A DNA stretch of 39,254 bases from a virus (lineage: Duplodnaviria; Caudoviricetes), in IMG/VR virus record IMGVR_UViG_3300048861_000058, positions 1-39,254 of that record, one strand, 5' to 3'. Positions 1 through 39,254 of the stretch are shown piece by piece. Within the stretch, counting starts at the first letter, position 1. Each line of letters starts with the position of its first letter. The notes beneath the pieces are model-generated. The model was given only the letters and a program-made list of their open reading frames with translations. It did no database searches and was not told the DNA's origin. Made by a program: the position numbers and the translations under genes.

Positions 1-391
1 GGTTCTTTGATGGTTCCTTTACGGTTCTGGGTGAACGTGGTTCGGGGGTGGGGTGAACCTCGTTCGGGGGTGGGGTGAACGTGGTTCGGGGGTTATGTAC
101 TGAGGTTCGGGGGTGAACCTCGTTCGGGGGTGAATATCGTTCGGGGGTTACGGTGAACATCGTGGACCTGCCGGAACGTGTTTCGACGCGGATCGCGTTG
201 GCCTTTTCGAGCCACTGAATAGCCTTCTGGACAGCTCGGTCCGACAAGCAGGTACGCATGGCAAGATGTGGAACGGAAGGCCAGCAAACCCCATCGTCAT
301 TTGCCATATCAGCCATAGACACCAAGACCGCCTTCTGTGTGGCTGTCATTCCTTGGAGGGGCCAGCATAGGGCCATGACCGCTGTGCTCAA
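1..391 (-). CDS. Phage replication initiator (lambda O-like, N-terminal HTH), 5' part, truncated by window edge
   Basis: Hand translation from TTG at 391 (GGAG upstream): LSTAVMALCWPLQGMTATQKAVLVSMADMANDDGVCWPSVPHLAMRTCLSDRAVQKAIQWL...TPEPRSPRTVKEPSKN; open to position 1; not in the ORF track. Confidence 0.85.
   Translation of the reverse strand, partial: MSTAVMALCWPLQGMTATQKAVLVSMADMANDDGVCWPSVPHLAMRTCLSDRAVQKAIQWLEKANAIRVETRSGRSTMFTVTPERYSPPNEVHPRTSVHNPRTTFTPPPNEVHPTPEPRSPRTVKEPSKN
29..165. repeat. Replication origin iterons inside the initiator gene
   Basis: GGGTGAAC-N4-GTTCGGGGG-like units at 29, 51, 73, 111 and 128, with partial copies at ~105 and ~152; each has a GAAC/GTTC dyad. Confidence 0.8.
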
Positions 392-394
392 GCG

Positions 395-502
395 CTAAGC
401 TCCGTGCAGGCGGAAGATCGAGAACAGCCGCACTACCACCCACCCAGGTATCAGGTCGCGGACGTACAGGCCCATGACGGCACGCTTGATCAGGCTGCGC
501 AT
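395..502 (-). CDS. Small hypothetical protein (35 aa)
   Basis: MRSLIKRAVMGLYVRDLIPGWVVVRLFSIFRLHGA; AAGGAG upstream; fills the gap between neighbours. Confidence 0.55.
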   Translation of the reverse strand: MRSLIKRAVMGLYVRDLIPGWVVVRLFSIFRLHGA

Positions 503-789
503 GCGGCAAGCTCCTTTTGGGTCCGGGCTAGTAGCTCCAGCTCTGATATCCCGTAGCGTGCCGCGAACTGCTCACGGCCTAACAGGTGCAGGCCTGTATC
601 GCCCTCGTGGTGCTCGAAACAGAGCGGGATGACGTTGAAGTGCCCATCCCTACCCCAGCCAACGAAAAGGCGTGCGTGGTGGATTTGGGCCTCAGTCTCG
701 CCATACCCTAGATGCCGGCACAGCATGCAGCCCAACTCCTTAGCTCGGGCCATGTACCGGCGTTCGGCGGCGGTCGAGGAACGTTTCAT
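490..789 (-). CDS. Ref-family / HNH-like nuclease
   Basis: GCMLC...QIHH...VIPLCFEHH...GLH...F..RYG.SELELL motif pattern. Confidence 0.75.
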   Translation of the reverse strand: MKRSSTAAERRYMARAKELGCMLCRHLGYGETEAQIHHARLFVGWGRDGHFNVIPLCFEHHEGDTGLHLLGREQFAARYGISELELLARTQKELAACAA

Positions 790-1208
790 TGCCGACCCTC
801 CACGAACGCGCGGTACTCCCTACGCATCTTTTCGAAGATGAAGGAGGCGGTCACATCGGTGTCCAGTTCCTTGCGGCTGGCGATGTCGCAGGTTTCGAGG
901 ATGTACTGCTTCGCCTGGTCCTCGCTTTCGACCTCCAGGAATTCCTGGAACTTAGGGTTCTTGCACAGTTGGCAAGCCAGTACCCTCAAGGCTCCGGGCT
1001 TGTCTTCAATATCAGCATCGTTCTGAGCAACAACCGGCTTTGCCTGCTCAAACTGGGCAACAAGCGGCGCCAGAGCTACAGGCATGTCGATGCTGGGGAA
1101 CAGCTTCAGGAAGTCACCACGGCAGGCAGGATCAATGTCTACCTGGACACGGATCGTTCCATCGGCCATCTCCTTCATGGCCCTGCGGGTTCCGGATATG
1201 GCGCTCAT
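786..1208 (-). CDS. Hypothetical phage protein (140 aa)
   Basis: 4-bp overlaps with both neighbours. Confidence 0.75.
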   Translation of the reverse strand: MSAISGTRRAMKEMADGTIRVQVDIDPACRGDFLKLFPSIDMPVALAPLVAQFEQAKPVVAQNDADIEDKPGALRVLACQLCKNPKFQEFLEVESEDQAKQYILETCDIASRKELDTDVTASFIFEKMRREYRAFVEGRQ

Positions 1209-1570
1209 ATCAGCCCGGCCTTCTTCAGCATTGGGACCATAGCGGCCAGGGCTTGGAGCGCTTCAGTGCTGGCGGCTTCCTTAGCCTTCGTCTTGTCGGC
1301 CAGGAATTTCTCAACCAGGTAGTAGATCGGCGTGTAGTCCTTGGACTTTTCCAGGTACAGCTCAAGGTCATCGATGCCGAATTTCCGCTGGCTGTCGTCG
1401 CTAAGCTGGTTGCCCAGGTTGCCAGGAGACTCGTTCAGTTCGATCGCGCAGGTCGACAATCCACGGCGGTAGATGCTTGTCGCCACGCAATCTCGCAGGT
1501 GCCTATGGCGACCCGTAAGGCCCGGCTCAAAGTCGAGCGTCATCTGTGCTTTCTCGCCTGCGATCTTCAC
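1205..1570 (-). CDS. CII-like regulatory protein
   Basis: Position downstream of cro; HTH-like LSTCAIELNESPGNLGNQLS followed by KFGIDDLE. Confidence 0.55.
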   Translation of the reverse strand: MKIAGEKAQMTLDFEPGLTGRHRHLRDCVATSIYRRGLSTCAIELNESPGNLGNQLSDDSQRKFGIDDLELYLEKSKDYTPIYYLVEKFLADKTKAKEAASTEALQALAAMVPMLKKAGLI

Positions 1571-1609
1571 TGATAAATCCTTTTTTCAGTCTTTGTCACT
1601 GCACTGCAC

Positions 1610-1637
1610 AAAAATGGCTCGTCTACCAAACGAGCCA
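1610..1637 (-). terminator. Intrinsic terminator (tR1-like)
   Basis: TGGCTCGT/ACGAGCCA 8-bp stem followed by TTTTT on the minus strand. Confidence 0.65.
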
Positions 1638-1649
1638 GAAAATGAAATC

Positions 1650-1826
1650 TCAGCGGTACTTATCGGCTACAGCGGCAATAGCCCAGCACGCAACGATGTA
1701 TGACGTTGTGGGTGGGATTGGTGCGAGCTCGGATTCTCGTAGCGGGTCGAGAGTGGTCAACATGAAGCGCCGGAAGTCTTGGTCTTCGCGTGGGGAAGCG
1801 ACGGGGATCGGCTTGAAAGAGTGCAT
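1650..1826 (-). CDS. Hypothetical protein (58 aa)
   Basis: Internal ATG (MHSFKPIP) with GAGG RBS. Confidence 0.5.
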   Translation of the reverse strand: MHSFKPIPVASPREDQDFRRFMLTTLDPLRESELAPIPPTTSYIVACWAIAAVADKYR

Positions 1827-1834
1827 CGTTGGCC

Positions 1835-1948
1835 TCACGCGAAATAGGCAATCACAGCCGCGCCCAGAATCAGCAGGACGCAGCAATGGCAGAAGCGGCT
1901 TAGGGGTGGCTGTTGCTCTAGCCAGAACAACCATGCTTGGGGGCTCAT
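1835..1948 (-). CDS. Small membrane protein (37 aa)
   Basis: MSPQAWLFW...VLLILGAAVIAYFA; ATGA overlap with cro stop. Confidence 0.55.
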   Translation of the reverse strand: MSPQAWLFWLEQQPPLSRFCHCCVLLILGAAVIAYFA

Positions 1949-2136
1949 GCGGACCTCGCCAACGTTTCGGTTTGCACGAGCAGGAGAAGCTTCAAGGCGT
2001 CGTCGGCACCGACCGGCGTCTGACCCTGCTCCCATCGCGACAAACGAGATTGAGGAATCCCGGTACGCCTGGATATCTCCATCTGGGAGAAGCCAGCGGA
2101 TCGGAGTTGCTTGATGAGGTCCAGGGTCGTATGCAT
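1945..2136 (-). CDS. cro: Cro-like HTH regulator
   Basis: FSQMEISRRTGIPQSRLSRWEQG HTH; 63 aa; divergent from the repressor. Confidence 0.85.
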   Translation of the reverse strand: MHTTLDLIKQLRSAGFSQMEISRRTGIPQSRLSRWEQGQTPVGADDALKLLLLVQTETLARSA

Positions 2137-2146
2137 AATGTCTGCG

Positions 2147-2175
2147 ATCTTACCCGCATTCGCATAACCACGCAA
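2147..2175 (-). promoter_or_regulatory. PR-like sigma70 promoter
   Basis: TTGCGT-17 nt-TAAGAT just upstream of the cro ATG. Confidence 0.65.
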
Positions 2176-2214
2176 AGCCTTTTTATGCACATTAGGGTTA
2201 TCTACTAGTGCATA
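2151..2214. promoter_or_regulatory. OR-like operator cluster, 16-bp sites related to TATGC-N6-GCATA
   Basis: TACCCGCATTCGCATA 2151-2166, TATGCACATTAGGGTT 2184-2199, TATCTACTAGTGCATA 2199-2214; a related site occurs at 4055-4070. Confidence 0.6.
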
Positions 2215-2222
2215 TTCGGCTG

Positions 2223-2708
2223 ATGAAACCCAAAGACGTGATGCGAGACCTGCTCGACAGGACCGGAGAGAACCCCAACTCCCTCGCGACAAAGACAGGG
2301 GTAGCGCAGTCGTCCATCCAAAGGATGCTGGCAAGCGACACAAAGGAGCCGCGTCGAAGCACGCTGGAACCTATCGCGCGCTATTACGGCTTCCCTGTGG
2401 AGTGTTTTTTTAGCGGGCTGCCTGAGGACTTCCACCCGCAAAACACTCAGTGGGGCAAGGGTTTACGCTCGGCAGGTAGTCCAACAGTTGCGGCAATCCC
2501 TAAAAGTGATCCAATATTTCAGATCATTTCTACGGGTGACTACCTATCCCTTTCGGATGTAGACAAGAGGATGATGGCTGAATACATCCGCGTGTTTGTA
2601 GAAGCGAAATCAAAACTGGCCGACCCACGTAAATCTATCGACCCCGAGATAGACCGGATGTCTTCCCATACGGAGGGGGAAGATGGCAGGCGAGCAAGAC
2701 GGCGGTAA
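2223..2708 (+). CDS. cI: CI-like immunity repressor (XRE HTH, no evident S24 peptidase domain)
   Basis: NPNSLATKTGVAQSSIQRMLASDTKEPRRSTLEPIARYYG HTH; divergent from cro; start may be 2208 or 2223. Confidence 0.8.
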   Translation: MKPKDVMRDLLDRTGENPNSLATKTGVAQSSIQRMLASDTKEPRRSTLEPIARYYGFPVECFFSGLPEDFHPQNTQWGKGLRSAGSPTVAAIPKSDPIFQIISTGDYLSLSDVDKRMMAEYIRVFVEAKSKLADPRKSIDPEIDRMSSHTEGEDGRRARRR

Positions 2709-2925
2709 CGTCATTGACTTTATGAATGCTTACCAAGCAAGGCACCCGAGGATTGAGCAGGAACCAGAGGCGCCGACGATGCTGATTTACCTGGCTCCCA
2801 ATGGCGCACCCAGGTACGAATGCAGGGGAAAAGCTGCGTCCTACGCCTTGGCCTTGGCCATAGGCTGTTGGATGGCCCTAGGTTCCCTGCTGCGGTCCAT
2901 CCCTTGGTTTGACCCTCACAATTAG
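2683..2925 (+). CDS. Hypothetical protein, hydrophobic C-terminus (80 aa)
   Basis: GGAGG RBS; follows the repressor. Confidence 0.55.
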   Translation: MAGEQDGGNVIDFMNAYQARHPRIEQEPEAPTMLIYLAPNGAPRYECRGKAASYALALAIGCWMALGSLLRSIPWFDPHN

Positions 2926-2933
2926 AGAGACAA

Positions 2934-3536
2934 ATGAAAGCTCTTATGGTCATCCCCCTGGTAGTGCTGTCGGGGTGTGCACAGATGCAGTTGCAACAAG
3001 CAAAAGAAGCCGCCTCCAGCCGAAACGCCGTCTGTGAGGCCGCGGGGCAGGATCCACGCCTGGACGCTATCCGAGCGCAGATTCCGGTAGACGCCCGCAA
3101 GGCGACACTGGAACAGCTCAATGATGATCGGCTGGCAACCCCAGAGCAGAAGCCGGCAATCTCAAGCATCCAGGAAGTCTTTGCCCGCTGCGAGGACCTG
3201 ACTAACCAGTACTTCGCGCAGTACGGTGCCCAAGGGTCGAATGTGGTTTACCAGCAATACACCCAGGACACGAAGCTGCTCGAATCAGGGTTGTGGGCCG
3301 GCAAAATCAACTTCGGCCAGTTCAACACAGCCAGGCTCAAGCTTGATGAACAAGCCCGTGTGAGCATTAGCGCGCTAGAGCGCCATGCCGCCGACCAGGC
3401 CAGGGCCGAACAGATGCAGCGATCCCAGAACGCCGCCATCTTGGCGCCCTACTTCCTCCAGGCGTCCCAACCCAGGCCTACCTACAACACGAACTGCACG
3501 TCTTTCGGCAATTCGGTCAACTGCACGACGAGATAG
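2934..3536 (+). CDS. Lipoprotein (200 aa), lysogenic conversion candidate
   Basis: MKALMVIPLVVLSGC lipobox; C-terminal TNCTSFGNSVNCT. Confidence 0.8.
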   Translation: MKALMVIPLVVLSGCAQMQLQQAKEAASSRNAVCEAAGQDPRLDAIRAQIPVDARKATLEQLNDDRLATPEQKPAISSIQEVFARCEDLTNQYFAQYGAQGSNVVYQQYTQDTKLLESGLWAGKINFGQFNTARLKLDEQARVSISALERHAADQARAEQMQRSQNAAILAPYFLQASQPRPTYNTNCTSFGNSVNCTTR

Positions 3537-3539
3537 ATT

Positions 3540-3944
3540 ATGAAGAGGCTGTTCGCATTGGGAGCGTTGATCGCACTGCCGGCCTTCGCGAGCGCCCAGA
3601 GCCCCGACTACAGCAGCGGGAATTACTGGTACGACATCTGTACAAGATCGGACCTGGACGCTCAGGCGTTATGCGTGACATTCGTTTCGTCGCTTACCGA
3701 GGGTCTCACGCTGGGTAGCCTTGGAGCGTCCATTTGGATCCTTCGCGCCACGAAAGCTAGAGACGTGGACGGCGGCGCGAAGGAAGTAAGTGGCTTCGTC
3801 ATGGGATGCGCTCCCGATGGCGTCACTAACCGGCAAAACGTCGATATTTTTGTGTCTTACCTACGAGGCCACCCAGAGTCCCGCCAGAAAAATGCAGGCG
3901 TTCTCTACGTCAATGCCCTAAGGGAAGCGTTCCCGTGTAAGTAA
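3540..3944 (+). CDS. Rap1a/Tai-family periplasmic immunity protein
   Basis: Signal peptide; SGN....C ... C..FV....EG ... CAPDGVT..Q...IFV.YLR.HPE ... ALREAFPC pattern. Confidence 0.8.
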   Translation: MKRLFALGALIALPAFASAQSPDYSSGNYWYDICTRSDLDAQALCVTFVSSLTEGLTLGSLGASIWILRATKARDVDGGAKEVSGFVMGCAPDGVTNRQNVDIFVSYLRGHPESRQKNAGVLYVNALREAFPCK

Positions 3945-3967
3945 GCATCCAGGGGAACATATCATAC

Positions 3968-3989
3968 GCCGCCTTCGGGCGGCTTTTTT
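3968..3989 (+). terminator. Intrinsic terminator ending the repressor operon
   Basis: GCCGCC-TTCG-GGCGGC-TTTTTT. Confidence 0.9.
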
Positions 3990-4043
3990 GCCGCTTCCGC
4001 ATAGCCACAGGACAACTATTTTGTAACGGCTATGCGATTCCGC

Positions 4044-4072
4044 TTGATCTGCATTACCCGTTTATGCATAAT
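4044..4072 (+). promoter_or_regulatory. PL-like promoter with overlapping operator
   Basis: TTGATC-17 nt-CATAAT; operator-like TACCCGTTTATGCATA at 4055-4070. Confidence 0.65.
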
Positions 4073-4115
4073 CTCTCCATCGACAAGCACTTCATCCAGC
4101 CAGGAGAGACGAGAC

Positions 4116-4313
4116 ATGAACATCGCCGAACAGATCATCAGCCAAGACGCCGACATGGCGATTGTCCTCGCCGACGCTCAACGCAAGGCCTGGGACAACA
4201 GCGGCGTCCTCCCACACAACCGCGTGGTCTATCACTTCGAAGATGGCTCGCGCATGACGTTCCAGCTGGACGAACGCAATCAACCGGCCATTGCCCGCGC
4301 TGGCGAGTGGTAA
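4116..4313 (+). CDS. Hypothetical protein (65 aa), first gene of the PL operon
   Basis: ATG after AGGAGAG; MNIAEQII... Confidence 0.65.
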   Translation: MNIAEQIISQDADMAIVLADAQRKAWDNSGVLPHNRVVYHFEDGSRMTFQLDERNQPAIARAGEW

Positions 4314-4342
4314 TCCGCCTAAACCCATTCAGTGCCTAACAG

Positions 4343-4461
4343 GAGATTCAGGAGAGGGTGAGCCGTGGAGCTTAGGTGACTCGGCATAAAGGCACACCGA
4401 TCTACGAAGCGGCATAAACGCAGTGGACATGACAGGCCATTGCCACCCTCCCCTGAATCTC
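4343..4461 (+). ncRNA. Putative cloverleaf-like structured RNA (C4-antisense-like architecture)
   Basis: Closing stem 4343-4360/4444-4461 pairs at 17 of 18 positions; inner hairpins including GCAGTGG-acatgacagg-CCATTGC; intergenic. Confidence 0.55.
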
Positions 4462-4486
4462 TAGATACCTACCTACTGGATAAGAA

Positions 4487-4621
4487 ATGATGGTCATCCA
4501 TATCGTCGTCGGTTTCATAAGTGGGCTCGCTGTCGGCTACAGCTTTAACGACGAGTCGCGCACGCAAGGATTTATCGCGTTCGCCGTCGCCCTCGTGAAC
4601 ATTGCATTGATCGGGAATTGA
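4487..4621 (+). CDS. Small two-TM membrane protein (44 aa)
   Basis: MMVIHIVVGFISGLAVGYSFNDESRTQGFIAFAVALVNIALIGN; stops 1 nt before the next ATG. Confidence 0.55.
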   Translation: MMVIHIVVGFISGLAVGYSFNDESRTQGFIAFAVALVNIALIGN

Positions 4622-4622
4622 A

Positions 4623-5015
4623 ATGACCCCTCCCGACTTCCTCAAACGAGTACAGGAGAACCCGCAGATAGCAGTAGAGCTGTATGAGGCGCTGCATGCG
4701 TATCAAGCCGCTGAGGCCATGCCGACTTATGTAAGCGCGTCGGATTTCGTATGGCCCAAGCAGTCCATGCGTCAGGAAGGTAACCCTACCTGGGGATGGA
4801 TCTGCGAAACGCATGGGTTGGGATATCGGAGCAGCTGCATATGCTGTTCGGAAGAATACGACAGGCACCAAGAGCAAAAAACCGCTAACGCGCGCATTGC
4901 CCGCAACGACGCTCTATATGCGGCCAAGGTCATCGCTGAAAAAGCACTCAACCTGGCAAACGGCTTTGAGCAGATAGCTGCCCACTATTCAAATCAACTC
5001 AAGGAAGAGAAATGA
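4623..5015 (+). CDS. Hypothetical protein (130 aa)
   Basis: Operon packing; C..H...C..C cluster. Confidence 0.7.
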   Translation: MTPPDFLKRVQENPQIAVELYEALHAYQAAEAMPTYVSASDFVWPKQSMRQEGNPTWGWICETHGLGYRSSCICCSEEYDRHQEQKTANARIARNDALYAAKVIAEKALNLANGFEQIAAHYSNQLKEEK

Positions 5016-5272
5016 ACGCCGAGCCAGTTGTGGAGGAAATCACCGACACCCCTGAGGGTGTAATCGACGCCTTCGCTTCCTTCACATGGGATGCGGACAA
5101 GCACACGATCCGTTGGTGGACGAAACAGATCATGGAGCACTCCGACTTCACCCGGGACTTTGATACCTCGGATTGGGTTGTGATCTTCCATCTGATCGCC
5201 AAGGACAACACTTCTCGGTCGCGCGACCTTCTCAAGCGCCTGGAGTTCGAGATAGCGGAGATCATCGCGTGA
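5012..5272 (+). CDS. Hypothetical protein (86 aa)
   Basis: ATGA overlap, AAGGA RBS. Confidence 0.7.
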   Translation: MNAEPVVEEITDTPEGVIDAFASFTWDADKHTIRWWTKQIMEHSDFTRDFDTSDWVVIFHLIAKDNTSRSRDLLKRLEFEIAEIIA

Positions 5273-5445
5273 ATCTCGGTTTCGTCCTGGGCTACTCGTT
5301 CGCCACGCTCGCGGTCATGTTTCCGGCAGATCGCCTGTACAGCTGGTGGCGCAAAGAGCCTTCCCTGTCGCTCAAGGATTGGCTGCTGGTTGGATCGGCA
5401 ATCACTGTGGTGGCATCAATCATCTACTTCTGGGTGGTGGCATGA
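5269..5445 (+). CDS. Small membrane protein (58 aa)
   Basis: GTGA overlap; two hydrophobic segments. Confidence 0.6.
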   Translation: MNLGFVLGYSFATLAVMFPADRLYSWWRKEPSLSLKDWLLVGSAITVVASIIYFWVVA

Positions 5446-5564
5446 ACGAGATACGCCCGCACTTGTGGAAGCTCGCCGTGGTCCTGGGATTGTGGCTGCT
5501 GGCAAGTCATTACGACTATCAGGATCAGCAGCGCCGGGACTTCCAAGCGGTTGCTCAAAGGTAA
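5442..5564 (+). CDS. Small membrane protein (40 aa)
   Basis: ATGA overlap; MNEIRPHLWKLAVVLGLWLLASHYDYQD. Confidence 0.6.
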   Translation: MNEIRPHLWKLAVVLGLWLLASHYDYQDQQRRDFQAVAQR

Positions 5565-5569
5565 ACAAC

Positions 5570-6367
5570 ATGAATGCCATCGTAGAACTGCCCCACGGGG
5601 CAATTATGTCGGCTGATCAGATGCGCGAGCGGATCAACGCTGTGCAGAAGGTCATGCAGGCCGTCATGAAAGAGGACACGCACTTCGGCAAGATTCCCGG
5701 AACCAACAAGCCCACCCTGTACAAGGCCGGGTCTGAAGTCCTTCTGACAACCTTCCACATGGGTTTGCGCCTGGAGATTGACGACCTGTCCAACGGGGAC
5801 GAGATTCGGTATCGGGTGAAAGCCATCGGGTTCCATCAGCCCACTGGAACGACCGTGGGTGAAGGCATCGGGGAATGCTCTACCGGGGAAGAAAAGTACA
5901 AATGGCGTACCGCTGTTTGTGACGAAGAATGGGAAGCGTACCCAGAGTCTCGGCGGCGTACCAAGTTCTCGCGGACATGGAACAAGGGTATGCGTGCCTA
6001 CGACATTCTCCAGGTCAAGCAGGTCCGTACGGAACCTTCTGACCTCGCCAATACTGTCCTCAAGATGGCGAAGAAGCGCGCCCAGATTGATTTCACGCTT
6101 ACCGCCCTAGGGGCCTCCGATATCTTCACACAGGATATTGAAGACTTGCCCCCCGAGCTTCGAAGCGCCGCCGAAGACGCTGACGGTAATCCTCTTCCTG
6201 CTGGCGCTCCGCTTGAGCATCCAGCCATGAAGGAAGCCGATTCCGTGCAGGCGTTGGCAAAGGTGATGAACACCCTGAAGGCAGATGAGCGCAAGAAATA
6301 CCTGCCCTACTTCCAATCCAGGATGAAAGAACTGCAAGGAGGCGGCAATGGATCAGCGGACGAATGA
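5570..6367 (+). CDS. Putative single-strand annealing protein / recombinase
   Basis: Directly upstream of the exonuclease; KPTLYKAGSE and NTVLKMAKKRA...FTQDIED motifs. Confidence 0.6.
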   Translation: MNAIVELPHGAIMSADQMRERINAVQKVMQAVMKEDTHFGKIPGTNKPTLYKAGSEVLLTTFHMGLRLEIDDLSNGDEIRYRVKAIGFHQPTGTTVGEGIGECSTGEEKYKWRTAVCDEEWEAYPESRRRTKFSRTWNKGMRAYDILQVKQVRTEPSDLANTVLKMAKKRAQIDFTLTALGASDIFTQDIEDLPPELRSAAEDADGNPLPAGAPLEHPAMKEADSVQALAKVMNTLKADERKKYLPYFQSRMKELQGGGNGSADE

Positions 6368-6956
6368 ATGGTTCCAGGCGCGCCTGGGGAAAGCGACCGC
6401 CAGTAATTTCCGGAAAGTCCTGGCGAAGGTCAAATCTGGGGAAGCCGCCGACCGCAGGAATTACCGCGCGCAGCTCGTGATTGAACGGCTAACGGGTCAG
6501 CCGCAGGAGTCGTATTCCAACGCGGCTATGCAGTGGGGAACCGAACAAGAGCCCTTCGCCCGAATCGCCTACATGGCGCAGACTGGAAACGAGGTTCAGG
6601 AGGTCGGCTTTATCGAACATCACGAGTTGATGGCCGGAGCTTCACCGGATGGGTACGTAGGCGACCACGGACTCATAGAGATCAAGTGCCCCGTATCCGC
6701 CACTCATATTGAGACGCTAAAGGGCGAAACCTGCCCATCCGACAACTACGCCCAGGTTCAGGGACAACTGTGGATAACCGGCCGGGACTGGTGCGATTTC
6801 GTCAGCTACGACCCACGCATGCCGGAGCGGCTGCAACTGTTCGTGCATCGCGTAGGACGTGATGCGGACTATATCGACGCCTTAGCCAAGGAAGTCAAAG
6901 CATTCCTGGATGAAGTCGCCGCAGAAGTCGAAACCCTCAACAAAATCGCTGCTTAG
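6348..6956 (+). CDS. Lambda-exonuclease / YqaJ family protein
   Basis: QRT.EWFQARLGKATAS, AMQWGTEQEP, GASPDG, IEIKCP, YAQVQGQLW, CDFVSYDPR. Confidence 0.93.
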   Translation: MDQRTNEWFQARLGKATASNFRKVLAKVKSGEAADRRNYRAQLVIERLTGQPQESYSNAAMQWGTEQEPFARIAYMAQTGNEVQEVGFIEHHELMAGASPDGYVGDHGLIEIKCPVSATHIETLKGETCPSDNYAQVQGQLWITGRDWCDFVSYDPRMPERLQLFVHRVGRDADYIDALAKEVKAFLDEVAAEVETLNKIAA

Positions 6957-6964
6957 GAGCAACC

Positions 6965-7228
6965 ATGGCTTACGACAACACCAATTCTGGCGTCCTGTTC
7001 AAGAACGACAAGAAAGAGAAAGACTCCCACCCGGATTATCGGGGAAGCATCAACGTGCTCGGGATCGAATGCTGGTTGTCTGCTTGGATCAAGGAAGGCA
7101 ACAAGGGCAAGTTTATGAGCCTTGCTGTCACCCCGAAGGAAGAGACGGATAAGGAACCCGCCAAGCCAGCTGCAAAGGCCCCAGCTACAGGCGGCGTGTC
7201 TGACATTGACGACGCACCCCCCTTCTGA
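6965..7228 (+). CDS. Putative small ssDNA-binding protein
   Basis: GVLFKN...PDYRG.I...WLSAW...KFMSL; acidic tail DIDDAPPF. Confidence 0.65.
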   Translation: MAYDNTNSGVLFKNDKKEKDSHPDYRGSINVLGIECWLSAWIKEGNKGKFMSLAVTPKEETDKEPAKPAAKAPATGGVSDIDDAPPF

Positions 7229-7235
7229 GGCAGAC

Positions 7236-7412
7236 ATGGACCCGCGAGAATTCTGGTACACCGCCGTCTTCCAAAACAGGATGACAGGCGAGAAGCTGAC
7301 GATGGAGATAAAAGCCGCGTCAGAACAAGAAGCAACGTGCAGGGCTCTTAACCTTGCGCACGGTCCGTACTGGAAGCGCACGTTGCTGGAGCGCGGTGGG
7401 GAGGTGCGGTGA
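7236..7412 (+). CDS. Hypothetical protein (58 aa)
   Basis: GAGG RBS; GTGA overlap with the MTase. Confidence 0.6.
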   Translation: MDPREFWYTAVFQNRMTGEKLTMEIKAASEQEATCRALNLAHGPYWKRTLLERGGEVR

Positions 7413-8218
7413 ATGAGCTGGCTCTTTTCGCGGGCGCTGGTGGAGGAACACTCGGAGGCCACCTCCTCGGGTGGCGAACCGTCTGCGCCGTTGAGCGTGA
7501 TGCCTACGCCGCACAAGTTCTCGCGCAACGACAAAACGATGGAACCCTCAGACCTTTCCCGATTTGGTCTGACGTGTGCAGTTTTGACGGAAGACCGTGG
7601 CGAGGAGTTGTTGACATCATATCTGGCGGCTTTCCGTGCCAGGACATCAGCGCGGCGGGGAAAGGGGCCGGGATCGAAGGCGAGCGCAGTGGGCTGTGGA
7701 AAGAGTTTGCCAGGATTGTTTGCGAGGTTCGACCTCGATTCGTCTTCGTGGAAAACAGTCCAGCCCTCACTTTTCGGGGACTCGGAGTCGTTCTCGGAGA
7801 CTTGGCCTCGATGGGGTTCTATGCGGAATGGGGAGTGCTTTCTGCGGCGGACGCCGGAGCTTCCCATCTGCGAGAGCGCCTCTGGATTGTGGCAGACGCT
7901 GGTGGCAGACGATGCAGTCCCCAGGAAAGCAGGCAAATGGAACAGCCGCGGCGAACCGAAACTCAGTGCCCAAGTGAAGCTGGCACCGACCCTGACCGTG
8001 CATGGCAACTACAACCGCCGGGGCGCGAGTGCAACGAGTGGGAATGGCTTGATAACCGTCCTGCGGGAACTCGGCTCGCTGGATGGCCAGTTGAACCCGG
8101 AATGGGCCGAATGGTTCATGGGATGGCCAATCGGGAGCTCCGGATTAGAGCCCTTGGAAACGGCCAGGTTCCGCGAGTGGCAGCAGCAGCATTCCATCTT
8201 CTCTCTACCCGATTCTAA
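7409..8218 (+). CDS. DNA cytosine-5 methyltransferase, alpha-like chain (motifs I-VIII and X)
   Basis: LFAGAGG, GGFPCQDIS, FVENS, HLRERLWIV, RALGNGQVP. Confidence 0.92.
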   Translation: MNELALFAGAGGGTLGGHLLGWRTVCAVERDAYAAQVLAQRQNDGTLRPFPIWSDVCSFDGRPWRGVVDIISGGFPCQDISAAGKGAGIEGERSGLWKEFARIVCEVRPRFVFVENSPALTFRGLGVVLGDLASMGFYAEWGVLSAADAGASHLRERLWIVADAGGRRCSPQESRQMEQPRRTETQCPSEAGTDPDRAWQLQPPGRECNEWEWLDNRPAGTRLAGWPVEPGMGRMVHGMANRELRIRALGNGQVPRVAAAAFHLLSTRF

Positions 8219-8231
8219 GGAAGCAGCATGA
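7413..8231 (+). CDS. Overlapping +1-frame ORF, putative MTase beta chain carrying motif IX
   Basis: 272 aa stop-free across the whole MTase; LNPEWAEWFMGWPIG; ends KEAA with ATGA coupling to the next gene. Confidence 0.7.
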   Translation: MSWLFSRALVEEHSEATSSGGEPSAPLSVMPTPHKFSRNDKTMEPSDLSRFGLTCAVLTEDRGEELLTSYLAAFRARTSARRGKGPGSKASAVGCGKSLPGLFARFDLDSSSWKTVQPSLFGDSESFSETWPRWGSMRNGECFLRRTPELPICESASGLWQTLVADDAVPRKAGKWNSRGEPKLSAQVKLAPTLTVHGNYNRRGASATSGNGLITVLRELGSLDGQLNPEWAEWFMGWPIGSSGLEPLETARFREWQQQHSIFSLPDSKEAA

Positions 8232-8434
8232 CCTCCCCCATATACCACGGAGAATTGCCGCCCGACGAAAAACGCCGAATCGCTTCTGCAATCCGCCATG
8301 CGATGGCATCGGACAAATTGTCCGTTGTCGCAGCGATCACTGGCATTGACGAACAGCGGTTGAAGAAGCTGGCCAAAACGCCTGAACTTATGGGGTACAG
8401 CGAGCAACTGACTTTGGGGGCGAATCTATCATGA
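8228..8434 (+). CDS. Hypothetical protein (68 aa)
   Basis: ATGA overlaps at both ends. Confidence 0.7.
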   Translation: MTSPIYHGELPPDEKRRIASAIRHAMASDKLSVVAAITGIDEQRLKKLAKTPELMGYSEQLTLGANLS

Positions 8435-8802
8435 CCGAACGAGAATTGCCGCCCCCACCAGCTTCCAAACTGCCGAGCTGGGACGAATGCTCCCTCCGCG
8501 TCCACAACTCCAATATCGTCGCAAAGCGCGTGGCCGAAGGCGGATATGGCCCAGACCACGATAGCAAGCTCGCGTCGGAGCTTCACCGCTTCATCTACGA
8601 ATACGACGATGTTGACGACTATCGGAGCGCTTGGTTCCGTCATCGCCTGGAACTACTCCTGGCCGATAACGAGGCTCGCATCCGGGCAGATGAGCGGGGG
8701 AAGGTGAGCGCGGAGATTACTGAAACCGCAGCCCGGATCGTGGAGATTCACGAGTCGAAAGCCGCCCATGCGATCCGCGAACTACAGGAATCGAGACCAT
8801 GA
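8431..8802 (+). CDS. Hypothetical protein (123 aa)
   Basis: ATGA overlaps. Confidence 0.7.
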   Translation: MTERELPPPPASKLPSWDECSLRVHNSNIVAKRVAEGGYGPDHDSKLASELHRFIYEYDDVDDYRSAWFRHRLELLLADNEARIRADERGKVSAEITETAARIVEIHESKAAHAIRELQESRP

Positions 8803-9629
8803 CCGATAAGAACCTGCTGACCGACGATGAAATAAAAGATGCCTGCGATGCCATCGACTTCGGGACGATGGTTACGGCGGACGACTATATCTATGTGATT
8901 GCCCGCGCCATCGAACAGGCCGTGCTATCGCGCCTGCCTGCCGCCAGCAATGCAGATGACGCCGTAACCGTGCTGCCAGACGGTAGCGCCTTTGCCGTCG
9001 CGTCGTACCCGTTGCCGAAAGATCATTGGTTATACGCGGATCGAGAGTACGAACCGGGTGCAGACGAGCCCAAGGAATTACCCACGCCGATTCTGACGCA
9101 TGACCATCACGATGTTGTAGTGGCGGCGGTCCGATACGCTGTACGCGGTGCCACGATGTGCGGCAAGGAAAGCGACTTCGACCCCGATGCGCTGGTGCAG
9201 AACGCCGTCTATGCGCTGTGCGGGCCTTTTACGAGAAACCCTGTCTTGCCTGCCGCGGCGAATGCATTGAAAGACGCCATCGTCCATGGCACCGGCGTTA
9301 TGGTTGGTGACAGGCATGTACCGATAGACCAAGTGATGAAGCCTGCCACGGTGGCGCAGGGCGACGAGCGGGACGGTTGGGTGCGCGTGGAAGACCGCTT
9401 GCCGGAGAAGGACGTACCGGTCCTGGTGTTCACGCCAGGCAATGACAACCTCAAGTTCCATATCGACGAGTGGACTACCTATCGCGAGTCGCCTGTTAGC
9501 TGGAGCACGGTAACGGTCGAAACCGGCGAAGGCTGGGGCGATCACGAATTCGAAGAAGTCACACACTGGCGGCCGTTGAACGAACCGGCCCGCGCAGCCA
9601 TGAGCACCCAGGGAGGCGGCGATGCCTAA
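8799..9629 (+). CDS. Mosaic phage protein with C-terminal DUF551-like domain
   Basis: GWVRVEDRLPE...VLV...VTHWRPL.EP. Confidence 0.75.
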   Translation: MTDKNLLTDDEIKDACDAIDFGTMVTADDYIYVIARAIEQAVLSRLPAASNADDAVTVLPDGSAFAVASYPLPKDHWLYADREYEPGADEPKELPTPILTHDHHDVVVAAVRYAVRGATMCGKESDFDPDALVQNAVYALCGPFTRNPVLPAAANALKDAIVHGTGVMVGDRHVPIDQVMKPATVAQGDERDGWVRVEDRLPEKDVPVLVFTPGNDNLKFHIDEWTTYRESPVSWSTVTVETGEGWGDHEFEEVTHWRPLNEPARAAMSTQGGGDA

Positions 9630-9891
9630 GTTTCAGTGCTGGATACCGGACTACGGGCACGAGCCAGAGGACGGCAAAGAAATCGACGCCTACGATGCCG
9701 AGGGTGCTGCCGCGATGTTCATGGAGTACTACGAGGCACGTTCAGCCGAATACCCGGTGGCGTCCGGTGAAACGCAGGTCGTGGCGGTTTCACAGGATGG
9801 ACAAGAGCCCGTCATGTTCTCGGTGTGGGGTGAGGCGCGGCCGACTTACTACGCGCGAGCCCAGCGTAAGGGAGGCGGCGATGCGGCATAA
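9622..9891 (+). CDS. Hypothetical protein (89 aa)
   Basis: GGAGG RBS; operon packing. Confidence 0.7.
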   Translation: MPKFQCWIPDYGHEPEDGKEIDAYDAEGAAAMFMEYYEARSAEYPVASGETQVVAVSQDGQEPVMFSVWGEARPTYYARAQRKGGGDAA

Positions 9892-10060
9892 AGAATGCAC
9901 CCAATGTTTTGCTTCCCTGAAAGGGTACGACACCTGCTCCGGGTGCACCGTTTGTTCAAGTTGCTATCGAAGAAATGTTGATGCTATCCAAAAAGAAAAG
10001 CTCAGAAAGCAGGCGCTGAAATCCGTGATGCCTCAACCCAAGTGGGACAGCAATGACTGA
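9881..10060 (+). CDS. Small Cys-rich protein (59 aa)
   Basis: GGAGG RBS; three CxxC pairs. Confidence 0.6.
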   Translation: MRHKECTQCFASLKGYDTCSGCTVCSSCYRRNVDAIQKEKLRKQALKSVMPQPKWDSND

Positions 10061-10430
10061 GCAACTTTCGATATTCGCAGGCATCTGCTGGCGCTGTTGG
10101 CCGGCCATGTCGTGCAAGTTCAAGCCGGACGATACCGAGGCCGAGCGGATGCGCGGTGAGATTTTCGTTCTAGACCGCGAATTGCAGCGAGAAAACCGGC
10201 GTGCTCGTGAGTTCGCCGATGCGCTCCGTTCATTGGCCACCACTGTCTGGGATGTGCGCGAGGCACGTATGGAATCGGACGGTTTAGACGGCTTGCCCGC
10301 AGACCTGTTCGACCTCGGCCAGAAGGCCCAGGAAGTCGCGGCGTTACTCAATGAGCCACGCAACCAGGACCGCGTATCGGCGCTCTATCGACGCCTGGAA
10401 AACCCTCAGCAGGAGGACGGCGATGCTTAG
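10053..10430 (+). CDS. Hypothetical protein (125 aa)
   Basis: Operon packing. Confidence 0.65.
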   Translation: MTEQLSIFAGICWRCWPAMSCKFKPDDTEAERMRGEIFVLDRELQRENRRAREFADALRSLATTVWDVREARMESDGLDGLPADLFDLGQKAQEVAALLNEPRNQDRVSALYRRLENPQQEDGDA

Positions 10431-10617
10431 ATTCATCATCTGCAACAAATGGCGCGATGGGCATAGCGGTGCCGAGGGCGAGCGTCTTATCACGCTCGAC
10501 GTTGATGTACCGGAGCTGCACGACGCATTGACCGTGGGTGGCTACAGCGAGCACAGCTACGACATTGCGCAACTGATCGGGGTGGAGATACTGCCCCAGC
10601 CTGAGAAGGGGGAATGA
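10423..10617 (+). CDS. Hypothetical protein (64 aa)
   Basis: AGGAGG RBS before MLRFIIC. Confidence 0.65.
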   Translation: MLRFIICNKWRDGHSGAEGERLITLDVDVPELHDALTVGGYSEHSYDIAQLIGVEILPQPEKGE

Positions 10618-10979
10618 TGGAAATCCGAAACGCAATCATCAAGTCCGCAAGGATCACAACTGCCGACTACGGCCTGCTCACCGTGTGGGTTGAGCTCGAC
10701 TATGGAGACAGTTGCCAAGGGTTCGGCGGTTACGGCTTGTTCAGGCCCGAGTCTCCCAGCTTCGCGAATGCCAACTACGCAGGCCTGTTCGTCTGGCGTG
10801 TCATGGAAGTGGCCGGCGTGGATGATTGGGACAAGCTGACCGGGAAAACCATCCGAGTGCGAGCGGAGCACTCCAAGGTGCACAGCATTGGGCACATTGT
10901 TAAGGACATCTGGTTTGATCCGGAAGCGGAGATCAACCGCATGAAGCGCAAGCAGGAGGACGACACCAATGGACGCTAA
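10614..10979 (+). CDS. Hypothetical phage protein (121 aa)
   Basis: ATGA overlap; QGFGGY..L motif. Confidence 0.75.
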   Translation: MMEIRNAIIKSARITTADYGLLTVWVELDYGDSCQGFGGYGLFRPESPSFANANYAGLFVWRVMEVAGVDDWDKLTGKTIRVRAEHSKVHSIGHIVKDIWFDPEAEINRMKRKQEDDTNGR

Positions 10980-11379
10980 GACCGATGGCTGCAAATGCTC
11001 GTTCCGCATCCGCATGGTGGGCGACGGTTGCCGCTACTGCCAGCCGCAGGAGTACATCGACCGGTTGCACGACAACGCGAAAGACGATCAAGAGGAGATC
11101 GATAGGCAAGCCGCCCAGATAGCCGACCTTACCGCCGACCGAGATTCTTGGCGCGATCAAGCAAGCCAGCGAGTCAAGGATTGGGATGACATGCGCCAGG
11201 AGCGGGATAAGGCTTTGGCGAGGGTTGGGGAACTGGAGGCGGACGCGGAAATGTGGCGCACCTTGAAATGGATCGCCAGTGATCCAGACTTCGAGTTGAT
11301 GATCGACGCTGGAGGGTTCGCTTTGTTGATCGCCACGGTTGAACAGCACCGCGCTGCCGCTGCACAAGGAGGCAGGTGA
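10969..11379 (+). CDS. Hypothetical protein with Cys cluster and coiled coil
   Basis: CKCSFR...GDGCRYCQP; GGAGG RBS. Confidence 0.7.
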   Translation: MDAKTDGCKCSFRIRMVGDGCRYCQPQEYIDRLHDNAKDDQEEIDRQAAQIADLTADRDSWRDQASQRVKDWDDMRQERDKALARVGELEADAEMWRTLKWIASDPDFELMIDAGGFALLIATVEQHRAAAAQGGR

Positions 11380-11795
11380 TGGCTCTGATGATCCAACTCC
11401 AATGGCCGAAGTTCGGATACAAGCGCGCCACTCTGTTCGGCGAAGGAAGGATCGCAATCTCCCTCACGAACCTTGGGCCACTCTGCATCATCAAGTTCGA
11501 CGTTAGTCACGCGCGAGCCTTCAGTGAATTCCTGAAGACGAATCTTGCACTGGAAGAGTATCTGGCCGAGCATGCGCCAGCAGTCCGACTGGCAAAGAAA
11601 CGGGCGCAAAGCCGAGCAAAGCTAGAGGCTCGGGAATGGGCACAAGCTGACATCGAATATTGGCGCGATGCATACCATCGGGAGGCTGAAAAGGCGGCCA
11701 AGTATTCGAGCGAAAATCTCAAGATGAGCTACGCGATTGACGTTCTCAGCAAGCAACGCGCTGCGCTAGGCGGCCAACAGGAGAAGAAGGGATGA
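11376..11795 (+). CDS. Hypothetical protein (139 aa)
   Basis: GTGA overlap, RBS. Confidence 0.65.
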   Translation: MMALMIQLQWPKFGYKRATLFGEGRIAISLTNLGPLCIIKFDVSHARAFSEFLKTNLALEEYLAEHAPAVRLAKKRAQSRAKLEAREWAQADIEYWRDAYHREAEKAAKYSSENLKMSYAIDVLSKQRAALGGQQEKKG

Positions 11796-12019
11796 GGCAG
11801 ACGAAACTCGGCTACTACGGGACTATCGAAAAGCCTGCGGAACCCCACTACAAGAGCGAGGTGTGCTGCGTAGTGTGTGGGTGGCCAGAAGATACGGCGG
11901 TACATCTTCCGCCTGCTGGGGCACCGCCTGGAACGCCTCCGTTTGACCATGCATATATCGCGAACGCTTCGCAATCGATCATCAAGAGAGGAGGCCGCCA
12001 TGCAAAGCAAGCTGACTAA
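11792..12019 (+). CDS. Hypothetical protein (75 aa)
   Basis: ATGA overlap. Confidence 0.6.
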   Translation: MRQTKLGYYGTIEKPAEPHYKSEVCCVVCGWPEDTAVHLPPAGAPPGTPPFDHAYIANASQSIIKRGGRHAKQAD

Positions 12020-12221
12020 GTTCCACCACGCCTACGACCGCTATTGGGAGAAGGTGGAAAGAGCGCTGGCCGTGCAATATCACCGTCCCGAAGGACAGGC
12101 ATCCGACTGGGTGGCAGACAAGATGCAACAGTTGTCGGAAGAGGGAACAGGCGATCCTGTAATCCCCTCCGATCCTCCAGAGCGCATGGCCCAGGAGATA
12201 TTCATGGAGCGGGCGGAGTGA
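12000..12221 (+). CDS. Hypothetical protein (73 aa)
   Basis: GAGGAGG RBS before MQSKLTK. Confidence 0.65.
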   Translation: MQSKLTKFHHAYDRYWEKVERALAVQYHRPEGQASDWVADKMQQLSEEGTGDPVIPSDPPERMAQEIFMERAE

Positions 12222-12547
12222 ATTCTGAACGAGCCCTGACCCTGCGGGAAGTCGCGGAGCTTACCGGGTTCTGCTACGACACGATCTTCGCCAAGAGAAA
12301 GCAGCTCGGCTTCCGTCTTCCGAATAGCCGTGAATGGCGAGTCTGGCCCTCCCGCCTTGCCGAACTGACAGAAAAGCGGTCCAATCTGACCCGGCTAAGT
12401 CTGCGGGTAGAGGAAGAAAAATGCCCATCCGCAAAGGTGCCAATGGCATCTATAAGCTTGACCTCCGCACGCCAGGCGGAGAAAGAATTAGACGCTCTAC
12501 TGGCACAAAGGACCGCAAAGCAGCGCAGGAATACCACGACCAGCTAA
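12218..12547 (+). CDS. xis: Excisionase-like HTH protein
   Basis: LTLREVAELTGFCYDTI...GFRLP...EWRV; overlaps the 5' end of the integrase. Confidence 0.65.
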   Translation: MNSERALTLREVAELTGFCYDTIFAKRKQLGFRLPNSREWRVWPSRLAELTEKRSNLTRLSLRVEEEKCPSAKVPMASISLTSARQAEKELDALLAQRTAKQRRNTTTS

Positions 12548-13491
12548 AGGCCACGCTATGGCGCATGGACAAGCTGGGTGAGGAACCTGATCGGATGTTC
12601 GATGAGGCTGCCTTACGGTTCCTGACGCTCTACGCGAACTCCCGGGACTATCGCAACAAGCTCCGGCATGTCGCGTGGTGGAGGGAGCGATTCAAGCAGC
12701 GCACGATTCGTTCTTTAACCGCTGGCGACGTTCTAGACGCGGCGCCGACGCACCTTATCCGAGAGAACCATCCGCCTAAGGCTTTGGCTCCGGCCACCAT
12801 CAACCGCTACGTAGCGACGATGGCGCGGATTCTTTCACTCTGCGAAGAGTGGGGCTGGATCAGCAAGGCTCCGAAACTCACCCTTCAGGAAGAACCTGAA
12901 ACCCGGGTCCGCTGGGAGCCTAAGCACGTAATCGTGAAGCTGATCAAAGCTATGTCAGTGAGCTGGATGCAGGAGCTTTCCCTGTTCGCCGTATCGACAG
13001 GAATGAGGCAGAGCGAGATTACGACCCTCACTTGGTCTCAGGTCGACATGGCGAAGAGCCACGCCTACGTGACGGCACCAGGGGCTAAATCGAAGAAGGC
13101 CCGGGGTGTTCCTTTGAACGCAGACGCCATGCTGGTTCTGAAGCAACGGATGGGCAAGCACCCTACCCTGGTCTTCACCCGTTCGGAGAGCGCTATCGCC
13201 ATTCAGGAAGTTGACCGTCGCGTGCTGGCTAGAGCATGCAAAGCGGTCGGCATCGAGGATTTTCACTTCCACGACTTCCGACATACCTGGGCATCGTGGC
13301 ATATCCAGAGCGGGCAAACTTCGCTACTGGCGCTCAAGGAATTGGGCGGCTGGAAGAAGATCGAGATGGTTCTGAAGTACGCCCATCTCGCTCCGGATCA
13401 CCTGTCGCACCATGCTCATGCGGTCACGTTTTGGTCACTGCCCGAGGATCACAAAGAAAAACCGCCGGCTAGGGCGGTTCTAAGTGCTTGA
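12421..13491 (+). CDS. int: Tyrosine integrase
   Basis: TGMRQSEI, KSKK, HDFRHTWASW, LGGW, KYAHL. Confidence 0.96.
   Translation: MPIRKGANGIYKLDLRTPGGERIRRSTGTKDRKAAQEYHDQLKATLWRMDKLGEEPDRMFDEAALRFLTLYANSRDYRNKLRHVAWWRERFKQRTIRSLTAGDVLDAAPTHLIRENHPPKALAPATINRYVATMARILSLCEEWGWISKAPKLTLQEEPETRVRWEPKHVIVKLIKAMSVSWMQELSLFAVSTGMRQSEITTLTWSQVDMAKSHAYVTAPGAKSKKARGVPLNADAMLVLKQRMGKHPTLVFTRSESAIAIQEVDRRVLARACKAVGIEDFHFHDFRHTWASWHIQSGQTSLLALKELGGWKKIEMVLKYAHLAPDHLSHHAHAVTFWSLPEDHKEKPPARAVLSA
13422..13438 (+). promoter_or_regulatory. Putative integrase arm-type sites (left arm)
   Basis: GGTCACGTTTTGGTCAC, 16/17 identical to 13673-13689 on the other side of the core. Confidence 0.6.
13453..13479 (-). 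terminator. Intrinsic terminator downstream of the tRNA 3' end
   Basis: Minus strand AACCGCC-ctagcc-GGCGGTT-TTTCTTT. Confidence 0.65.
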
Positions 13492-13507
13492 AACCTCTAA
13501 GCTTTTT

Positions 13508-13554
13508 TGGCTCCCCGAGCTGGGCTCGAACCAGCGACCTGCGGATTAACAGTC
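13508..13554 (-). mobile_element. attP core: 3' half of tRNA-Asn(GTT)
   Basis: Minus strand GACTGTTAATCCGCAGGTCGCTGGTTCGAGCCCAGCTCGGGGAGCCA: anticodon loop, T-arm and CCA, with no 5' half; 16 bp from the int stop. Confidence 0.92.
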
Positions 13555-13672
13555 GCCCGGTTTCGGAGTGCTTCATAGCAGGAATCAGTGCTAGATCAAC
13601 AACTTGCAGGCTTAGCCACAACCTCAATCTTAGCCTGATTCCGTGCTTTTTGGGCCTGTTTTGACCTTCTTT

Positions 13673-13689
13673 GGACACGTTTTGGTCAC
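13673..13689 (+). promoter_or_regulatory. Putative integrase arm-type sites (right arm)
   Basis: GGACACGTTTTGGTCAC. Confidence 0.6.
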
Positions 13690-13697
13690 CCTCAGGA

Positions 13698-13727
13698 CTG
13701 GATACTTGAACAGTACATAGGTAGAAT
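13698..13727 (+). promoter_or_regulatory. LexA (SOS) box overlapping a sigma70 promoter
   Basis: a-CTGGATACTTGAACAG-ta (CTG-N10-CAG, 13698-13713); TGGATA-17 nt-TAGAAT. Confidence 0.75.
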
Positions 13728-13733
13728 GTAAGC

Positions 13734-13973
13734 GTCATCCGGTCCGCAAGGATCCGGCTTGAGTCTGAGGGGATCAAACCTCACAGCCGTCCGCGCTGGC
13801 GACGCTAAAGGCCAGCTCCATCAAGGCAGGGCGTTCCCCGGATCATGTTTCGGTTTCTGCGGACGCGTAGAGTAATGAGCGGTCTGCCTTGATGGTGAGG
13901 GACGGGCTCTAGCGTGCCGCTACGTGATGGTGCCTTCATCGGTTCGACTCCGACAATCCAGCGGATCACCATC
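13734..13973 (+). ncRNA. Putative large structured RNA or structured 5' leader
   Basis: Nested helices including a 13-bp stem 13818-13830/13883-13895, a GCAA tetraloop and a TTCGACT T-loop hairpin; G-U pairs favour the plus strand. Confidence 0.6.
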
Positions 13974-14028
13974 TTAAAGATTCTGGCCATTTCCTTTAAT
14001 AGCCTATCCGCTTATTTAAGGTGCTGTC

Positions 14029-14199
14029 ATGAGGCCCATCAAAGAATTCCGCCCTCCCGAACAGCCTGGGCCGACCTATCACGGTCAGCCGGTGGCCGAA
14101 CCATTTGTAGGACCGCCTGAGCCGTGGCAGATACGTGCACGCCAGGTGGGGAATTCGAAGAGAAAGCCTAGGAGGAAGGCTTCAGACACACCGTCGTGA
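14029..14199 (+). CDS. Small protein (56 aa), candidate SOS-induced antirepressor
   Basis: TAAGGT RBS; MRPIKEFRPPEQPGPTYHGQPVAEPFVGPPEPWQIRARQVGNSKRKPRRKASDTPS; function inferred from context only. Confidence 0.45.
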   Translation: MRPIKEFRPPEQPGPTYHGQPVAEPFVGPPEPWQIRARQVGNSKRKPRRKASDTPS

Positions 14200-14686
14200 T
14201 GTAGTCCTGAAGACCCTTTATTTTGATGGCGTCGGACTGGATTGCAGATCGGAGATCGAGAACAGTTTGTCCAGCAGCGGCAGTGAGTTCGATGCCGGCG
14301 CCATCAGGTCCGCTGGCGGAGCTGGGGGTAGTGGACAGCTGACCGCGTAGGGCTGCAATTGTGCTGGCTTGGAGGCGCACCCGCTTATCGCCAGAAGCCA
14401 CAGCAGCAGACAGAGTTTTGTTTTCATCCTGGACCGCCTGAAGTTTGGTTTGAGTATCTTGCGCGAGCTGCGCGTTGATGAGGTTCTTGCCTTGGAGGTC
14501 GGCCAGCTTCTGGGCATAGTCCGCTGCGGCAGCGTCTGAAACACCCTTGAGTTGGGTCGCATAGTTAGCTTGAAGCGTGTTGTATTTCGCCTCCCACCTC
14601 CAGCCGTTGACCCACCATCCACACCCTAGACCCACGGCCAGGGCAATCAAGACCAGAACGACAGGGCGCATCAGGAAAGCGAACAT
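14168..14686 (-). CDS. Rz: Rz-like inner-membrane spanin
   Basis: N-terminal TM, GWWVNGWRW, coiled coil, GDKRVRL, GLQDYITTVC; follows the endolysin. Confidence 0.88.
   Translation of the reverse strand: MFAFLMRPVVLVLIALAVGLGCGWWVNGWRWEAKYNTLQANYATQLKGVSDAAAADYAQKLADLQGKNLINAQLAQDTQTKLQAVQDENKTLSAAVASGDKRVRLQASTIAALRGQLSTTPSSASGPDGAGIELTAAAGQTVLDLRSAIQSDAIKIKGLQDYITTVCLKPSS
14218..14427 (-). CDS. Rz1: Rz1-like outer-membrane spanin lipoprotein embedded in Rz
   Basis: MKTKLCLLLWLLAISGC lipobox; Pro-rich CPLPPAPPADLM. Confidence 0.85.
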   Translation of the reverse strand: MKTKLCLLLWLLAISGCASKPAQLQPYAVSCPLPPAPPADLMAPASNSLPLLDKLFSISDLQSSPTPSK

Positions 14687-15156
14687 ACCCATTCCTCTGC
14701 CTCTCGGCGTAGTACCAACCCAGGAAGAACCTTTCCCCCTGCTAAGCGCCATTGGCGATATTCAGCACACGCCCCTTCGTAGTCCCCGGCATTGAGCTTC
14801 TTTAAGAGCGTGCTGCGAGCCAGGTTCCCAGCCCCGACGTTGTAGGTAAAGTCGATAAGCGCGGCTTTCTGGGTGGATGACAGGGGAACTTTGACCTGTC
14901 GATCCACCGCAGCTTGCGCAACGGCTAAATCCTTGTCCCTGAAGGCGTCGCACTGAGCGTCTGTGTAGGTTTTCCCAGGGATCACGTCAGGCCCGGTATG
15001 GCCTTCACAGACTGTCCATATCCCTGTCGCGTCCCGATAGGGCTTGTATTCCCGCCCTTCGAAATGGGTGACCAGGACACCCGCGATAGCAATGGCACTT
15101 GCACCTACGGCCACAAGGCTCTTGACGGTCTTGCTTAAGTTATTGGGGATCGGCAC
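14671..15156 (-). CDS. SAR endolysin, GH24 lysozyme
   Basis: Ala/Gly-rich N-terminal segment then FEG...Y.D..G.WT.C.GHT; AALIDFTYNVG; GLVLRREAE; start approximate. Confidence 0.92.
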   Translation of the reverse strand: MPIPNNLSKTVKSLVAVGASAIAIAGVLVTHFEGREYKPYRDATGIWTVCEGHTGPDVIPGKTYTDAQCDAFRDKDLAVAQAAVDRQVKVPLSSTQKAALIDFTYNVGAGNLARSTLLKKLNAGDYEGACAEYRQWRLAGGKVLPGLVLRREAEEWVCSLS

Positions 15157-15388
15157 GGCGTTTTGGCTTGATTGAGTTGGGACGCTGCGACCAGTTGCGC
15201 AGGGCAATACCCAAGATGCCTAAGATGCCCGTTGCAAAGCCTGACGCCACGGCGTGCCACGCATCGGGAGGGGTGTAGAGCGCAAGCAACGCCTCAGCGA
15301 CGGAGGCGACGACAATGGCTAAAAGAGCCCATACCGAGTACTTCTTGAAGATCGAGGACCAGCTTTCAGACTTGACGATGTGCTTCAT
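15140..15388 (-). CDS. Holin candidate (two TM segments)
   Basis: Adjacent to endolysin; two hydrophobic helices and a basic C-terminus. Confidence 0.7.
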   Translation of the reverse strand: MKHIVKSESWSSIFKKYSVWALLAIVVASVAEALLALYTPPDAWHAVASGFATGILGILGIALRNWSQRPNSIKPKRRADPQ

Positions 15389-15891
15389 CAATTGCCCCAA
15401 TAGCTGGGGTCTTCCCCGGGTGACTCGTACTTCTTCTTTTTCTTCGGCGCCTGCGCCTTGATGACCGGGATCGCATCGTTAATCTGATCGACCGCTTTAT
15501 CCACCTGGTCCGTAACAACCGCGGCTTTCTGTACGACTTGATCCGCTGTGACTGCGGCTTTCTGGGCGCGCCCCGCCGTCTCATGCATCATCTTTGTCGT
15601 TCTTTCTGCGCTATCTATGGCCTTTTGAGACATCTCCATTGAGGCTTGAGCAGACTCCACGGCTTTCTCGGACGCTTCGATGGACTTATCGACCTTCGCG
15701 GTCATCGCGGCGATTCGCTGGGTTAGCTCTGGTATCTGCTGGCTCACCATCGCCCGAGAGTCGGATAAACGCTTCTCTATCGTAGAAAAGCGCATGGCAT
15801 CACGCTGTGTCTGCCAGAGGATCCCGATAGCGATGCCCACCACAAAGACACCCAGCACGAGTATCCAGCCCAAGAGAGACGATTTCTTCAT
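15388..15891 (-). CDS. Membrane-anchored coiled-coil protein in the lysis cassette
   Basis: N-terminal TM, long Ala/Lys/Gln helical region, KKKKK tail. Confidence 0.7.
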   Translation of the reverse strand: MKKSSLLGWILVLGVFVVGIAIGILWQTQRDAMRFSTIEKRLSDSRAMVSQQIPELTQRIAAMTAKVDKSIEASEKAVESAQASMEMSQKAIDSAERTTKMMHETAGRAQKAAVTADQVVQKAAVVTDQVDKAVDQINDAIPVIKAQAPKKKKKYESPGEDPSYWGN

Positions 15892-15898
15892 ACGATTC

Positions 15899-16222
15899 CT
15901 AGTGAAGGAACGGCTTGGCGCCGAGATAAGCGAGGTACAGAAGCCCGGTGATCAGGGCGTACAACGCTGGGCCTGTAAAGCCTTCCAATGTCTTCGCCCA
16001 AAGTCTGGAAGCCCGCTCTTCCTTCAAATCCCGGCCTTCATGCCAATGCGCATGCTTTACAGCGCCCTTCGGAAATCCCTGGGCCAATCCTTCAACCCGA
16101 TCTCCAAGTCGTTCCACCTGGCGCTCGATCTCCCGGTAGTGGGCTGTGTTCTGCTCGTGGCGTTCGTCCAAGTCCTCCTTTAAGGAGAGGACTGCATTGG
16201 TCAATTCCTGAATTTCGGACAT
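15899..16222 (-). CDS. Coiled-coil protein with C-terminal TM (holin/antiholin-like)
   Basis: First gene of the lysis cassette; C-terminal hydrophobic helix. Confidence 0.65.
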   Translation of the reverse strand: MSEIQELTNAVLSLKEDLDERHEQNTAHYREIERQVERLGDRVEGLAQGFPKGAVKHAHWHEGRDLKEERASRLWAKTLEGFTGPALYALITGLLYLAYLGAKPFLH

Positions 16223-16245
16223 TTCCGCCAATCCTGTCAGGGCTC

Positions 16246-16269
16246 AAAAAAAGCCGCCTCTAAGGGCGG
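16246..16269 (-). terminator. Intrinsic terminator after the virion genes
   Basis: CCGCC/GGCGG stem followed by C-TTTTTTT on the minus strand. Confidence 0.75.
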
Positions 16270-16312
16270 ATATGGGTAAAATCGGAAGACCTTTACCCCC
16301 TACGAGGGCGGC

Positions 16313-16474
16313 ATGATCAGCTTTTCGGACATTCCAGAGCGTGCGCTGTGGTTAAGCGGTATCTATCTCGCGATCTGCACGATCAAGGGGTTTCTAACGG
16401 GATGGCGAGGAACGCTGCGCCCCGATCAGCGCCGGGTACATGAATTGTTGAGCCGGCGTCATAATGGTCGGTGA
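16313..16474 (+). CDS. Small single-TM protein (53 aa), antisense moron candidate
   Basis: GAGG RBS; MISFSDIPERALWLSGIYLAICTIKGFLTGWRGTLRPDQRRVHELLSRRHNGR. Confidence 0.45.
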   Translation: MISFSDIPERALWLSGIYLAICTIKGFLTGWRGTLRPDQRRVHELLSRRHNGR

Positions 16475-18973
16475 AGGCAACGCAGGCGGGGCTTGAAGTG
16501 CCGACAGTCCGGAAGGCGCATCTAACAGCAGCCGTTGCATCTGCTGCATGATCGACTCGTTCTGACCGCGCAATAGGGTATTGGTGAGTTTGCCCACGCC
16601 TCGCCCAAGAACACCTCCCACGACTGCACCGCCAGGACCGCCGAGCAGATATCCGCCTGCCCCGCCCAAAAGACCGGTAATGGTTCCTGGCGCCTGACCT
16701 CCTAGATATGTGCCAAGCCGGCCAGGCAGAAGGTTATTAAGCAGGTTCTGTGTCGCCAGATTCTGTGCGGTAGAAGACCCAGCGGACCTCCCGAGTCCGG
16801 TATTGCTCGCGCGCAGCAGATCGTCCCGTACGGCGGTCAGCGCTGCAATTTGTGCATCAGTCACCGTCTTTGCAGGCCGAACCCCAGGCTTAGCCACTTC
16901 CCGCTTGATGCTGTTTAAGGCGTTTTGGACTTTGGCGAGCGTCACATTCCCCGTGGCATCAGTGAGATTGAGACTTTGCAGGTACTGCATTGCATCGATG
17001 GGCTTGGACGCACCTGCATAAGCCGCGCGGGCATTCGCATATCCTGGAATTTCCTGGTCCATCAGGGAAAGAAGTCGATCCCTAACCCCTAGGAGGTTGG
17101 CCGCCTTAGCCCTCTCTCCTGCTTGGGCAGCAGCGCCGATCTGATCGTCCAACGCCGTCTTGATGTGATGCAGTCCTGTCCCGGACACGTAGGTTTCTGG
17201 AACGCCCACCGCGCCGCCACGGTTGGCATTGGTGCGGTTCGCCACCTGGTGCTCTATGGTGGCGTTGGCGTTGTTCGCCATCCGCTCTGCATCGGCATAG
17301 GCGGACTGGAATGCCGGCGTTTGCTTTAGCGCTGCGTATTCCGTGTTTGAGGTCGGGATGCCAACTTGGGTGCTGAGATAGTCGTCGGCAGCATTGGCGT
17401 CCCGAGCCGCTTTCATCGCCGCCAGGTCATCCACACTTCCCCGCACAGAATCAATCGCACCTAGACGCGCTTCTGCATTAGCCTGCTCACGTTGGACAAA
17501 TGGATTGGGGTTTAGGTCGCGGATCGTTCTTTGGACAGTGGCGATCCCAGGGTTACCGGTAGCCTCCGCAAGCGTCGGACTTGAGCCAGGAATGATTTCG
17601 CCCGCGTTGGGCTTCAGCGGGCCGCCAGCCATTGCGCGCGATAACAATCCTTCTGCTACGCGCTGCTGGCCTTCCTCTGTGAAAGGATCGACCATTGCCC
17701 GAAGCGTGGAACCTACCTTCTGCCCTGTCGCGTTCAACGTCGCGCCCGCAACTGGCAACGCGCCACCCAGCAAACCGCCAACTTGGATGTTGTGCATGGC
17801 TTGTTGGTCGTAGTCGTTCCCACCGCCTGTGATCAAATCCGAGAGAGTCTGCGGCCTGGGTTTGACTACGACCGGGGCGGCAGAACCATACGCGGCACCT
17901 TGCAGCAAACCGCCTCCAGCTGCCCCAGCCAAGCGGCCAACGTTTGCAAGACCTGGATTTGAACCGAGCCTGCCTAGCAGGTTAGCCCCAAGTTCACTCG
18001 CTCCGGTCAGTAGACCTCCCGCAGCTTCGGGGCCACCGATGAGGCTTGTAGCGATGTTTCCTGCTACGCGTCCAGTGCCAGCGGCAAACGAGCCTGGTGT
18101 GGCGTCTTGGTACTCTTTCTCGCGCTGCGCAATCTCAGCATCGCGTGCGCCTACGTTTGCCTTGCCTTTGTCCGCGAGGTTTGTCCCGAAGGTCGAATCG
18201 AAGGCTTTAAGAATATCCAGGCCCTGATGCATCTGGCTCTGGGCAAAACCTACCGGAAGGTCGGTCAACCCTTGGGCCAATCCTGCTTTCAGGTTGGTTA
18301 TGGTGTCGTCAGAGGGCGGTTTGTCCGTCTGATTCGAAATATTGACATGCAGCGTTCCGCTAGGATCGTAGTAGGACGTGTTCGTACTTTCAGACGGACT
18401 CTTTTGCGCCGTCGCGGCTCCGCTAAAGATATCGTCGGGTTCGGGAGTCGTTGGGCCGCTCTGCTGGGTAGCCGTCTTCGCGCCGCCGAAGATATCGTCC
18501 GCCGCTTGCGCAGACGGGAAGATCGCATCAGCGGCTTGGTTCAGGAAGCCTCGCAGGCCCGTCACGCCCTTCACAGCCTTGGTGGCAGCTACCAGCTTCG
18601 CAGCATATTGCGGGTCTTGAGCGTACCCGCCGGCTACCAGCCCTTGGGCGAATTTCTCGGGGTCGTCGCCTACATTCTGAGCCCCTTGGTACTTGCGCCC
18701 GATAAGACCTGCGTAGTAGTTTCCAAAATCCTGCGGAGTATTGAACGACATATAGTTGTCGTTGGACCCTGTAGCGTTGTCAGTCGCTGCCACCCCTGCC
18801 CCTGACATGTCCTTGATGTTTCCAAGGTTGTTCGTGCCCGGGATAACGTGAGCGCCCCAGCCGGTTTCTAAACCCCACTGTCCTAGAAGAACGGACGGAT
18901 CGACGCCGATCTGCCCGCCAATGTTGTCAGCGACCGGGCCGTATTGCTGTGCGAACTGTGCGGGAGTCGTCAT
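16394..18973 (-). CDS. Large DNA-ejection protein with N-terminal glucosaminidase (GH73/FlgJ-like) domain
   Basis: LLGQWGLETGWG...NNLGNIK...GGYAQDPQYAAKL; remainder Gly/Ala-rich; ATGA overlap at 18973. Confidence 0.85.
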   Translation of the reverse strand: MTTPAQFAQQYGPVADNIGGQIGVDPSVLLGQWGLETGWGAHVIPGTNNLGNIKDMSGAGVAATDNATGSNDNYMSFNTPQDFGNYYAGLIGRKYQGAQNVGDDPEKFAQGLVAGGYAQDPQYAAKLVAATKAVKGVTGLRGFLNQAADAIFPSAQAADDIFGGAKTATQQSGPTTPEPDDIFSGAATAQKSPSESTNTSYYDPSGTLHVNISNQTDKPPSDDTITNLKAGLAQGLTDLPVGFAQSQMHQGLDILKAFDSTFGTNLADKGKANVGARDAEIAQREKEYQDATPGSFAAGTGRVAGNIATSLIGGPEAAGGLLTGASELGANLLGRLGSNPGLANVGRLAGAAGGGLLQGAAYGSAAPVVVKPRPQTLSDLITGGGNDYDQQAMHNIQVGGLLGGALPVAGATLNATGQKVGSTLRAMVDPFTEEGQQRVAEGLLSRAMAGGPLKPNAGEIIPGSSPTLAEATGNPGIATVQRTIRDLNPNPFVQREQANAEARLGAIDSVRGSVDDLAAMKAARDANAADDYLSTQVGIPTSNTEYAALKQTPAFQSAYADAERMANNANATIEHQVANRTNANRGGAVGVPETYVSGTGLHHIKTALDDQIGAAAQAGERAKAANLLGVRDRLLSLMDQEIPGYANARAAYAGASKPIDAMQYLQSLNLTDATGNVTLAKVQNALNSIKREVAKPGVRPAKTVTDAQIAALTAVRDDLLRASNTGLGRSAGSSTAQNLATQNLLNNLLPGRLGTYLGGQAPGTITGLLGGAGGYLLGGPGGAVVGGVLGRGVGKLTNTLLRGQNESIMQQMQRLLLDAPSGLSALQAPPALPSPTIMTPAQQFMYPALIGAQRSSPSR

Positions 18974-20391
18974 TTCTGCGTTTGCGGGAATAGGGGATTC
19001 TGGGTAGACCAGGCGGAAAGTGCTGCCTGGAAGTCGTTCCCGTTCGGGTCGGTGGAATCCAGTCGGCCGTATTTCTGCCGCCATTTGCGGGCGAATTGGG
19101 CCACGTCCTGTTGGCGCTGCAATACTTTGGTTTGGTAATCGATGAGCTGCTTGCGGCCTTCGTTCGTCTGGTTCAACCCAGGGACAGAGGCCGTCAAGAA
19201 GTTCCGGTCCGCGTCCGACATGGAACCCGGCATTCCACCACCGTTTGAAGGATCGCGCAGTTGCAACGCCAGCTGATTCCCGATTGCTACTGCGGCTTCC
19301 TTCGCCGGCAATTGAGGATCAATCTGGATGCCAAGTGAATTTGCCAGCTTGGCACCCTGCATCCCGACATTGGACAGCGAGCCACCATCAAACCCATCCA
19401 GGAGTTGCCCCACGCGCTGATAGTTCGCGATCTTGCCAGGGGCATTCATGCCTGCGGTTTGCAGATCGTTATAGGTCTTGGCCGATGCTTGGGCAACAGA
19501 GTTGTTGAAATCCTGATCGGCTTGGCTCGGTGTCGTGCCAAGACTTCCGGGCTGGGTTGTACCGTTCAGTGCTGCCACGGCTTGGGATCGAGGCATCATC
19601 TTCGTGCCGCCTTTCCCATCAGGCACCGGGACGAGATCAAGACCGGCCTGAGTGTTCTGCTGATCGCGGTTCTGTGCAATGTTGAATGGAAGTTGTGCGC
19701 CAGCAACCGAAGCAGCCTTGGAACCCTCAATTTGGGCGTTTCCTTGGACATAGCCAGGGATCAGCGCCAATTGTGGCTTGCCATCCGGTCCAGTCGTGAA
19801 ATTGAACCCAGCCGGCACCTGGGGAATAAACTCTCGTTGCCCGGTGACCGGGTTGTCGTAGAACGATCCTGGTTGGCGTTGCACGCCATCGTGAGCGTAT
19901 TTGAACTGTGGCATCAAATCCACGCCAGCCAACTTTAAGGCGGTGACATCGCCCAAGGACAACGGGAACCCCGACGAGGGAGCGGCATTTGTCCCACCAG
20001 AACTCGAGCCGTCAGGCCCTGATGGAAGCGCGGAAGGACTAGCAGCGGGCACCGTCCCGGCAAGTGGTGCCCCTGCCGCATTGGGCGCAGCCTGTCCCGA
20101 TGGAGCACCCTGAGATGTAGGATTGAGGCGTTTCAAGACATTAAGAAGGACGCCTTGCTTTTGTGCATCTTGGTTGAGCTTTTGAACTTGAGCCTGTCGA
20201 TACTGATTGATTGCCTGGCTCTGCTGCGCCGATTGCGCTGCCTGCAACCCTTGAAGCGCACCCAGCCCGATGGCGTTACCCGCATTTGGTCCACGAGAAT
20301 TGCCCAGGATGCCGAGCCCAGCAGCTAGCAACCCATAGGTGCCAGGATCGTTTTGCAGTTGATCGAAGAAGCCACCTGCGGTATCAGCCAT
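18970..20391 (-). CDS. Internal virion / DNA-ejection protein
   Basis: Gln/Ala/Gly-rich; MPGSMSDADRNFL...PGL motif; position. Confidence 0.75.
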   Translation of the reverse strand: MADTAGGFFDQLQNDPGTYGLLAAGLGILGNSRGPNAGNAIGLGALQGLQAAQSAQQSQAINQYRQAQVQKLNQDAQKQGVLLNVLKRLNPTSQGAPSGQAAPNAAGAPLAGTVPAASPSALPSGPDGSSSGGTNAAPSSGFPLSLGDVTALKLAGVDLMPQFKYAHDGVQRQPGSFYDNPVTGQREFIPQVPAGFNFTTGPDGKPQLALIPGYVQGNAQIEGSKAASVAGAQLPFNIAQNRDQQNTQAGLDLVPVPDGKGGTKMMPRSQAVAALNGTTQPGSLGTTPSQADQDFNNSVAQASAKTYNDLQTAGMNAPGKIANYQRVGQLLDGFDGGSLSNVGMQGAKLANSLGIQIDPQLPAKEAAVAIGNQLALQLRDPSNGGGMPGSMSDADRNFLTASVPGLNQTNEGRKQLIDYQTKVLQRQQDVAQFARKWRQKYGRLDSTDPNGNDFQAALSAWSTQNPLFPQTQK

Positions 20392-20725
20392 TTAGGCCTC
20401 CGAACATCATGTTGGGCGTAGCTTGAAGCCCCAAACCACCGGTTCCTGTGAATCCGAGTTGAGCACTGCCGAATCCAAGGTTAGGGGCCGATTGAGGAAC
20501 GCCCTGCCAGAATTGGCCGGAAGAAGGCAGCATCGATGGCGTGTTCATGGCATGCCCCAACAACCCCAGGCTCTGGCCCATCATCTGATTGCCTTGTTGA
20601 GGTTGTGCCCGAGAAGCCTGTTGGAGCATCGCGGCGCGCTGTTGGACCTGCAACTGAGCTTGTTGGCCCGCCTGCTGAAGTAGCTGGACTGTTTGAGGGT
20701 CGAGTGTGCCTAGCATTGTCGTCAC
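20384..20725 (-). CDS. Small Gln-rich virion-region protein
   Basis: Tight packing between ejection genes. Confidence 0.6.
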   Translation of the reverse strand: MTTMLGTLDPQTVQLLQQAGQQAQLQVQQRAAMLQQASRAQPQQGNQMMGQSLGLLGHAMNTPSMLPSSGQFWQGVPQSAPNLGFGSAQLGFTGTGGLGLQATPNMMFGGLNG

Positions 20726-21850
20726 CTAGAGAGATTGCAGCAGACCAAGCGCGCCACCGCCGATTGCACCAACGGCAGCGCCGATCCCAGGCACCGCAGA
20801 ACCCAGCGCAGCGCCAGAAAGCGCTCCTCCAGCGACTCCGGCGATTGGATTTGAACCCTGAGTGCCTGTAGTCGTAGAAGTCCCGCCTAAACCGGCTCCA
20901 GGTTGGATGATCGAGGCGTAATTTCCGAGGTTTTGCCAGTTGTATTGATTCGGCGCGCCCAAAGCGGCCAACATCTGCTGGTACGTCTGGTTATTCGCCT
21001 GATTCGTGGCCGTCTGAAGCGCTGTACCTTGTCCGATCAGCTGAGAACCGACCTGAGCAGCGTTCAAAGTGTTGTTGACGTTGTTCTGGGCGTTAGTAGA
21101 GGCCTGAGAATTGAGCGCTTGGCCCGTCGAAGCCTGCAATTGTTGGGCGGTGTTGTACGCATTGCCCTCCAGTTGCGCGGCTTGAGAAGCTAGCGCGTTC
21201 GTGACACCTTGAGTACCCAGTCCTTCGACAATTCCTTGCCGAGAACCGCCATAACCACCTGCTGCAACCGCTCCGGACCTCAGCCCAGGCGCCACGTTTT
21301 GCAGGAAATTGGTCGATAGGTCGTTGCCCATCGCATTTATCTGTTGATCCAGGACGCCTTGATTGACTTGACCCGATAGAGCCTGCCTCAATGCCGCGGT
21401 TGGATCGAGCGCACCCTGAGAAGCCCGCGCAGCTGACAGGTCGACCTGAGAACCTTGGCCGTTGACGAGGTTGTTCCCGACGTTCTGAATCGTCTGGGCA
21501 CCTTGGTTGCCTTGGATCTGGCCTCCTAGATTGCCTAGCCACTGGCTAACAACGTCCTGCATCTGAGGTGTGAAGCCACCTTGCCCGTACAGATTCGCAG
21601 CTTCTGAGTAAATCCCAGGAGTTCCGCCTGTGGTGGTCGTGATGTAGTCGTCCGGCGAGTAAGTCGGTGCCCCTCCATTGGGGTCCCACTCTCCATTAGC
21701 GCCCCACCCGCCTTGACCGCCTCCGATGGGAACAGCGCCAGGCTTGAGCGTGGTCGTCGTCGTCCCACCTGTGCCCGTCAAGTACTGCTGCACGCCCTTC
21801 CACGGTTCCGAAGACGTGGTTTGGCTTCCGCTATTTCCGCCACCAGGCAT
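20726..21850 (-). CDS. DNA-ejection / pilot protein
   Basis: GGGNSGSQTTSSEPW start, GGYGGSRQG motif, Gly-rich hydrophobic C-terminus. Confidence 0.75.
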   Translation of the reverse strand: MPGGGNSGSQTTSSEPWKGVQQYLTGTGGTTTTTLKPGAVPIGGGQGGWGANGEWDPNGGAPTYSPDDYITTTTGGTPGIYSEAANLYGQGGFTPQMQDVVSQWLGNLGGQIQGNQGAQTIQNVGNNLVNGQGSQVDLSAARASQGALDPTAALRQALSGQVNQGVLDQQINAMGNDLSTNFLQNVAPGLRSGAVAAGGYGGSRQGIVEGLGTQGVTNALASQAAQLEGNAYNTAQQLQASTGQALNSQASTNAQNNVNNTLNAAQVGSQLIGQGTALQTATNQANNQTYQQMLAALGAPNQYNWQNLGNYASIIQPGAGLGGTSTTTGTQGSNPIAGVAGGALSGAALGSAVPGIGAAVGAIGGGALGLLQSL

Positions 21851-21852
21851 GA

Positions 21853-22272
21853 TCACAGCTCCTTAGTCATATTCACGAATTTTTGTTTCCACCCAAGCGA
21901 ACCCAACTTGCGGCGCCACCCAGGGCGTCCATGCATTTGGATGCGCCTACATCCCTTTTCTCGGGCGAATCGTGACAACACGTCTTCGCCAGCCTTCAGC
22001 CATCGGTCCATACTGCGTCCGCCAAGGCACACAACCACCAATTCCGATGCTCTGCCACCTGTCGCGATGCAGGTCACAAAAGCCCCGGCGGGCTCTCCGT
22101 CATCGATGAGCCAAAGTTGGTATTCGCGGTTCTTAATCTTTTCCAGTACTTCGTCGGCCGTCTGAATCGAGCCGCGCTCCAAGGCTTCTTCCACCCAATC
22201 GCAAACCAGCGGCCAAATCTGGGGCACCGCGTCACAGGGAACCCCCTGGATGCGGATCAAGGTTTCTTTCAT
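21853..22272 (-). CDS. Acetyltransferase-like virion assembly protein
   Basis: YQLW...FAREKGC.RI...GRPGW.RKL; usual position before ejection genes. Confidence 0.6.
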   Translation of the reverse strand: MKETLIRIQGVPCDAVPQIWPLVCDWVEEALERGSIQTADEVLEKIKNREYQLWLIDDGEPAGAFVTCIATGGRASELVVVCLGGRSMDRWLKAGEDVLSRFAREKGCRRIQMHGRPGWRRKLGSLGWKQKFVNMTKEL

Positions 22273-22274
22273 GG

Positions 22275-22658
22275 TTACCAGCTGATGGCTTCGACTTCGT
22301 CGGCGGTTGTCGTTGCGTCAACTTGGGCTTTCAATGCCCATGACTTCGCGTATTGCGTGTTGCAATGAACAAGCAAAGCCGCCCCAAGAGCAACTAGGGC
22401 ATCCGCAGTCATGGGGACATTCTGTTCGTCCAGCGTGCGCCAGGTGAACCCATCTGGAAGAGGTATGCCCGCCTGAATGCTGCCCACCGTACCGATAAGG
22501 TTCGTACGGGATACCAGATCGGCGCCGAATTGATTCCCTTCGAAAGTGAAGCCCGCGCCTATTGCAAGCAGACAAGCTGTCTCGATTTCGGCTGACTTCT
22601 TATCCTTCAAGTCAGCCAGAATCTGATCTTTCGTTCTTGCCTGGGCGAAGTCGATCAT
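22275..22658 (-). CDS. DUF4376-like tail-associated protein
   Basis: GFTFEG..F.AD...WRTLDEQNVPMT...LKAQVDAT.T..EV.AISW. Confidence 0.75.
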   Translation of the reverse strand: MIDFAQARTKDQILADLKDKKSAEIETACLLAIGAGFTFEGNQFGADLVSRTNLIGTVGSIQAGIPLPDGFTWRTLDEQNVPMTADALVALGAALLVHCNTQYAKSWALKAQVDATTTADEVEAISW

Positions 22659-22954
22659 GTCGGCAGTTCCACTCTACCAGCCGATACGGTCAACGGTTGC
22701 GGGAATCTGGCCTGCTCGGACGCGTCACTACGCACCGGAAATCTGAGTGTCAGACCCAGCTCGCCATTCTGTCGTTCCGCGCCAATGACATAGTCATTCC
22801 CAATCGCTTCCGAAGGCAGGACAGCACCCTCAGGAAGCGGGCCAAAATCGAGTTCTTCTCCGTTGACAGTCAGCACATCGCCAGACACCGAGAGAGACAG
22901 CCCGGTTTCTTCCGGCAGCGGCTCATAAGGGGAAAGGAGTATCTTCACTTCCAC
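22655..22954 (-). CDS. Tail-fibre-associated (assembly) protein
   Basis: LSVSGDVLTVNGEELDFGPLPEGAVLP.EAI...ERQNGEL.LTLRFP. Confidence 0.65.
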   Translation of the reverse strand: MEVKILLSPYEPLPEETGLSLSVSGDVLTVNGEELDFGPLPEGAVLPSEAIGNDYVIGAERQNGELGLTLRFPVRSDASEQARFPQPLTVSAGRVELPT

Positions 22955-23550
22955 CTACCGATGGCAGAGAAGGAGTAGACAAGCGAGAGCGCGGCGTTTG
23001 GCCCCAGAGACGTAAAGGACGGCGCACTGGCTGTCGATACACCGGTGTTTATGAACACGGCTGATCCGTCTAGGCCGAAGTCTTGCCTCGATGTGTACAG
23101 CGCCGTCCCCGCGCCATTAGTGGAGGTAAAAAAACTCGCCCGCATGGACGAAACCGGCCGCCCGACAAAAGCCGCAGGCTGGGAAGGGGCAATCGTCACG
23201 AATCCACCCGCAGCGACGCTTGAGTTCACAACGCCTTCATTCCAGGTGAATTGGGTTCCCTCAACCAATCGCAGATAGTGCCCGTTCGAATTCGATCCGG
23301 AAGATTGCACGTCGTTCGTCGGCACCCACGCACCGCCAACATATCCGTAATACCCAGCACCATTGCCGGGGTTCCAGTCCGTCCCATCAGCGAGAACAAT
23401 CATCCCCTCACGAGGTTTCGGCGGGGCGGCATACTGCTTCTCAAGATAAAGGAATGGTTCTGGCGAAAACAATGCTTCACGTATGCGATGCAGCTCCTGC
23501 CGGGTCCACAGTTGATCGTAGGCGGTGGGCGGGTTGGTCGGGGTATACAT
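22945..23550 (-). CDS. Tail protein with C-terminal fibre-tip-like domain
   Basis: KPREGMIVLADGTDWNPG N-terminal part; GSNSNGHYLRLVEGTQFTW...AIGRWK C-terminal part. Confidence 0.65.
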   Translation of the reverse strand: MYTPTNPPTAYDQLWTRQELHRIREALFSPEPFLYLEKQYAAPPKPREGMIVLADGTDWNPGNGAGYYGYVGGAWVPTNDVQSSGSNSNGHYLRLVEGTQFTWNEGVVNSSVAAGGFVTIAPSQPAAFVGRPVSSMRASFFTSTNGAGTALYTSRQDFGLDGSAVFINTGVSTASAPSFTSLGPNAALSLVYSFSAIGRWK

Positions 23551-25085
23551 CAGTAATCCCCAAAAACCGTAACGTCCATATCGAACTGCTTAAGGCGCCA
23601 GGACACAATTCCCGTCGACTCAAACCGCACTGCGAGATATCGACCACTGACCTCCAAGTCCGCCTTTAGGTCTTGCCCAACGATGAACGGCACAGGACCG
23701 ACCCAATCCACAGCATCTTCCAAGTCGTCTTGAGAGCCGACATAGACATTGATCTGCGTCCCGGATTGCGCGTCGATTCTCGGCCGAATACCTTTGCAGT
23801 ATTTCACCGACTCAGGAGCATCAAACGACATTCCCGTCTTTTCGGCGTAGCTCGTGAAAGCCGTCCCGCTGAAGGTCTTCCCGGTATCTACCAATACCAA
23901 CGTTTGATCCACTGCGGACGCCAGCATGACCCTCGGAGTCGCTTGCGTGTACTCGTACTGGTTCCATGCCGTGTCGTCCGTATCCCAAGGGTCCGGATCA
24001 GCATCCCAGGAATTCCCTAAGTCATAGACAATGGTCCCTGAGGCCCCCGCCGATGCAAGGGCAATGTCTCGGATTCCCCAGGTGCCGTCTTTCCAGTTGA
24101 AAATCAGTGCGGTATTGGGCCAGTCTGATCCAGTCTTCGGGACACAGAACCAAGCCTCATTCATCCGGATATTCGCAACCGCAAATGCCCTCTGATAGGT
24201 ATCTGCGTTGAGGTTGTTGAACAGCCAGTCTCGTACCCTTCCATCGGCTACCGAAATGGCGCTGGAACCATCAAAGTTCACAACGTCGCCTTGAGTAAGG
24301 ACTAGATGGCCGCCAGACCAAGGTACAACGCAATCCTGCGCTAAGGCTCCAATCCCGGGGAGTACTTGCTTGGACGACCAGATATAGGGCGACCCTACAT
24401 AGTCCAATTGCCAGATGCTGTTTTCTTTATAAACAATCAGCGATTGACCAAACGGAACCGCATCTACAACAACGTCGCTCGTATCCGCGAGGTCGAATTC
24501 GCCCGCGTCCTTCGTGGGATCGGTGATATCCCACGAAACGGGTAACGTCCCAGGATCGGCTTCAGTCGACCACCTCACCGCATAGGGCCGCGATGCTCCG
24601 TTGTCTGTCAGATTCAGTGCAAAGAGAAAGTTGCGGAAAGGCCGAATCACCTTCGCCCGCAGTGTGGATGGCCATGCGGTCAAATCCGCGGCTTTTGTGG
24701 CCGGGTTACCACCCCAGAATTGAGGTACATCTTTGCCGTTGTTGACGACGAGCACACCGGACAAGACACCGCCGTTCCATCGATCATCCGCCGTCCCTGT
24801 GTAATTTCCTGATGCCCGCGTAATGTCTGTGTGCGTGTCGTTCTCTACTGCTGTGAGCTTCTGAAGGCCGGCATAGACCCAATATCGTCCCATAATCCCT
24901 TGGGTGGGGAACAACGCATACGGGGCCGCCAATAATGACCCGTGGACCTGCGCCTCACCTTGGAACTTCTCCACGTACCCATTGCGAAATCGGACGTTTC
25001 CACCACCGGACCACTCATTCTGCGAAAGTTCAGTAGCGAAGGCATCGAGGTTTATCCCCGCACCCATGTCTTTGAACGGAATCAC
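23550..25085 (-). CDS. Tail nozzle / head-closure protein (P22 gp10-like role)
   Basis: 511 aa, beta-rich; NVRF..G near the N-terminus, GRYLAVRF near the C-terminus; position. Confidence 0.7.
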   Translation of the reverse strand: MIPFKDMGAGINLDAFATELSQNEWSGGGNVRFRNGYVEKFQGEAQVHGSLLAAPYALFPTQGIMGRYWVYAGLQKLTAVENDTHTDITRASGNYTGTADDRWNGGVLSGVLVVNNGKDVPQFWGGNPATKAADLTAWPSTLRAKVIRPFRNFLFALNLTDNGASRPYAVRWSTEADPGTLPVSWDITDPTKDAGEFDLADTSDVVVDAVPFGQSLIVYKENSIWQLDYVGSPYIWSSKQVLPGIGALAQDCVVPWSGGHLVLTQGDVVNFDGSSAISVADGRVRDWLFNNLNADTYQRAFAVANIRMNEAWFCVPKTGSDWPNTALIFNWKDGTWGIRDIALASAGASGTIVYDLGNSWDADPDPWDTDDTAWNQYEYTQATPRVMLASAVDQTLVLVDTGKTFSGTAFTSYAEKTGMSFDAPESVKYCKGIRPRIDAQSGTQINVYVGSQDDLEDAVDWVGPVPFIVGQDLKADLEVSGRYLAVRFESTGIVSWRLKQFDMDVTVFGDY

Positions 25086-26252
25086 TTAGATCGTCCACAC
25101 GGCCAGTTGAATCGCATCGATATAAAGTCGAACGTTGTTGTTTCCGTCAAACTCGAAATGGATGCGGCCGGTTGCGACGTTAGACGTTGGGTAGTTCCCC
25201 GCCGCCTGTTTTGTCCCCGGGTCAAAATTGCCGGTCGTCCAGAACGTTTGCTGAACGGCGTTGTCGATGTTTATGCCAGGAGATGTTCCATTCCAGGTGA
25301 GCCCATAGATGTGGGTATCCCGCGACACCGCATAGTTCCCTGTCGGTTGCCGCGTCGATATCTGGCCCGCGATGTAGTCAAAGAGGTTGCTTCCCCAAGC
25401 AGCCCCCACGATATTTCCATCGGCTCCCAAGTAGGCCGTACCGTTGCCTGCTTGAACCACTCCACCGGAGGTTACGACAGGCGCGGATATTCCTCCCGAA
25501 AACGCCGCACCGGACAGGTTTGCCTTTGAATTGAGTGCAGTCTGAGTTGCCGTAGAGATCGGCTTGTTAGCATCCGATGTGTTGTCGACGTTCGACAGCC
25601 CGATAGACGACTTGGAGTAGACCTGAACGTAAGCCGACCCACTCCATTCCATCACGCCCGTTCCAGGCAGGTAGATTGGGCCGATATTCGAACCAGGCGA
25701 GGACGAGACTTGCTGAAGCGCTGACTGCCAACTCGCGTTTGTCCCGTCTGTCTTAAGGAATTTCCCTGCATTCGACGCCTGCGAAGGCAATGAAGATTGG
25801 AACTGCGCTTGGTCTACATAGTCATAGACGGCCTGAGAATTCCCAGCCAGCAGTCGATAGTTCGTCCCATCACAGACCACTACTACCATGCAGCCATTCG
25901 TAATGGCATTGGCCCTTAGGGCCGATCCCTCCGGGTTCTGGATCGCCACCGCTGAAAGGGAGCCGATCTTGAGCGTCGATGCTCCGGTATTGGCGTGGTT
26001 CGCCTTGAAAATGATGATCGTATTGGCCTTGATCGAAGCAGGCGCAGGGCTGATCGTGACAACGTAGTCGTTCGTCGTCGCTCCTTGGGCTTCCGAGCCT
26101 GCAATCAGGACTTCCCCTGGAAACCCTGCAAAGCAGTGAGTCAGGACCGTTTTGACTAACCGGAAGTTATCGTCGCCCTCAGACTTCGGCGCGCTTCCAT
26201 CAGGCTTGGTAGGGTCTAGTCCCGCGATGTAGTTGGTGCTTTCAACCGCCAT
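25086..26252 (-). CDS. Tail fibre protein
   Basis: EGDDNFRLVKTVL N-terminus, NTGASTL, AGKFLKTDGT.ASW, IGLSNVDNTSDANKPISTATQTAL fibre motifs. Confidence 0.78.
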   Translation of the reverse strand: MAVESTNYIAGLDPTKPDGSAPKSEGDDNFRLVKTVLTHCFAGFPGEVLIAGSEAQGATTNDYVVTISPAPASIKANTIIIFKANHANTGASTLKIGSLSAVAIQNPEGSALRANAITNGCMVVVVCDGTNYRLLAGNSQAVYDYVDQAQFQSSLPSQASNAGKFLKTDGTNASWQSALQQVSSSPGSNIGPIYLPGTGVMEWSGSAYVQVYSKSSIGLSNVDNTSDANKPISTATQTALNSKANLSGAAFSGGISAPVVTSGGVVQAGNGTAYLGADGNIVGAAWGSNLFDYIAGQISTRQPTGNYAVSRDTHIYGLTWNGTSPGINIDNAVQQTFWTTGNFDPGTKQAAGNYPTSNVATGRIHFEFDGNNNVRLYIDAIQLAVWTI

Positions 26253-26830
26253 TACGTCCTCGCCCGTCCAATTGACAACGCAGCACCGGCAAACCGCGCC
26301 TGGTCATCTGCGAGCTGAATTCCTTGAATTGCCGAGTCCCCACGGTCCTTCCACATCGGCATCCGAGCGTCGTTCAACAGATACGGCTCGGCTTCCGTCA
26401 ACGCCCCAAATAAGTAGGCGTCCGGGTGGTTCTGAAGTACCCAATTTGTAGCGTTTTCAGTACTCAACGCAGGAATGCGCGCGTAGTACAGGAGATTGAT
26501 CGAAGCGGTATCTCCAGATACGCGGATCATGTTGCCTTGAAGCACGTAGTACCCCGCTTCCAGTTCACCGCCGAACTGGATCGAGGTCATCAAGTCCAAC
26601 TCGTCCGTGCCGTCATCGATCAACACGGGTTCCAGAAAATCCGAAGGCAGCACAGCGCTACCACCGAACACTCCTAGTTGAGCCGTAGTCCTTTGCTTGG
26701 TCGTTCTCAGCACTCGATTGATCCGCGATTCAAACAACGCAATGAAATCCGGAATCCGTGCCGTTTGGTCCTTCCGCTTGATCCAACCCGCTATAGAAGC
26801 GGTCAGCGCCGAATAGTTCTCAAAGCTCAT
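26252..26830 (-). CDS. Head-tail adaptor protein
   Basis: IPDFIALFESRINR.LR...LPSDFL...TNWVL..HPDAYLFGAL.EA. Confidence 0.75.
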   Translation of the reverse strand: MSFENYSALTASIAGWIKRKDQTARIPDFIALFESRINRVLRTTKQRTTAQLGVFGGSAVLPSDFLEPVLIDDGTDELDLMTSIQFGGELEAGYYVLQGNMIRVSGDTASINLLYYARIPALSTENATNWVLQNHPDAYLFGALTEAEPYLLNDARMPMWKDRGDSAIQGIQLADDQARFAGAALSIGRART

Positions 26831-27129
26831 CGCTTGTCCACGAGAAAGTAGCTGTGCTCAGGATCGGCCAAGAACTCTTCCAACAAGCTCACATCACGCA
26901 TCACGTCATCGAATCCCAAGCCTCTACGCTTTGCCCACGAATCCAACACCACGATAGGAACCCGAGCTAGATGCCGGTCCCCATTGGGGCGCGTCCACTT
27001 CCCTTCGTTGTGAAGAGCTTTGGCGTGCTCCAGGATCGGTTCCACGTCCCGGATCGTCTCAATGGCGTACTTGCCATCAGCTTCGAGGAAGCGGGTGATC
27101 TTGCCGGGCGATTGGTTCAGGATGCGCAT
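26827..27129 (-). CDS. Hypothetical virion-region protein (100 aa)
   Basis: DVEPILE...HLARVP.VV...W; follows the capsid gene. Confidence 0.7.
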   Translation of the reverse strand: MRILNQSPGKITRFLEADGKYAIETIRDVEPILEHAKALHNEGKWTRPNGDRHLARVPIVVLDSWAKRRGLGFDDVMRDVSLLEEFLADPEHSYFLVDKR

Positions 27130-27157
27130 AAAAAAAGAGCCGGGTTATTAGCCCGGC
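27130..27157 (-). terminator. Intrinsic terminator after the capsid gene
   Basis: GCCGGG/CCCGGC stem followed by TC-TTTTTTT on the minus strand. Confidence 0.75.
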
Positions 27158-27176
27158 CCTTCTGGGGTTGCTGACG

Positions 27177-28115
27177 TTAGGTAAGGTCGCGCACGGCGAA
27201 GTTGCCCAGCGGCGCTTGACACTGCAGCGTCCACTCGGTGTTGACCATGCGCTTGCGGTTGTCACCCGTCTTCGCCAGGTCAATCGCCGTCATGGGACGC
27301 AACACGCGCTGCTTCCACAAGGCCGGGTCGATACCGAACACTTCACGCTGACGCTGATACCGGCTGTTGATGACCTTGTAGATGCCAAAGTCGCCACGGT
27401 AGATATCGATCGTCGCGTTCAGGGTCGTGTCCGAAGTCACCGTGAACTTGGTGCTGTTCGCGTCGAACCCGGAGAACACCGCACGCTGAGACGACGGGAT
27501 ATACAGCGACAGGTTCGCCTTCGCGCCAGAGTTCCACGCCTTGGTGGCCGCTTCGTTCAAGAGCGTTTCGGTAAACGCACGCTGAGTACCGTCCGTCTGA
27601 GCGGTGTTCGTAGCGGGGTTGGGATCAGCGCCACCCGAACCAATGCTGGTGTTCTGGTAAATGAACCCAAGAACACCCCGAGCTTGGGGAGCCGTACCGG
27701 ACGCAGCCGCGATGGCGGTGGAGTTCTGCAAGGAGGCGAACTCGATATCGCGCTTCAGTTCCACCATCTTCTTGGCGTCTTGATACGCGACTTCGGACTT
27801 GCGGCCGTACTTGTCCACAACTTCCTGAGTCATCGTCACCGCATACGTCTTGGACGAAATCTGCGTCCGGTTCGACAGCATGACGGTCGGGTCCAACGCG
27901 GCCGGAGTGGGTTCGTCGCCCTGTTCAACCTTGTTGTTCGACGGAGCATCGAGTTCGTCAGTCTGCCACTCCGGATTCACCGAAGTGCATTTGCTTCGAC
28001 CGATGGCCGAAATGAAGGGGGTTTCTTCCGGATCGGTCCGGTAGATTTGATCGTCCACTTCCTCGCTGTCGCCGACAGCATTGTAGGAAGCAAACGAGTT
28101 AGCCAGCTTTGCCAT
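27177..28115 (-). CDS. Major capsid protein (DUF5309-type)
   Basis: P.ETPF.S.IG, EWQTDEL, NRTQI, ELKRDIE, LAKTGD; follows the scaffold. Confidence 0.9.
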   Translation of the reverse strand: MAKLANSFASYNAVGDSEEVDDQIYRTDPEETPFISAIGRSKCTSVNPEWQTDELDAPSNNKVEQGDEPTPAALDPTVMLSNRTQISSKTYAVTMTQEVVDKYGRKSEVAYQDAKKMVELKRDIEFASLQNSTAIAAASGTAPQARGVLGFIYQNTSIGSGGADPNPATNTAQTDGTQRAFTETLLNEAATKAWNSGAKANLSLYIPSSQRAVFSGFDANSTKFTVTSDTTLNATIDIYRGDFGIYKVINSRYQRQREVFGIDPALWKQRVLRPMTAIDLAKTGDNRKRMVNTEWTLQCQAPLGNFAVRDLT

Positions 28116-28118
28116 GAT

Positions 28119-29063
28119 TTAACCTTTTCGTTGCGCCATGAGAATCCCGGCCAAGGAATCAACGTTCCGTTTGGCAGCGTGGGTTTTCACGGCCTTGTCA
28201 ATGGAAGAAGGCGGGGTAGAACGCGTCTGTTTGGCGGGTTTCGTCACTGACGCTTTCCTCACTGCCTCGGGCTTGCGGGTTTGCAGGTCGCGATACTTCG
28301 CGGCATCGTCAAGCATTCGGAAGACGCGTGGATCAGTCACTTGGCTCAACTCCTTCGGGGAAAACCCGTAGGTTTCGGTCGCGTGCTTGTTCCACACTTT
28401 CAGGCGTTCTGAGAAATCCGGCATTTCTGCAGACAAGGCTTTCGCAGTTTCCTGCTGGGCCTTCTTCACCTGCTCGTCCTTCTGCTCCTGCATAAGCTGT
28501 GATGCTTTGCCAAGGCGGTCCGTCAGCTCGGCTACCGTGCTTCGTGCGGTTTGAAGGTCGGATTGAACAATGGCGTAGCGCGCGGGGTCATCATTGCGGT
28601 TGATCTGCTTCAACGCAGATTCCAGATGCATCGCTGCGGCTCGGGCCATGTGCAATTCGCCGATCTTCTCGCCATACAAATTCATGGTCTCGATCTGGCG
28701 CTGCGCTTGGGTCTGGATCTCGGCTTCCGCCTGCTCACGCTCCTTGGACAAGGCTTGGGTCTTCTGGCGGTAGTCCTGATCCCGCATGTAACCCGCCTGC
28801 ATTTCCTTCTCAGGCACCTCGTACTCGGTTCCATCGGCAGTCTTCCACTTGACGATGCGGTCCTGCGACGATTCCTCTTCGGGTTGATCGCCCTCACCGT
28901 CTTCTTCGGTGTCCTCTTCGTCTTGCGGTTCCTGCTCCTGGCCTTCGTCCTCGTCTTCCTCCGATTCGGATTCCGTTTCCGGTTGATCTTCTTCGGGTTC
29001 GTCTTTGTCTTTCGACTCCGCCAAGGTTTCGGCCAGGCTGTCCAGGGTGAATTCTTCAGGCAT
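28119..29063 (-). CDS. Capsid scaffolding protein
   Basis: Very acidic N-terminus, GYMRDQDYRQKTQAL, coiled coil, YGFS..EL..V.DPR. Confidence 0.82.
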   Translation of the reverse strand: MPEEFTLDSLAETLAESKDKDEPEEDQPETESESEEDEDEGQEQEPQDEEDTEEDGEGDQPEEESSQDRIVKWKTADGTEYEVPEKEMQAGYMRDQDYRQKTQALSKEREQAEAEIQTQAQRQIETMNLYGEKIGELHMARAAAMHLESALKQINRNDDPARYAIVQSDLQTARSTVAELTDRLGKASQLMQEQKDEQVKKAQQETAKALSAEMPDFSERLKVWNKHATETYGFSPKELSQVTDPRVFRMLDDAAKYRDLQTRKPEAVRKASVTKPAKQTRSTPPSSIDKAVKTHAAKRNVDSLAGILMAQRKG

Positions 29064-29093
29064 TGCTAGTTCCCTATTAGGTTTGTCTCCAAC

Positions 29094-29116
29094 AAAAAAG
29101 CCACCCGAAGGTGGCT
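29094..29116 (-). terminator. Intrinsic terminator within the late operon
   Basis: AGCCACC-TTCG-GGTGGC-TTTTTT on the minus strand. Confidence 0.85.
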
Positions 29117-29168
29117 AAGTCGGTTGGACTTTCTAACGGCCGCAATCAATAGGCTTGCGGCAGGCCCT

Positions 29169-29582
29169 TTAATGTTCCGAGCCGTCGCTGTACTGAGCTT
29201 TCGCCTTTCCTTTGGCAACTCGAATTCCGGCATGCTTGCCGTGGTAAATACCTTTCGTGTCCGGCGCCTTCGGATGAGTAATCGCCGTAACCACGACACC
29301 ACGCTCCTGCGCTGCCACCTCGTGTTTATGCACGAACGCATCGAAGGGCGGTAGGTCGTCATCCTGATCAGGTGCCGGCACTTCCAGTTCAGCCTTCGCG
29401 GCAAATGTGGTCGCCTGCTGGTGCGTGGACTCACCCACAACCGGCATCTTCTGTTCTTCGCCTACCTGAGCTTCGTGCTTGACCGGCTCAACTTGAGCTT
29501 GTGGTTTCACAACAGCATCGTTGCTGCCGCCAGTCTGTTGGCCCTTGAGTTCGCGGGCTTGCTGCTTCTTGTCCTGTTTCAT
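29169..29582 (-). CDS. Hypothetical protein (137 aa)
   Basis: ATGA overlap, AGGAG RBS. Confidence 0.7.
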   Translation of the reverse strand: MKQDKKQQARELKGQQTGGSNDAVVKPQAQVEPVKHEAQVGEEQKMPVVGESTHQQATTFAAKAELEVPAPDQDDDLPPFDAFVHKHEVAAQERGVVVTAITHPKAPDTKGIYHGKHAGIRVAKGKAKAQYSDGSEH

Positions 29583-29881
29583 TTCAAGTACTCCTTGATC
29601 CGTTGAAGGAATGTCTTGCTTGGTGGCTCAATCCCCAGCATCTGGCGTGCCGCTGCACCGTTTTGCAAGTAGCCTTCGAAGATTTGGATGAAGCGATTCT
29701 TGGCCTGAAGGATTCGGTGCAGTTCCTCGCGATCCGCCGCGGTCAAAGGCCCAGAAGCCCACAGCTCGTGAATCTGTTCGTCAATCAACGACAGGGCTTC
29801 CAAGACCAACGGGTCTTGCATGATCCTGTCGGCAGCCTCAGCCCGATTAAGGGCCTGCTGATCTTCGTCAGAGAGTTGCAT
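29579..29881 (-). CDS. Hypothetical head-region protein (100 aa)
   Basis: TGATG coupling; helical. Confidence 0.7.
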   Translation of the reverse strand: MQLSDEDQQALNRAEAADRIMQDPLVLEALSLIDEQIHELWASGPLTAADREELHRILQAKNRFIQIFEGYLQNGAAARQMLGIEPPSKTFLQRIKEYLK

Positions 29882-30180
29882 CAGGTCGCCGTGTAGGTGG
29901 CCGTCACGTTGTGGTTGACGACATTAAGCGTCACCGTGCCAGTGGCGACCGTCAGCGTCTGGCCGTCCTGGACAACTGCCTTATTCGTCGGCAGCGGATA
30001 CGTGGGCGTGAAGTTGATCCCGTTGGTGTGGTCCCAAACCTGCATCCACCCCATGTTGGTCATGACGTAGATGTCACCCTGATCCGAGATCGCAGCCTGA
30101 CCCGGGTTTGCATCTACTAGGCCCGTCAAAGACTGGACGCTGCGAACCGCGTCGTTGATGCTGTGGATTAGATAAGCCAT
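29881..30180 (-). CDS. Hypothetical protein (99 aa)
   Basis: Starts immediately after the portal stop; beta-rich C-terminus. Confidence 0.7.
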   Translation of the reverse strand: MAYLIHSINDAVRSVQSLTGLVDANPGQAAISDQGDIYVMTNMGWMQVWDHTNGINFTPTYPLPTNKAVVQDGQTLTVATGTVTLNVVNHNVTATYTAT

Positions 30181-32304
30181 TTACATTCCTATAGGTCGGT
30201 GAATCTCAGCCGCCGTTTCAATGTCCTTGCGGTTCTGCTCGCGGGTATCCAATACCGCCTTGTTCACGGCCTGGCCGCGCTGCAATGCCAACTGTTCCTG
30301 CTTGATCTGAAGCTCAACGCCGGCTTGTTGGAGTTGCGTCTGCTTGATCTGGAAGTCCAATGCTTTCGCTTCCCTGGCTGCTTGAACCTGTTCCTGCTTA
30401 CCCTGTAGCGTGATCTGCGCCGCCTGGACCTGAGCCTGAGCCAATTGAGCTGTTCCGGGGTCTTGCCCTTGCTGGGGCGGCGGCATCTGTGCATTCCCTG
30501 GGTCGGTCCAGAACTTGTCTACGTTCTTCAACCCTGCGACTTTGACCATCATCGCCAGGGTGTTGTAGACGTTCTTCAGCGTCACCAATGGCGCACCTGC
30601 GGCCATAGCAGTTTGTTGCGATTGCAGGGTTTGAGTCAGCGCCGCCATGACCAGCGACTTGTCTCCCGTGCCTTGTCCCGTTTCTATCGTGACGTCCATC
30701 TCCGGGTTCCATGGAGACGGATCGACCTCTACCCATTGGTTATTGAGCCGGATCGTCGCGGCCTTGTCCTGGTACGTCGTGACGATGCGAAGCAACAGAC
30801 GAAACAGGTCTTTAACGCCTGTCTCAGCCATGATCCTCGCCATCATCCGCATACGACGATCACCGGCGCCCATGATCTTCGCGACACCGGTAGCCGTCTT
30901 GTTCAGGCTATCAGCATCAAGACCCTGGTTGTAGCGAGTAATCCCGGTCCTGGACTCACGCTTCGAGTCCATGAACTCGATGCCGGTCAACGCATCACCA
31001 GCGACGTTGGTCGTCACCAATGGCGAGATAGCATTTGCCATCGGCTGGTTACCACGGACAATCCCGCCAATCCGGTTGTTCAGTAGATCGTCCAGGTTTA
31101 CCTGGGCCTGGGTGTTGACATACGTCCTGGGATTGTTCGCAAGTGCCAGAGAATCGATGTACTGGCGCTGCATCTCGGTAGACATATCCTGGATCGGGAC
31201 CACAGGATCGGCCAGCGCCATCCCCACCAGGCGATGAGGGATGAGAATAGGCGTGAGCGTCACGAACTCATGACATTCCGCCTCTTCGTTCAACAGCGTG
31301 AGGTTCCCACCCCGGACGACCTTGCGCCACTCCGCAATACCGTCGCCGTCGTAGTCCAGCCGGATAAAGCCGTCGAATACAAGAACTTCCTCGGTTGACT
31401 TGTCGGGCCAATCCTGGCTTTCCCTCTGCGACTGAAGTTCGTCGTTCGCCGTCTGAGCGATTCCACCTTCTTCAGAGATAATCGTGTCAAAGGACAGGAC
31501 ATTGGCCGCATCGTCCTTGTCGTAGCCCAGCTCCACCATGTCGGAACGAGACAGGTACTTCATCTCGCCCACAATGTCAGCCGCAGCCAGCGTCTTCGCC
31601 CGAGGCGTGATGATGAAGTTCTCAGGCTGTACGTTGTCGATATAAGTCCGACCCTGCTTCTTGGCCGTCTTGATCGTCACGTCGTAGAGCTGCCTCACCG
31701 GCTGCTGTAGATACGCCTCAGCTTGAGCCCGCATATCCGGCGCCATCGTATTAAGCGCTGACATGATCTGCCGGCGGACCTGCAAGTCTTGAGGATCGTC
31801 GGAGGTTGACTGCGCCGACACCTCCGAATCCGGGTCTTGCAGAAGCATCGTGAGCTGATCCTCGTCCAGCCCTTGATAGTTCTTCTTCCTGACCTTATCG
31901 CATACCGCCCAATACGCCCGGACAATCCCGATCTTCGACAGCATGGCGTCTTTCAGCCATGTGTTCAGGATCATGAATCCCGGGTTCTGCTTCAGGAATA
32001 CATAGTTGATGTAGTCCGTCGCTTGACCTGCATACGCCTCGTCCTCTTGGCCAACAGGTTCGAACTCCGCTACGTTGTCCCCGGACAGGAAGATTTCAAC
32101 CAGGTCAGGTAGCGCAGACTCAATGACCTCGAATACGTCCCAGGAGACGGCCTGAGAACGGCCAGCAGGTGCGCGGACATGTTCACCCAGGTACGCCCTA
32201 TAGTTCCTGTCCCGGTCGTGCTTAAGGTGTTCCTCTTGCCACTGAGCAGCCTCGTTGATCTGGCTATCGAGCGACTTCTCAAACTCGTCATCAGTCATCG
32301 CCAT
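30181..32304 (-). CDS. Portal protein (P22-like, long Gln-rich C-terminal barrel)
   Basis: 707 aa after terL; FEPVG.EDE..A.QATDYINY, TGITRYNQG, TATG. Confidence 0.92.
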   Translation of the reverse strand: MAMTDDEFEKSLDSQINEAAQWQEEHLKHDRDRNYRAYLGEHVRAPAGRSQAVSWDVFEVIESALPDLVEIFLSGDNVAEFEPVGQEDEAYAGQATDYINYVFLKQNPGFMILNTWLKDAMLSKIGIVRAYWAVCDKVRKKNYQGLDEDQLTMLLQDPDSEVSAQSTSDDPQDLQVRRQIMSALNTMAPDMRAQAEAYLQQPVRQLYDVTIKTAKKQGRTYIDNVQPENFIITPRAKTLAAADIVGEMKYLSRSDMVELGYDKDDAANVLSFDTIISEEGGIAQTANDELQSQRESQDWPDKSTEEVLVFDGFIRLDYDGDGIAEWRKVVRGGNLTLLNEEAECHEFVTLTPILIPHRLVGMALADPVVPIQDMSTEMQRQYIDSLALANNPRTYVNTQAQVNLDDLLNNRIGGIVRGNQPMANAISPLVTTNVAGDALTGIEFMDSKRESRTGITRYNQGLDADSLNKTATGVAKIMGAGDRRMRMMARIMAETGVKDLFRLLLRIVTTYQDKAATIRLNNQWVEVDPSPWNPEMDVTIETGQGTGDKSLVMAALTQTLQSQQTAMAAGAPLVTLKNVYNTLAMMVKVAGLKNVDKFWTDPGNAQMPPPQQGQDPGTAQLAQAQVQAAQITLQGKQEQVQAAREAKALDFQIKQTQLQQAGVELQIKQEQLALQRGQAVNKAVLDTREQNRKDIETAAEIHRPIGM

Positions 32305-33568
32305 ACATGGCTCCTAATGACGGATACTTGATCTCGCCGCCCCAATCTTCGTTTGTCATCTTCGGGGCATTGACCGCGATATAACGCAGGTTGTCCGCGC
32401 CGTGGCTGAATTCATCGTGCAAAGGCGCTCCGGGCTCATTCGTCGTCTGGTTGATGCTTCTGCGGTATCGCTTGGCACACTGCACAATCCGATCCGCCTT
32501 CACCTTGTCAAAGACCATTTGGGGAAACGCCATCCGAACCAAGCGTATCCCTTCCTCAACCTTCATGTTGTCCGTGATCTCGACCGTCCAGCCCATCGCC
32601 TGCATGATCTCTCGGGCTGATTTGCCGGTCTTGAAGTCTCGATGCTCCCCGTCATGCGGCAGGAAGAGCTTCCCCCAATTCATGTTCTTCTTCTTCAGTT
32701 CCGCCGACCACCAATCCAGCGTCTTGTGGCTGTCTTCCAGGTTTTCGATCACGCGAATCTCGGACCTGACCTTCTGAACCAGTGAGATCGACATTGCGTC
32801 GTTCCAGCCCAGGTCAAAGACCACATGAACTTTCAGCAGCGGGTCGTACGGAATGTTGGCGATCCTGCCCTGATCCTGGGCGGCTTGAATTTCGTCGTAG
32901 TAGATCGCCCCAGCAACAGCTGGAAGACATTTGCCCTCCCATATCTGGGCGTAACCTTTGGGATCGCGTGCCAAGCAATCCTGGCGCTCCTGTTCCAAGA
33001 CCTTCGGAAACCACGGGTTGTCGCTGTAGTTCATCTGAACCACCACAGCGTTTTGCGGCGGGTTCAGCACGAAGCGCGCATATGTCTCGTCGGTATCGAG
33101 CTCAGGATTGAGGGAAATCCAAATCTCTGACCCGTCTTTACGAATGGTCGGATTCAGAATGTCCCAGGACCGCTTACTGATCTTCTGGGCTTCCTCGCAC
33201 CATACGTAATCAACACCCTCGTAGGACTTGATCGACTCCACCGTATGATCGGCTAAGCCAGCGAAGAGGAACTCCGTACCGTTCGCGCCTCGTATCTCGG
33301 TATTCAACACCGTGTAGAACCAGGACAGGCCCAATACCTCAACCTGATCCGACAGGAGCTTGTGCACTGAGTCCTTGATCGACTTCTGGACCTCCCGCGT
33401 GCACAGGATGCGGACTTTCTTCTGTGTGCCCAACGCCAATAGCGCACGGGCAAATGACCAGGACTTAGCCGACCCTCGCCCACCGTGCGCCACCTTGTAT
33501 CGGGCAGGCAGGAACAGACACTGGAGCTTCTCTGGGAACTCCAGCTCCGGTAACTCTCGGGCGCCCAT
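32291..33568 (-). CDS. terL: Terminase large subunit (PBSX/XtmB type)
   Basis: HGGRGSAKS Walker A, CTREVQKSI.DS, WCEEAQ Walker B, FDLG..D, HD..SHGAD. Confidence 0.95.
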   Translation of the reverse strand: MGARELPELEFPEKLQCLFLPARYKVAHGGRGSAKSWSFARALLALGTQKKVRILCTREVQKSIKDSVHKLLSDQVEVLGLSWFYTVLNTEIRGANGTEFLFAGLADHTVESIKSYEGVDYVWCEEAQKISKRSWDILNPTIRKDGSEIWISLNPELDTDETYARFVLNPPQNAVVVQMNYSDNPWFPKVLEQERQDCLARDPKGYAQIWEGKCLPAVAGAIYYDEIQAAQDQGRIANIPYDPLLKVHVVFDLGWNDAMSISLVQKVRSEIRVIENLEDSHKTLDWWSAELKKKNMNWGKLFLPHDGEHRDFKTGKSAREIMQAMGWTVEITDNMKVEEGIRLVRMAFPQMVFDKVKADRIVQCAKRYRRSINQTTNEPGAPLHDEFSHGADNLRYIAVNAPKMTNEDWGGEIKYPSLGAMYGDD

Positions 33569-34009
33569 TTACTCGCCTGGCGCCTTGAACTTGATCGTCA
33601 GAGCCATGTTCAGCGGCTCATCGGGGTTTCCCACATGCTCGATCTTGTCTCCGTACTTCTTCGGAGCCATCTTGGCTGCTAGCCATTTCCGAGCATCGAC
33701 CCTCAGGCGAGAACGAGCGACGATTTCCTGATTGGTGCGCTCGTTGCCGTCCTCGTCCGTGTAGGTGTCATTGCGACCGTCATCCGCGATTTCCAGGATT
33801 TCCTCAGCCATCCGGTCCGCCTGGGCTTCTCTCGCGCGCGCGTATTGGTTGCGGAAGTCTGGGTGCGCCTCAATCCACCGCATAACCGTAGGCAGTGAAG
33901 GTATGTCCTCGGAGGCGCAGATCGTCCTCAAGCTCTCGCCTTCCGCCAGGCGAGTGCATATCTTGTCTGCCTTCTCTTGCGTGTATGAGGACGGGCGACC
34001 GACTGGCAT
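33569..34009 (-). CDS. terS: Terminase small subunit
   Basis: GRPSSYT, GESLRTIC, YARARE, RLRVDARKW..AKMAPKKYGD. Confidence 0.92.
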   Translation of the reverse strand: MPVGRPSSYTQEKADKICTRLAEGESLRTICASEDIPSLPTVMRWIEAHPDFRNQYARAREAQADRMAEEILEIADDGRNDTYTDEDGNERTNQEIVARSRLRVDARKWLAAKMAPKKYGDKIEHVGNPDEPLNMALTIKFKAPGE

Positions 34010-34011
34010 GA

Positions 34012-34248
34012 TTAGCAAGTAATGGCGGGATAACTGTCCCAAGGCCAACTCGGCAACAGCCGCCTAGTGTCCCAGGGTTGGGCGGGCCGATACGGAGTGA
34101 CGCTTGGAACAGATACGGGCGGAGTGACCTTGCGAAACACGGTGGCCAAATGCTCTTTAACTGCCTGCCATTGGGCGTCGGTCGGCGGCTTGCCGGATTC
34201 CAGCTCTACGAATCCGTTAAGCCAGTAGGCGAATTGTTCCGCCGTCAC
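34012..34248 (-). CDS. Hypothetical phage protein (78 aa)
   Basis: GTGA overlap; EQFAYWLNGFVEL...QW..VKEHL.TVF.KVTP. Confidence 0.7.
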   Translation of the reverse strand: MTAEQFAYWLNGFVELESGKPPTDAQWQAVKEHLATVFRKVTPPVSVPSVTPYRPAQPWDTRRLLPSWPWDSYPAITC

Positions 34249-34463
34249 TGCTGAGCATCCTGAGCGGGCGCATCCGTAGCGGCATCCTGAGCAACCTGCT
34301 CTTTCTTGCCCTCGAACATCGCCTCGATGTAACCCCACTCGCCTTCAGCCCAATCGAACATCTCTTTGAGCTTGTCCTTTACTTCGTCCAGCAGGGAATG
34401 CTTCTCGGCAACCGAGACGGTCGGAGTCGCCGGAGCGGCGGGAACTTGGGTTTCGTCAGTCAT
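34245..34463 (-). CDS. Hypothetical protein (72 aa)
   Basis: AGGT RBS before MTDETQ. Confidence 0.6.
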   Translation of the reverse strand: MTDETQVPAAPATPTVSVAEKHSLLDEVKDKLKEMFDWAEGEWGYIEAMFEGKKEQVAQDAATDAPAQDAQQ

Positions 34464-34477
34464 ACGACACCTGGAAG

Positions 34478-34497
34478 AAAAAAGCGCCCGAAGGCGC
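34478..34497 (-). terminator. Intrinsic terminator
   Basis: GCGCC-TTCG-GGCGC-TTTTTT on the minus strand. Confidence 0.8.
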
Positions 34498-34518
34498 AAA
34501 GCTCTGGGGAGCAGAGAC

Positions 34519-34677
34519 TTAAATGATTCCGGTCAGTACAAGAATCAGGAGGATTACGAACACCACGCCGATTCCACCTACCGGGTAATAGCCCCAACTC
34601 GCGGCATACGGCCAAGTCGGCAACGTACCTACAAGCAGGACTACCAGCACAATCAGCAAGATCGTGGTTAACGGCAT
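34519..34677 (-). CDS. DUF3309-like small membrane protein (52 aa)
   Basis: MPLTTILLIVLVVLLVGTLPTWPYAASWGYYPVGGIGVVFVILLILVLTGII; GGAG RBS; not in the ORF track. Confidence 0.8.
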   Translation of the reverse strand: MPLTTILLIVLVVLLVGTLPTWPYAASWGYYPVGGIGVVFVILLILVLTGII

Positions 34678-34686
34678 GGCGACTCC

Positions 34687-34726
34687 AAAATGAAAGCGCC
34701 ACCAGGCTTGGAAGCGAGGTGGCGCT
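34687..34726 (-). terminator. tR'-like terminator
   Basis: AGCGCCACC/GGTGGCGCT 9-bp stem followed by TTCATTTT on the minus strand. Confidence 0.6.
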
Positions 34727-34872
34727 AGGTATGTTGCGGATGCTCAATCTATCTCGGCAAACTCCCACTGAGTCAAGGAGCTGAGGCTGGACGCAGTTTC
34801 ACCAACGTCCCATTGCCTGATTCTCTACCCGCTAGAGTGATAACTTCTCATCCTACCTGAAAGAGTCTATAT

Positions 34873-35286
34873 TCATCTAGACACTTCCACTAGGTCTCTA
34901 GACGAAATAATTATCTCCTCGTAGCCGTTTAGATACGCACCGCCTAGAACATGGGCGACCTGCTCCTGGAATGGCCCGAGGCGAAAGTAATACTGCGCGA
35001 TGGACATTCCCAACTTGTGCGCCTTGGTCTTGGCAGGGCCTGGCCAGATGTAGTGGGCGATCATCATCAGGCGCCCATTGGCGTGAAGGCTATTCACCGC
35101 CGCATCTGCGCGCCTGAGATCATCGTCCACCATGGGAACGTCTGGATCGACGCTACCCCATCCACCGTGGTCTACCTTGTCCTTGGCAAAGGCTGCTTCC
35201 GTGGGATACCCAAGCCGGTTGGCATTCTCCCGGCGTTTCCAGGCGCCCCACTCGCCCATGAGTTCATCGAGCTTGGTTCGCATCAC
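34873..35286 (-). CDS. Late antiterminator Q-like protein
   Basis: Last delayed-early gene; LDELM.EWG.W...LGYP, D.AV..L, C-terminal HTH KAHKLGMSIAQYY. Confidence 0.65.
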   Translation of the reverse strand: MMRTKLDELMGEWGAWKRRENANRLGYPTEAAFAKDKVDHGGWGSVDPDVPMVDDDLRRADAAVNSLHANGRLMMIAHYIWPGPAKTKAHKLGMSIAQYYFRLGPFQEQVAHVLGGAYLNGYEEIIISSRDLVEVSR

Positions 35287-35432
35287 TTACCCTTATAACT
35301 GTCGGGATGCCGTTGCTGTATCTTGGAAGTCAGAGGGATCGTCTTTGGCATCCTCTCCTGCTTCAAGCGCTCCATGACGTTTCTCATTGCTCGATCCGGC
35401 TTGAGTTCCGGGCGCTTCATTGGGTCATTCAT
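35283..35432 (-). CDS. Small hypothetical protein (49 aa)
   Basis: MNDPMKRPELKPDR...; GTGA overlap with the Q-like gene. Confidence 0.45.
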   Translation of the reverse strand: MNDPMKRPELKPDRAMRNVMERLKQERMPKTIPLTSKIQQRHPDSYKGK

Positions 35433-35637
35433 ATCTCAGCTCCATTTCTTCGCATATCACCCATCGCAGATCCTCTATTTTGTCCAGCAGAAATTCCACC
35501 ATGCGCGCATCGACCAGCTCCATGAAAGCAGCCTCAAGTCGCTCCAATTCATCGGTAGTATTGCTGGATTTCGCAGTCTGATATGCGTGCACAGCCTTCT
35601 CCAAGGCGTCGAACTTCTCCGCTTCATTCATATCCAT
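35425..35637 (-). CDS. Hypothetical protein (70 aa)
   Basis: AGGAG RBS. Confidence 0.65.
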   Translation of the reverse strand: MDMNEAEKFDALEKAVHAYQTAKSSNTTDELERLEAAFMELVDARMVEFLLDKIEDLRWVICEEMELRYE

Positions 35638-35779
35638 ATCTCCTGTCTAGAACCTTCCTCCACCACGCCTTATAAGCATCTTTCAGGCAGGCGCCGTATC
35701 CCATCTGTCCGCGTCCGAAGACCCAAAATCCGATCAGGGCAGCAGGCCTAGCACGCGGTTTGTAGGTGTCGCATCTCAT
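35624..35779 (-). CDS. Small hypothetical protein (51 aa)
   Basis: MRCDTYKPRARP...GYGACLKDAYKAWW; fills the gap. Confidence 0.45.
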   Translation of the reverse strand: MRCDTYKPRARPAALIGFWVFGRGQMGYGACLKDAYKAWWRKVLDRRYGYE

Positions 35780-36323
35780 GCTTCGCCTTTGCGGTTATTG
35801 CTACACCAAGGGCCGCCCAGGCGTGGCTCGACATGCCGTACAGCGGCCCAGGTTGTTTCTTTGTGCCGATCTGCGGGGTTTTTCCGCCACCCGTAGCGGG
35901 GAATAGGTCTATCAGGGCTTGGCGCACGTTTCCATCCTTGGCACGAGGGCTCCCGCACAGGTGCAGCTTTACGTCCTTGCGATACACCAATTCCGCCGTG
36001 CCTGGGGATTCCAGGGCCTGCTGGAACCTGCCGATCCAAACGCAGGTCTCGAATACTTCCCGCCCAACCGGCATGCCGTAGCTGGCGATCATCTCAATGG
36101 CGACGGTCATACCGCTTTCCATCCCCAACCGCTCCAGGATCATTTGGTTTGGCTGCACGCCGCTGGATAGCACTTTGTGAGGGTCAGGTAGGTAACGAAC
36201 CCACCCTGATTGTTCTGGGCCGGGATCAATCGCTATGATCGAATGAACCGGTCTGGGTCGGAACCCGCAACCTGCGGTAGGGTCGATGGCGACCTCCATC
36301 TGCATTTCCTCTAGGCGGCTCAT
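35748..36323 (-). CDS. RuvC-like Holliday junction resolvase
   Basis: IIAIDPG..QSG, VAIE, VKLHLCG..RAKD; nin-region position; start uncertain. Confidence 0.7.
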   Translation of the reverse strand: MSRLEEMQMEVAIDPTAGCGFRPRPVHSIIAIDPGPEQSGWVRYLPDPHKVLSSGVQPNQMILERLGMESGMTVAIEMIASYGMPVGREVFETCVWIGRFQQALESPGTAELVYRKDVKLHLCGSPRAKDGNVRQALIDLFPATGGGKTPQIGTKKQPGPLYGMSSHAWAALGVAITAKAKHEMRHLQTAC

Positions 36324-36508
36324 AGCTGCCCCGTGATCACGGCAGATAACCCCACTGCCACAACCATCGCCATACAAGCCTCGTAGCCAAGAAATCGGCC
36401 CCAGTCTCGACGTTCGCGGAAATGGCAATACGCAACGCCATACATGAAAAATAGGGCAACTACCAGAAACAGAAAGCCGATCACCCTGGCAAAAATCATC
36501 GCGACCAT
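36320..36508 (-). CDS. Small two-TM membrane protein
   Basis: Two hydrophobic segments; GGAGG RBS. Confidence 0.6.
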   Translation of the reverse strand: MVAMIFARVIGFLFLVVALFFMYGVAYCHFRERRDWGRFLGYEACMAMVVAVGLSAVITGQL

Positions 36509-36509
36509 G

Positions 36510-36665
36510 CTAGTTGCCCTCCTTCACCATCTCGTGAATCCAAAATCCTCCGCCTAGTATCATCGCTACCATTCCTGCCATCATCCAGTGATAGTGTTTT
36601 GTATAGGCTTCGGCGAGTACTGCCATGCATAACCAGCCAGTCCAAAAGGCGATCCAGTCTTTCAT
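36510..36665 (-). CDS. Small two-TM membrane protein (51 aa)
   Basis: MKDWIAFWTGWLCMAVLAEAYTKHYHWMMAGMVAMILGGGFWIHEMVKEGN; ATGA overlap. Confidence 0.55.
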   Translation of the reverse strand: MKDWIAFWTGWLCMAVLAEAYTKHYHWMMAGMVAMILGGGFWIHEMVKEGN

Positions 36666-37015
36666 TCCAAGGCCCCAACTTGCGTGAGCAAAACCCGGAA
36701 CGGGTTGAATTCATCGGTGATGTTCGCCCGCAGCCGATTGATAATCTTCATGCTCGGAGGGCGGCGCATATGCCTTTCTTCATCCTCACCCGGGCATCCC
36801 CGATAGACCGCATGCCAGCCGTCCGTCAAGACCCACCCACAGATGTGGATCATTCCTTCCTTGTGAAGGCGCCAGAGATTCGTCTTAATAGTGGATGGAA
36901 GAATCCCGGTTTTTTCGTGAATGCCCTGCGGGGTTAGATCGCCACCGTCCAGCGCATCCAATATTCGACGCTGCATTTTGCTGATCTTTTTGATCGGCAC
37001 GTCTTTGAGTTTCAT
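36662..37015 (-). CDS. Winged-helix DNA-binding protein
   Basis: QRRILDAL...LTPQGIHEKTGILPSTIKTNLWRL...GMI. Confidence 0.7.
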   Translation of the reverse strand: MKLKDVPIKKISKMQRRILDALDGGDLTPQGIHEKTGILPSTIKTNLWRLHKEGMIHICGWVLTDGWHAVYRGCPGEDEERHMRRPPSMKIINRLRANITDEFNPFRVLLTQVGALE

Positions 37016-37143
37016 TCCCTGTCCCCCTTGAGTTGTGGCGCGCGCTTATATCGCTCCCACACAAGTAGATTGGCGTAATCGAAAGCCAGCGAGCCTGTAC
37101 GGTGCTTGAGCTGCTTCGGCGGCTTTTTGGGCTGGGTACTCAT
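37012..37143 (-). CDS. Small hypothetical protein (43 aa)
   Basis: MSTQPKKPPKQLKHRTG...; ATGA overlap. Confidence 0.45.
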   Translation of the reverse strand: MSTQPKKPPKQLKHRTGSLAFDYANLLVWERYKRAPQLKGDRE

Positions 37144-37154
37144 TTGTCTTTCCC

Positions 37155-38933
37155 TTATGCCGCAGCCTGTAGGCTGAATTGAATGTATGGACGCGCGCGT
37201 CTATGGGCGTCCGTGGTGTATTGCTGTGCCTTACGATCAAAATAGAGAAATATCGTGCGGCTGCCGGCGTCTCCTTCGCGGTCCTTCACGATCATCAGCG
37301 TGGCATCATGCGATTCTGGGTCTTCGCCCTCTTCTTTATTCGCCGACCAAACCGACATAACGTTATCGGCACCGTTCGTGATATGCCCGGAGCCAGAAAC
37401 ATCCATCTTCCCGGGCGCAGCGCTTTCATCGCGTGCCTTCCGAGGATGCGCCACCAAATGAACATGAGCCTCGCACTCTTGCGCAAACGAGCACAGTTTG
37501 CGCATGGCCTGTTTTTGGGCAGTCATGGACCCAGGGCCATCTTCCGGAACGTCCGTCATCATCAGAGAGTCAACAACGAAATGCTTGACCCCGTACCGGC
37601 TTGCCGCATACCGGAAGACTTCCAGCAACCGATCCAACGACGCAACGCCGAGCGTGTTGAATATCCAGCACCGGTCCTGAAGCCACTCACCGATGTGATC
37701 TAGGAATTGAGGCGTCGGCCGATCTAGCCCCGCAATCTGCTTGGATAGCCGCTTTAGTTGTCGCTTCGGGCTAAGCTCTCCGGAGAAAACGCACACCCGT
37801 TCGCCGTCCCGCATGATAGGAATCAAAGTCTGCATCAACATCAGGCTCTTGCCGTGCCCGTTGATGCCGGTCCATACGGTTACTTCCGCGGGACGCCATT
37901 CCCAGAAGTCGAAGCTCTTAGAACCGAACGAAAGGACCGGGTTACGCTTGGCGTCATGGGCCGGCCAGAACAACGCCTTGGTTTCCTCCATGTAATCGGA
38001 AATGGCCCTAAGTTCCTCCGGATCACGACTCCGGGCTGCCTCAACAGCCGCGACGAAATCTTCAGCCGTTGCACCGTGGTCGGTCAGATACTCGTTGGCA
38101 TCCTTCGCTTTGCCAAAGATCGCGATCCGACACCGCTGCACGCCCAAACGTGCCACCACATCGGCAGCACCTTTTTGTCCGGCCTCATCGTTATCGAAGC
38201 AGAGAACAATGTCATCAAAGCATTCGAGACGGTCCCAGTCGTTCTCGATCCATTGATGATTCCCGGCACCGGCATTCACAGATAGTGCCGGGATGCCAGC
38301 CTGGTGCAGGGTCATGGCGTCGATCTCACCCTCGCAGATCGCCACGGACCGGGCCTTCGGGTTGATCAGATGCCACCCGAATAAACATGGCTCAGCGTCC
38401 TTCTCCTGCCGCATGTCTTTCTTTTCTTTCGGGTTCCGGTACTTCGCGTTTACCAGGCCGTCCTCACGGATGTACGGGAAAACCGCATAGGTCTTTCCGC
38501 CTTGCTCCATCTCGCCGATCTTGAAGTCCTTCAAGGTCTGTTCTGAAAGGCCCCGGCCCAACAGCCAGGAATAAACCGCGTTCCTGGGCGGACGGCATGG
38601 CGGCTTCACAGGCTTCGCATAGGTCCGTTTGAAACTCTCTGATCCTTCGTCCTTGATGCCGAGGTAGGCTTTGATTTCCTTGATCGCCTCGAACATCGAC
38701 AAATTGCGGCACGCCATCCACAGGTCGATCAGGTCGCCGCTCTCGCCCGTGGCGAAGTCGGACCACTTCCCTGCCTTGGCCCCTGCGGTACAGACCGACA
38801 GGGAGTCGCCTGGCTCCCCGCTGAGGTCAGCAACCTTCCACTCGCGCCCAAGCTTCTTCCCCTTCGGCAACAGCTTCCCGCATACGTCCGTGGCTCTGGA
38901 TGCCAACCGCGACGAAAGCTCCCCTGCATTCAT
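37155..38933 (-). CDS. Primase-helicase fusion (TOPRIM + DnaB/SF4, T7 gp4/Twinkle-like)
   Basis: ICEGEIDA, CFDNDEAG (TOPRIM); TGINGHGKS, FSGE, VVDSL, HLVAHPRK, SGSG.I...ADN (helicase). Confidence 0.92.
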   Translation of the reverse strand: MNAGELSSRLASRATDVCGKLLPKGKKLGREWKVADLSGEPGDSLSVCTAGAKAGKWSDFATGESGDLIDLWMACRNLSMFEAIKEIKAYLGIKDEGSESFKRTYAKPVKPPCRPPRNAVYSWLLGRGLSEQTLKDFKIGEMEQGGKTYAVFPYIREDGLVNAKYRNPKEKKDMRQEKDAEPCLFGWHLINPKARSVAICEGEIDAMTLHQAGIPALSVNAGAGNHQWIENDWDRLECFDDIVLCFDNDEAGQKGAADVVARLGVQRCRIAIFGKAKDANEYLTDHGATAEDFVAAVEAARSRDPEELRAISDYMEETKALFWPAHDAKRNPVLSFGSKSFDFWEWRPAEVTVWTGINGHGKSLMLMQTLIPIMRDGERVCVFSGELSPKRQLKRLSKQIAGLDRPTPQFLDHIGEWLQDRCWIFNTLGVASLDRLLEVFRYAASRYGVKHFVVDSLMMTDVPEDGPGSMTAQKQAMRKLCSFAQECEAHVHLVAHPRKARDESAAPGKMDVSGSGHITNGADNVMSVWSANKEEGEDPESHDATLMIVKDREGDAGSRTIFLYFDRKAQQYTTDAHRRARPYIQFSLQAAA

Positions 38934-39254
38934 GATTTGCTCCTTTTCCCGTTTTCGAATTGCTTGTAGGTGTGCGGCGTGCAACCGTCGTTACGGGCCT
39001 CCACTTCCGACTCAAACCCGGCCTCTTTCCACCACCCGGTAGGCCCAGACCCATTCATCGGCCTCTTCCGCTTCGACAGCCATTCGGCCTTCACACCTTG
39101 CCAGCCCCGCGCCATGGTTTCGATCAACGCCTCATCCCGAGTCCAGCCGTCCCTTTCCGCCAGAATCAATTCCCGCACGATCATCTCGGCTACGGTGTCC
39201 GTCACGATCGCTCTCTTCCCCTTCCGGAACTTCAAAAAGTCGGACCAGACGTTT
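38930..39254 (-). CDS. C-terminal part of the replication initiator (truncated by window edge)
   Basis: Open from the edge: VWSDFLKFRKGKRA.VT.T...ARGWQGVKAEW; ATGA coupling to the helicase. Confidence 0.75.
   Translation of the reverse strand, partial: NVWSDFLKFRKGKRAIVTDTVAEMIVRELILAERDGWTRDEALIETMARGWQGVKAEWLSKRKRPMNGSGPTGWWKEAGFESEVEARNDGCTPHTYKQFENGKRSKS

Follow-up and report, generated by a model that had tools for sequence, protein, structure and literature searches.

A conserved pseudoknot RNA of phages within a structured region behind a predicted LexA-box promoter

What kind of RNA, if any, is encoded by a densely structured stretch of about 240 nt that lies between a phage attachment site and the ends of the lysis genes? 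The stretch belongs to a complete virus record of 39,254 bases, all of which was analysed and is called the window here; one soil metagenome run is listed for it and may be its source. Terminase, portal, capsid, endolysin and spanin genes are all on its - strand; an integrase gene lies on the + strand, and an excisionase-like gene is encoded as well. The initial annotation read the stretch as a single LexA-controlled RNA of no recognised family, placed it beside attP, and proposed a DNA-damage-induced noncoding RNA or switch-like leader that gates prophage induction. The placement beside attP holds. Positions 13509-13554, which precede the flagged region, match 10 of 401 genomes from the order of Herbaspirillum, with all 22 places among the matches listed being exact, and all four matching loci examined are tRNA-Asn(GTT) genes. 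The match to the 3' half of tRNA-Asn identifies this segment as attP and makes a betaproteobacterium the likely host, judging from the sequence. The flagged region points toward the lysis genes and away from int. The features of the locus are these:

12334-13491, + strand: integrase gene
13509-13554, - strand: attP core, the 3' half of a tRNA-Asn gene (partial match to the Rfam tRNA model), outside the RNA
13698-13713, + strand: predicted LexA (SOS) box, CTGGATACTTGAACAG, over the -35 hexamer, likely inherited from an SOS cassette gene
13699-13727, + strand: predicted sigma70-type promoter, TGGATA-17-TAGAAT (pattern scan)
13739-13783, + strand: two 5' hairpins seen in the sequence (GCAA tetraloop; TGAGG/CCTCA), specific to this phage
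13788-13816, + strand: conserved H-type pseudoknot of 29 nt (pattern search and covariation)
13818-13895, + strand: long helix directly 3' of the pseudoknot, with a 13-bp core here and a variable structured insert
13926-13973, + strand: 3' domain, a T-loop hairpin closed by GAUGGUG/CACCAUC, specific to this phage
14029-14199, + strand: 56-aa ORF, by homology the C-terminal third of a prophage gene of about 125 aa, convergent with the spanin gene

The SOS box over a TGGATA/TAGAAT promoter is borne out at the sequence level. Among seven CTG-N10-CAG sites in the window, CTGGATACTTGAACAG comes nearest to the E. coli LexA consensus, and the promoter is the sole promoter-like match in 13400-14400, where 0.4 would be expected. 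Together they make a credible predicted LexA-box promoter, and a transcript is predicted to start near 13734.

The dense structure is also real. Every sequence motif in the initial annotation was found where it had been placed, with one correction: the 13-bp helix (13818-30/13883-95) consists of 12 Watson-Crick pairs plus one G-U. Folding of 13730-13975 gives a z-score of -3.04, matched by 1 of 200 shuffles, and on the + strand the core at 13758-13910 reaches -4.7; the reverse strand scores -1.4 to -2.4, and the 3' "tRNA-like" domain (13920-13975) only -0.87. As had been said, no known family is recognisable: Rfam 15 has no match in the window at the gathering score, nor with a credible E-value over the element. 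ARAGORN reports no tRNA or tmRNA in the window, and such an identity was rejected, there being no cloverleaf and just a T-loop hairpin in the 3' domain.

A blastn search with the whole region against 50,697 phage records found no match, and a weak nhmmer match in locus L006 was discarded as falling in a coding region. A permissive plasmid search yielded two weak intergenic matches in betaproteobacterial replicons, and both have CCGCRCTGGCG-N4-TAAAGGCCAGY in common with window positions 13791-13816. Used as a strict-core pattern, this string finds 18 viral and 48 metagenome loci. A relaxed pattern finds 27 genome loci, seven of which have the strict core and a paired stem 1: these are from Comamonas, Herminiimonas, Chromobacterium, Methylobacillus, Herbaspirillum, Paludibacterium and one contig labelled Propionibacterium, whose copy is nearly identical to that of Methylobacillus. 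The other 20 were set aside as chance matches: judged by inspection, they seem to be coding regions from unrelated organisms, and no more than 2 have all three stem-1 positions paired. Further variants include one in Aeromonas phage ST4. The final set has 53 members in 36 groups with unrelated flanks, although stem-1 pairing partly guided membership (4 strict-core matches were dropped, and then 3 of 9 new ones). Members are phages, prophages and phage-like plasmids, mostly of Betaproteobacteria. No host-encoded copy turned up when another 400 genomes from the Herbaspirillum order were searched, which marks the pseudoknot as rare and not a host gene; one candidate host genus has 2 variants in 62 genomes, and another has none in 17. 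The relatives of this phage by integrase or endolysin (G001, G022 and G023) lack the element.

The sequences fold as an H-type pseudoknot. In this copy stem 1 is CGUC/GACG (13788-91/13801-04) with loop CGC, and stem 2 is GCUGGC/GCCAGC (13795-800/13811-16) with loop CUAAAG; the family form is NNNC/GNNN, CGC, RCUGGC/GCCAGY and NWAAAG. The three free positions of stem 1 are Watson-Crick paired in 52, 51 and 44 of the 55 distinct strict-core loci, as counted before any filtering. Reduced to 15 distinct combinations, stem 1 forms 34 of 45 pairs, whereas shuffles average 16 and none of 100,000 reaches 34. In an alignment of 45 rows (A2), from which 4 unpaired matches had been dropped beforehand, 98.9% of cells are paired; three of the four stem-1 pairs and one of the six stem-2 pairs change on both sides, in 41 cells. 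Sliding the register of the same alignment as a control lowers pairing to 16-51%. The strong covariation of stem 1 and these slid-register controls establish the element as an H-type pseudoknot. The end pair of stem 2 varies (G-C, A-U, G-U, C-G), and the rest of it is unchanged among paired members even where the pattern left positions free, an invariance partly built into the searches. The fixed letters of stem 2 argue for sequence-specific recognition, unlike pseudoknot obstacles to RNase E, whose composition matters little (PMC9943677).

The pseudoknot is therefore, with its clean covariation, a real uncatalogued phage RNA family. No description of it was found in the openly readable literature that was searched. 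One survey lists over ten thousand viral RNA candidates (PMC10690425); the motif strings are absent from those of its supplementary tables that were searchable, a part of the files, and the motif may be among the candidates. Rfam matches at 3, 17 and 10 homolog loci are to neighbouring tRNA, tRNA-like, intron and hammerhead elements only. As minor observations, the full pseudoknot of Aeromonas phage ST4 is closely preceded by a second, partial copy (L143:2461-2485), and two loci of an AT-richer phage group (L031 and L038) have a second candidate pseudoknot, with a UUAAAA loop, about 100-70 nt 5' of the core.

The long-range pairings proposed for this copy do not recur in the homologs. CGTCC/GGACG can form in 8 of 43 homologs, with about 7.6 expected by chance, and GACGCTA/TAGCGT in 1 of 43, with about 2.1 expected. 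The homologs use these bases for a local pairing between CGTC and GACG, which is stem 1 of the pseudoknot. The proposed pairings are compatible with the minimum-energy nested fold of this copy, where a local alternative fold may exist in this copy alone.

The next element, directly 3' of the pseudoknot, is a long helix. In 31 of 43 members it has at least 13 net pairs and begins 0-1 nt beyond the pseudoknot, whereas such a helix starts at 14 of 217 control positions; 9 of the 43 have a short helix or none. The conserved unit is 29 nt plus this optional helix, whose inserts vary within the family and are sometimes tRNA-like. Nothing else in the stretch is conserved to this extent: a search of 226 loci at E<2 finds nothing that corresponds to the 5' hairpins or the inside of the helix, and a single weak match to the T-arm domain (E=1); the GGATCA repeats were not found in homologs. 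A search of viral contigs for a T-arm plus GGATCACC gave 17 matches, tRNA-like or chance, and was rejected as a lead. The structured-RNA reading of the initial annotation thus stands for the presence of a real, uncatalogued + strand RNA, and fails for the 240 nt as one conserved RNA.

A two-hairpin motif recurs within 450 nt downstream of the pseudoknot in 12 of 53 members, and upstream in none. Its loops are complementary (GGCUGAU and GAUCAGC types), and it lies 3' of the core in L032, L036, L038, L048, L057, L100, L108, L117, L143, L193 and others. It has no Rfam match and is not C4. C4 antisense RNA (RF01695) was rejected for both the element and the helix inserts after a search of five carrier genomes or records, where the sole C4 match lies elsewhere and is unrelated in sequence. 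Two other candidate roles were put aside. For a substrate of RNase P, which PMC12710915 describes as a pseudoknot plus RCCA, the RCCA-like bases vary and are usually paired in the helix, leaving a minor possibility. A stop-codon readthrough signal was considered on visual inspection of two loci; in these the reading frame ends inside the motif or immediately behind it.

Where, then, does the SOS box come from? The initial annotation saw no convincing ORF, and this is correct within the RNA; just downstream, the ORF at 14029-14199 is a real gene remnant. This Pro/Arg-rich ORF has one close protein relative, and is 51-61% identical to the last 28-43 residues of three homologs (L212-L214). The three are full-length proteins of 123-129 aa from prophage-like loci, found among 301 genomes; L006 matches more weakly. 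In all four relatives an SOS box, of the CTGGAT...CAG type in L212-L214, lies 12-15 nt 5' of the start codon, while here the SOS box is 315 nt 5' of the ATG of the remnant. The gene is convergent with the lysis cassette in L212 and L006, as it is here, and the N-terminal part of this SOS cassette gene has no significant trace in the window. The simplest reading would be that the RNA block replaced the first two-thirds of the SOS cassette gene and took over its promoter. The region is very probably a chimera of a pseudoknot-plus-helix module, a LexA-box promoter and the last third of an SOS cassette gene. Several smaller observations concern the same gene. The family of about 125 aa ends in F(V/I)GPP...RRR (window ORF, L212, L213, L214, L006). 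The neighbouring gene in L212 and L006 looks like an SRAP-type peptidase. Translated in the remnant's frame, positions 13837-13851 of the window, in the helix insert, give PGSCF, similar to the PGSCL of two full-length homologs; at E=0.83 the likeness is probably due to chance.

The arrangement invites comparison with tisB and dinQ, LexA-controlled genes in which a long structured leader precedes a short hydrophobic toxin ORF. An SOS box, a long structured leader and a short ORF are all found here too. The ORF, however, is Pro/Arg-rich rather than a hydrophobic toxin and is the remnant of a longer prophage gene, and the RNA family is not tied to LexA. A LexA-controlled type I toxin leader was rejected: there is no short hydrophobic membrane peptide, and the 56-aa ORF is homologous to the end of the gene of about 125 aa.

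These results bear directly on the original proposal, a damage-induced RNA or switch-like leader controlling prophage induction. In its favour are the credible LexA box over a promoter, the dense structure and the alternative pairings of this copy. Against it, the box does not belong to the RNA family and traces to the SOS cassette: only 1 of 50 other family loci screened has a LexA-like box within 400 nt upstream, and that one is weak. Homologs show the switch pairings about as often as expected by chance, the transcript is directed away from int and xis, and nothing ties the RNA to either of these genes or to the repressor. We consider gating of induction very improbable, and the claim that the 240 nt form one such RNA is not upheld. 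The idea of SOS gating, which was the source of the apparent uniqueness of the locus, applies to no more than this one phage among the loci screened.

Members of the family occupy intergenic positions, in + strand orientation. Five lambdoid prophages (Aquitalea, Paludibacterium, Chromobacterium, Herbaspirillum and Herminiimonas) carry the pseudoknot in the early-left operon, preceding recombination, methylase or integrase genes; it is just 3' of an antisense cassette in 4 of the 5 and directly before terminator-like hairpins in 3. The Paludibacterium prophage has two copies 1 kb apart. The Comamonas copy is ahead of a tRNA-like gene and terminase genes, the copy in Aeromonas phage ST4 (OR261032, 70760-70803) is ahead of three tRNA genes, and in other phages the pseudoknot lies between replication and nucleotide-metabolism genes. 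It follows closely on a promoter here and in L133, and a good promoter within about 100 nt upstream was found at only 3 of 46 loci. Terminator-like hairpins within 400 nt are not enriched (10 of 49 downstream, 12 of 47 upstream, 12 of 49 on the other strand), as scored by a strict detector that missed some terminators visible by eye.

Two explanations that invoke a partner molecule can be weighed on these contexts. Lambda nutL lies ahead of an RNase III stem, and a nut-like site here, inactive as RNA alone and bound by a phage or host protein (N-like, a Nus factor, or a ribosomal protein such as S1), would account for the invariant core and for the early-left leader position ahead of a long stem. 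The 99 and 72 flanking proteins scanned have no neighbour gene in common, so any partner would have to be a host protein, and boxA-like sites are not enriched upstream (9 vs 11 of 46); a nut-like site is improbable. The other explanation makes the transcript a decoy produced on induction, either a ToxI-like pseudoknot or a tRNA-like bait for a host defence nuclease. Type III antitoxin pseudoknots are of similar size and have a similar A-rich loop, and tRNA-like inserts are frequent in the family; but the element has no Rfam match and occurs as a single copy rather than as tandem repeats, and its mid-operon positions fit a role in cis better. A decoy is highly improbable.

An element acting in cis calls for comparison with put of phage HK022, the standard example of an RNA that, unaided by any protein, reprograms RNA polymerase; its processive antitermination depends on the zinc-binding domain of beta'. 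As described in the cryo-EM study (PMC9378689), stem I of putL comprises a duplex (3-7/15-19), a minor-groove strand (21-25) and pairs between 9-14 and 30-35 that run inward from A9-G35, G35 being essential and A9 its partner; stem II begins at residue 36. The residues given there were used to locate putL in HK022. A single generic pseudoknot descriptor finds putL as the only site in 10 kb of HK022, allowing one mismatch, and the site at 13788-13816 as the only one in the 39-kb window, allowing none. Both RNAs have a compact 5' domain of pseudoknot type followed directly by a long stem, a topology that covariation supports for the present family, and in both a third strand would lie in the minor groove of stem 1, as we infer for our family. 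Both occur in early-left operons of lambdoid phages. N-UAAA directly after stem 1 is found in putL as well, but UAAA is not kept in putR or in the put of PdC23, and so counts as a generic pseudoknot feature.

The sequences are nonetheless different. GAACGGC, GUCGG and the GGCG/CAAU loop of stem II are invariant in six put RNAs and absent from the pseudoknot family, which has instead an invariant CCGCRCUGGCG...WAAAGGCCAGY; it is without the A9-G35 pair, the U28 bulge and the conserved GGCG/CAAU loop including A64. Its helix is variable and optional, it is usually not next to a promoter, and its members come mainly from betaproteobacterial phages, also in lytic-type replication operons and tRNA clusters, whereas the put RNAs retrieved are all from enterobacterial phages (putL and putR are annotated in GenBank for HK75 and HK639). 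A covariance model of the six put sequences (R2) finds both puts of HK75 and no pseudoknot site in 18 other loci, and the model of the pseudoknot family (R1) misses the put sites in 6 loci. Given the absence of the invariant put residues and the failure of the reciprocal models, the family is, at the level of sequence, not a member of put. The R77-L78-K79 contact residues and the C70-C88 zinc motif of the beta' subunit are present in three candidate-host genomes, where a put-like contact would thus be feasible.

The generic descriptor also exposed a look-alike pseudoknot in the enterobacterial phages S9-5, HK639, HK225, Fels2, Edno5 and ENT1. It is unannotated, occurs in 19 phage records and in 52 of 5,426 E. 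coli genomes, and no description of it was found in the searches made. For example, it lies at L149:1848-1880 in S9-5, and also in L146 and L202-L205, after cassettes in early and late operons. Its design is that of the pseudoknot family: a GCGC-(C/U)GG core, an A-rich loop and often an AC(C/U)AAC-like tail. It occupies a similar slot behind cassettes, and in two phages it has a helix whose insert is of the tRNA-like or two-hairpin type. It differs in stem 2 (GCCGGG/CCCGGY) and in its longer loop, and model R1 misses it in the two loci tested. The helix behind the look-alike in ENT1 and HK639 is the one found behind put in CobraSix and S9-5, and this common helix connects both kinds of element with a single slot. 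In HK639 and S9-5 the look-alike occurs downstream of a put within one operon, an arrangement that makes a purely redundant role as antiterminator less likely.

The reading we tentatively favour, short of calling it probable, is a put-like antiterminator: the module may act in cis on the nascent transcript, making polymerase resistant to pausing and termination. The module's fold and fixed core speak for this reading, as do its places in early-left operons and at tRNA clusters and the slot in common with put. In such a mechanism the pseudoknot would fold during transcription, its UAAAG loop docking in the minor groove of stem 1 and the whole stacking on the next helix, and would bind polymerase near the RNA exit channel, at the zinc-binding domain of beta'. 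In this phage, DNA damage and LexA cleavage would induce a transcript carrying the module and the 56-aa ORF, which would run through hairpins, pseudoknot, helix, T-loop domain and ORF to a terminator-like site near 14216. Any read-through past 14216 would give RNA antisense to the spanin and endolysin genes, and antisense RNA only, since no + strand gene was recognised downstream; that outcome itself counts against a put-like role. So does the lack of terminator or promoter enrichment across the family, and so do the members whose helix is short or missing, as put needs stem II. Since put acts over 10 kb, a look-alike downstream of put, or two copies 1 kb apart, would look redundant.

The main alternative is an RNA insulator, in which the pseudoknot would block RNase E scanning, exonucleases or Rho, while the helix would serve as a processing stem of the RNase III type, freeing small cargo RNAs and making the message downstream more stable. 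The principle comes from reporter constructs in E. coli, in which RNase E scanning is hindered by H-type pseudoknots with 8-15 coaxial pairs (PMC9943677). Like those obstacles, the present family is H-type, has about 10 coaxial pairs and sits in an untranslated stretch. The stop codon of a long reading frame is within 60 nt in 16 of 47 members, several are 3' of antisense cassettes, terminators and promoters are not enriched, the helix encloses tRNA-like or two-hairpin inserts, one of which follows but never precedes the core, and copies downstream of put find an explanation. However, an 11-pair pseudoknot is described in the same paper (PMC9943677) as a modest obstacle whose composition is of little consequence; sequence carries little weight in the constructs while our family keeps a fixed core, and a modest, composition-blind obstacle leaves a near-invariant core across unrelated phages unexplained. 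Nor does the insulator suit a pseudoknot just after the promoter, as here and in L133. We regard it as rather unlikely.

Returning to the put-like reading, a wider version of it is doubtful: that the family is a second, sequence-distinct class of protein-free antiterminator, a plug-in of about 30 nt used by phages of Beta- and Gammaproteobacteria and interchangeable with put by way of the look-alike, here wired to SOS so that antisense RNA into the lysis genes would delay lysis after induction. If the put-like role holds, this smaller, sequence-distinct element would show how betaproteobacterial phages express long operons and tRNA clusters, and would supply a 30-nt genetic part; if the insulator holds, it would be a natural and widespread RNA-stability insulator. 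Aeromonas phage ST4 is a cultured phage carrying the pseudoknot, which leaves the family open to reporter and phage tests.

A few members have other unusual neighbours. On an Aromatoleum plasmid (NC_006823; L028:2200-3660), about 1.5 kb of hairpin-dense non-coding DNA, followed by the pseudoknot, has no Rfam match; close copies of this DNA are present in L064, L073 and L102, and one stretch of it, split by a large insert, is reminiscent of the L11-binding part of 23S rRNA. Two further elements are found no more than about 1.2 kb from family members: one resembling a group I intron, next to a tRNA-like end (L082:2662-2868), and a hammerhead-like ribozyme (L072:1578-1636).
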